From contig OZ024747.1 of the NCBI GenBank assembly GCA_964016885.1, positions 60,140,001 to 60,204,000 on the forward strand: a stretch of DNA of 64,000 nt. Reading direction: 5' to 3'. Positions 1 to 64,000 of the stretch are shown here, piece by piece (within the stretch, counting starts at the first letter, position 1; each line of letters begins with the position of its first letter). Source of the DNA: Eledone cirrhosa (lineage: Eukaryota). The translations under genes were made by a program, and so were the position numbers. The notes beneath the pieces are model-generated. The model saw only the letters and a list, made by a program, of their open reading frames with translations. It searched no databases and was not told where the DNA came from.

Positions 1-1067
1 ATGATGTATACTATATCTCTACATGATGTATACTATATCTCTACATGATGTATACTATATCTCTACATGATGTATACTATATCTCTACATGATGTATACT
101 ATATCTCTACATGATGTATGCTATATCTCTACATGATGTATACTATATCTCTACATGATGTATACTATATCTCTACACGATGTATACTATATCTCTACAT
201 GATGTATGCTATATCTGCACATGATGTATAGTATATCTCTACATGATGTATAGTATATCTCTACATGATGTATACTATATCTCTACATGATGTATACTAT
301 ATCTCTACATGATGTATGCTATATATCTACATGATGTATACTATATCTCTACATGATGTATACTATATCTCTACATGATGTATACTATATCTCTACATGA
401 TGTATGCTATATCTCTACATGATGTATACTATATCTCTACATGATGTATGCTATATCTCTACATGATGTATACTATATCTCTACATGATGTATACTATAT
501 CTCTACACGATGTATACTATATCTCTACATGATGTATACTATATCTCTACATGATGTATACTATATCTGCACATGATGTATAGTATATCTCTACATGATG
601 TATGCTATATCTCTACATGATGTATACTATATCTCTACATGATGTATACTATATCTCTACATGATGTATGCTATATCTCTACATGATGTATACTATATCT
701 CTACATGATGTATACTATATCTCTACACGATGTATACTATATCTCTACATGATGTATACTATATCTCTACATGATGTATACTATATCTGCACATGATGTA
801 TAGTATATCTCTACATGATGTATGCTATATCTCTACATGATGTATACTATATCTCTACATGATGTATACTATATCTCTACATGATGTATGCTATATCTCT
901 ACATGATGTATACTATATCTCTACATGATGTATGCTATATCTCTACATGATGTATGCTATATCTCTACATGATGTATACTATATCTCTACATGATGTATA
1001 GTATATCTCTACATGATGTATGCTATATCTCTACATGATGTATACTATATCTCTACATGATGTATAC
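1..1067. repeat. 22-bp minisatellite (ATGATGTATACTATATCTCTAC)n, ~48 copies, runs off the window start
   Basis: Unit read directly; recurrent variants TATGCTAT, TATAGTAT, CTGCAC, CACGA. Confidence 0.97.
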
Positions 1068-1174
1068 TATACATCATGTAGAGATATATTAGGAGTTTAG
1101 TACACATTGTATAATAATCTCCTCCATCATCATCATCATCATTATTATTATTTTCATGTCCATGAGGAATAACA

Positions 1175-1395
1175 TGTATTGTGCAGAAGAGATGGCACTG
1201 CACTGGTATGGTCATGTGATGCATATGGATGATAATCATTGGTTGAAGAAATGCCAAGAAATCCCAGTGGAAGGGAGCTTAGGTAGAGGGTGGAAAGAAA
1301 GAAAAAAGACCTGGGCAGATAGAGGTGATGAGAGCTAATCTTAAATTCACTGAATCATACAGTTGAGTTGACAAAGGACTGTGACAAGTAGAAAG
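1175..1395 (+). mobile_element. Decayed RTE-clade LINE 3' fragment
   Basis: Translation LHWYGHVMHMDDNHWLKKCQEIPVEG..GRG..KKTW matches the C-terminus of the RTE ORF at 36651-37983 (LRWYGHVMRMKDDSCIKRCRALEVDG) and the fragment at 56187. Confidence 0.85.
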
Positions 1396-1544
1396 ATATA
1401 AAAATGAAGAACTCACCACTAGAACACCCATTAAAATATCTAAATACTGTCAAAGACAGTGATGGGCAAATATGCCTCAGAGGACAGAGATCAGCAACCA
1501 GTGGTCAACAGAGACACAATCCACTTTGGGGTTTGTCTCTCAGT

Positions 1545-2333
1545 TGCACACACATAAGAGATAGGTACACACACACACACCCATTATAGAGATATACACA
1601 CACAAATAATAAAGATACACATACACACACACATACACACACATAATAGAGATAGACACACACACATAATAGTGATACACAAACACACACACATAATAGA
1701 GATATATATACACACACACATATAGTGATATGCACATGCACATGATAGTGATACACACACACACACACACACATAATAGAGATATACCCACACACATAAG
1801 TGATACACAAACACACATACACGCACATAGAGATATATATACATACAAACACACACACATATAGTGATACGCACATGCACATGATAGTGATACACACACA
1901 CACACACACACATAATAGAGATATACCCACACACATAAGTGATACACAAACACACATACACGCACATAGAGATACATACACACACACACACACACACATA
2001 ATAGAGATATACACACACACATAATAGTGATACACAAACACACATACACGCACATAGAGATATATATACATACACACACACACACATAATAGAGATACAC
2101 ACACATACATAATAGAGATATACACACACACATAATAGTGATACACAAACACACATACACACACATAGATATATATACACACACACACACATAATAGAGA
2201 TACACACACATACATAATAGAGATATACACACACACACACATACACGCACATAGAAATATACACACACACACACACAGAATAGAGATATATATACACACA
2301 CACATATAGTGATACGCACACGCACATGATAGT

Positions 2334-2379
<46 letters not shown>

Positions 2380-2420
2380 ACATATACACACACACACCAC
2401 ACACACCACATATACACGCA
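1545..2420. repeat. Complex (CA)n-based minisatellite with CATAATAGAGATA / ATAGTGATA linkers
   Basis: Linkers recur between variable CA tracts. Confidence 0.92.
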
Positions 2421-2926
2421 CAGAAACATATAGTTGTGATTTTGCACTGTTTCCACCTATAGAATTTCCTGACATGTTATTGGTCAGCCTGAGGCGTCAT
2501 AGAAGAGACACTTGCTCAAGGTGCCAATGCTATAAGATCCAAACGAATGCCATGTGTTTGCTCCATGGCCTTCTTAACCACATGACCAAACCTCCACCAA
2601 AATAGTTATTCCATAAATCCCCACCATCGCCACAGAGTTGGTTACCTGCAGGTGTGAGCCCCACAAGATGGAATGGCTCTTCCAGTGCATCTCCCTTACC
2701 ATCCTCCAGGGTAACGCCTTCTTCTCTATTCTGTCCACCAGGGCCATAGGGTGGCCAGCACATGCCCCCTCCCCATTTGCATATAATAGTGAGAGATGGG
2801 GGAGAGACGGAGGCAGTGACAGTGGTAGTTTGGTTCCTTTGTGTTTGGACTTGGTGTATATGTATATATCTATTTACCACACCACATATGTAACTATATA
2901 TATATGTGTGTGTGTGTGTATGGATC

Positions 2927-3351
2927 CACACTCACTCACACACACTCACTCACTCACTCACTCACACACACACACTCACTCACTCACTCACTCACTCACT
3001 CACTCACTCACTCATTCACTCACTCACTCACTCACTCACTCACTCACTCACTCACTCACTCACACACTCACTCACTCACACACTCACTCACTCACTCACT
3101 CACTCACTCAGTCACTCACTCACTCACTCACTCACTCACTCACTCACTCAGTCACTCACTCACACACTCACTCACTCACTCACTCACTCACTCACTCACT
3201 CAGTCACTCACTCACTCACTCACTCACTCACTCACTCACTCACTCACTCACTCACTCACTCACTCAGTCACTCACTCACTCACTCACACACTCACTCACT
3301 CACTCACTCACTCACTCACTCACTCACTCACTCACTCACTCACTCACTCAC
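2927..3351. repeat. (CACT)n microsatellite
   Basis: Direct reading. Confidence 0.97.
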
Positions 3352-4119
3352 AAATACACACAGATATATTGGTGAAACAGTCTAAAAAAAAACTATAATT
3401 AGACCAAGTGACATTACCTCAACAGCAATGACATAACACAGATCATACAATTTCTATTCACATCATTAATTCATAATTGTATTTGTGTGAAAATATTCAT
3501 TCTGTCTTCTCTTGAGATGTCAGAGAGAGAGATAGAACATATACTCTGGGTTTCAGTCTTAACACAAGTATGCTGACTATAAGTTGAAACCCCTTTCCAA
3601 GGACACTGCATCACAGGAGTTGTGATCATCATCGTTATCATTTTACATCTGATTTTCAGGCTGACATAGATTGGAGATGTTGTTACAGTCTGACACTAGA
3701 CAGGTTGGAGAGACCCCATCTTGCTCATGGATTTTATATTTGGTATGGTTTTAAAGTTGGATGCCGTTCCCAATGGCAACCATTTTACAGAGTGCAGTGT
3801 GTGTGTATGTTATCACCACTATCAGTTTTCAAAGTATGAGTACATTTTATCATGGCATCAATACTACCACTTTACAGAGCGTAGTGGGTGCATTTTATCA
3901 TAGCACCAGTACTACCACTCTACAAATTGTACAGGATGCAGTTTATCATGACAACAGTGCTACCATTTTATAGAGTGTACTGGGTACATTTTATCATGGC
4001 TCCACTACAACTCACATCATCAATTCCTAAATATATTTCTATGAAATTGTTTATTCTGTATCTTCTTGCTGCTTATAACATGTGTACTGAGAGCTGAGTA
4101 CTCTTCCTTAAGGCAATTA

Positions 4120-5225
4120 GTTCTACCATGTTCTATATCTTAAGGCAAGTTGTTCTAAACTATTTCTACCATGTACTTTATCTTAAGCTAACTAGTTCTA
4201 CCTTGTACTATATCTTAAGCTAACTAGTTCTACCTTGTACTATATCTTAAGCTAACTAGTTCTACCTTGTACTATATCTTAAGCTAACTAGTTGTACCAT
4301 GTACTATATCTTAAGGTAACTAGTTCTACCTTGTACTATATCTTAAGGTAACTAGCTCTACCATGTACTATATCTTAAGCTAACTAGTTGTACCATGTAC
4401 TATATCTTAAGGTAACTAGTTCTACCTTGTACTATATCTTAAGGTAACTAGCTCTACCATGTACTATATCTTAAGCTAACTAGTTCTACCTTGTACTATA
4501 TCTTAAGGTAACTAGCTCTACCATGTACTATATCTTAAGGTAACTAGCTCTACCATGTACTATATCTTAAGCTAACTAGTTGTACCATGTTCTATATCTT
4601 AAGGTAACTAGCTCTACCATGTACTATATCTTAAGGTAACTAGCTCTACCATGTACTATATCTTAAGGTAACTAGCTCTACCATGTACTATATCTTAAGC
4701 TAACTAGTTGTACCATGTACTATATCTTAAGGTAACTAGCTCTACCATGTACTATATCTTAAGGTAACTAGCTCTACCATGTACTATATCTTAAGGTAAC
4801 TAGTTCTACCTTGTACTATATCTTAAGGTAACTAGCTCTACCATGTACTATATCTTAAGCTAACTAGTTCTACCTTGTACTATATCTTAAGCTAACTAGT
4901 TCTACCTTGTACTATATCTTAAGGTAACTAGCTCTACCATGTACTATATCTTAAGGTAACTAGCTCTACCATGTACTATATCTTAAGCTAACTAGTTGTA
5001 CCATGTACTATATCTCAAGGTAACTAGCTCTACCATGTACTATATCTTAAGGTAACTAGCTCTACCATGTACTATATCTTAAGGTAACTAGCTCTACCAT
5101 GTACTATATCTTAAGCTAACTAGTTGTACCATGTACTATATCTTAAGGTAACTAGCTCTACCATGTACTATATCTTAAGGTAACTAGCTCTACCATGTAC
5201 TATATCTTAAGGTAACTAGTTTTAT
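4120..5225. repeat. 32-bp minisatellite (TACCATGTACTATATCTTAAGGTAACTAGCTC)n, ~34 copies
   Basis: 32-bp period (TATATCTTAA at 4561 and 4593); degenerate edges. Confidence 0.96.
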
Positions 5226-5366
5226 CATTTAGAAGGTAACTACTTCTGGCATTTTCAAGGTAACCAGTTTTACTATGTACAAAGTAACCAATTCCATCAA
5301 GAACCACATTTCAAGATAACCAGTTTAGTTATAGCTATATAATATATCTTAACATTATCATCATCA

Positions 5367-5470
5367 TCCCGCCGAGGTAACTTTGCCTTTCATCCTTACG
5401 GGGTCGATAAAATAAAGTACCAGTAATACACTGGGTAATTGCTGGCCTTGTGCCAAAAGTAGAAACAATT
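5367..5470 (+). mobile_element. tRNA-SINE family A, 5'-truncated
   Basis: Shares TTTGCCTTTCATCCTTACGGGGTCGATAAAATAAAGTACCAG core and GGCCTTGTGCC..AGTAGAAAC tail with full copies. Confidence 0.88.
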
Positions 5471-6364
5471 ATCATCATCATCATTGTTTTTTTACATCTG
5501 TTTTTCCATACTTGCATGGGTTGGACAGATCCTTTTGACCACACTATCTCCTCTCCATTCCTTGCATTCCTTGCATTCCTTTATCTTCCCTGTCAATTAT
5601 GTATATCTGAATTATACTTGCCCAGCAAGTGACTTCATCTGAGTCTGTGTGCTGAAATTGAAGCAATTACATTGTGGAATAATCATTTTAGCCATTCTAA
5701 AATAATAAATAATAAAAACCATGGAAAAGCTGTTATATTATTTCCATTTATTGGAATGTGTCAAAATTTCTGTCACACCTTTACCATCTGATCAATATAA
5801 CAATTCCAGTTGCAGTGAAAATTCTATCTCTGACCAGGCTGCAGAGGTACTATGAAAATGTTGACACTGCAAAATAAATAAAAAGTGAATATAACAGCTT
5901 TATGTTAATTATCAATCTTTTCGCCGTTAATTTAAAACTTACTTAAAACCCAATTATTTCTGAAATGGAAAAATAAAACTAAAACGCAAAACAAGTGTGA
6001 AAAACTTATTGCTGTTTCTGAACTAACATAAAACACAATATCAGCATGTAAGGGACGGAATGTGCAAATAATTAGTTAATCTTATTTGGAAGATTGGAGG
6101 TGTTTTTACAATGATAGTCAGTAGAACTCATTCCTGATTTATCTGTACTTCAGTTCTGTTCAGTTAAACCACTTCTCCATCTCAATGACTGCAAAATCTC
6201 TAACTCAATAGAAACTCTAATTTAAATTTATCACTTCTTCTGTTTCAGTAAAACAACTTGTCATTAAAAGAAACCCTCATACCTTTTACCAATGTTTATG
6301 TGGCAACATCAATTATTTTCTAATTCCACCTGCAATCTCACTTTACAATAATTGAATTATCTGC

Positions 6365-6640
6365 CGGATGTCCCTCTTTCTCTCCACCTCTCTCTCTGCC
6401 TATCTCTCTCCCTCCTCCCTTTATCTATATCTCCCCCCCCCTCTCTCTTCTTCTCCTTTTCTCTCCACCTCTCTCTCTGCCTATCTCTCTCCTCCCTCCC
6501 TTTATCTATATATCTCTCTCTCTCTCCCCACCTACTCTCTTCTTCTCCTTTTCTCTTCACCTCTCTCTCCGCCTATCTCTCTCCCCCGTCCCTTTATCTC
6601 TCTCTCTCTCTCCTCCTTTTCTCTTCCCCCCTCTTTCTGT
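6365..6640. repeat. CT-rich low-complexity tandem repeat
   Basis: Three imperfect copies of CACCTCTCTCTCTGCCTATCTCTCTCC... Confidence 0.85.
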
Positions 6641-6982
6641 CACTGGTTCTTTATTTCTACCAATGAATGGTTTGTGTGTGGTCTTCATTAGAGAAATACT
6701 CCTGTATATGTGTATTAGAGACATTACATATGTGTATGTGAATGTGTATGGTCTTTGTTAGAGACACATGTGTATGTATATATCTATGTGTGAGTGTGTG
6801 TATGGCATTCATTAAAGTCAATTTCTAGGACATTAACTTAATCGCATTGGTGATGTGTTGTATTATTTTGATGTAGGAGAACCCAGTTCTATCATCATTG
6901 TAAGCAATTACAATTAAATAAATTCCCTTCCATGGTCACTATCAAAAGTTCTGGTGTTCTTGGTCCCTTCACTGCCAATTCC

Positions 6983-7270
6983 CTCCACAAAATCAGAAAG
7001 ACAGCAGTCCACCTGAGGAAGGAACCCTGTGAGGCTGTTGTGAGTGTCACTGGCTATTCTGTGTGGCAATGTCTCCACAAAATCAAAAAGACAGCATTCC
7101 ACCTGAGAAAGGAACCCTACGAGGCTGGGTGGCTGTTGCAGTAGGTGTCACTGGGCATTCTCTGAGGTAGTGGCTCCACAAAATCAAAAAGACAGCATTC
7201 CACCCGAGGAAGGAACCCTGCGAGGCTGGGTGGCTGTTGCAGTGGGTTTCACTGGCCATTCTCTGTGGCA
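6983..7270. repeat. ~90-100-bp tandem triplication
   Basis: CTCCACAAAATCA(G/A)AAAGACAGCA..GGAACCCT starts near 6983, 7074 and 7174. Confidence 0.88.
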
Positions 7271-8189
7271 AAGTATTCGCCATTCTGTCAGTGTCAAGAC
7301 TGAATCACTACTCAGTCTAGAGTGGAGAATCTGACCCTCCCTTCAGGGACCGATTTAATGGGAAGTAAAAGGGAAATTGCTCTGGGCTCTCTGCAGTAGG
7401 GGCCCTACCAGCAACAGCCATAGCAATTTATTTGTCCCCTCAGTTAGGCTTTTTAGTTTTAGGATGGTTAGAATTATTTAATTCAATATCTGTATGTATA
7501 ACGTTTCAATTCCAATTACTTGTGCCAAGCTGACTTTGATGTGTCAAATTGGGAGGGCTTTGCTGTGTATTATAATTTTTTGTGTATGAGGGGAAGGAGG
7601 GAGGGTACACCTGAAGTACCCCAGGACCCCAAACGTCTAAATCAAACCCCACCTCCTTTCCTCTCTCTCCCTTTCTTTCGTTACTTCATTCTCTTTTCTT
7701 CTTCTTTCTCATTGTTCAAATGTTGGTAATCTAAAAAGATAACAATTCTTCTCCCGAGTGAATTTGTTTTAGCCAAAGGTAATGATCAATATAAAGTATT
7801 TTAAAGAGGTTAAAAACTGTTTTTACTTCTTTTCTTGCAAATAGAAACTATAAATTAGAATAAATAAAGTAAAGCTATTAATTAATTGATAATTTGTAAT
7901 AACAATAATAATTATTCTTTCTAGCATTGGCACAAGGCCAACAATTTAGTCAAAAGAAAAAGTTGATTATATCTACCCCAGTACTTTACTGGTACTTTAT
8001 TTCATTGGGCCCAGAAGAATGAAAGCCAAAGTTGACCTCTGCGGGATTTTATCTTAGAATATTGAAGTTGTAACTAAATATCTCAAAGCATTATGTCTTA
8101 CACCCTCACAATCTGCCACTCCACCATCTTTATAATAATAATAAAAATAGTTTCTAATTTTGGCACAAGGCCATCAATCTCAAAGGGAG

Positions 8190-8615
8190 ACTGATGGATG
8201 TTATCCAACCATATTGGTCAGTGTCTACCCCTGGGTCTCCTGCCGGTTAGTTTTGCCAGTAAAATCTGTCCAGCAATTCTTTCCTGAGACATTCTAACCA
8301 CATTAACATATTATCAGAGCTGTGATCTGTCAATTCAAAGAAGTAGCAGCTCTACCTGGAGTGGATCCCTGATCTCTGCGCTTCACACTCTATCAAGGAA
8401 TGTTACTCCATAAACCCTTTGGAGGAACCCCCATTTCGACCACTCATATTCTAACCATGTACCCATAGTATCGGTGCTGTAATCTCTCAATCTGGGGAAG
8501 TAGTAGCTCTACCTGGAGTGACTCTCTCTGATCTCCAATCTATGCACTCTATCGAGTAACGTTACTCCCAAAACCCTTCGAAGGAACCTCATTTCAGCTG
8601 CTTGTATTCTGCCAG
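8190..8615 (-). mobile_element. Rex3/Expander-like RTE fragments (internally duplicated)
   Basis: Reverse complement of the 11564-11870 fragment (GCTCTACCTGGAGTG, ACATTCTAACCAC), present twice. Confidence 0.75.
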
Positions 8616-10352
8616 ATGAAATAATTTTTTTATTTTTGTCCTGTTTTAGGTTTTGACACCTGTATTCAACACTAACATGACTTGAGTGCTTAACAAATGT
8701 GAATATTTGCAGGAATTGTAGAAGATAGCATTAATTTCATGTATGTGTCAATATATTAACTACATAGTGTAAATGCTGTAACTTGTCTAAGAACAGAAAC
8801 GAATGCCAAAGGCAAGATTTTAAACTTGTGGCTTTTTCACCTCTATTCTTGCACTTTAATCATTGAGCAATCTCTAGGATTCTTGGCCACGTGTTTTCTA
8901 GGTTACAATTTAGCCTTTGGTAAAATTTCTGTCTAATAAACACACAAAAAAAGAACATTAATCAGTTTGTATATTTATTTATTTATTTAACAAGCATGCA
9001 ATTCTCAGTGTTCAATCAATAGTTGCTATTTGACATTTATTTGTTAAAGAATTTACAAATAAATCCAGTTGAACAGTAGTAATGTGATTCTTTATGTTTA
9101 AAAGTCCTAGCCAGGCATCTATGAAGAAATTGATATAGCCTGAGGATTAGGTTATATAGCTTTTGCCATCTTGCACACTACTATTCTCTCATTCTTTCGC
9201 TGAGCAATACAAGGAGTAAGAGGTGAAGGAAGGGGATAGACCATGGACCATCATTATCTTGCTGTTTTCAAATAAATCAAAGCTGACTTACTCTACTCTG
9301 ACAAATGCTATTTTTATTCTCTTTACATCTTCATCTTGGCCTGATATAAACATGTTTACTTTGATTTCTAAAGAAAACATATTTCTCCTATCTTATACTA
9401 TATATAGGTGCGGCAAATTGGCAGAATCGTTAGAACATCGAATAGAATGTTTTATGGCATTCATTCCGGCTCTCTGAGTTCAAATCCCACCGAGGTCAAC
9501 TTAGACTTTAATCCTTTCATCATGATCATCGTTTAACATCTATCCTCCATGCTAGCATGGGTTAAGTTGATAAATAAAAGTCGATTCTTACTCTCTCTGG
9601 AAGAAATCTGTTGTACTCAGGCCTGGTGGAGAACGGGCTCCGCCAGGTTTAAAATACCCAACTAATGCTGTATGTCAATACGGCACCCCTATGACTCTAT
9701 CAGGAGTTATGGGACCATACCAATACTATATTGAGACAAAATAATTGCTCAAAACTCTGTGTACCTTATATGGAAGCAAGTATGAAGGCACATGGTTTAG
9801 TGGTTAGGGTGCTGTGCTCATAAGTTCAATTCCCTGTCTTGGCAGTATGTTGTGCCCTTGAGCAAGGCACTTCATTTCATTTTATTCTAGTCCCACGTAG
9901 CTGGCAAAAATGAGTTGTACCTATACAATTATATCCTTTATGTGCACATGTGTTTATGGAATACTCAGCCACTTACAAGTTGGTTTCATAAGCATGTGGT
10001 CTCATTGATTGATTCCCTCAAAGCAGTCATCATCAGAAACAATATGGAGGAAATGATTAATGCTATAATTGACTGGACTATGTTGTTATTTAGATATAGG
10101 TAAGATATAGCTATGACCATCATAAGTTTCAGGACATCCATTTTTAAGACAACAGGGTGGGATCTAAGAGAGATTTGTCTCCTATTTCTAGCAAAATGTG
10201 CTTCCATATTCAGTTCCTCCTTTGTTAGTTTGTAAACTATCTTATTTTCTTCTATACCTGTTCAGAGTTCAAATATTAATGGACTCAGTATTGTAATTTG
10301 TCTTACTGGAGTTAAGAAAACTGGTGTTACTAATATACTAAGGTCAACATAA

Positions 10353-11109
10353 TCTATATATCTAAAACAGAGAATGTCTGTCTGTCTGACTCCCTAAAAC
10401 TCGAGAACCACCCAACCGATTGTTTTCAAACTTTACACATGTAATACTTAAGGTCCTGTGAGTGTTTTGACCAAAAAGGTATTTCAAATTTTCAATGCCC
10501 AAGGGACCGCATTAGGCGATTTAGCGATCTCTTTCTATAATTCTTAGTCTTTCTTTTTAGATAGATACATAGATATAACGTTGCGCCCTTATAATATCTG
10601 TCTGTATGTCTGGCTGTCTGCATTATGACATTATGACGCTATATGTGTGTGTGTATATCTATATATATATAAAAGCAAGTCAGTCTGTGTGTGTGTCTGT
10701 CTGTGTACAAATACTAGGCTCCTTTTAACTTTTGAAGTACTAGGTCGATTTGCTTCAAGGAATGATATTTCTATGTCCAGTGGATGGTCAACGTGGTAGT
10801 GGCAGCGCCATCTTATGCATAGGGTTTAGTCTACTGAAGGACATACGGTGCGTCTATTCCATATTTATCCTCTTACTCATACCTACTACAGCAAGGCCGG
10901 ACCTGAAATCCTTCACGTCAATTAACTCAAGCTACCCCATCAATTGTTTTTATGTTGCCGTATATTTCACTCAATCATGTCACTGTACACCCATTTTGTT
11001 AAACTTTTTTTTACAATTACATTTCAATTCTTTGCTCAAACTTTGGCTCTCTTTATACGGACAAACAGGGTGTCATTCATTTCCCGAGCAACGCCGGGTA
11101 CATCTGCTA

Positions 11110-11145
<36 letters not shown>

Positions 11146-11423
11146 TGTAACGTTTTTCGAAATATTTACTTGGGTTCACAGATTGATTTTTTTAGTTTCA
11201 GAAGATCCCGTTAAGGGTGAAAGCAGCGATTCATTGCTTAAACTTTAATCTGTTATTTTAATATATATATATAATTATATATTCGTGTACAGATATTTTT
11301 GCATACACAATAACAAAATATAAACAAACGTATTTATTTCACGAGGCTTCATAAGGATAAATATATATCAAATATATAAGAACCCTAGAGCAAATCCCGA
11401 GCAACGTCGGGCCATTCTGCTAG
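10353..11423 (+). mobile_element. Non-autonomous Helitron (outer)
   Basis: A|TC 5' end, subterminal hairpin CCCGAGCAACGTCGGG, CTAG|T 3' end, no TSD; second copy at 46358-47001 with the same ends. Confidence 0.88.
10658..11110 (+). mobile_element. Non-autonomous Helitron nested in the outer one
   Basis: A|TCTATATATATATAAAA start, hairpin CCCGAGCAACGCCGGG, CTAG|T end; absent from the sister copy at 46358-47001. Confidence 0.88.
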
Positions 11424-11439
11424 TATACTCTAAATAATA

Positions 11440-11875
11440 ATTTCTTACTCGATAGAGTGTGTAGCTCGGTGATCACTCCAGGTAGTCACTCCAGGTAGTC
11501 ACTCCAGGTAGTCACTCCAGGTAGTCACTCCAGGTAGTCACTCCAGGTAGTCACTCCAGGTAGTCACTCCAGGTAGAGCCATTACTTCTCCAAATTGACA
11601 GATCACAGCTCCAACATTATGTCAATGTGGTTTGAATGTCTCAGTAAAGAATCGCTGGACAGATTTTATGGACAAAACCAACCGGCAGGGGACCCAGGGG
11701 TAGACCCTGAGCAAGATGGTTGGATAACATCCATGAGCTTGGTTGGTCTCACTTGGGTCTCCAGCCAGATCAGTTGGAGATGATTGCTTCTGACAGGACC
11801 CGCTGGAAGGAGTGTTTGAGGACACTGCACCACACGACTCTCTCAGGAATAAGTGGGCAAAGAAGAAGAGGAGTA
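11440..11875 (+). mobile_element. Rex3/Expander-like RTE LINE 3' end (stop codons)
   Basis: Manual translation SLQVEPLLLQIDRSQL..KPTGRGPRGRP*ARWLDNI..LG...ASDRTRW resembles the Rex3/Expander C-terminus; purine-rich (AAG) tail. Confidence 0.8.
11473..11576. repeat. 8 perfect copies of 13-bp TCACTCCAGGTAG
   Basis: Units start at 11473, 11486 ... 11564. Confidence 0.97.
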
Positions 11876-12046
11876 AGAAACTCATGTACAGGATAGGTGT
11901 GGCTGTCTTCATTGTTGTTGTCACTTCATTGTTGTTGTCTTCATTGTTGTTGTCAGACTAAAATATGTATAGGTATTGGAATAAATGAAGGTGTGGTGCT
12001 CCAGCATTGTTGAAGTCTAATGGCTGACACCATTAAAAGAATAAAT

Positions 12047-12234
12047 AATTGTTTCTACTTTTTGGCACAAGGCCAGCAATTAACCAGTTACTGGTACTTT
12101 ATTTTATCGACCCCATAAGGATGAAAGGCAAAGTTAACCTCGGCGGGATTTGAACTCAGAGTAGCAAGGGCCGTAACTCTATGCGTCAAAGCATGGCGTC
12201 CGACCCTCTACCAATACTGCCAATCCACCGCCCT
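12047..12234 (-). mobile_element. tRNA-SINE family A, full length
   Basis: Minus strand GGGCGGTGGATTGGCAGTATTGG (A box) ... GAGTTCAAATCC (B box), central GCCTTTCATCC domain, AT-rich tail. Confidence 0.9.
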
Positions 12235-12412
12235 GATATTAAAAGAATAAATAATGTGTAATAGTCTGAGAATATTTTCTACTACCTACACTCTGTGTTA
12301 TCACGAATATGTCAGATTTCCTTAAGTGAATATTTCAGAAAATTTAGCCTAAAATCACATCCTTTGCATCTATTGCTTGTACTAATTGATCATTTAGCAG
12401 TAATAGGTCAAT

Positions 12413-12532
12413 TATATATATATATATATAATATGTATATATATATATATATGAATGTATGTGTAAATATATATATATATGAATGTATGTGTAAATATAT
12501 ATATATATGTATGTATGTAAATATATGTATGG

Positions 12533-12568
<36 letters not shown>

Positions 12569-12779
12569 ATGTGTAAATATATATATATGTGTGTATGTAA
12601 ATATATGTATGTATATATATATGTGTGTGTGTGTATGTGTAAATATATATATATGTATGTATGTATGTAAATATATGTATGTATATATATATATGTGTGT
12701 GTGTGTGTGTATGTGTAAATATATATATATATGTGTATATATATATATATATGTGTGTGTATGTGTAAATATATATATA

Positions 12780-12826
<47 letters not shown>

Positions 12827-13086
12827 ATATGTGTAAATATATCTGTGTGTGTATATATGTAAATATATGTGTGTGTGTATGTGTAAATATATATATGTAT
12901 GTATATGTTTTCTATGTATGTATGTGTGTGTATATATGTATGTGTAAATATAGATACGTATGTATGTATGTATATATATATGTATATATGTTTTCTATGT
13001 ATGTATGTGTGTGTATATATATATATATGTGTGTGTGTATGTGTAAATATAGATATGTATGTATGTATATATATATATATGTTTTC

Positions 13087-13118
<32 letters not shown>
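12413..13118. repeat. Compound (TA)n/(TG)n microsatellite
   Basis: Direct reading. Confidence 0.95.
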
Positions 13119-14544
13119 GGATAGAGAATGTATTAGATTGATTGTGACTATTTCATTTAGTTATGATAATTTCTTAGAAGGACTGAGAATTAATTGTCAA
13201 ATCATTATAGATGAATGCATTTTATTATAGCATTATCATTCTCACCATTGATTTTATGTCCACTCCTTGATGTTGGCATGGGATGAACAGAATGTTTTCA
13301 AGCAATGTTTTATAGATGTCTGTCCTAGTGTCTAACTTTCCAGTTATCTCTTACAATATACAAGAATATTGTCTGCTTAATCTAAAATTTTGGATTAACC
13401 CTGTAATATTTCAGCATATATCATCATCATCATCACAGTTTTACATCCATCTTTCCATGCTAGCATGGATTAGACGAGTTGTCCTGTTGTGGGCAATGCT
13501 CGGTCAGATGACCATGTCTTGCTCATACAGAACTGATTTTGGCTTGATTTCTACAACTGGTTGCCCTTCCTAAGGCCAACATCCTTTACAGTGAGTCCTG
13601 GATGCTTTTTGTCGTTGCACCTTCACAACCACTTTACAGTGTGGGCTAGACAATCATAAGTGTTCTACACCTTGGGCCTCTTCAGGACGTCATTGTCGGT
13701 ATACCAGTCCCTAAATGTGATCTTGTATTACTGCAACTTGGCCCTCCTCTCATTTTCATTGTTAGTATATCAATCTCTGTTTGTGGTCTTAAATATACAA
13801 CAGCGTGGCCCTATTAATGGAATACATTCAGCTTCTGAGTGATCATTTTAGTTCTCACCATTTTTGCCTGGATCTACCTCACTCTTCTTCTTCTGCAACT
13901 ACCTTCCACTAGCATCTCCTGGCACTTCTTCACTCAACAATCACCATCCATACACATCACATAATTATATCTTCTACACTACAACTAATTCCATGTTTTC
14001 TTCCAGTTCATTCATGATCTGCTGTTCATGGACATTAACATCTCACATCTTAATATTTCAGTTCCCTACAAGATAAAAATAAATTACCAAAATAAAAGTA
14101 AACAAATCAAATCTATCTAATTGATCATCCCAATCAAACTAATCTAAACATGGAGAGAAACTAGTTGTAAAATAATGGAGATGTTCACTATTTTACTTCA
14201 TTAGTTTCACATAATATAACATTTTAAATAATTATAAATATAACATATATAATTATAAACAATTATACAGTGTTTCAGTGTGTGTGTGTGTGTCTGTGTG
14301 CGTGTGTGTGTAAGTGTGTGAATAATCTCAACTGTTTCAGTGTATATACATACATATATATATATGTGTGTATGTATGTTTGTGTGTGTTTGTGTGAATA
14401 ATCACAGCTGTTTTGGTGTATGTACATATGTGTGTGTGTGTGTGTGTGTGCATGTAGGAAGGTGTAAGTGTATGTATGATATATATATATATATATATAT
14501 ATTTATTTATATATATATATATATATGTGTGTGTGTTTGTACAT

Positions 14545-14609
14545 GTGTGTTTAGAAATGCGAGTATGTGTGTGTGTATATGTGTTTATGAAAGTGTGAGT
14601 GTATGTGTG

Positions 14610-14657
<48 letters not shown>

Positions 14658-14739
14658 TTGTATATGTGTGTTTAGAAATGTGAGTATGTGTGTGTGTGTA
14701 TATGTGTTTATGAAAGTGTGAGTGCATGTGTGATGTGTG

Positions 14740-14772
<33 letters not shown>

Positions 14773-14839
14773 TTGCATATGTGTGTTTAGAAATGTGAGT
14801 ATGTGTGTATATGTGTTTATGAAAGTGTGAGTGCATGTG

Positions 14840-14905
<66 letters not shown>
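14545..14905. repeat. ~115-120-bp microsatellite-based triplication followed by (TA)n
   Basis: TGTGTTTAGAAATG(C/T)GAGT...TTTATGAAAGTGTGAGT three times. Confidence 0.85.
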
Positions 14906-14908
<3 letters not shown>

Positions 14909-17767
14909 AACATATATATGTTAGTAAATGTGTGAATTTGTATATTTTGTTCCAGTGAAATCAAATAAAGGAAGTTTTCAATGTTTTACAAATCTACATT
15001 GTACAACAGAGAGATTAAATATTGAGGATTATGTATATGTGTGTCTACATATATGTATGTAAATACACACACACATATATTTATGTAAATACACACACAC
15101 ATATATATGTATATATATATAAATATATATATATATATACATAGACTTACAGACATGCATGTGTGGATGTATTAACATATTTATTATACATGCATATGTA
15201 CTTGCATGTTTATATATATATATATATGTATGTGATAAGTACATGTAGAAGGATAGGTGTGTGTTTGTGTGTGTGTGATATATACATGTAAAAATATAGG
15301 TGTGTTTGTGTGTGATATGAACATGTAGAAGTATGTGTAGTGAGTGAGGTAAAGTGCTAGAACCAGAAGCTACTTACATGTTCATTGTAGTAAGCTGAGA
15401 TTCACATGTAATTTGTTGAAATGTTGTGGAAATAATCCATGCTCGATCAATTCTTGTAGATGTAATCTCGATAATGGCATCAGAGATCTTGTTTACTAAG
15501 TTTTAAGCTGTTGAATTGGAGAACAAATAAATGGATATATAGATAGACAGACAGACAAATATATATGTGATGAGTATATATATATATATATATAATGAGA
15601 GAATGAGAGAGAGAGGTATACAGGTATATCAGTAGATATATGGATAGATAAACAAATAGATAGATAGATAGATAATATACAGGTAGGTAGATAGATGGAT
15701 AGACATACAGGTAAATAGAAAGATGAATAGATATGCAGGTAGATTGATGAATAGATCGATATAACACAAAGAAAACTAGATTATCTAAAATAATCAAGTT
15801 CTTTAGTGGTGAAGGATTAAAGTTAGCTAAATGCATAAGTTTAAATTTTTATGAAGAAAGATAAATTAGAAAGTAGCAAAGCTCAATTTGACTAAAGTGA
15901 TTTCAATGGAATCCTTTGAATTAGGTTCTGCAAGTGGTATATAGATTCGTCTGTGAGTGCTAGCTACAAGCGGGTTGTCTTATTTCTATAGTTTATGTTG
16001 GTCTAACACAACCTCCCTCCAGTAGTTGCAGTTCTTTCTTTATCTCGTTGCAGTTCTTTCTTTATCTCGTCTGTAAGGATCAGCATCATTAGATCATCTC
16101 TCACCACTTCTGCTCCAGTCTTTTTTATCATTCTTCTTCTGCAACTTCATTTCACAAGGATCACCTGACACTTCTTCACTCAATGATCATCATATTATAT
16201 ATCATATTATATATCAGCCGTCCTTACGAGCACAGTATTACTTATTGTCAATGAATGCTTGGACCTGTAACTCTAGAAATAGTTGTAACGGTGCTGTAGT
16301 GATATACAGCATGCTTTGGGCATTTAAAACCTTTTTAGTATTTAAACTGGCTTTATCCATCCAGAATTCTCTGAACTCTTTCTGTTCAAAACGGTCATAA
16401 CCAGCCAACCAGCCAATCATACTGGTATTGTTCTCAAAATCAATTAATAACATCATCAAAATCTCGTAGATTCCATATTATGTGAGATAAAGCCTTTGTA
16501 AATGTAAAAGTGTTAAATCTTGGTGGAGTGAATCCCTACCCCAGGTCTGAACACAGTGGATTTCTTCCAGAGAAGAAGAGGGAGACTAATGGAGAGTAAG
16601 TGAGAAAGAGTTATAGAGTAAGAATCCATTCCAGTATTGGACTGGTACTTTGTTTTACAAACTTGAAAGGATGAAAAGCAAAGTTTACCGTGGCAGGCTT
16701 CGAACTCAGAGCATAGAGAGTCAAAAGAAATACTACCAAGCATTATACAGATTGTTTTAATGACTCTGTGTACCTATAATCAATATATAACTAATATTGA
16801 TAGTGGTATTACTGTATATTTAATTGACATTCACTTAGATAACTTTCTTGGGTCACAGTAACTTGAATGTGACTAATATTAATTATTTAGAGCACTTTAG
16901 TATAAATATTATCACCTTCAGTGACTGTAATGTCTTTTTTTTTTATTGACCTCAAAAAGATAAAAGATAAAGTTGACCTCAGCTGGATTTGAACTCAGAG
17001 AGTCTAGAGAGCTGGAATGCATTGTGTCCAACATGGTCGATAAAAAAAATGTACCAGTTCAGTACTGGAGTTAATTCTTTCTCTAGATCTCTTTCTCGGG
17101 GTGGAAAATGGATGTAAAATGGATGTAAAATGGTGATGATGATGATGAGGCATGCGATATGTCATGATGGTACCCTTTCAACTCCATCAGGAGTTACAGG
17201 TCCATACATACAACTGTAATATTGCTAATGGTATTAAGTTATATAACACTGTTCTCTGGCAGTGATGTAGCTATCTTTGTGATATATCACTGATTACTTT
17301 AAATATCATACAACAAACTCTGACCTAGGCAACCTGCTGTTAAAACAAGCCAGTAAGAAAAGCCTCAATGTGCTTGCTTGATCTGTTAGAAATAGAAGTC
17401 AAATTTTTCTCAAAATTTCTCCAAAAATGTATATAACAAAATAGAGTAAATATCGGACTTCTTTGAAAATACATAATTGATTTTATTGCTAAGAATTTCA
17501 GCAATGTCTGGTTCTATAGTTCTACTGACCAGTCAAAATATTAGCATTTCATGGAAATGGCATTGGTATTATGTAGGGACAGGAGAAGAATATGGTGTAT
17601 TAGTCAGGGGATCTGGAGGTCATTTATCTTCTGAGATCATCATAATCATGAGATATCCGGTCAAAATTATTGATCCTCTATTATGTGTATATCTGAATGT
17701 ATAAACATACATACCTACAATTTATATATCATCATCATCGTTTAATGTCCATCTTCCACGCTTGCAT

Positions 17768-17834
<67 letters not shown>

Positions 17835-18121
17835 TACATAACTTCAATTTAGGTTTATATATATATATAAATATACATACCTTCAATTTATGTATATATA
17901 TATATAATCATACATACCTCTCGTATATATATATATATATATACATACACACACATGCACACATACTCACACATATACAAGTGCATATATTCATGCATAT
18001 GCAAACACATGTATGTAAGTCTGTATATCCCTATACATACATATATATATAACTAGATACTTAGTAAAATCGAATCTTTGGCGGTGTGCAAGCAAATTCA
18101 ACCTACTATGAGAATGAGTTA

Positions 18122-18164
<43 letters not shown>

Positions 18165-18165
<1 letters not shown>

Positions 18166-18368
18166 CTCACCGACATCCAGAGTCGACATTGCACTCAGTG
18201 CTCCTTTGGGAGCCCCTACATGGACACACTGGAAGAGGAAGACCAAGGTTGACGTATGTTGATGCCCTAAAGTCAGACACTGGTCTGTTGGAGACATGGC
18301 AGCGATAATGAGGGACAGAGACCGCTGGAGAGAACTCGTCCATGGATCTTGGGAATTTTACCCGCCTT

Positions 18369-18370
<2 letters not shown>
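18165..18370 (+). mobile_element. RTE-clade LINE 3' end inserted in (TA)n
   Basis: Manual translation HRHPESTLHSVLLWEPLHGHTGRGRPRLTYVDALKSDTG...MRDRDRWRELV, a typical RTE C-terminus. Confidence 0.78.
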
Positions 18371-18411
<41 letters not shown>

Positions 18412-18644
18412 TGTTACCATAAATATCTATGTGTGTGTAAGACATGAGCAGAAATGGTTAGAGATGATCTATAAATGCTAGTCTTCGGGGTGGAGATGAT
18501 GAAAGAACATAGGAATGCAGGGAAATGGTATTGGAGAGGAGACCTGTCTGACCCATGCTAGCATGGAAAATGATGATGCATATTGGTATATAACTATAAT
18601 ATATATGTGTGTGTGTGTGTTTATATATATACACATATATATAT

Positions 18645-18785
18645 GAACAAAGAAGGTGTGGTAAGATACCAGGTGGGCCATAACGCACCAGAGTACTCAA
18701 TGCTTGGGGTAGTAGAGTGGGTAATAGGAAAAGATTCAGAGCCCCAATGGCTCAGCTCCAGTCATTTTGACAGCTAGATCTGAAC
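18645..18785 (-). mobile_element. (TA)n-anchored short element, probable Penelope-like remnant
   Basis: Homologous to 19609-19812, 19861-20068 and 39591-39780. Confidence 0.7.
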
Positions 18786-18791
18786 CAAATC

Positions 18792-18878
<87 letters not shown>

Positions 18879-18969
18879 GATTTGGTTAGATTTAATTAAA
18901 AAACACTGTTCTATACATAGAGCACTCTTTTTTCCTTTGCTTTTCCTTTGGAATTACATAACACACATA

Positions 18970-19337
18970 TCATCATCATCATTTCATTTTACATCCACTT
19001 TTTCCTGCTTGCAAGGGTGGGATGGGAACTGATTCTGGCTTGATTTCTCTAGCTGGATGCCCTTCCTAACACCAACCTCATTTACAGTGAGTGCTGGGTG
19101 CTTTTTTGCCGTGGCACCTCCACGACCACTTTGCAGTGGAATGATATGGACCCCAGTCCCTATCATCTCACTTCTACAGCTGAGTAAACTGGAGCAAAGT
19201 GAAATAAAGTGTCTTGCTCAAGGAAACAACACATCACCCAGTCTGAGAATTGAACTAACAACCTTTCGATTGCAAGGCCAATGCTCTAACCACTAAGCCA
19301 CTACTCTAACCACTAAGCCAAAGCTCTAACCACTTCA
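18970..19337 (-). mobile_element. tRNA-SINE family B (CORE-like domain, RTE-type tail)
   Basis: Minus strand TGGCTTAGTGG A box, GTTCAATTC B box, CCTTGAGCAAGACACTT CORE-like motif, GGAAGGGCATCCAGCT, tail CCCTTGCAAGCAGG..(ATG)n. Confidence 0.88.
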
Positions 19338-19379
<42 letters not shown>

Positions 19380-19608
19380 TGAGGACGTGTGGCTGAGTGG
19401 TTAGAGAATTGGATTTGCAATTGTGAGGTTGTGAGTTCGATTTCTGGACCAGGTGATGCGTTATGTCCTTGAGCAAGACACTTTATTTCACATTGCTCCT
19501 TCTACTTGGAGTGGCGACCAATAGATAGTATTAGCAATTGGAAAGACCAACAGAAACATTGTTTCCTCGGTCTGATTTGATGAATCGAATGTTGATATAT
19601 GTTGTTAT

Positions 19609-19812
19609 ATGAAAAGATTCAGGACCCCAACAGCTGAGCTCCATTCGTTTTGACAGCTAGATCTGACAGCCCGTTTGGATCTAGCTGTCAAAACAGCTGG
19701 AGCTGGGCCATTGGGGTCCTGATTTTTTCCTATTACCCACTCTACTACCCCAAGCATTGAGTACTCTGGTGCATTATGCTCCACCTGGTATCTTACCACA
19801 CCCTCTTTGTTT
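19609..19812 (+). mobile_element. (TA)n-anchored hairpin element, probable Penelope-like remnant
   Basis: Imperfect fold-back around GACAGCTAGATC..GATCTAGCTGTC plus a unique tail ending at (TA)n. Confidence 0.72.
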
Positions 19813-19823
19813 ATATATATATA

Positions 19824-19860
<37 letters not shown>

Positions 19861-19862
<2 letters not shown>

Positions 19863-20063
19863 CAAAGGAAATGTGGTAAGGAACCAGGTGGACCATAACG
19901 CACCAAAGTACTCAATACTTAGGGTAGTAGAGTGGGTAATAGGAACGAGTAGGGCCCCGACGGCTGAGCTCAAGCTGTTTCGACGGCTAATTCTGGACTA
20001 AAATCTTAGTCCAGAATTAGCCGTCGAAACGGCTTGAGCACAGCCATCAGGGTCCTACTCGTT

Positions 20064-20068
<5 letters not shown>
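19861..20068 (-). mobile_element. (TA)n-anchored hairpin element, probable Penelope-like remnant
   Basis: Inverted repeat 19939-20068 plus ~78-bp unique tail; close sister at 39591-39780. Confidence 0.75.
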
Positions 20069-20127
<59 letters not shown>

Positions 20128-21670
20128 TAAAATCTTGAGTGTAGCACCAAGCGGTTGGGGTTTTACATATCTCTAAACCCATGCTACATCTCCTCATGTA
20201 TTGAGTACTCCTATGATTAGTGGTCTCCCCGGTCTCACCACTGCAAACTCTCTCTCTTTATATATCTGTTAGAACACGAAAAGTGTGAAACAACAGAATG
20301 TTCACTTTTCGTGTTCTAACATATATGCCTAGCTTCTTTAAAAATTTTTCGGGGATAGCCGTGGTGGTGGTGATCGTATGTCATTGGCTAATTTTCAACC
20401 AATCAGAGTACCTCTCTCTATATCTCTTCCACTGTTACTTACGCCTGTTTCTCTCTATCTGTTCCGTCTCTATATATATCTCTTACTCTTTCGCTTTGCA
20501 CTCCTCCCCTTCAATACCATCTCTCCCCCTCTCTATATATTTGTTACTCTATCGCTGCACGCTCCTCTCCTTCAATATATCAATTACACACGCTTTACAC
20601 TCCTTTATCCCCAGCGCCCCTATATATACACCCCCCCCCCTCCCGCATCTATATTTTAATGTACCGTTGCACCGTGAATATATGTGTCTATATATATATA
20701 CATATATATTGTATATACACATTCATGTATGTGTATACACAATCATGTATGTATATACACTGGTTTTATGTGTGTATTGTAAATTTGTACTGTTAAAACA
20801 CGAAACTAACATTCGATTGACACTTTGATTACCTGTACAGGCAATAGTTATTAGAATGCTGTTGAAGTGTGTATATATTTTGGGGGGACATCCTGTATAT
20901 ACACACATTATATATAATACAATAAACAGATAAATACACACATATATATATGAGCTTATTTAATTATAAATATTGTGAATTTTTAACTCAGTTCAATTAT
21001 ATATATAAATGGCTTCTACAGGACTAGAACTGTTTCATTCGAAAGAAATCATCATAATATTGAGAGGGGGGACTAGATAAAATATTTCAAATCAAATGTG
21101 TATAAGTTATAAGTTAAAATGTATAAATAGAGACGATAGTGGAGGTATATCTGTTTAGTGGAACAGTAGACGATAGAATTAAATACAGACGAGAATCTCC
21201 CTTTAATGAAACAGCAGACGATAGAATTAAGGCAATTTAAATTTTAAGCATTTGCATTTTTGCCTTTCATCGTTACGGGGTCGATAAAATAAAGTACCAG
21301 TAATACACTGTCACTAGACGACTTTCAAATTGAATTGTTGGTTCCATTTCTTTAGTATTTTCAATTGTAGTTATCTACTTAAAAAGCGTTACACGGTTAG
21401 AGACATAATTGGTAAGTTATATCTTCCCTATTAAACCATTGCATTATTTCGCCTACAATAGAACAAAAATGAAATGTTCTTTAAAGAAACAGGAATATAA
21501 CTTTATAAAAAAAAAAGTTGCATCCGCTTCTTTTATCATTGATAATTTTTTCGTTTTAATATTAATTGTTTTTTGTAGTTGTTTATATTAAAAATCTTAC
21601 TGTAATATTTACTTAAACGAAGGCAGACATCTAAACTTATAGATTAATCTTGAGCGAAGGACTAGATAAA

Positions 21671-21779
<109 letters not shown>

Positions 21780-23002
21780 GAAGAATGATAACATTTCAAG
21801 CAAAGAGTTTAATTAGGTAATGACTTACAAATTTGTTTCAGTATATAGACAAAGCCTGAAGCGCTAATTATAATAATTAGTTAATAATATTACAAAATAT
21901 ATTAATATTATATTAAATATATACTGAAACCAATCAGTTTAGCAGAAAGTTTCCAGACAAGAAACACGCATATTTTGCTATCCTCAAACACGTTTACACA
22001 TGGCATGAAATATAACTAATCCGAGATGGCTAGGTTTCATCTTCTAACTGGATATACGAAATCCATTATGTCTTGACAACAACATGAGGTAACATTATGT
22101 TATTCACAGACACACTTTGTACACTGTTCCATATCAGAATGTATTTCCTTCGTCACATTCACAAACAGTATTGAAAATATGTTCTTCGGCAAATAAAAAT
22201 GTTTTGTTCATAATATTTCAACTAGCGATTGCTCTACTCCACGCACGACCACCATAAATTAATGACCAGCTCAACACAAGTATTGGTAGAGCGTCAGACA
22301 CCATGCTTTGCAGTATTGTTATGGTCCTTTGCATTCTAAGTTCAAATCCTGCCGAGGTTAACTTCGACTTTCATACTTACTAATTCGATAAAATAAAGTA
22401 CCAGTAATGGACTGCCGTAATGGATTTGTGCCGAAAAATAGAAACACTATTAATGTGCAATAAGAGCAAAATATAACGACATTGCTCAATTATTTTATCT
22501 AATGTTGTAATAACACAAGGAAATGTTGTTTGTGTATTTTTTTTTATATTTGCTCATAGGCTTTTACAATTTCGCTCAGCCAACAACTATTAAAAAGTGA
22601 GTTGCTTAAAATAACAATTTAATCACAAATTGTTGCTATCTTTTAATACACTCCAACAAGTCGTCAAATTATGTACAATAAAAACAAATCTTATTAATTT
22701 GCTCAGGGAATATAAAGAAAATGTATATACACTGATAATTGCAATTGTATGTAAATATTTTGTTTTTGTATTGTATATTTTATGTTTTCTATTATGTATA
22801 ATATATTGATTTAATATTGATTGTTTTTTGTAGTTGTTTATATTAAAAGTCTGAAAATATTTTTATACATCTTACACTAATATTTATAAGATAATTTATA
22901 ATAACAATTACATAATCTAATTACATTACAACGATAATTTATTATTAATATATATCCTGTTTAACTAGAGTTATTACAAGCGTTACCTTAAAAAAATATT
23001 AA

Positions 23003-23959
23003 ACTAGACATGAAAAATGCGCAAGCTCAAAAGTGCCACAGAATGTTATAATAAACCTTCAAAAGTGTGGGACTAGAGTTGTTGCTAAAAAATATTGTAA
23101 TCATTATATATCGTACATTCTGTGGCATCCTTTATAAAAATAGCTTAAACCAACGAAGCCTTTATTTTTACGCTATTTCACTTAGTTAATTCTTAGAGTG
23201 TAACATATAAAAATAAATACATCTATGTTTAATGTAATAACAGCTATAAATAATTACGTAATATTATTATCATATACTCATAGTAACAAAATAATTGTGT
23301 TGAAACTTAATATGATGCTTATATGAACGATCAAATCTATAATGATAATTTCTTAAATATACTAATAGTAAAATAATTTAGTTATCTATTGTTACATTTT
23401 CATAGAACTATAATATTAACAATCGTATTGCATTATCAAATTTTTATCACTACAAACTTTCATATTGGAATTACCTTAAGCCACTTATTATTACTTCGCT
23501 TTCGTACTTTTACAGCTGTAGATATTGCGCTGTATCTTATATCTAATATCAATATCTCGTGGTAATTTGCATGAAGTGTAAAATAGGTTTATTAATAACT
23601 TTAATATGAAATGTATTATACAGGGCTGCGGAGTCGGCCAAAAATTGACTGGCTCCAACTCAGGATCCGATACTCCATTATTTCCTAAATTTCAGCTCCG
23701 CAGCTCTGTTATTATATTAATTAATTTATTTTATAGTTGTAAATCATATTTTTATATGTTACACTCTAAGAATTAACTAAGTGAAATAGCGTAAAAATAA
23801 AGGCTTCGTTGGTTTAAGCTATTTTTATAAAGGATGCCACAGAATGTACGATATATAATGATTACAATATTTTTTAGCAACAACTCTAGTCCCACACTTT
23901 TGAAGGTTTATTATAACATTCTGTGGCACTTTTGAGCTTGCGCATTTTTCATGTCTAGT
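23003..23959. mobile_element. Foldback/MITE-like element with 213-bp terminal inverted repeats
   Basis: 23003-23215 is the reverse complement of 23747-23959 (ACTAGACATG...CATGTCTAGT); no clear TSD. Confidence 0.85.
23621..23708. mobile_element. 88-bp hAT-type MITE inside the foldback element
   Basis: TIR CAGGGCTGCGGAG / CTCCGCAGCTCTG; 8-bp TSD GTATTATA / TTATTATA. Confidence 0.8.
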
Positions 23960-24158
23960 ATATATATGTGTGTGTGTGTATATATATGTGTATAAGTGTG
24001 TGTGTGTGTATATATATGTGTATATGTGTGTGTGTGTGTATATATATGTGTGTGTGTGTATATATATATATGTATGTGTGTATACATGTGTATATGTATA
24101 TATATGTGTATGTGTGTATATATGTGTATATATGCATGTGTGTGTATATATATATATA

Positions 24159-24189
<31 letters not shown>

Positions 24190-24609
24190 GTATGTATAAA
24201 CACACACACACGTATATTGTTATGTATGTGTGTGTTTGTATGTGTATATGTTGCTATATCAGTATTCAGGTCTTGTTGCTTCTCAACAACATTCATACGG
24301 CATAAATCTAACTTAATGTCTCTACAGAAATGGCTTTCCCTATTGTCTACAATATGACAATCCTACTTCTTCCATCCCGGATCAGTTTGTCTGGCCATTC
24401 CCTCCTCCCTCCCTCACCTACTAGGTGTCCGCTCTGTTCTGTGTGGTATAGCAACTTAATCTGCTGTCACAACCATTTGCTTTGTCTCAGAGAAAATTCT
24501 TTAAAATTAGAATCAATAAACCATCTACTACCTCACATCTATATATATATATATATAAATATGTATGTGTGTGTGTGTATATATATATATGTGCATGTGT
24601 GTGTGTATA

Positions 24610-24990
24610 TCATCATCATCATCATCGTTTAACGTCCATGTTCCACGCTTGCATGGGTTTGGACGGGGGTTTTCCCACTTGAGGCAAGAGTGGTTGTCTT
24701 GCTCGCATAGGACTGTCTGGCGGGTTTTCTACGGCTGGATGCCCTTCCTAACACCAACCACATTTACAGTGTGGAACTGGGAGGTTTTTACCGTGTTGCC
24801 TACATGGCCACATTTACAGCGTGGACTGTGTGTTTTTTTTGTCGTGACACCTACACGACCTCATTTGTTTCGGGCTGGATGTTGTTACACCAACATAACT
24901 TTACATTGAAGGGGTGGTGTGGATAGGGTGGGGGTAGTGGGACGGGGTGTATTTTGTTAGAGGTGCACTTTGTACTTAGGTAAGGCGGGT
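24610..24990 (-). mobile_element. SINE family B-related 3' portion
   Basis: GGATGCCCTTCCTAACACCAAC core and (CAT)n tail; close copy at 62880-63190. Confidence 0.8.
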
Positions 24991-25714
24991 CTTCTCTATT
25001 ACTGTGTATATATATATATATATATATATATTTGTATGCAAACAATACAGTACATTGAAGAAATATATTAGTTTAACGCTTGATATAGGAAGGAAAGGGC
25101 TTTTATGTTTTGGACACTAGTCCTTCATCAGTACATAAAATGAGAAATATAAGATGAAATAGAAAGTCAAATTAAGAGGAGGAAGGAATGGAAAATGGTA
25201 TTTTGAAGTAAAAGCTCAGGTGTCAGCCATTTTTTATATATTTATAAAGGGTAAGAGCCTCTTCAGTCATAAATGACCATGCATTTGCATATAGCAGGTA
25301 CAATTTCGACATGCAAGCCTGAGAAAAGTGCTTTTGTGAAGATCAGCAGTTGCTCATGCATGAAAGTCTCCCTTCTGCACACCATCAATGTTGTCAGAGG
25401 GAAAGGCAAAAGCTGATATTACTTTGTACCAGTGATGTCACAACTCATTTTTCTAGCTGAGTGAAGTGGGGCAGCATGAAATAAAGTGTCTTACCCAAGG
25501 GCACAATGAATAGCTCTAATCAAAATCACAAACTTACTCTTTTAATTTCAATGCTCAAACCACTACGCCATACAACATCAGAATCTTACACCAAAGATGA
25601 TTGAGTTGCGTCACATTGAGTGCTTTTTATACTCATGCATCATGGTTAACTACACATAACTAGATAGAATGACATTTTCTATCCAGTGGTGAACCACCAA
25701 CTTCAATGTATGTG

Positions 25715-25745
<31 letters not shown>

Positions 25746-26167
25746 TTTTTCGGTGCGCCTGGCCAACTAACTCACTCGATATGCAAATTAGGCTGCTCAG
25801 CCGTTAATATGCATAAGGAAAGTATATACTTTCAAACGTTCAACCATCTGACAGAAAGGTATACGATGCTGACGATAGCTAATAAGCTTGAAACTAGTAC
25901 ATCGTTCCTGTGTCAGTGTTGAACAAACAGGTGACGATGGTTGCCTGAACACTGTACGGCGTAATTCGGGTTGTTTGTTATAATAAATGTTCGGTAAACC
26001 CATCCGTACATATATATATATGTGCATGTATGTATATATATACATACTACTGTACGTCTGTATACATACATGTACGTACGTATACATACATACTTACATT
26101 TAAGTACCAGCCATACTAAGAGTGAGAAATGAAATTTCGTTCTATTCTTTTCCATTTATATGGAAAA

Positions 26168-26443
26168 GACCGGGTGATGTGTTGTTTCCTTGAGCAAGAC
26201 ACTTTATTTCACATTGCTCCAGTTTACTCAGCTGTAGAAATGAGATGATAGGGACTTGGGTCCATATCATTCCACTGTAAAGTGGTCGTGGAGGTGCCAC
26301 GGCAAAAAAGTACCCAGCACTCACTGTAAATGAGGTTGGTGTTAGGAAGGGCATCCAGCTGTAGAAATCAAGCCAGAATCAGTTCCCATCCCACCCTTGC
26401 AATCAGGGAAAAGTGAACGTAAAATGATGATGATGATGATGAT
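26168..26443 (+). mobile_element. tRNA-SINE family B, 5'-truncated
   Basis: CCTTGAGCAAGACACTTTATTTCAC ... GGAAGGGCATCCAGCTGTAGAAA ... CCCACCCTTGCAA..(ATG)n. Confidence 0.88.
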
Positions 26444-26553
26444 ATATATATATTAATTAATTACAAATATTAGAGTTAAAAATATGCAAATTAGTATGAT
26501 CATTCATATATATCGATGTTTTAGTGTAGGATTATTTTCTTTATCTTTACTAG

Positions 26554-26665
26554 GTGTTCCTTGATGGGATATGATTTGAACAGGCATTGGTTGGAGCCAA
26601 ACCCCTGGGCCCACCCAACACTCTATGCAACAAAAAATGTCCTTATGGAAGCAGACAACAGCGAG
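26554..26665 (+). CDS. Candidate host-gene exon (112 bp), unknown protein
   Basis: Acceptor TTTTCTTTATCTTTACTAG|G, donor GAG|GTAAGT; one open frame [37 protein letters not shown]; non-repetitive and GC-richer than flanks; protein not recognised. Confidence 0.5.
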
Positions 26666-26871
26666 GTAAGTCAATTTCTCCTATTGAATTATTCAAGCTT
26701 GGAAAGTATATATATGTAAAGTATATGTAAAGTATATATATATATATATATGGAGGCACATGGCTTAGTGGTTAGAGCATTGGCCTTGCAATCGAAAGGT
26801 TGTGAGTTCTCAGACCGGGTGATGTGATACCACCCTTGCAAGCAGGGAAAAGCGGATGTAAAATGAAATGA

Positions 26872-26929
<58 letters not shown>

Positions 26930-27041
26930 ATGTTTATTATAAGTACAGATTAAAGATCAAGCAAAGAAGCACTACTTTCACCCTTTACAGGATCTTCTGA
27001 AACTCTTTAATCAGTACTTATAATAAATATTTGCTCTACGG

Positions 27042-27124
<83 letters not shown>

Positions 27125-28539
27125 CCTTATCGAGCTCTCTTCGGATTTTAGTCTTCACATTTATTATTACTATATATATATACTCTATATATACATATAT
27201 ATATATTCTCCTCTTCCTGCTTACCTCCCATTGCTATTATTTAAAAAGAAGCTCAAATGCTCAAACATGCCTTTAATTTTTCTTCTTTTTTTCATTTTGT
27301 TTTTCCTTGATTTCCTGCATTTCTGAAGAAGAAATGTTTATTTACTAACATTTTTTCACATCTCTTGTGTATTAAACTAATATTCTCAGTTTTGTCTACC
27401 TTTCATCTTGTTTTTATTTTTTCTTGTAGTTTATTCACCATATATGAAAGTATTTGATTCAAATTATAAACACCATATTTTTATTATTATGATTTTATAC
27501 CCAAGTCATTAAACAATGTTTTATTATTTCCGACAATTATACTTTATTAATAAATTGTTCTGTACACTACAAAATACATTTATATATATATATGGGTTTT
27601 TAATGGTTTTTAATGTAGGAATATTTTGAAATAAGCAGAAAGGAAAGATATACAGCTGTTTGTACATTTATTGTGGTTGAGGGCAAAAAATAGACCCTCT
27701 TGCTGTTTTTGGAAGAGAGAGTTGTAGTTTAGCTGGAAGCAATGAGAATATGGACAGTGACTATGTATCATAGCTGACCTTTGAATAGAAAAACATTTTG
27801 GATTGGTGTCAAAATGCCCCATGGAATTCTGGACATCACCTAACATCTAGTTTCTGATACCTAAAATCACAAGTAAACAACACAAGTGTCTCATTTAGTA
27901 GATGCATTTTATATCACCTGTTCTAACTGGTGTATTTGGGTTAATTTCTAAGTATGCTGATACAAACATTGTTTAAATATAATTAAGTGATGTAAATAAT
28001 TTCAGAAAAATTATTTATTTAATTAAAATGTTTTTCATATTTGTTGAATTTGTTGCATATACTTTCAGGAAAATCTGATATTTATGTGATAAATCCGATA
28101 CCATCATTTATCTAAATTTTCATAATGAATATTTCAAGATTATGTTTTCTTGGTTGATTTTGCTCTTGCAGAATTTTTAACATTAAAATCTATTCAGTTT
28201 ATTTTTTCATTGTTGATCTGTGGGTAGTTAAGGTGTATCTATGCATTCTGAATATATAGGTGGGATTTCAATCTCAACTTGGGGACAAGCAATGGATTTT
28301 TTTTTATGATAGCAACTTTTGAATAAGGAAATTTAAGGTTTAGTTTGAGAAAAATATTATGAAACTTTTATATGGATAATTTTAATTGTGATTGATACAG
28401 ATATATAGATATAGATATAAAATACATCACTTTTATCAGTTGGTTTGTGTATCTATTTCTCTTATATATATAAATATATATATGTGCCTGGGGATACTGT
28501 ATTTATAGGGATATAACATCATCATATATATATATTATA

Positions 28540-28703
28540 TATATGTATCTTTATATGGATATGTATATATATATATCTTTATATGGATATGTATATATAT
28601 ATATCTTTATATGGATATGTATTTATATATTATATATATATATATCTTTATATGGATATGTATATATATATTATATATATGTATCTTTATATGGATATGT
28701 ATA

Positions 28704-28741
<38 letters not shown>

Positions 28742-28945
28742 TTATATGGATATGTATATATATATTATATATATATATGTATCTTTATATGGATATGTAT
28801 ATATATATTATATATATATATATATATATCTTTATATGGATATGTATATATATATTATATATATATATATATATCTATATATAGATATGGATATGTATAT
28901 ATATATTATATATATGTATCTTTATATGGATATGTATATATATAT
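28540..28945. repeat. Minisatellite TATCTTTATATGGATATG + variable (TA)n
   Basis: About ten copies read directly. Confidence 0.92.
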
Positions 28946-29533
28946 ACATATATATTAAAAGATTGGATGTCATATTCAGTTGATTCAGGCTTATTTAAAA
29001 CTCTGTTATATGTATTTCACAGAGGACTATCGTTTACCATAGCCTGAGTTCTTCAGATGACAAAACCTAAAATAAACATTGAAAGTTCCTAAGATACCTT
29101 TAAATTCGGAAAGATCCAATAATCTCCCCGAAAAAAACTTTTCTTTTCAAGATACAGAGGCCTGGCTGAATGCATGGTTCTTGTTTCTTCGACAGTAGCC
29201 AGATAAAATATAGACCCGTTTGTACTTATTTCCTTTTCTTTTTTCTCTATAACTTTCTTCTGTTTTTCCAAGAAGGTGCCTATCCAAAACATGAAAATAA
29301 CTTCATTCCATGAGTCCAAGACTCTTACCATAATTGCATTAATTCATGGTGTTATTTTCATTACACATCTATTTCTGTATATACCTACACATATATGTGT
29401 GTGTGTTTATATGTATATGCATGTGTGTGTATGTGTATATATACATATATGTATGTATATATATATATGTGTATATATGTATATGTATATATATATATGT
29501 ATAAATATATGTATATATATGTATATATATATG

Positions 29534-29564
<31 letters not shown>

Positions 29565-29883
29565 GTATTTATATGTATATATATATGTATATATATATAT
29601 ATGTATATAAATATATATGTGTATATATGTATATATATATATATGTGTGTGAGTGTGTGTATGTATTTATATATATATATATATATATTATTTATATGCA
29701 TACATATAACAGTTGTAAATAATCTTTGCCAACAACCTTTACTGTTTAGTTTTGTATAAATCTGTAATCATTCTTGTTTTATTTATCTCAGAAATTTCTT
29801 CCTTTTTTCTGTGTCACCTTTAGGGTGAAGACATTTAATATATGGACATTTATTTCTGTAATAAATGTATATATAACGTCTGC

Positions 29884-29939
<56 letters not shown>

Positions 29940-30877
29940 TTAACATATAACTTGCTGAGCTAAAGGTCTATATTTTGGCTGTATAAATACAAAAATAGAG
30001 AACAAAATATAGTGTTTTTTAAAACAACTTTTATTAACTACCTTGCTATTTTTTCTTTCTTTTTATATAACTTTGTAATGTTTGAATATTACTATTTTAA
30101 ATGACTACTGTATATCTAAATCAATCTCTCTCTCTCTCTTCACCACACACACACACATATATATGTGTATATATATATATAGATATATTTATCTGCTTCT
30201 CCCATATGTCTGGGTTCATTGAACCATTCTGTTCGATTTTTTTTCCTCTAGTAGCAAATTTTTATTATTTTAAACACCTTTCAGTCGTATTATTTGTCAT
30301 ATTTACCTTCTTTTTCCTTCTTTTTGTTTCTTTTTCTTTCTTTTTTTAAGCCATTGCTTATCATTCGACATTTCATTGCTTGGGTTTCACTGAATCAATA
30401 AAATAAATATTGGATTCATATATCATCATTGTTTCATGTATACTTTCCATGCTTGCATAGCTTAGATGGGTTGTTACATTCTGATGCTAGACATGGTAGA
30501 TGACTGCACCTTACTCATATGTTTCACTTTGGAAAGGTTTCTATAGCTGGATGCCTTTCTTAACACCAACCACTTCCAGATATGTACCGAGAGTGTTTTT
30601 ATCATGATACTACCACTATCACATGATAGGACTGACCCTGTGTTTTTATCTTGCCACCAGCACTACCATTTTACAGAATGGATTGAGTGTATTTATTGTG
30701 GCACCATCATGACCAATTTTGACATTGGGGGGTGGAATATAGTGTCCTCAACTAGGATGGAGGCTCAGTGGAAGGGATGGAGACCTAAATACTATTTGAC
30801 CTCTCTGCATTTTACTTCCACACACGCATATATGAGTGTGTGTGTATATATATATTTAGAGAGAGAGGGAACAGTCT

Positions 30878-30983
30878 ACTCTCTCTGATGAAGTGCAATA
30901 CTTTATGTAATGCTTGCAATTGAGCATAGGACTATGCAGTTAGCACTCATAGACTGATGTTGTATAGAAACATATGTTAAGGA
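30878..30983 (+). ncRNA. Degenerate hammerhead-ribozyme motif
   Basis: CTGATGA (30885) ... GAAA (30967) followed by palindromic ACATATGT; stem I weak. Confidence 0.4.
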
Positions 30984-31065
30984 ACAAACTCTAAATACAT
31001 TTTCTCCTTCTAATCATTAATTCTTGTCTAGTCATTTTTGTTTTTCCTGGTACTATACCTTTTAC

Positions 31066-31106
<41 letters not shown>

Positions 31107-31214
31107 CCTAAAATCAGTTCTGTAGGAGCAAGATATGGTCACCTGACCTGGCATTGGATAACTCGTCCAATCCATGCTAGCATGGAAGAATGGACGTAAA
31201 ACAGTGATGATGAT

Positions 31215-31408
31215 ATATAAATGGCTTCTACAGGACTAGAACTGTTTCTTCATTCAAAAGAAATCATCAAGAAATGATGATTTCTTGTGAATGAATCGGT
31301 TCTAGTCCTGGAGAAGCCATTTCTATATTAAACTCAATGTTTGCATTCTATAAATGTATTGAGTACTTTACTAACTGAGTCCCTCCATTTAAACCTAGGA
31401 TTCACACT
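31215..31408 (+). mobile_element. (TA)n-anchored hairpin element, probable Penelope-like remnant
   Basis: AAATGGCTTCTACAGGACTAGAAC ... GTTCTAGTCCTGGAGAAGCCATTT fold-back containing TGATGA..GAAAC; single-arm copy at ~21005-21054. Confidence 0.7.
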
Positions 31409-31440
31409 TATATATATATATACATATATATATAATATGT

Positions 31441-31750
31441 ATCATCATCATCATTTCATTTTACGTCCGCTTTTTCCCTGCTTGCAAGGGTGGGACGGGA
31501 ACTGATTCTGGCTCGATTTTTACAGCTGGATGCCCTTCCTAACACCAACCTCATTTACAGTGAGTGCTGGGTGCTTTTTTGCTGTGGCACCTCCACGACC
31601 ACTTTGCAGTGGAATGATAGGACTCTCATTTCTACAGCTGAGTAAACTGGAGCAATGTGAAATAAAGTGTCTTCCTCAAGGAAACAACACATCACCCGGT
31701 CTGCGAATTGAACTCACAACCTTTCGATTGCAAGGCCAATGTGCCTCCAT
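31441..31750 (-). mobile_element. tRNA-SINE family B
   Basis: Same sequence as 18970-19337; lies head-to-head with a SINE head at 31868-31930. Confidence 0.88.
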
Positions 31751-31751
31751 G

Positions 31752-31869
<118 letters not shown>

Positions 31870-32195
31870 GAGGCACATGGCTTAGTGGGTAGAGCATTGG
31901 CCTTGCAATCGAAAGGTTGTGAGTTCAATTATATATATATATATATATATGAGAAAGAGAGAGTGGGACATGCAGTGTTGTAGTGAACATTTCTCCTCCA
32001 TTGTAATATAATTTCAAATAAACTACTAGACAGTCGTATCCTTGTAGGTTGTAGTTTAATCTCGTAATGTTTGCCTGCTCTAAATTAAAACATTGTCCGC
32101 CTGTCATATAGATTTCATGCTGGAATTTACAAACTGTTCAGATGTCGACTGTTTTTGTTCATGTGAGATAACTTTGTGCACTGTTTCTCTTTCAG

Positions 32196-32216
32196 GCATG
32201 CAATGGAAATTATTAA
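32196..32216 (+). CDS. Possible terminal coding exon (ACNGNY*)
   Basis: Strong acceptor CTGTTTCTCTTTCAG|G, phase-compatible with the donor at 26665; very short, speculative. Confidence 0.22.
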   Translation, partial: ACNGNY

Positions 32217-32600
32217 TGATATATTAATTATTGATGTCATTATTCTAAGTTTTAACTCTGTTCAATTATAGTATTTTGTTTTAGACATGTTCCTCGTGTC
32301 ATGTCTGTGTCTTGTTTTAGAATGACTAGAAAGTCTCTATTGTAGATTAGTGATGATAAATTAATTACTGTTTCACAGCTCTGACTCACAGATGAATCTA
32401 GTGTTTGCCTGAGTTTAAATAGAATTTGGTCGATCTTTTAAACAGCAGCAGTTTTTGCCAGAAATCTACTTCTTTTTCTTTAGTTAGAAATTATATTGGC
32501 TGAATTGAATCCTGAATCATATTTTATTTTTATCTTCTAATATAGTTTTAACTGATTGAAGAATTTATTGTATTGGCTGTCACTCCTTCTAAGGTATTAA

Positions 32601-32854
32601 CCTCTTTGATACCAAACCATCTGCAACTGTCCTTGTGTTTATCATACAAAACTAGCTATTTTAAAATGTTTATTTTCATATTAAAGCCTTCCATCATAGT
32701 TTTATTTCAGAATTGTTTAAGTAATATTCTAAATATCAGCTTGCTATTGAAAAACTTAGTCATCTTATTAAATTCCTCCAAATATTTTGTTATCTAAGGA
32801 ATTAACTCAAACACACAGGCAGCATATTTTATTAGAAATATGGTAATAAAAGGA
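32601..32854. mobile_element. Decayed TTAA-flanked piggyBac-type MITE
   Basis: TTAA|CCTCTTTGATACC ... GGTAATAAAAGGA|TTAA; related copy at 49260-49492. Confidence 0.65.
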
Positions 32855-33867
32855 TTAAGTAAACAGTAATAGAGAAAGCCTCAAGCAAACACTTAATTTG
32901 TTGAGAGTTACAAAAGGAAAGTGTATGGCTTAGTGGTTAGAGCATTGGGCATGAAATCATGAGGTTGTGAGTTCGATCTCAGGTCACGTGATGCATTGTG
33001 TCCATGAGCAAGACACTATATTTCATGTTGCTCCAGTTGTAGAAATGAGATGCAATGTCACTGGTGCTAAGCTATATTGACCGTTGTCTTACCCTTGGAC
33101 AACATCGGTGGCATGGGGAGGGGAGAATGGTATGCATGGGCGACTGCTGGTCTTCCACAAATAACCTTGCCTGGACTTGTGCTTTGGAGGAGAACTTTCT
33201 AGATAAAAAAATCCCATGGTCATTCATGACTGAAGGGAGTCTTTACTCTTTTACAAAAAGAAAAGAATTTAAAAAATGAAGACCCAAGAGGAAAGACCTT
33301 TTGATAATCTATCAAACGACTAAAAGAGATTATTGATAGGCCCCATAATCCATGAAGTAAGATCAAAGTTCAGCATTTTACACAGGAAGCAATTATTAAG
33401 ACATCAGTTCCTATGTGAAACTGGTACAATATTGAGCAATAATATATAAATTCATTTCACCCTAAACCATTTCAGAATTACTAAACACTTACATGTCTTT
33501 GATTAGGTACTTTAGTTAAAAAAGGCAATCAATACATATGTGAAAGTGACGTCTGAATGAGTATCCTCCATTACCAACTAACTGAACCTCTGCCTCTGGG
33601 TCCCAGCCGACAGGATGGAGAATACATTTCTCCGGAGAACAGAGAGAGAGACGTGCTGGAACAGCCACTTCACCTCGCGGGGCTCGCACACTAAATCCAT
33701 TGTTTCTGTAGTATTTCCCTGTAAATTGAAATTTTGTAGTTCAATGAGAATATATTTCCATTCCAAAGGAGCTGGTCATACAGAAATTACCTGCAGTAAA
33801 CCATGGTGATTTCTCACTCAGGCACGTACAAGGCTAGAAAATTTGGGGAAAGGGCAAATATGATTAA

Positions 33868-34311
33868 CCCTTTCAATACCTCATTTCTATTGAAATACAC
33901 TTTATTTTAATTAATTAATAAAGAATAATGAGTGATTTACTAAAATTATTAATTATATCATTACTAAGATAGTAACTTAATGTATAGTTCTTTTATAAGA
34001 TTATGTTAGAAGATTTTAATTTTAATTGGAAACATTTAAAATGGGTGGCTTTATTTAATAGACCTGGAGTCAGTTTTGGGTGGATTGGTAACTAAGGTGT
34101 TAACCCTTTAGCATACAAACCAGCTGTATCTGGCCAGAATTCTCTCATCTCTTTCTGTTCAAATCGATTGTAACTGGCTACTCATACTGATGTTAAGGTA
34201 TTCTTCTCAAAATAAATCATATCAAAATCTCATAGATTCAATATTATGTGTGATAAAGCCTTTACACCGAACATTCAATAGATTAAATAGAGTTATGTAA
34301 ATGTTAAAGGG
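33868..34311. mobile_element. Two tandem piggyBac-type MITEs (33868-34099, 34104-34311) sharing a TTAA, inside a SINE A copy
   Basis: TTAA|CCCTTT...GGTG|TTAA|CCCTTTAGCAT...ATGTTAAAGGG|TTAA; SINE sequence resumes on both sides. Confidence 0.78.
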
Positions 34312-35511
34312 TTAAATCATCTCCAGTACTTGAATGCTACTTTATTTTATTGACCTTAGAAAGGTAAAATGAAAGGCAAAGTTGACATTCATGGGATTTG
34401 AGCTCAGAAAGTAAAGTGTCAGAAAACATACCACAATGTTATTTTATCAGATGCTCTACCAATTCTGCCAATCATCAACCCTCAGCCTGTATATTATATT
34501 ATTAGATGTCAGTCAGAAGGACTTTAAAATTATAGAAATGTCAATAAAATATTCTGTTAGGAATATTATACACCTTTAAAAATACTTTTGTCTGGCATTT
34601 GTACTAATAGCAGCTGCTAACTAATTATTTTGTTAAATGCAAATAATAATAATCTCATTATTTATCCCTATAAATTGATTCCTAACAAAATTTCAAAGAA
34701 TTTTCTACTTCTGTTTAAATTATATTTAGTTATGGCTTAGCTATTTACCCCAGTTTTATTAACCCGAAGTAAATACTTCCACTTTAATAGAGATGAAAGT
34801 AATTAAAGGGAAATTATCTTTTCTCATAGAGTTTACTAATTACTTTATGTTTACTTAATTTCTTAACTCTGAATACTTTGTAAACCATTAATAAAATGGA
34901 AGTTGATCCTCTCAGAGTTTATGTTATAAATGTTTAGAGAGATGAATGCACCACCTGTGAAGTCTGGGAAGATTCTCCAATAAGAGATCTTTTGTATATT
35001 AATAATAATCAACCTGTCAAATTGAATGGGAGATGTTGCTAGGATATTTCTCTTCTCTAATACCTGACTAAACTACTTCTTGAGGCATCAATTTGAAGTG
35101 AAGTATGAAGAAAGCACATCAAATCAAAATCAGCTTGTTGTATATATACAACGACAACAACAACATTAATATTCTGTCTAAATTGAGGAATTACACAGTG
35201 GTATCTACAAACATTGCTGCTTGATGTCTATTAGACAAATGTCGAAAGTAATTCTGCAGTAACTGTCTGATGAGTTATTTATTTCAGCAACTTTTCTTAA
35301 TTCTCATGGCTGTAAATATAGTTTTACTGCTTTTAACAAAGCTTTCTCCCATTACTTAGGGAGTGACTAAGCTGCTGAGATAGTTTATAGAATCTACATC
35401 TGTCTATTAAACCTGTTCAAATATATATAGCTAGGTCAGTTATGGCTGGTAAAAACAATAAAATATAAATATATAGCTAGGTCAGTTGTATCTGGTAAAG
35501 ACAGTAGAGTG

Positions 35512-35552
<41 letters not shown>

Positions 35553-35658
35553 GTATATATATATATATTCCGTGATAGGGTGAAAGCAGAATTTCTTTGC
35601 TTAAACTTTAATCTGTACAAATAATGAATATTTGCTCTACAGTTATATATACTTTTAA

Positions 35659-35722
<64 letters not shown>

Positions 35723-35819
35723 CATATATATATCCTTATCGAATAATCTTCGGATTTTGATCTTTGTAATTATTATTATTATATAGTTATGTCTCTTTAC
35801 GATCTGAATTCGAATCCCG

Positions 35820-35930
35820 GCTGACAGCACCTCCATGCCTGTAGAGTTTATCCTGAACTGGCAAAGCTCCTCGGTAGCACTGCCAGGCCAAGGATTTCTG
35901 GAAGTTGTCCACAGGCCCCGGCCCGAAAGT
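35820..35930 (-). mobile_element. L1/Tx1-clade ORF2 fragment (zf-RVT region)
   Basis: TFGPGPVDNFQKSLAWQCYRGALPVQDKLYRHGGAVS in the ORF track; W...RGALP...L.RHG precedes the CCHC knuckle in L1/Tx1 ORF2. Confidence 0.72.
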
Positions 35931-36356
35931 AAATATGATACAACCAATATTATAAGCATGTTGTAACAAACTGGAAAAAAAATAGTTAATATAAATTTTA
36001 AAAATCATATATAAATTAACAATATAAGTTACCAAAACGAGAAAAGTATTTTCATGATAAACGACGAAATACAGGAGGAAGATTCGAAAGCGAAACGATA
36101 AATAAACGTGCAAACAAAATAGCGGATGATTTTGAGCAACAATTACACTCGTTGGTTGATTAGCCAATAAGACGATGAAATTAGCCAATAAGATGATACA
36201 TTACAAAACATTACAATGTTTGACAGCGATCATCACCACGGCCAGCAACACCCCTTCAATTTTTTATTCACAAGCTACGCATATATGTCAGACACGCAGA
36301 CTTAAAACATTCTGTTGTTAGTCACTGCGTGTCTAACAGATATATATATATATATA

Positions 36357-36650
36357 TCATCATCATCACCGTTTTACGTCCGTTCTTCCACGCTAGCATG
36401 GGTTAGACGGGTTGTCCTGTTGTGGGCAGTGTCTGGTCGGCTGACCATGCCTTGCTCATACAGGAACTGATCTGGCTTGATTTCTACAGCTGGATGCCCT
36501 TCCTAACACCAACCTCATTTACAGTGAGTGCTGGGTGCTTTTTCGTGGCGCCTACACGTCCACTTTACAGTGTGGGCTGGGTGCTTTTTTGCCGTGGCAC
36601 CTCCACGACCACCTTGCGGTGGGGGGGGGGGGGCATATTGTTTATATGCT
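36357..36650 (-). mobile_element. SINE family B-related 3' region abutting the RTE stop codon
   Basis: GGATGCCCTTCCTAACACCAACC, GCTAGCATGGGTTAGACGGG, (CAT)n tail. Confidence 0.8.
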
Positions 36651-37982
36651 TCAGCATGTACCCATGGGAGGTCGGGTACCCTGTATTACTGCGTGACGCC
36701 AGAAGTCACGGTCGTGTGTCATTGACTTTGAGAGGTGTAGTTGGGTAAGGTCGGCTCTTATCACCTCATCCCAAGTCATCTTGGGTCTCCCCACTCCGCG
36801 GTTTCCATCAACTTCTAGTGCTCTGCACCTTTTTATGCAGCTGTCATCCTTCATACGCATCACATGTCCATACCAGCGTAACCGCCTCTCCTGCACGCAG
36901 CATTTGATTCCTCTTATGCTCAGTCTCTCTCTCAATTCATTTATGCTTTGTCGTTCACGTATATTACTGTTACACATCCATCGGAGCATGCAGGCTTCGT
37001 TTCTCTCTAATCTACGTAAGTCTTCCACCTTCAGCGCCCAGGTCTCACTACCATGCAACATCGCTGTTCGGATACACGCATCATACAGTCTGCCTTTCAT
37101 TCTGAGGGAGAAGCCTTTTGCAGCTAGCAGTGGTAGTAGTTCCCTAAACTTCTTCCATCCCGTTCTTACCCTAGTTATTGTACTTTCTGAGCACCCACCT
37201 CCGTTGCTAATTCGGTCACCTAGGTAGCAGAAGCTGTCTACTGTTTCTACAGGGCCCTCCCAGAGATTGGTGGTACTTGTTTCCTGTGGCTGTTTGCTTG
37301 CTGTTTCAGCACAGCTGCTGCATGTGAATCCTACATTCTTAATTAAGCTTCCTGAGATCCCGCTACATCTCTTGTGTACCCATTGTTTGCATTTGGGGCA
37401 AAGAATGGAGTTCCTACCTACACCTTTCCTACATACTGAGCAAGGCCATTTCCCTGAGGGGATCTGGGTTCTGTTTTCTCGTCTACTTATAAGGACCTTA
37501 GTCTTTGTCATGTTGACTTTGAGGCCCTTTCTCTCTAGTCCCTGCTTCCAGGTTTGGAATTTATTCTCTAGTTCTACCATAGATTCAGCTATGAGTGCGA
37601 GGTCATCAGCATACAGGAGTTCCCATGGGCATCCGGTCTTAAACTCCTCCGTTATTGCCTGCAGGACTATGATGAACAGGAGAGGGCTAAGAACAGAGCC
37701 CTGGTGGACCCCAACCTGTACACTAAATTCCTCGCTATACTCATTGCCAATCCTAACTTTGCTGACTGCTCCCCTATACATGGCTTGTACCGCTTTCACA
37801 AGCCATTCATCTACTCCTAGTTTTCTAAGAGCCCACCAGATTACTGCACGTGGAACTCTGTCAAAGGCTTTCTCAAGGTCGACAAATGCCAAGTAGAGTG
37901 GCTTACTTTTAGCTAGGTACTTTTCCTGTAATTGCCTCACAAGGAAGAGCGCATCAGTGGTGCCTTTCCCTGGAACAAACCC

Positions 37983-37983
<1 letters not shown>
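36651..37983 (-). mobile_element. RTE-clade LINE, 5'-truncated; open reverse-transcriptase ORF (~443 aa) with PHD finger
   Basis: GFVPGKGTTD, AFVDLEKAFD, GVHQGSVLSPLLF, LLYADD, FCYLG, RLRWYGHV, GRPKMTW motifs, no internal stop; the ORF's first ~50 aa are microsatellite read-through. Confidence 0.96.
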
Positions 37984-38013
<30 letters not shown>

Positions 38014-38110
38014 TATATATATACACACACACATATATATACACACACACACATATATATATACACACACACACACACATATATATACACACACACACAT
38101 ATATATATAC

Positions 38111-38450
38111 ACAATAATATCCGCTTATGCACCCCAATCTGGTCTACCTGACGTTTTAAAGGACAGGTTCTATGAGATGCTAATGCACACTACCTCCCAA
38201 ATAACTGACAACGACTACTTAATTATTGCTGGTGATCTATGGAGTCTATGGGGTTGGAAATAGAAATGAGGAGGGCTTTAGAATCCTGGCTATCTGTGAC
38301 GCAAATAGCGTAAGTATCTGTAACGCAAACTTCAAAAAACGTGAAAACCACTTGATCACCTATAGATCAGGGGAAGACGCCAGCCAGATAGATTATATCC
38401 TTACTAGAAGACGGGACAAAGTGTCTGTTGTAAACACTAAATCCCTCCCC
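38111..38450 (+). mobile_element. RTE-type APE endonuclease fragment, inverted relative to the RT
   Basis: IISAYAPQSG...IIAGDL, deletion/frameshift at ~38240, then GVGNRNEEG..NANFKKR..HLITY.SG...SQIDYIL. Confidence 0.9.
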
Positions 38451-39085
38451 CAGGGCGACGAAACCGTCCTGCACGCACTCGTCCAGTCTCCGAGCATTGC
38501 TGACTTGTGGGTTTATGTCGAACACCTGCTGTTGCATGTAGGACGGATCCCGCTATCAGCTGAGTCCATCGTGAGGATTGCCCCGCCCTCTTCCTTTAGC
38601 CAGGAAGGGCAGGCAGTTTTTATCTGTCTGGTGGCCATGGTGAAAGAGATAGTATGGTGGACACATTTGAAAGGTCTGAAGACGAGCACTTACCTCTTCG
38701 GTGATGCCCTGATTGACTTTTTCAAATTTCATTTGAAAAGGAAAATCAGGGTAGAGAGGGAAGTGCTCTCTTCCCAGCATTTTGTTGAAAGATGGGTGAG
38801 AGAGGCAAGAATGGCCCGAGTGAATGGGCCTACTCTGAGTATGTGTCTGTAAATTAAAGGTGGAAAACTGGGAGAGGGCACTTGCCCTGGTGGTCAGGGT
38901 CACTGTGGCTTTTTAATGTCCCTAGGAAGTCTCCCCCGTATTGGGGAATTTTTCATTGTTATTTTTTTGTTACATCCTCTGTTTTTGTTTTTACACGCAG
39001 AAATGCCCATTTGTACCGTCCTGTATTGTCCTTAATGTCTACTTTATGTAAACCCTTGTGGTTAATAAAGAAAGCATTATTATTA
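38451..39085 (+). mobile_element. L1/Tx1-clade LINE 3' end with UTR and (ATT)n tail
   Basis: DETVLHALVQSP..LW (second half of CCHC knuckle) to stop at 38852; T-rich UTR; AATAAA then (ATT)n. Confidence 0.78.
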
Positions 39086-39515
39086 TTACTATTATTATTA
39101 TTATTATTATTATCATTAATGATTACTTTTTGTCTATGTTGATATATTTCCATATATCTTCCGATGCTTTGCCGTCAGCCCCAGGTACGTATGGTGTTAT
39201 GTTTGGGTCATGTCAGGTGCATGTTTTTCTATGTTTTTCTATATCATTAATATTATTATGATAAACACACACACATACATAGAGATACATACATTGACAT
39301 ATATATATATATACATACATACATTGATATATATATATATATATATATATCACCGTCCAAACCCATGCAAGCGTGGAACATGGACGTTAAACGATGATGA
39401 TGATGATGATAATGATATATATGCATACATTCATTGACATATATGTTTCTATATATATATGCATACATTCATTGACATATATATATATATATATATATAT
39501 GTGTATATATATATA

Positions 39516-39548
<33 letters not shown>

Positions 39549-39557
39549 TTATATGTA

Positions 39558-39590
<33 letters not shown>

Positions 39591-39592
<2 letters not shown>

Positions 39593-39780
39593 CGAAGGAA
39601 ATGTGGTAAGGAACCAGGTGGACCATAACGCACCAAAGTACTCAATACTTGAGGTAGTAGAGTGGGTAATAGGAACCAGTAAGACCCCGACAGCTGAGCT
39701 CAAGCCGTTTCGACGGCTAATTCTGGAATTAGCCGTCGAAACGGCTTGAGCTCAGCTGTCGGGGTCTTACTGGTTCCTAT
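39591..39780 (-). mobile_element. (TA)n-anchored element with 55-bp-arm perfect palindrome, probable Penelope-like remnant
   Basis: 39669-39723 is the reverse complement of 39726-39780; unique 78-bp tail; (TA)n on both sides. Confidence 0.78.
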
Positions 39781-39805
39781 ATATATATATATGTATATAT
39801 ATGTA

Positions 39806-39842
<37 letters not shown>

Positions 39843-40159
39843 TATATATGTATATATGTAGATGTATCCTGCATGAGTGTCTGTTTTGTGTGCATATCTG
39901 TGTTATGCATGTAGACATATATGGATGTTTTCTCAGTTGTCCATTGAAGAAGAAGCAGATGCAAGAATCAGATGTTTAAATTTTTGAAATTGTTCAGTTA
40001 GGTTATTATTTTTATTCTTTTACTTATTTTAGTCATTAGAGGTGTGGCTAGACACTGCATTGAAGTAGCAGATCATATTGACACCACTATATATATTATC
40101 AATCTCATTTTTGTCATACTGCTAAGATACAGAACTTAGACGAAGACTTACATACATAG

Positions 40160-40400
40160 ATGATGGCTGCAAACTCGTGTTTGAGTATTGCCTTCACCCA
40201 ATAAAATGCTAAAAAATGTGAGGTGCAAATGTGGCTCTTTAAACCTGCCAAAGACTTGTACCCTCTGGCACATACATGGCAACTGTAGACTTCTCCGGGA
40301 CTTTCCATTGCTTTGTTCTGGCTCTGTGTTCTCGTGTGCCTTTTAAGACCTCCCATGCTAGCACATGCATACATGGTGGCTGCCAACTCGTTTTCGAGTA
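40160..40400 (-). mobile_element. RTE (BovB-like) 3' end with C2H2 finger
   Basis: [19 protein letters not shown] in the ORF track. Confidence 0.68.
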
Positions 40401-40635
40401 CGGCCACTACTTCATATCCATGTAGGAGAACCCCTACCGATGCGATATATATATGTATAAACAGGTATATATGTATATACATACATATATATATATACAT
40501 ACATAGGTATATGTATATACAGACATACATATATGTATATACATATATATATACATATGTATATACATACATATATATATATATATATGTATATACATAT
40601 GTACATATAAATATGTATATACATACATACATATA

Positions 40636-40947
40636 TGGTGGCTGCCAACTCGTTTTCAAGTACGACCACTACTTTATATCCATGTAGGAGAACCCCTACC
40701 GATGCGCTGAACGAGTGTGACTTTTTAGTCCAGCCAGCGACTTGAAAACTCTAGTACAGACACTACACTTGTGACAATTATTGACACATAGTGCTGGGCC
40801 CATGGTACCATGTGACGACAAGTGCAGAGAGATCTCCAGATATAAAGCAATGCCTGTGCCGTGAAGCTTTTATAGTGAACAAATGTTGACTTGTTCTTCT
40901 TTTTGGTAAATATCATCTTGGTTAAGAGAGTGGGACTGGCTTTGTGC
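40636..40947 (-). mobile_element. RTE (BovB-like) 3' end with C2H2 finger
   Basis: Close inverted copy of 61272-61590 ([19 protein letters not shown]). Confidence 0.75.
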
Positions 40948-41364
40948 ATACATACATACATACATACATACATATTTATATATATATATATATATATATC
41001 ATCCTCACCACTGTCATTAACATCTATATTTCCATGCTTGCATGGGTTAGACAGGTTACCCATGTCATGAGACAAGTCTGGCCAGCTGGCTGCACCATAC
41101 CTTGCTCAGATGGAAGTGTATTTTAGCTGGGAATTTTACAGCTGGATGCCCTTCTTAACACCAACCACATTTACAGTGTGTAACTGGGTGGTCCCATTAT
41201 GAGAGAAGTCTGGCAAGTCTTTCCTATCTATCTCTTTGTCTACCTCTTTCTCATTCCGTTTGTCTACCTTACTCTCAACCTATAGTTATCTATTTATCTA
41301 TATATTTACCTATGTATCTATTTTGGGACACAAACAACAGCAACAACAACATATACATACACAT

Positions 41365-41395
<31 letters not shown>

Positions 41396-42444
41396 CACAC
41401 ACATATATATTATAAGCATATTCGTGTACATGTATATATATATATATATATAAATTCATGCATGTATGTATATATATGCATGTATATACTTATGCGTATG
41501 CATGTGTAAATATATATGTTTGTATGTGTGTGGTAGTATTATTGATGTCGTTTCACTGTGATCTTTCATTATCTTTGGCCATCTTTTATCATTAGAAACT
41601 AAATTATGTACAGTCATGTCTTGTGTCGCTATTTTAAATGATTTTCTTTCACTGTTATTGAGAAGACACTATGTTTCTATTCACTCTGTTAATCATGGCC
41701 AATCTTTTTATATTCTGTAATACCAACAACAGTTAAAGGTTTATAAACCACACATCCTCTTCCTTGGAAACCTGATCAACTTTTCTATCAAACTGATTCT
41801 TGTTTTATTCACAATATCAGGATGTAATGTTTACTGCGAAACATTATTTTAATTTGGCATAGAGACTCTTAGAATGGACCTCCATCACTTTTGACAATGA
41901 ATATTCCATTTGTCTAATTAATGGAACAACCCACTCATGAAATTAATCTGCAAGTGGCTGTTTATTCCAGTCATGTATACCCTTAGCATAAATGGTGACA
42001 TGACAAAAAACATCCCATCCACTCTGTAAGGTGGCCATGCTAGGAACACAACAAAGATGTACCTAGTCACACTTGTAGGTAGACATGCTGCTATCGCAAT
42101 GAAAAAGCACTCAGTTCACCCTGTCATATGGTGATTTTGATGCCATGATAAAAAAAAAAAAACACCTAGTACATGCTGTAACCTTGCTGGTGTTGGAAAG
42201 GGCATCCAGCTATAGAAACCAAGTCAGAAACAGTTCCATATGAGCAAGACATGGGTCACGTAGCCTGATAACCCATCTAACCCATGCAAGCGTTGAACTA
42301 TAAATGTATCAATTCAACAGACTTCAAATGTATATCTTGCTGAAGTATCATAGTTGATAAATAGTAAATCCCCCCATGGTTAAGATGCCAGTATACTTCT
42401 GGTAATATTTCCAGATGATTTACTACTTATAATCAGAGCCTATC

Positions 42445-42717
42445 ATCACCATCATCATCATCATCATCATCATTTTACGTCCACTTTTCCCTGCTTGCAA
42501 GGGTGGGACGGGAACTGATTCTGGCTCGATTTTTACAGCTGGATGCCCTTCCTAACACCAACCTCATTTACAGTGTGGGCTGGGTGCTTTTTTGCCGTGG
42601 CACCTACACGGCCACTTTGCAGTGGAATGATATGGACCCCAGTCCTTATCTCATTTCTACAGCTGAGTAAACTGGAGCAATGTGAAATAAAGTGTCTTGC
42701 TCAAGGAAACAACACAG
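42445..42717 (-). mobile_element. tRNA-SINE family B, 5'-truncated
   Basis: Same sequence as 18970-19230. Confidence 0.88.
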
Positions 42718-43804
42718 CCTATGAGATAGGGATTTCAGCCAGTACATAAGGCCAGGTCCCAGAGATCTAACAGGGGGCCTGTGGAAATCTGGTGTCTCTC
42801 CCATAAAAGAATCCTCTTAGCACTGACATCCCTAATTTTTAGTGGAGAACCCTGTCAACTCCTGCAGTATTTGAAAGCAGTCTTGTTCCACCTTGTAAAA
42901 CTTGTAAGCTCTAATTACAATACCCACGCTGTCCAAATATATAATTCACTCAATTACAGGATTTATAAACTCATCATCTCATCACCACTTTACTACACGT
43001 TTATTTATTTTTCTATTTTAAAGAGATTTATTTGACTGTAGCTGAATTTTAACTATAGACATTGGACTTAATAACAGTACATGACTGTAGTCCATACTCT
43101 TGGTGTTTCAAGAAATCTTGAGATTGTTAAAAGCAGATATTAGATTATGTAGAAGTTAAAGTGCAAGTCTGTGTGTGCGTGTGTATGTGTGTGTGTATGT
43201 GTGAGTGCATGTATGTAAAAGTGTGAGTGAAGATGTGACTATAAAATTGTAAAGTAACAACACAGATTATAGAAACTTAACTACTCAATATAACATCTAT
43301 CATTGTCTTATCAAGTGTTTGTGCGTGCTGATGTTCTCTCTCTCTCTTTCACTCACTGGCTCCATCTCTCTCACTCTCCCCCTCTCTCACTATTGTAAGT
43401 AAACGGGAGCCCACGCTTTGAAATGATGATGATGATAATTGTAAATGTTGTATATAGAATAGTGGTATGAATTGTCTATCAGTGTAACTTATACACAAAT
43501 GTATATGGTATCTATATTGTGTTCTTAGCTATGAAAATAACAAAATAGATTAATTATAAAACTAGGAAAAAGAAAATTCCAAAGAAAACAATTTTCTCTA
43601 GTGCAAGTCATCAATTTTTTACACTAAAGTATATTTAACATTGTACACCTGTGTCTACCTTTAGACTACAACTGACCAATATTAAACACTTCACATAGTA
43701 CTTTTCACTGATACTTGTGGCTATTACTTCACACTTAAAACTAATTGTATCATAATTAAACTGACTGCAATCTGTGCAGCTTTATGATTACTATTATTAT
43801 TGAT

Positions 43805-44240
43805 TGGATTGGCAGTATCGGTAGAAGGTCGGACGCCATGCTTTGACGCATAGAGTTACGGCCCTTTGCCATTCCGAGTTCAAATCCCGCCGAGGTTAAC
43901 TTTGCCTTTCATCCTTACGGGGGTCGATAAAATAAAGTACCAGTAACGTACTGGATAATTGCTGGCCTTGTGCCTAAAGTAGAAACAATTATTATTATTA
44001 TTATTATTATTGTTGTTGTTGTTGTTGTTGTTGTTATGGCAGTGGATTGGCAGTCTCGGTAGAGTCAGCCCTTTACATTCTGAGTTCACATCCCACAAAG
44101 GTTAGCTTTGCCTTTTATCCTTACGGGGGGTCCATAAAATAAAGTACCAGTAATGCACTGGGGTTGATTTAATCGCCCCCCCCCCCCCGCCCATCCCCTC
44201 CTGCGAAATTGCTGGGCTTGTGCTGATAGTAGAAATTATT
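43805..44240 (+). mobile_element. Two tandem SINE family A copies separated by (ATT)n(GTT)n
   Basis: A box TGGCAGTATCGG, B box GAGTTCAAATCC, central domain and tail, twice. Confidence 0.88.
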
Positions 44241-44404
44241 ATTATTATTGTTGTTGTTACACCTATTTATGTTCTGTTTCCATATTCTTCCAATGTAAAG
44301 TTAGTCTTTGAGAGAGTCAACAGAATGGAGGTCATTCGTTAGATTGGGTTAATCAACTCTTCATTCCCACCAGATTGTTGGTGCTAGTGTCTACATTAAA
44401 AACC

Positions 44405-46120
44405 ATTGTAAAGTGTTAATTCTGGTGCCATGATGAAATACACCCAGTACACTCTATAAAGTGGAGGCATTGTTGCCATAATTAAATGTATACCATACAC
44501 TCTATAAAATGTTGGTGCTAGTGTTACAATAAAATGCACCTAGTACACTCTGTAAAGTGCTGGTGTTACAATAAAATGTACCTAGAACACTCTATAAAGT
44601 GGTGGTATTGTTGCCATAATTAAATGTATACCATACACTCTATAAAATGTTGGTGCTAGTGTTACAATAAAATGCACCTAGTACACTCTGTAAAGTGCTG
44701 GTGTTACAATAAAATGTACCTAGAACACTCTATAAAGTGGTGGTATTGTTGCCATAATTAAATGTATACCATACACTCTATAAAGTGTTATTGCTAGTGT
44801 CACAATAAAATGCATCTAGTACACTCTGTAAAGTGGTGGTGTTACAATAAAATGTACCTAGAACACTCTATAAAGTGGTGGTATTGTTGCCATAATTAAA
44901 TGTATACCATACACTCTATAAAATGTTGGTGCTAGTGTTACAATAAAATGCACCTAGTACACTCTGTAAAGTGGTGGTGTTACAATAAAATGTACCTAGA
45001 ACACTCTATAAAGTGGTGGTATTGTTGCCATAATTAAATGTATACCATACACTCTATAAAGTGTTATTGCTAGTGTCACAATAAAATGCACCTAGTACAC
45101 TCTGTAAAGTGCTGGTGTTACAATAAAATGTACCTAGAACACTCTATAAAGTGGTGGTATTGTTGCCATAATTAAATGTATACCATACACTCTATAAAAT
45201 GTTGGTGCTGGTGTTACAATAAAATGCACCTAGTACACTCTGTAAAGTGGTGGTGTTACAATAAAATGTACCTAGAACACTCTATAAAGTGGTGGTATTG
45301 TTGCCATAATTAAATGTATACCATACACTCTATAAAATGTTGGTGCTGGTGTTACAATAAAATGCACCTAGTACACTCTGTAAAGTGGTGGTGTTACAAT
45401 AAAATGTACCTAGAACACTCTATAAAGTGGTGGTATTGTTGCCATAATTAAATGTATACCATACACTCTATAAAATGTTGGTGCTAGTGTTACAATAAAA
45501 TGCACCTAGTACACTCTGTAAAGTGCTGGTGTTACAATAAAATGTACCTAGAACACTCTATAAAGTGGTGGTATTGTTGCCATAATTAAATGTATACCAT
45601 ACACTCTATAAAATGTTGGTGCTAGTGTTACAATAAAATGCACCTAGTACACTCTGTAAAGTGCTGGTGTTACAATAAAATGTACCTAGAACACTCTATA
45701 AAGTGGTGGTATTGTTGCCATAATTAAATGTATACCATACACTCTATAAAATGTTGGTGCTAGTGTTACAATAAAATGCACCTAGTACACTCTGTAAAGT
45801 GCTGGTGTTACAATAAAATGTACCTAGAACACTCTATAAAGTGGTGGTATTGTTGCCATAATTAAATGTATACCATACACTCTATAAAATGTTGGTGCTG
45901 GTGTTACAATAAAATGCACCTAGTACACTCTGTAAAATGCTGGTGTTACAATAAAATGTACCTAGAACACTCTATAAAGTGGTGGTATTGTTGCCATAAT
46001 TAAATGTATACCATACACTCTATAAAGTGTTGGTGCCGGTGTTACAATAAAATGCACCTAGTACACTCTGTAAAGTGCTGGTGTTACAATAAAATACACC
46101 CAGTACATGCTGTAAAGTAG
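44405..46120. repeat. 138-bp higher-order minisatellite (48+48+42 bp subunits), ~12 copies
   Basis: CCTAGAACAC at 44581 and 44719; each subunit begins ACACTCT(A/G)TAAA. Confidence 0.95.
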
Positions 46121-46357
46121 TTCATTTTAGGGAAAGCCCATAGAAACTAGACCAAAATGAAATGAGCAAGATGTGATCATCTGATTTGTCTAGTCTCAGA
46201 ACTTGTTAACCCATCCAACCCATGCCATCATGGAAAACAGATGTAAAAACAGTGATAATGATAGTTATAATATTTTTTGTTGTTGATGTTATTGTTATTA
46301 TTTATCATATATGCACTATTGATGACATTTGATATATTTCTCATGTTATAGTATAGA

Positions 46358-47001
46358 CTAGCAGAATGGCCCGGCGTTGCTCAGGATTTGTTCTAGGGTT
46401 CTTATATATTTGATATATATTTATCCTTATCGAGCCTCGTGAAATAAATACGTTTGTTTATATTTTGTTATTGTGTATGCAAAAATATCTGTACACGAAT
46501 ATATAATTATATATATATATATTAAAATAACAGATTAAAGTTTAAGCAAAGAATCGCTGCTTTCACCCTTAACGGGATTTTCTGAAACTAAAAAAATCAA
46601 TCTGTGAACGCAGAAGTAAATATTTCGAAAAACGTTACACACTATATATACACACACTATATATATATATACACACACTATATATACATATATACACACA
46701 CACACACATATAGCATCATAATGTCGTAATGCAGACAGCCAGCCAGACATACAGACAGATATTATAACAGCACAACGTTATATCTATGTATCTATCTAAA
46801 GAGAAAGACTAAGAATTATAGAGAGAGATCGCTAAATCGCCTAATGCGGTCCCTAGGGGATTGAAAATTAAAAATTTTTTTTTTTGCTCAAATCACTTAC
46901 AGGACCATAAGTATTACATGTGTAAAGTTTGAAAACAATCGGTTGGGTGGTTCTCGAGTTTTAGGGAGTCAGACAGACATTCTCTGTTTTAGATATATAG
47001 A
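46358..47001 (-). mobile_element. Non-autonomous Helitron, sister of 10353-11423 without the nested insertion
   Basis: Reverse complement: A|TCTATATATCTAAAACAGAGAATGTC ... GAGCAACGCCGGGCCATTCTGCTAG|T. Confidence 0.88.
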
Positions 47002-47038
47002 TATCTATGGAAAGACTGAAATTAATATAGTTTTTCTA

Positions 47039-47093
47039 CAGGGTGTTCATAAATTATGTTTACAACTTGTCGAGATAATTTATGGACACCCTG
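47039..47093. mobile_element. 55-bp Tc1/mariner-type MITE
   Basis: TA|CAGGGTGTTCATAAATTAT ... ATAATTTATGGACACCCTG|TG. Confidence 0.7.
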
Positions 47094-48026
47094 TGTATAT
47101 AAGGTCTTCAGTTAGAACTGTCACTGTTCTTGATAAATTTAAAACTTTAATTTTCAATGTGATCTACTCACAGAGCTTTTTATTTTACTTTTCAAGAATG
47201 TCTTGCTAATGTAGTTTCATGTGGTCTGTAAATCCAAGTGCTTATAGTATTTTTACTAGTAAGAAGATTGAAAAATTTTGTAATATCAGAGTAAAAACTT
47301 TAATTTTCAATGTGATTTTCTCATTTTTCTTTTCAAGAATGTCTTACTAATATCGTTTCATGTGGCTTGTTAATCTAAATGTTTATAGTATATTTATTAG
47401 TATGACCTCATTTTATTTTTCAAGAATGTCTTGCTTATATGGTTTGTTAATCCAAGTGCTTATAGTATCTTTACTAGTAGACAGATTGTGAAATTCTGTA
47501 GTATCAGAGTATAAACTTTAATTTTCAATGGGATGTTCTCATTTTACTTTTTGAGCATGTCTTGCTAATGTGTTTTCATGAGGTACAGGACATAAAGTGT
47601 TAAAAAATGGGGCATGCCACACAACCAAAAAAATTCATGTCATGGGTGTGGGGGGGGGGGGGGGATCTAATGGGATTTTAGTGTTTAGCACCCTTAAACA
47701 AGTTTTAGATACAAGTCATGAAAAACTGTGCTAATCAGAGTTATTTACAGATAATTAACCTTTGAGAGGTTCTCTGCCAGAAGAGGAACCAAACACTGAT
47801 AGGAATTGATAATTCTTTGATCTCACTTGATGTGCTTTCTTGCTACTATGCCAGATTCTACAGACATATAAAAGAGATTTTTATTAGAGAAAGTTAATGA
47901 ACCTAAAAGTGTAATGAGTAAGAAAAATAAGTAGACATTGCTGTTATTTATCTATGTACTTTACTACTAACAGTTATTTGTCACCATTTTGTCTGATTTA
48001 TTATTATTATTATTATTGTAGAAACA

Positions 48027-48068
<42 letters not shown>

Positions 48069-48219
48069 TGAAACTTCCCTTGAATTCTGCTTCTTTCCCA
48101 AATCATGCCAAACATTAACCTGGCACCTGAGGCAAAATTTGTTAATACACATATTTTACAATCGTCATAGAAATGATGTCACAATTGTGTCCACAAACAG
48201 CAGTAAATGTCTTTTCAAA

Positions 48220-49185
48220 GCCAGTGGATTAGCAGTTTCAGTAGAGCGGCGGACACCATGTTTCGTGACACATAGTTACGGCCCTTTACGTTCTGATTTC
48301 AAATACTGCCAAGGTCAGCTTTGCTTTTCATCCTTACGGGGTCAATAAAATAAAGTTCCAGTAATGCACTAAGGTTGAATTAATCGACTTTCCCCTCCCC
48401 CCAAATTGTTGGTCTTGTGCCATTATTATTGTTGTTGCTGTTATTGTTATTATTGTTATCTCCTTCCCTATTAAGAAATCCTCTTTTTTTTTATTTTCAT
48501 TATCTTTCAGTTTTAACATTAAATTTGTTTACATGTAACCCCTCCCCCACACACTATGTTTTTATCCTGTGCCATCATAATGTTTTTCTTGATGTGAATA
48601 AAGAAATCATTATTATTATTATTATAAAGGTTAACTTTGCCTTTCATCCTTACGGGGTCGATAAAATAAAAGTACCAGTAATGCACTGGGTATTTGCTGG
48701 CCTTATGCCTAATGTAGAAACAATTATTATTATTATTATTGGTAGGGTGGTGGATTGGCAGTATCGGTAGAGGGTCGGAGAACATGCTTTGTAGCATAGA
48801 GTTACAGTCCTTTATGATCTGAGTTCAAATCCCGCCGCGGTTAACTTTGCATTTCATCCTTACGGGGTCGATAAAATAAAGTACCAGTCACACCCTGGGG
48901 TTGATTTAATCGACTTTCCCCTCCCCCAAAATTGCTGGCCTTGTGCCTATATAAGAAACCATTATTATTATTATTGGTGAGGGTGGTGGGTTGGCAGTAC
49001 CGGTAGAGCATTGGACAGCATGCTTTATGGCACAGGGTATGGCACTTTATGATACGAGTTCAAATCCTGCCAAGGTTAGCTTACAGGGTCGACAAAATAA
49101 AGTACCAGTAATGTACTGGGCTCGATTTAACTGACTTTTCCCCTCTCCTAAAATTATTGGCCTTGTGTTTAATTCAGAAACAATT
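48220..49185 (+). mobile_element. Cluster of four same-orientation SINE family A copies linked by (ATT)n
   Basis: Copies near 48220-48425, 48628-48725, 48741-48960, 48976-49185. Confidence 0.85.
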
Positions 49186-49519
49186 ATTATAATTATTATA
49201 TCTATTTGTAAACAATACTCTCACAAGTCATTGGAACTCAACAAAGATATAATGTTTAACACTTTTGATGCCAAACTGCCTGAAACTGTCCCTGGTTCTA
49301 CAGAGTAAAATTGTTCATTTCTATACATTTGTATTGATCAAAGAACTTTCCTCTTAATTTTATATTCCAAACACTAGATAAATAATGAGAAAATTAGAGA
49401 TATTACTAACTCCTTCCAAATTCTTGATTATTTTCCAAATTATTGAAAAACTGTAGGCAGTGTCTTTCATTGAAAATATGGTAACAAAAAGGTTAATAAG
49501 GAAATAAGTGTGTAAGAAA

Positions 49520-49870
49520 TAATAGAGATCACAGCTCTGGTATTATTGGCATGTGGTTAGAATCTCTTAGGAAAGAATGTATAGCTTGGAGATCAGAGAA
49601 TTGTTCCAGGTAGAGCTGCTACTTCTCTGAATTGAGAGATCACAGCTCCACTACTATGGCATGTGGTTAGAATGTCTCAGGAAAAAAACCAACTGACAGG
49701 GGTAGACCCCAAGCAAGATGGCTGGATAACATTCATAAGCTTGGCTTGTCATGCTTGGGGATCCAGCCAAATCAGCTGGAGATGATTGCTTCTGACAGGA
49801 CCTGCTTGGAGGAGTGTTTGAGGGCTCTACCCCCATGACCCTCTCTAGAATAAGTGGGCAATGAGGAAGA
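49520..49870 (+). mobile_element. Rex3/Expander-like RTE 3' end
   Basis: Homologous to 11564-11875. Confidence 0.78.
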
Positions 49871-51017
49871 AGTAGCAGAGATAATAGAGGGAGAGAAAGA
49901 GCTGCAGATTTTTTTTTTATTATCATGAAAGGTGTAGTGTTGTAAGTGTGTTTTCTAGGTATGTAGTGTGACAGTATTTTTATGCCATTGAAATAAATTA
50001 GGTTGTCTTTTCCTTATTGGGGGATATGTTCAATGTGTTTGTGCTTGAGTACCTCCATATTGTCATTCAACTTAATCAATCTAGCAGTAAAAACTCTCTA
50101 AGAAAACTTTCCTCCATCTTAAAAATTAGGACAACACAATTTAGATTTAAGACCCTACATTTATTGGAGATAAGTATAATTGATTGAATTGAAACAATAT
50201 ATAACTGGTACTTCTTTTATCAATCACATCAGAATATAGAACAAACTGAATACCTGTAGATTTTCACCTGAGCATCATCATCACAATCTCCATCATCAAT
50301 GCTATCTGTTTTTCTATGCTAACATGGGTTTGATAGGTCATCACAAATAAAGTCAGTATTTTTTCAAACTTACTGCCCTGTAACTATCATGCTGAAGGCT
50401 CACATCTCACTTACTTACTTTTCACTTTTGGCTGGGTTTCTTCAGCTGGATTCCTTTCCAATTACCAAATATTTTATCGACTCTAATGGAAGCATTTTAT
50501 TGTGGCACCAGCTCTATTGAGGTTGTCATGTCTTTATCACATATGAAAAGTCCTCTCAATCCATTATTTGGAATGGTTTCTATAACTGGGTGCCCTTTCT
50601 AATACAAACTACTTTACAGAGTGTATTGGATATATTTTATCATAACACTAAAACTGGGGAGATTGTAATGTTCTTGGCACAACTGAACAGTCTTTTCATC
50701 CCTTTCTTAGGCAGATTTTCAATGGTTTGATGTCCCTCCTAATACCAACTACTTTATAGAATATACTGAGGGTGTTTTATCATGTCACTAGTCCTAGATT
50801 TGTTATTGTGTCCTTGACACAACTGAAGTGTTCAATAAACATATTGATTGCCATGGTTTTTATTTCTGGATACTTTTCCAAACACCAATCACTTTACAGA
50901 ATAAACATAGAGAGATAAAACTACTAAGTCCTAAATATTGACCAAATAACGTCTGCAAACCACACCATAAATGCAAGTATGGTCACTAAATAACTGATCA
51001 GAAACTGCTTGTTTGAG

Positions 51018-51252
51018 GTGAGCTAATATCATAAACTACCTCCCCACCACCAACAACATCACTACTGCCACCACCATCACCACCATCAAATCAGTGAGCT
51101 AATATCATAAACTACCTCCCCACCACCAACAACAACATCACTACTGCCACCACCATCACCACCATCAAATCAGTGAGCTAATATCATAAACTACCTCCCC
51201 ACCACCAACATCACTACTGCCACCACCATCACCACCATCACCACCATCAAAT
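51018..51252. repeat. ~76-79-bp tandem triplication rich in CAC/CAA
   Basis: GTGAGCTAATATCATAAACTACCTCCCC three times. Confidence 0.9.
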
Positions 51253-52538
51253 CCCTTCTGGATGATGATATACTTTAGTGATGAAAGGGGAATGTACTTA
51301 GAAAGTAGAGAGATATTACAAAGGAAATGTTTTTGCCTAAATGGACAAGCCACTCTAATCTTTATAAAGCTTAATGTTTTCCAAACTAAGGAACTAACTT
51401 ATAGCAAATCATTTCTTGAGAAATAAACAGTGTGTTAAACTTAATATGTTCTGTTTCCATCGAGTTTTCAAAAAGCATTTCTCCAGGCTTATTGTCAATT
51501 TATATAGTCTTTTCTATTCATCCTTTATTTTCTCTTCTTCATTCAGCTTTTCTGTTTAATATATTCTGTTTAGCAACACTTTGTTTACATAATTGTTTTA
51601 TTTTCTCATCATCACAAAACACTTAACTTCTTCAGATAAATCTCTTTGAGAAAAAATGTTAGTTTAGTCTTTAAAATCGCCACCTGAGGCCTGATTTTCT
51701 GGCAGCTCCTGACTGACTGTATTTCTGATGACCTATTGAAAATCTCACAGTCAGATGTCAAACTTATATATATATATATATATACTTGTACGAGTATATT
51801 TGTTTGCTATTTCTCTACTTTCCTCTACATCTTCTACTCTTGTTAAATGTAAACAAATTGAGAATTACATCAATCTTCATTCTACACACAGTTAATAGAA
51901 TGAATATTTATTATAAGATATTACTCTGGCTGAAGGTAAGTATCAGAAGCTGTCAGTAGTAGAATGTATTTTAAAATCTTCTGTACATAAGACAGATGGT
52001 GTTCTAGAAAAACAGTTAAACCATCCTACTAATTACGTAGGTCACAAATAGTCAACATCTGAAAGTAAACTCCCAAGGGAATGCTGAAGTTTTAATGATG
52101 TGACAAAGCTTTTAAAGTTTGGTGATATGAATTATCTACATCTCTGTAACCTTCACCTTGGAAAAGTAACTTGGGTGATTGTGTTTCAGTAACGAAGTAC
52201 TGAAATGGTTGTATATGAAAAAAAGAAAAGACATTTACTGCTCACAACTATGCAGGTTTAGCCGACCATCCTAACATGGCCCCATACCCAGACACACCAC
52301 CCCTCACCGAAGTCTCCAGCCCACTCTGTAAAATGGTCATTTTGGTACCATGACAAAACATGCCCAGTCCACACTGTAAAGTGGTGATGTAGGTGTGACG
52401 ACAACAATTGAGAAAGACACACTCACCTGACCCAACTTGTCTCACAACAGGATGACGCATCTAACCCATGCTAGCATGGAAAAATAAACTTTAAATTGTG
52501 ATGACAATGATGATAGTGATATTTTTGTTTACTTTTTA

Positions 52539-52579
<41 letters not shown>

Positions 52580-52618
52580 GATATTAATAAATGGAAACTA
52601 TATTTATAAAACCATATT

Positions 52619-52683
52619 TATTTTATTATACATATTTCAGGGATACCAAATTAAATTATGGTATGCCTTCATCAGACAAAATA
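52619..52683 (-). ncRNA. Type I minimal hammerhead ribozyme motif
   Basis: Minus strand TATTTTGT-CTGATGA-AGGCATACCA-loop-TGGTATCCCT-GAAA-TATGTATA-ATAAAATA: 8-bp stem I, 9/10-bp stem II, intact core, self-complementary stem III, AUA site. Confidence 0.68.
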
Positions 52684-53756
52684 CAATATATAACAGTTTT
52701 ACAAATAAGCTTTGACGTACCCTATTAAAATGCAACCATTGTTTTTGGAAGTCATCCGGATAGTGAATTGTTTATATAACTTTAATAAGTCATAGTGTTA
52801 AGGACAATTAGAAAAAGACAGAGAGAAAGAAAAAGACGGAGAGAAAGAAAAAAACGTGGAGAAATATCGGAGAGAGAGAGAGATGCATGGAGAAAAAAAG
52901 AAAGAGATAAGTAAAGACAGTAGGAAAGGAAGAAAGAAGAAAAAAGGAAGAAATAAGAAAAACAGAGGAAAGCAACAGAGAGATATTAAGTCAACAGACA
53001 GATAGAAAAACTCAAGAGAGAGAAATGTTATATATAGAGAGAGAGGGAGATTATGAAAACTTAACGTCATGTCATGTTAAGTTGAGTTAACAATTCATAT
53101 GAAATGAAATGAATAATATAAATATTAATATTCATGAATGGGACATAGATATATAATATGAGAAATTAAACATTGTTTAATAATGACTATATGTTTAGTT
53201 TAAACCTTGAGATCAATATACAAAAATTTGGGTTTAATCTCCAAAATGTACACGTTGCTAGAGAAAGACACACAAATATTTATATATATATATATATATA
53301 TACACGCACGTCCTGAAAATAGAAATTATATTTACTCAAGTCAACAATATAGACATATAAAGCGGAGACGATTTCTCTTAATCACTGCTATACATTCGTT
53401 GTGTTATAAAAAGTTCACAGTATATATACACATAAATATATACGATTAACATTCATGACTTCGTATATATGATTACCATTCATGCATTTAACATTTCTGC
53501 AATCCAAACTGCGTGGTTATGCAACATAACTTTTACCCACACATATACATACACACACATATATACATATACACCTATATATGTATAAATATATATGTAT
53601 ATATAAATATATATGTATATATATATATATAAGAACCGTAGAGCAAATATTTATTAAAATAACAGAAGTTTCAGAAGATCCCGTTAAGGGTGAAAGCAGC
53701 GATTCTTTGCTTAAACTTTAATCTGTTATATATATATATATATAAATATATATATA

Positions 53757-54207
<451 letters not shown>

Positions 54208-54539
54208 TATACATACGCACGCATGCACATTCATACATGTGCCTAATATAATATGTCACAAATAAAACTAGATAGAAAATCATTTGTAAACAACTCATCA
54301 TTAACCACAAATATAGACTTACATAAACTTTATTACAATATATCAATATTATATGGACACATGACACAATGCTGGCATACAGAGTCATCATTTTGTTGTT
54401 AGCGTTGGTGTTGTCAGTGATAGAATTCTTCTTGATGTTGCTGTTATCTAATGCCTCCAGTTGGTTGTTTACAAATATGTTTAGAAATCAGTTTGTAAAT
54501 AACACTCCTCCCCTCCTCTACCCTCTCCTTCTTTTCTTC

Positions 54540-55070
54540 CTACTCTTCCTCCCCATTCCTGACAGGGTCATAGAGCAAAGTCCTTATACATGCCTTCCTG
54601 TGGGTCTTGTCAGAAGCAACTGTCTCTGGCTGATCCCGATGGATCCCAAGCGAGACCAGCCAAACTCATGAATGTTATCCAACCATCCTGCTCAGGGTCT
54701 TGCCAGTTGATTTTACATGTAAAAATCTGTCTGGCGATTCTTTCTTAACCCTTTAATGATCAAGCCAGCCAAAACCGGCCAGAATTCTCTACCTTTTTCT
54801 GTTGAAACTGGCTGTAACTGGTCACTCAAACTGATGTTAAGGTATTGTTCTCAAAATAAATACTTTCAAAATCACATAGATTCGATATTATGTGAGATAA
54901 TTATGTGAGGTAAAGCCTTTACCATGAAAATACAATAGTATATATAGAGTAATGTGAAAGCTAAAGGGTTAAGACATTCTAACCACATATACACAGTATT
55001 GGAGCTGTGATCTCTCAATTCAAAGAAGTTGCAGCTCTAATTGGAGTGACTCTCTAATCTCTGATCTAGG
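54540..55070 (-). mobile_element. Rex3/Expander-like RTE 3' end interrupted by a MITE
   Basis: Reverse complement of 11564-11875; contiguous once 54749-54972 is removed. Confidence 0.78.
54749..54968. mobile_element. piggyBac-type MITE
   Basis: TTAA|CCCTTTA ... TAAAGGG|TTAA; same family as 34104-34311 and ~16330-16512. Confidence 0.85.
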
Positions 55071-55759
55071 AATCCCATGAATTTTGGGTGAATAACAGTT
55101 GATGAAGGAAAATGGAAAGTATTCATCTGTTGACTGCAACAGAAATTTTGGTTTTTAAATTTATTTTCCTGTTTTTTTTTTTTGTTTTTAAATGAGGAGA
55201 CATTATTAAGAATTTAAGAATGAAATTGGTTCTAATCATCAACACAAAAAACCACAAATATACAATAGATTAGAGCTGCATGGAGTAGAGTGGCTCCAAT
55301 GACTGCTTCACACGTGTGTAATCCAGACACTTGGGTCAGTTACAGAAAAACACACCCTTCATTTGGTTTTGCATCGGTTTTTTTTTTTGCATTTGAAAAG
55401 AGGGTTTTAACCCCGAAATATTATGTTTAAATATACTGGGTAAGAAAAACATTAGTTTCTTTTGTTTTATTTGTCATTCTTTGGTCTTTATATATTTCTA
55501 CTGCATTGTACTGGCTTTCTGAAATACTTATTAGTCACCGGTGAATTGGCAGTATCAGTAGAACATCGGACAACATACTTTATGGTATTGAGTTATGGCC
55601 CTTTAGGATCTGAGTTCAAATCCCGCTGAGGTTAGCTTTGCCCTTCATCCTTACGGGGCCAATAAAATAAAGTACCAGTAATGCACTGGGGTCGATTTAA
55701 TCGACTTTCCCCTCCCCCAAAATTGTTGGCCTTGTGCCTAAATCAGAAGCCATTATATA

Positions 55760-55917
55760 CAAGGGACGGCTGAAAAATTCATAGGCTGACTATGAAGGAA
55801 TGATGCTAGAGCTGTGAAATCTTACATACATTAATTTCTACCCTCCTTATTATTAACTCATTTGGTCATTCCATGAGAGTATCTTAGTCAGCCTATGAAG
55901 TTTTCAGTGGAACCTCA
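55760..55917. mobile_element. Mariner-derived MITE
   Basis: TA-flanked; TIR core CTGAAAAATTCATAGGCTGACTA / TAGTCAGCCTATGAAGTTTTCAG. Confidence 0.7.
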
Positions 55918-56186
55918 TAGTTTAGTTGTCATTGTAGGTGTTTTGTTTTTCTGATCATCGATACAGATGGTATTTCAATGTCTGCATTCAAATGTTGACA
56001 TACATCAATATCATAGAATTATTTAAAAGTCTACCAAGCTACACCATTTAATTTAAACCTCATCAAGATGGCTAGAACAGTGATTCTCATCTTTGAGATT
56101 TAATCAGGAAACCATATTTGGACGACATTCAAATGTTTTCTATCTGGATCTACTAATAGGTCATCATACTCCACATATATATATAT

Positions 56187-56405
56187 ACAGTCATAAAGAA
56201 GTGCCAAGAAATCCCAGTAGAAGGAAGACGCAGTAGAGGAAGACCACGAAAAACATGGGCGGAGGTGGTGAGAGCAGACTTCAGATCGCTGAAGCTCATG
56301 GACGAGATGACGAAGGGCCGTGACAAGTGGAGAGATGCTGTGCTGAATAGGACCCGTCCCACCCTTGCAAGCAGGGAAAAGTGAATGTAAATTGATGATG
56401 ATGAT
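56187..56405 (+). mobile_element. RTE LINE 3' end (likely SINE B partner)
   Basis: VIKKCQEIPVEGRRSRGRPRKTWAEVVRADF...RDKWRDAVLNRTRPTLASREK* then (ATG)n. Confidence 0.88.
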
Positions 56406-56731
56406 ATATATATATAGACAGAGAGAGAGATGGAGAGAGTTTGTGGTGCTGAGACCAGCAAGACCGCTAGTCATGGGTGTACTCAATATATGAGGGGATG
56501 CAGACTGGCTTGGTGTCACCCTGGGATTTACATATCTCTATAAATATATATATATATATCTGAGCGAGACAGTCACTCGACACAACTTACCCTAAATGGG
56601 ACAAACCCATCTAACCTATGTTAGTGCGTAAGATGGACGTTAAATGATGATGATGATGATGATATATATATGTCTGTGTGTTTGTATGTATGTGCTTAGG
56701 TATGTATGTATATATATATATATATATATAT

Positions 56732-56880
56732 AGAAGGGTTGGCTGAAATGTAAATAGGCTGACCAAGATACTCTCATGGAATGTGACCAAATGAAGTTTA
56801 TTTTTCAACATAGTCTCCATGTGGTCCACACACACTTCCATCAGTATTGCATTTGCAGACCTTGGGTTCCATTGGTGAAG
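56732..56880 (-). mobile_element. Mariner transposase C-terminal remnant with TIR
   Basis: Minus strand GGAGACTATGTTGAAAAATAA (GDYVEK*), TIR related to 55760-55917. Confidence 0.65.
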
Positions 56881-56994
56881 AAGCTTTTATCCTGTTGGTA
56901 AAAAAAATAGAATCATCAACAGCAGATATGACATCATCATCATCATCACTGTGATACTGGTTCTCAGCCATGTTTGGGAACTGATGATAGTCAG

Positions 56995-57545
56995 ATGTAG
57001 TGTTATCTGTACCTCTACACTACTCATGTAGTACCATTCATACCACTGCATAGGATGTAGTGTTCTCTCACATGTAGTGGTGCCTGTACCTCTACATAAC
57101 ATGTAGTGTTCTCTCAGATATAGTGGTGTCTACCTCTACATAACATGTAGTGTTCTCTCACATGTAGCGGTGTTTTTTTACCTCTACACGTGTAGTGTTC
57201 GCTCACATTTAGTGGTGTATTTACCTCTACATAACATGTAGTGTTCTCTCACATGTAGTGGTGTCTCTACCTCTACATAACATGAAGTCTTCTCTCACAT
57301 TTAGTGGTGTATTAACCTCTACATAACATGTAGTGTTCTCTCACATGTAGTGGTGTCTCTACCTACCTCTACATAACATGAAGTGTTCTCTCACATTTAG
57401 TGGTGTATTAACCTTTACATAACATGTAGTGTTCTCTCACATGTAATGGTGTCTCTACCTCTACATAACATGCAGTGTTCTCTCGCATGTAGTAGTGTAT
57501 CTACTTTTATACATGTAGTGATGTCTCTACCTCTACACAATATCT
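56995..57545. repeat. ~46-bp minisatellite (ACATGTAGTGTTCTCTCACATGTAGTGGTGTCTCTACCTCTACATA)n
   Basis: About a dozen imperfect copies. Confidence 0.92.
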
Positions 57546-57974
57546 AGTTTACGCATGTAGTGTCTGCAGAAGCAAATATAGTCACAGCAGATATTAGACC
57601 ATCTACTGGAATATAACATGTATCTACTACATATTCTTGAGACAGAAATATCCACACACACACACATACATACACACCTCCCAACATGCACATACACACA
57701 CACACAAACTCACACCATGCACATACACACACATGTCTCACCATGCACATAACACACACACACACACGTCCCACCCACACACACACTCCACTGCCCCCCC
57801 CTCCCACCAGACCCCCCCCCCCTTCACACACCACACACCTCCAACCACCACACACTTCCCACCACACACCTCATTATTTCCACTTTGGGATGCTATGTTC
57901 TACTTACACACAAAAGCATTTTCTAAAATATCTATTCTTGGCAACATTCTATTCATGTCTAAGAAATCTTTTAG

Positions 57975-58187
57975 TATATATATATATATGTGTATGTGTA
58001 TATATACATATGTATATATATATGTGTGTATATGTATATATATATATGTATATATATATGCATATATGTGTGTATATATATATATGTGTATATATATATA
58101 TATGTATATATATGTAGATAAATCTACCAAGAGTTTACGGTAGTGTCCAATCCGTTATTCATTATTTTTTTAATATTTTATTTTATG

Positions 58188-58218
<31 letters not shown>

Positions 58219-58503
58219 GTGTGTGTATGTATATATATGTGTATGTATATGTGTGTGTGTGTGTATGTATATATATGTGTATATATATATGTATATATAT
58301 GTGTATATGTATATATCTGTGCGTATGTATATATTTGTATGGATATATATGTATATATGTTTGTATATATATGTATATATGTATGTATATATCTGTGTTT
58401 ATGTATGTATGTATATATTTGTATGGATATATATGTATATATGTATATATGTTTGTATATATATGTATGTATATATATATGTATATATGTATGTATATAT
58501 ATG

Positions 58504-58534
<31 letters not shown>

Positions 58535-58535
58535 G

Positions 58536-58571
<36 letters not shown>

Positions 58572-58767
58572 TGTATAAATATGTATATTCATCTCAATAT
58601 ATCCAAATATCTAAAAATGTACACATGCATCTATACATATATATACATACATACATCCACATACACACACTCACACAAACCCCATGCTAACATTGAAAAG
58701 CAAACATAAAATGGTGATTATTATATATATATATGTGTGTGTGTGTGTATATATATATATGTGTGTG

Positions 58768-58831
<64 letters not shown>

Positions 58832-58882
58832 AATATATATTATGTTTATATATATATATATATATGTGTATATACACATATC

Positions 58883-58934
<52 letters not shown>

Positions 58935-59210
58935 AGTGTATATGTATATATATATAGTTTATATGTATTTCATATATACATACATATATACATATATAGT
59001 TTATATGTATTTCATATATACATACATATATACATATATAGTTTATATGTATTTCATATATACATACATATATACATATATAGTTTATATGTATTTCATA
59101 TATACATACATACATACATATATACATATATAGTTTATATATATACATATATAAAAACATACATACATATTATGTTTTTATGTATGTATATATATATATA
59201 CATATCTGTG
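57975..59210. repeat. Compound TA/TG microsatellites including a 42-bp unit at ~58955-59140
   Basis: Direct reading. Confidence 0.9.
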
Positions 59211-59509
59211 TGTCTGCACTTTTTTTCAGTGTTCATGTGAATATACAATCAATCAATGAGCCAGTCAATATTTATGCAATTCAATACAAATGTGGTCAAT
59301 GCAATGAAGTGCTGAACTTTTCTTAATCACATTAATCAATCAATACATAATCAAATAAGCTTCCTTATTAACTCCAAGTGAACTCTCCAGCAAGTAAGAT
59401 AAGATTTCAGCTTTGAACTGTAGATCAATGTAACACTTATCAGGTGTACACAGTATCTGCCGACGTACACTAGTGTGTCACACCTTTCCAGGGTGCTTAG
59501 TTTTCCTTA

Positions 59510-59724
59510 TCATCATCATTATCATCATCTCCATTGCCATGATGATGATGATGATGATCATCATCATCATCATCACCTTTATCACCACTCTAATCATCAT
59601 CATCATCACCGCCATCACTGTCATCATCACCAACATCATCACCATTATCATCAACTTCACCTTCATCAATTTCATCATCATCACCATCATCATCATCAAC
59701 TACATCATCATCACCACCACCATC

Positions 59725-59758
<34 letters not shown>

Positions 59759-59793
59759 TCACCATCAACTTCACCTGCGTCAATTTCATCACC

Positions 59794-59824
<31 letters not shown>

Positions 59825-59840
59825 TCATTATCAATTTCAT
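59510..59840. repeat. (CAT)n/(CAC)n trinucleotide tract
   Basis: Direct reading. Confidence 0.93.
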
Positions 59841-61271
59841 GCCAGTTTTTCTCCATATTTGCATAGATTAGATAATTCTTCACCAGTCAGTGCAGCAACA
59901 TCTCCAATTATTTCCATCTTTTGTTATATGTGAGTTCCACTTTCACCCCCTCTATCCATGCCTGTCTTAGTCCTTCCCATTCTACAGCTCCTTTCTTCCA
60001 CTTGAAACTCCTGGCACTTCTTCACCCAACACTCATCATCCATATGAAATTTATAAGTCCTCTCCAGTACACCATCTCTGTTTTTTTTTTCATATCATTT
60101 GTGTGCTGTAGTTCCTTGAAATCATCTGTCACCACCTCTATCCAAGTCTTTCATTGTCACTCCCTTTATGCAGCTCCTTTCCACTTGGGACTCCTGGCAC
60201 TTCTTTGTCCACCAATCATTATCCATATGGATTACATGGCTTTACTTGCACAGTTTGGCCATTAATTTCTTTTATGTCTAAAGTTCTCTCTCAATTCATC
60301 TATATTTCTTTGTTAATGAACACTAACATTGTATATCAAATAAAGTCAGCTCAATTCATTTCTCTTTGGCCTTCTCACTTATCCCATAGTTCCCAACCAG
60401 GTAACATCACAATTTTTAAATAGGCATCTTGCAACTATCAGAACAGCCACCAATTAACAAACATCAGACATATAATATCAAGGAATATGAAAGGAAAACA
60501 AACTATATTATGTCCACTTGACTCTTTCTATAACATCATATATGTGTGTGTGTGTGTGGGGGTGTGTGTGTGGAGTGTGTGGAGTGTGTGGAGTGTGTGT
60601 GGTGTGTGTATGTGTCACAGTCTGAATATAAATCTTATGATGTATATGTATATAAATATATATATATATATATGTATGTATGTATGTGTGTTCTTCTCGT
60701 TTTATAATTTCACAAAGTTTTACCAATAGAGAGAGAGAGTCTGTTTCTAACATAGACACAAGACTCTCTCATTGGAATTTACACATCAACTAGGTAGATA
60801 TGTATGTATGTCTGCATGTGTAGATATGGATGTTATTGTATGTGTGGATGTGGATGTTTTGAGTTGTATGTGTGCATGTGTATATGCTTTGCATCTGTAC
60901 ATGTGTATATGCAGTTATTATATGCACATTTTTTTTTTATGTATGTATGTATATATGTATGTATGTATGTATATATATGTATGTCAGGTCAGCAGTTGGT
61001 GCTACTGGTAACATGTATCCCAGTACAACCTGTCTCATGGTCGGGTCGTTGGCGACTAAACTGGCAACCCCACCAAGGTTTCTTGGTGAGGAGGGTGACT
61101 TTGGACATCCTGCAGGACTAAAAACAAAACCTGTCAAAGGGCAAGGGAGCTCTTAAGAGTCAATAGCCATCCAAAATCACCGGGAGAGATGACCCCTTAG
61201 CCTTTGTCAAGGCAGAATTCTAGGAGAAGGAAAACTCTGATATAACACCTGCAATCCTGATGGTATCCAAT

Positions 61272-61590
61272 GATGTTGACCGTTCTTCTTTTTGGTAAAT
61301 ATCATCTTGGTTAAGAGAGTGGGACTGGCTTTGTGCAGTGCCTTTGCTCACTATAAAAGCTTCACAGCACAGGCATTGCTTTATATCTGGAGATCTCTCT
61401 GCACTTGTCATCACATGGTACCATGGGCCCAGCACTATGTGTCAATAATGGTCACAAGTGTAGTCTTTGTACCAGAGTTTTCAAGTCGCTGGCTGGACTA
61501 AAGTCACATTCGTTCAGCGCATCGGTAGGGGTTCTCCTACATGGATATAAAGTAGTGGCCGTACTCGAAAACGAGTTGGCAGCCACCATA
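61272..61590 (+). mobile_element. RTE (BovB-like) 3' end with C2H2 finger
   Basis: [20 protein letters not shown]; inverted sister at 40636-40947. Confidence 0.75.
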
Positions 61591-61914
61591 TGTATGTATA
61601 TATACATATGTATGTACGTATGAACCCATGCTAGCCTGGAAGATGGACGTTAAACGAAGATGATGATGATATATATATATATATATATATATATTCTGTA
61701 TAATGAACATTTTATTCCTGTTCATGTACATGTACATTATTCTAACTAATATATGTATAGGTATATACATACATATACACCTATGTGTATTTCAAATGCT
61801 GATCTGTGTTTTCTTTGAGAATACCACCATGGGATTCTGTATCTTTGAACCAAATTTTTCAATTTTCTTTTACATTCTTATTATTATTCTTCTTTGTATT
61901 ATTATTATTTTTAT

Positions 61915-62460
61915 TGCTCATCATTTCTGCTTTACCGACCACAGCTCTGTGCCCCTTGGGGATGAACAGTCTAGTTTTTAATGATCTTGTTTCTATTATA
62001 TTGATAGTACTTTTCATAGTATGTGGTGCAGTGCCTAGTAGTGCTATCTTTTGTATGTTGTATATATTTGTAAGTCCTGGGGTTTTGGTTATGTATTTGT
62101 CTGTGTGTGTGTTTTTTTATCATTCCCACAGCACTTATTATTATAGGTATTGCTTCTTTTTCATTTTCCACATTTGAGTTATTTATATCTCTATATCTTT
62201 ATATTTGGAGAGTTTTTCTATTTCTTTGGAAGATATATTGTCATCTGTGGGGATAGATACATCTGTTAGAAGCTATTTAAAATTTTTTTTTTTTTGTGCT
62301 CTTTGGCTATAATATCTGGTTGGTTGGCCTTCCTCTCTCTGTCTGTATGTATTGGAATATCACAGAGATTGGTTGCTTTGTCATTCTCTGACACTTTTTC
62401 TAGTGCATGTTTGTGCCATCTATTTTCTGTTGGTATTTCATAATGCTGGCATTTCTTCTT
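61915..62460 (-). mobile_element. R4/Dong-clade LINE 3' end (restriction-like endonuclease region), decayed
   Basis: Manual translation LLTDVSIPTDDNISSKEIEKLSKYKDIEIKITQMWKM..AIPIIISAVGMIKK; (TAA)n at both flanks. Confidence 0.8.
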
Positions 62461-62484
62461 GTTATTATTATTTGTAATGTAAAG

Positions 62485-62672
62485 GGAGGGGAATTGTCAG
62501 TATTGGTAGAGAGTTGGACGCCATGCTTTCTAGCATAGTTACGTCCCTTTACAGTCTGAGTTCAAATCCCGCCGAGGTTAACTTTGCCTTTCATCCTTAC
62601 GGGGTCGATAAAATAAAGTACCAGTAATGCACTGGGTAATTGCTGGCCTTGTGCCTAAAGTAGAAACAATTA
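62485..62672 (+). mobile_element. tRNA-SINE family A, near full length
   Basis: B box GAGTTCAAATCC, central domain, tail. Confidence 0.88.
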
Positions 62673-62879
62673 TTATTTGTAATGTTTTTTCATAAAATGA
62701 AAAGCTACATAGGGGTAATATGTCCATCAAATATATTTCTTTGATCTCAGCAACTCACATCCTTGGTTGTAATATTTATATATAGTGAAAGAGAAAGAGA
62801 CTTATATATGTGTGTATGTGTATGAGTATGTATATGTGTGTGTGTATGCATATATAAATACATATATATATATATATAT

Positions 62880-63190
62880 CATCATCGTTTAACGTCCATC
62901 TTCCACGCTTGCATGGGTTTGGACGGGAGTTTTCCCACTTGAGGCAAGATTTGTTGTCCTGCTCGCATAGGACTGTCTGGCGGGTTTTCTACGGCTGGAT
63001 GCCCTTCCTAACACCAACCACGTTTACAGTGTGGACTGGGAGGTTTTTACCGTGTTACCTACACGGCCACATTACAGCGTGGACTGGATGTTGTGGTACC
63101 AACATATCTTTACATTGAAAGGGGTGGTGCGGATGGGGTGGGGGTTGTGGGACGGGGGTGTATTTTTGTTAGAGGTGCCTACTGACTGTA
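62880..63190 (-). mobile_element. SINE family B-related 3' portion
   Basis: Close copy of 24610-24990. Confidence 0.8.
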
Positions 63191-63204
63191 GTAGGTTTCA
63201 CTAT

Positions 63205-63308
<104 letters not shown>

Positions 63309-63742
63309 ATTTGTATGCTTGTATGTATGTGTATGTATGTATGTATGTATGTATATATATATAAAGCAGTTTCTGTCTATACATTTTCAGCCATAAGTTT
63401 TAGGTCAACCTTAAGCTATGGTTAAATGACTTCCCTATGATTCCACACAGTGAAACCAGGCCATGAACCTTTGATTAACTCCCTATAGCCACATTGGATT
63501 GGGGGGGGGGGGCGCATTGACTGGGTCAAGAACACCAGAGAGCAGCCCCATTTATTATTGGGTATAGTGTGCCAGTAACCTTACTTTTCTTCAGTTAGAA
63601 TTTAGAAAATATAAAATATATCATGGAATATATAGTAAGAGGGCCACTATGTGTTGTCTGTCACACGAGGTTTTACTTGTCCTCTTACTATATACACCAT
63701 CTACAATATTTAGTCTCTAGGTGTACTGTTCAGATTATCCTT

Positions 63743-63826
63743 ACTCCTGTTGAAAAGACCTAGGATTATGTGACACAGCCAATAATTTTCGGCGAAACAA
63801 ACTCTATCTGTAGTTTGTCCAGGAGT
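63743..63826 (+). ncRNA. Type I hammerhead fold with mutated core
   Basis: Stem I ACTCCTG/CAGGAGT, core TTGAAAA (vs CTGANGA), stem II, GAAA, stem III ACAAACT/AGTTTGT, GTC site. Confidence 0.6.
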
Positions 63827-64000
63827 TTAATGGTTATTGGAATGGTTAGTACATTTTAATTCATTTTTTTCGGTTATTCTGTATTTTCCGTTTGTTCATA
63901 GATTCTATGCATTGCCCCAAAGTGGTTTCCGACTCTTGTAATTCAAAACACACTTCTTTATGTGTTTATTTCTATATATTATATTATAAAGAGCCCAGTT

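What the first reader, a model, noticed from the sequence alone, without database searches (positions are those of the whole stretch)
39591..39780. Recurring (TA)n-tail-palindrome-(TA)n elements whose symmetry axis appears to be hammerhead stem II
Seen: a perfect 55-bp-arm palindrome (39669-39780) plus a one-sided tail. The same architecture occurs at 19861-20068, 19609-19812, 53757-54092, 31215-31408 and 21775-21930, in at least four dissimilar families. Reading outward from the axis gives GAAA, a self-complementary stem III and an NUH site (GAAACGGCTTGAGCTCAGCTGTC at 39738-39760; GAAACCGGTA at 54010; GAAACAAATTTGTA), while CTGANGA is replaced by the mirror arm. Established: PLE pseudo-LTRs contain minimal hammerheads with palindromic stem III and form inverted partial repeats. 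Inference: cDNA folds back and self-primes at stem II, so the ribozyme structure fixes the inversion point and yields tiny hairpin insertions. I am not aware of this rule being described. Best candidate for a novel system in the window.
Basis: partly seen in the sequence, partly recalled or inferred. Interest (0 to 1): 0.75.

Follow-up and report, generated by a model that had tools for sequence, protein, structure and literature searches.

The report
Penelope hairpins end at transcript start
These palindromes are very abundant back-to-back stubs of Penelope-type jumping genes inserted in TA repeats, and in four families their turning point sits at one fixed spot that is likely where the element's RNA begins, not at the ribozyme stem that was first proposed.

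Summary
The palindromes are real. The 39591-39780 element is an exact head-to-head double copy of the 3' end of a young Hydra-clade Penelope-like retroelement (717-aa RT plus GIY-YIG ORF, 3.5-kb tandem units, at least 21,537 short hairpins). Breakpoints are sharply non-random, but the stem-II rule fails. The hot spot lies about 18, 62, 25 and 155 nt upstream of the hammerhead GAAA in families A, B, C and G, and only in A does it fall in helix II. B keeps the core box in both arms of 18 of 18 hairpins, C in 13 of 20. In A, B and C the spot is about 30 nt after a TATA-like box; G has a CCAAT box and an initiator-like site but no TATA. Fold-back is disfavoured: the tailed arm is shorter as often as longer (22 to 22). 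Best reading: both nicked strands prime on one RNA at the two tail start sites, run off its 5' end, and are joined by microhomology. No RNA data confirm the start. This scan reached the same reading before on other DNA; my paper searches did not find it in print.

The parts
39591..39668 (-). Family A tail (about 80 nt, between the two inferred RT start sites), present on one arm only; carries the TATTGAGTAC motif
   Evidence: (135-nt left arm plus tail is an exact substring of full-length unit L247)
39669..39727 (-). Family A left arm: 3' end of the PLE read on the minus strand, reaching 16 nt upstream of GAAA; 2-nt microhomology with the right arm
39726..39780 (+). Family A right arm, tail-less, starting 12 nt upstream of GAAA; GAAA at 39738, stem III, predicted cleavage after 39760, stem I 3' strand; 5' half of the hammerhead absent
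19861..20068 (.). Second family A hairpin (arms reach 21 and 20 nt upstream of GAAA), tail on the left
19609..19812 (.). Diverged family A-related hairpin, tail on the right; no long parent examined
53757..54092 (.). Family B hairpin with a complete minimal hammerhead (TTGAAAA core, 4-bp helix II) in both arms; axis about 45 nt upstream of the core
31215..31408 (.). Family C hairpin; (C)TGATGA box nearly intact in both arms, axis upstream of helix II; tail on the right
21775..21934 (.). Family D hairpin, an old single insertion carried as passenger in a dispersed composite repeat; right arm rearranged in this copy; not informative for the rule

Best explanation
The hairpins are two 5'-truncated copies of the end of a Penelope-like retroelement joined head to head in a (TA)n site, and their shared end point is likely the 5' end of the element's transcript. 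Shown: parentage (A, C, G), per-insertion junctions, a family-specific sharp end point, exactly one tailed arm, same haplotype in both arms. Inferred: an RNA polymerase II promoter in the pLTR starts the RNA at that point; the element protein nicks both strands of (TA)n and primes two cDNAs on one RNA, one at the distal and one at the proximal tail start site (as shown in vitro for another PLE, PMC11167929); both run off the RNA 5' end after 60-250 nt; the two cDNA ends are trimmed and joined by 0-3 nt microhomology. In family A the predicted start lies inside the long helix II, which is why the 5' half of the hammerhead is missing there. The stubs are likely dead ends.
For: A: 35 of 46 at-risk arms (83 tail-anchored arms examined) end 10-24 nt upstream of GAAA against 3.6 expected at background hazard; TATA-like box at -29 to -31 and, in the older subfamily, CCAAT at -90/-92 from the modal A. 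B: 17 of 30 arms end 29-40 nt after TATAAAA, none at 11-28; of 66 distinct arms joined to (TA)n within 5 nt only 1 carries two templated bases beyond the A (counted by hand). C: 10 of 24 scored arms end 29-36 nt after TATAAAT (6 copies of one composite repeat dropped, 2 of the 24 unscorable). G: 16 of 30 arms start within -3..+5 of one A, 155 nt upstream of GAAA, having passed the whole hammerhead. Exactly one tail in 55 of 56, 16 of 18 and 18 of 20 hairpins; arms within 1 mismatch in a 12-nt diagnostic block in 47 of 53 against 19% between insertions. One junction occurs on three haplotypes and the youngest haplotype has 11 junctions.
Against: No RNA 5'-end data were obtained. My prediction written before seeing family G (TATA-like box at -29..-31) failed: G has CCAAT at -52 and an initiator-like site only, and its +1 was chosen after seeing the ends. 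Family A's boxes carry one mismatch to TATAWAW, and 11-14 such sites occur per 700 nt; its upstream edge is soft (arms to +22 and a few to +37). Long read-through copies of A do not stop at the predicted start: 16 of 18 scored pass it, so they need another template (tandem read-through or circular RNA). An extra G from a cap was not shown (11 G of 66). No ORF link was shown for family B.
Confidence: 0.78

Rival explanations
1. cDNA stalls at hammerhead helix II, folds back and self-primes, so the ribozyme fixes the axis (first reader; self-priming in general form in PMC3846280).
For: In family A the hot spot is on the 3' strand of the predicted extended helix II and 0 of 56 hairpins keep the 5' core; 49 of 50 listed hairpins have 48 nt or less between the two GAAA boxes (by hand from coordinates).
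Against: B, C and G arms pass through helix II and end 62, 25 and 155 nt upstream of GAAA. Tailed arm longer 22, shorter 22, equal 11, whereas copying back on one cDNA needs the tailed arm to be the longer. 16 of 18 long copies of A pass helix II.
Confidence: 0.05
2. The fixed end is an RNA boundary other than a transcription start: a processing cut, a splice-related end, or a protein- or structure-defined template boundary of the initiation complex (telomerase-like).
For: Position-specific end shared by both arms; family G lacks a TATA box; long copies pass the site; no RNA evidence either way.
Against: The end falls 29-31 nt after a TATA-like box in three dissimilar families, with CCAAT at -80 to -92 in B, C and old A; no shared structure at the four sites was seen.
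Confidence: 0.12
3. The hairpins are self-propagating non-autonomous elements (SINE- or MITE-like) copied as units from master hairpins.
For: 19 identical 190-nt copies; family D copies share one junction.
Against: Junctions differ at nearly every site; the same junction recurs on different haplotypes and one haplotype has 11 junctions; D is a passenger with shared flanks; ends are asymmetric and continuous with long ORF-bearing inverted copies. Target-site duplications cannot be judged inside (TA)n.
Confidence: 0.05

Closest known systems
Hydra clade of Penelope-like elements (Craig et al. 2021, PMC8557442; section 11, passages and supplement rows read)
   Same: C-terminal GIY-YIG, DKT, CxCX5C linker, CxxC and CxH motifs, hammerhead in the 3' end, insertion into (TA)n.
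   Different: Unit 3.5 kb (paper: generally under 3 kb); RWR for RWK; U3-A8 core with a long helix II; the paper passages seen do not describe leader-only hairpins or a fixed truncation point.
Inverted pLTR plus one-sided tail of EN+ Penelope elements (Arkhipova et al. 2013, PMC3846280, passages read; also PMC8557442 fig. 2 legend)
   Same: Head-to-head inverted copies, palindromes at the junction, tail on one side, TATA and initiator-like motifs noted in a pLTR.
   Different: That paper reads the palindromes as self-priming; here arm lengths argue for two separate cDNAs, and the end point maps to the predicted start in several families.
PAc (Poseidon, Anolis) in vitro mechanism (Frangieh et al. 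2024, PMC11167929; main text read, parts 1-2 of 4)
   Same: Both strands nicked and extended, two internal RT start sites bounding the tail, uncleaved RNA as template, product length set by the RNA 5' end.
   Different: Different clade; the text read does not address inverted hairpins or genomic 5' end points.
Minimal PLE hammerheads (Cervera and De la Pena 2014, PMC4209133; parts 1-2 of 4 read)
   Same: Type I motif, palindromic loop III, U3-A8 core variant, opposite-strand pairs 100-700 bp apart.
   Different: Family A has a longer helix III and a helix II of about 55 nt that holds the predicted promoter.

Membership tests
Penelope-like element, EN+ | Single ORF with RT and C-terminal GIY-YIG endonuclease | tested here: met
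   Family A: 717/719-aa ORFs with YRDD and YIG in tandem units. Pfam gave 0 families. C and G long inverted copies hold matching thumb/EN fragments in the expected orientation.
Penelope-like element, EN+ | ORF link for family B | tested here: inconclusive
   2 long B regions examined; one EN fragment, not clearly part of the B insertion. B is filed by architecture only.
Penelope-like element, EN+ | Tandem or partial-tandem pLTR, inverted 5'-truncated copy, one-sided tail | tested here: met
   Tandem arrays with 3.5-kb spacing, long inverted copies, one tail in 55 of 56. Tail is about 80 nt, longer than the 30-40 bp in PMC8557442.
Hydra clade | DKT, CxCX5C linker, CxxC and CxH around the EN E and N residues, (TA)n target | tested here: met
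Hydra clade | RWK motif; length under 3 kb | tested here: inconclusive
   RWR at residue 37; unit 3.5 kb
Hydra clade | Phylogenetic placement; absence of CCHH | not tested
   No tree or alignment with published Hydra proteins was made; likeness to the supplement rows was judged by eye.
Hammerhead ribozyme type I | Core boxes with helices I, II, III | tested here: met
   Parents of A and B fold into three helices by MFE; N7 varies freely in A (TTGAGAA 37, TTGACAA 10, TTGAAAA 9, TTGATAA 7 of 66). C has the boxes but its MFE fold differs. No hammerhead family among the 150 Rfam rows shown of 282.
Hammerhead ribozyme type I | Covariation support | tested here: inconclusive
   7 sequences, 91% identical; 90% of cells paired but no excess over shuffles
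Hammerhead ribozyme type I | Self-cleavage | not testable with these tools
   Only a weak hint: 4 of 62 at-risk arms end within 1 nt of the predicted cut, P about 0.02, post hoc
DNA MITE | Fixed symmetric terminal inverted repeats and a fixed internal sequence | tested here: not met
   Asymmetric ends, variable junctions, continuity with RT-bearing copies
RNA polymerase II core promoter (CCAAT, TATA, initiator; consensus motifs recalled, not from a call) | TATA about 30 nt before the start | tested here: inconclusive
   Exact in B and C, one mismatch in A, absent in G; activity untested

The most novel reading that the evidence does not exclude
Most insertions of these Penelope-like elements are copies of only the leader of the mRNA, so their ends are a fossil map of transcription starts; and in family A the promoter is built into hammerhead helix II, so that each transcript begins as half a ribozyme that can be completed only at the element's 3' end or in trans, coupling transcription start to ribozyme control.
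Probability: 0.35. Interest if true: 0.68.

Novelty: new variant of a known kind. Interest (0 to 1): 0.48.

Why it matters
How Penelope-like elements make their inverted, one-tailed insertions is called undefined in PMC8557442 and PMC11167929. If the run-off reading holds, it links the in vitro findings (both strands primed, two internal start sites) to the commonest genomic product, explains tens of thousands of small palindromes per genome as dead-end leader copies, predicts each family's transcription start to within a few bases, and gives a direct test by CAGE. It also warns against annotating such palindromes as MITEs, microRNA hairpins or new ribozyme replicons.

Tried and rejected
Genome search for CTGANGA within 4-34 nt of the family A GAAA: 49 hits; the 30 inspected were junction filler or pieces of other families, not a hammerhead. 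Rfam: only sub-threshold microRNA-type hairpin matches in the rows shown. Pfam: no family. Cap-derived G: base before the family B start was C 27, T 22, G 11, A 6 of 66, inconclusive because (TA)n flanks often carry TG and AC. Covariation of the A hammerhead: uninformative. Family D as a test case: unusable, one insertion in a composite repeat, no parent found in 30 loci. Two-RNA model: three A-plus-G chimeras exist (pattern-selected) but none was found among the short arms of the unbiased 100-arm sample against B, C and G references. First dedupe of the 100 arms failed and was redone. Arm ends of 22 or 25 are partly over-extensions into the mirror arm, and family C ends near 5 reflect missing subfamily references; neither was used for the end-point counts.

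Full report
Observation. The element at 39591-39780 is as described: 55-bp perfect arms, a 2-nt loop, a tail on the left, (TA)n on both sides. The window lies in a 3.0-Gb genome. 19 of the 40 best-scored matches are identical over all 190 nt and all 30 loci fetched sit in (TA)n. A 16-nt anchor finds 70,853 arms (control 0) and a gapped pattern finds 21,537 hairpins with up to 110 nt between the arms (control 63). The 50 hairpins listed differ in their junction at nearly every site; 49 of 50 have 48 nt or less between the two GAAA boxes (by hand).

Parent. Long copies of the same end run into RT and GIY-YIG coding sequence and are themselves head-to-head inverted. A pattern for the sequence beyond the tail found 232 places, including tandem arrays spaced about 3.5 kb. 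The units encode 717-719 aa with DKT, CxCX5C, CxxC and CxH motifs, the marks given for the Hydra clade in PMC8557442 section 11. Both window arms are exact substrings of such a unit. The ORF starts about 110 nt after the tail, so tail and 5' UTR are contiguous in a transcript, as in PMC11167929.

Hammerhead. No canonical CTGANGA hammerhead was found for this family (49 hits, 30 inspected). The parent has a TTGANAA box 61-63 nt upstream of GAAA, flanked by stem I and a long helix II, and folds into three helices. This is the U3-A8 variant reported in PMC4209133. Position 7 varies freely; covariation was uninformative; cleavage is untested.

Breakpoints in family A. Of 83 arms taken in genome order by a tail anchor, 37 end before +10, 35 end 10-24 nt upstream of GAAA, 1 at 25-61 and 10 further up; 3.6 were expected in the peak window at background hazard. 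Some of the early ends may be later deletions. The mode is the A at +18. It is also 29-31 nt after a TATA-like box, with CCAAT at -90/-92 in the older subfamily.

Other families separate the two readings. Family B (53757; 14,051 arms) keeps a complete minimal hammerhead in both arms of 18 of 18 hairpins; 17 of 30 arms end 29-40 nt after TATAAAA, none at 11-28, 12 further upstream, 1 next to the anchor; the edge is sharp, 1 of 66 arms joined to (TA)n carrying two templated bases beyond the A (by hand). Family C (31215; 28,397 arms) has a canonical box in both arms of 13 of 20 hairpins and in one arm of 5; after dropping 6 copies of one composite repeat, 10 of 24 arms end 29-36 nt after TATAAAT, 12 are long and 2 could not be scored, several being measured against another subfamily. 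Family G (not in the window; 6,962 arms) was a prospective test: 16 of 30 arms start within -3..+5 of one A 155 nt upstream of GAAA, 8 exactly on it, and only 3 end in the 150 nt between. That refutes helix II as the stop, but my TATA prediction failed there: G shows CCAAT at -52 and an initiator-like site only. Family D (21775) is one insertion inside a dispersed composite repeat and cannot test the rule. The promoter consensus motifs are recalled knowledge.

How the two arms arise. Exactly one arm has the tail in 55 of 56 A, 16 of 18 B and 18 of 20 C hairpins (part of the A set was tail-anchored, but the GAAA-anchored pairs gave 29 of 29 by hand count). The tailed arm is longer in 22, shorter in 22 and equal in 11 A hairpins, against fold-back on one cDNA. 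Both arms carry the same subfamily block in 47 of 53, pointing to one RNA. 31 of 56 junctions overlap (mostly 1-3 nt; the largest values are alignment over-extensions), 10 are blunt, 15 have filler. One junction occurs on three haplotypes and the youngest haplotype has 11 junctions, so hairpins form anew at insertion. Rare A-plus-G chimeras exist but none appeared in the unbiased sample.

Mechanism. PMC11167929 shows for another PLE that both strands are cut and extended, that RT starts internally at two sites bounding the tail, needs RNA downstream of them, uses uncleaved RNA and gives products whose length follows the RNA 5' end. Applied here (inference): on a transcript that starts in the pLTR, the usable start sites are those near its 5' end, so both cDNAs run off after a short leader and are joined head to head. 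Against a simple version: 16 of 18 scored long read-through copies of A pass the predicted start (four belong to one array), so long copies need tandem or circular templates. No RNA run was listed and a cap-derived G was not shown.

Prior knowledge. Inverted copies, the one-sided tail, junction palindromes, a self-priming proposal and TATA plus initiator motifs in a pLTR are in PMC3846280 (passages) and PMC8557442 (passages, section 11, supplement rows). PMC2377424 (passages) places a TATA-less internal promoter in the Drosophila pLTR. The bioRxiv retrozyme paper 10.64898/2026.07.22.740005 was read in part 1 of 5 only; its supplements are closed. Eight paper searches listed nothing by title or abstract start that ties PLE 5' ends to the transcription start; the library lacks most subscription papers, and Repbase or Dfam notes were not searched. 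Earlier unreviewed notes of this scan reach the same reading on this and other genomes; I consulted them after my own tests and they are not independent support.

Verdict. Real feature; new members of a known class; the proposed stem-II fold-back rule is not supported; a transcript-start run-off rule fits four families and is directly testable. Interest 0.48.

Noticed in passing
L272 (G000:C2:356029000-356033500): Seven-unit tandem array, 299-bp unit, made of the family A tail, 5' UTR, first codons and a hammerhead with a shortened helix II: a retrozyme-like derivative of this element.
   Followed up: partly
window 20260-22400: Dispersed composite repeat, 95-99% identical at other loci, that carries the family D hairpin, a family C fragment (21003-21055) and probably the 20262-20330 hairpin as passengers; its own mode of spread is unknown.
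   Followed up: partly
window 19917, 20199, 31357, 39647, 56488 and family D loci: A TATTGAGTAC-like motif recurs in the tails of otherwise dissimilar families (A, C, D and the 20180 tail); candidate signal for RT start or protein binding.
   Followed up: no
L031, L049, L058: Head-to-head chimeras of a family A arm and a family G arm, each ending near its own hot spot, flanked by (TA)n.
   Followed up: partly
L168:7450-7810: Family C arms repeated several times in alternating orientation in one cluster.
   Followed up: no
window 53630-53730, 11219, 46564: A further repeat family with a GAAA-bearing hairpin end, also seen in several loci; not analysed.
   Followed up: no
   Followed up: no
window 44442-46095, 4158-5219, 1-1071: Minisatellite arrays with 138-, 32- and 22-bp units.
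   Followed up: no
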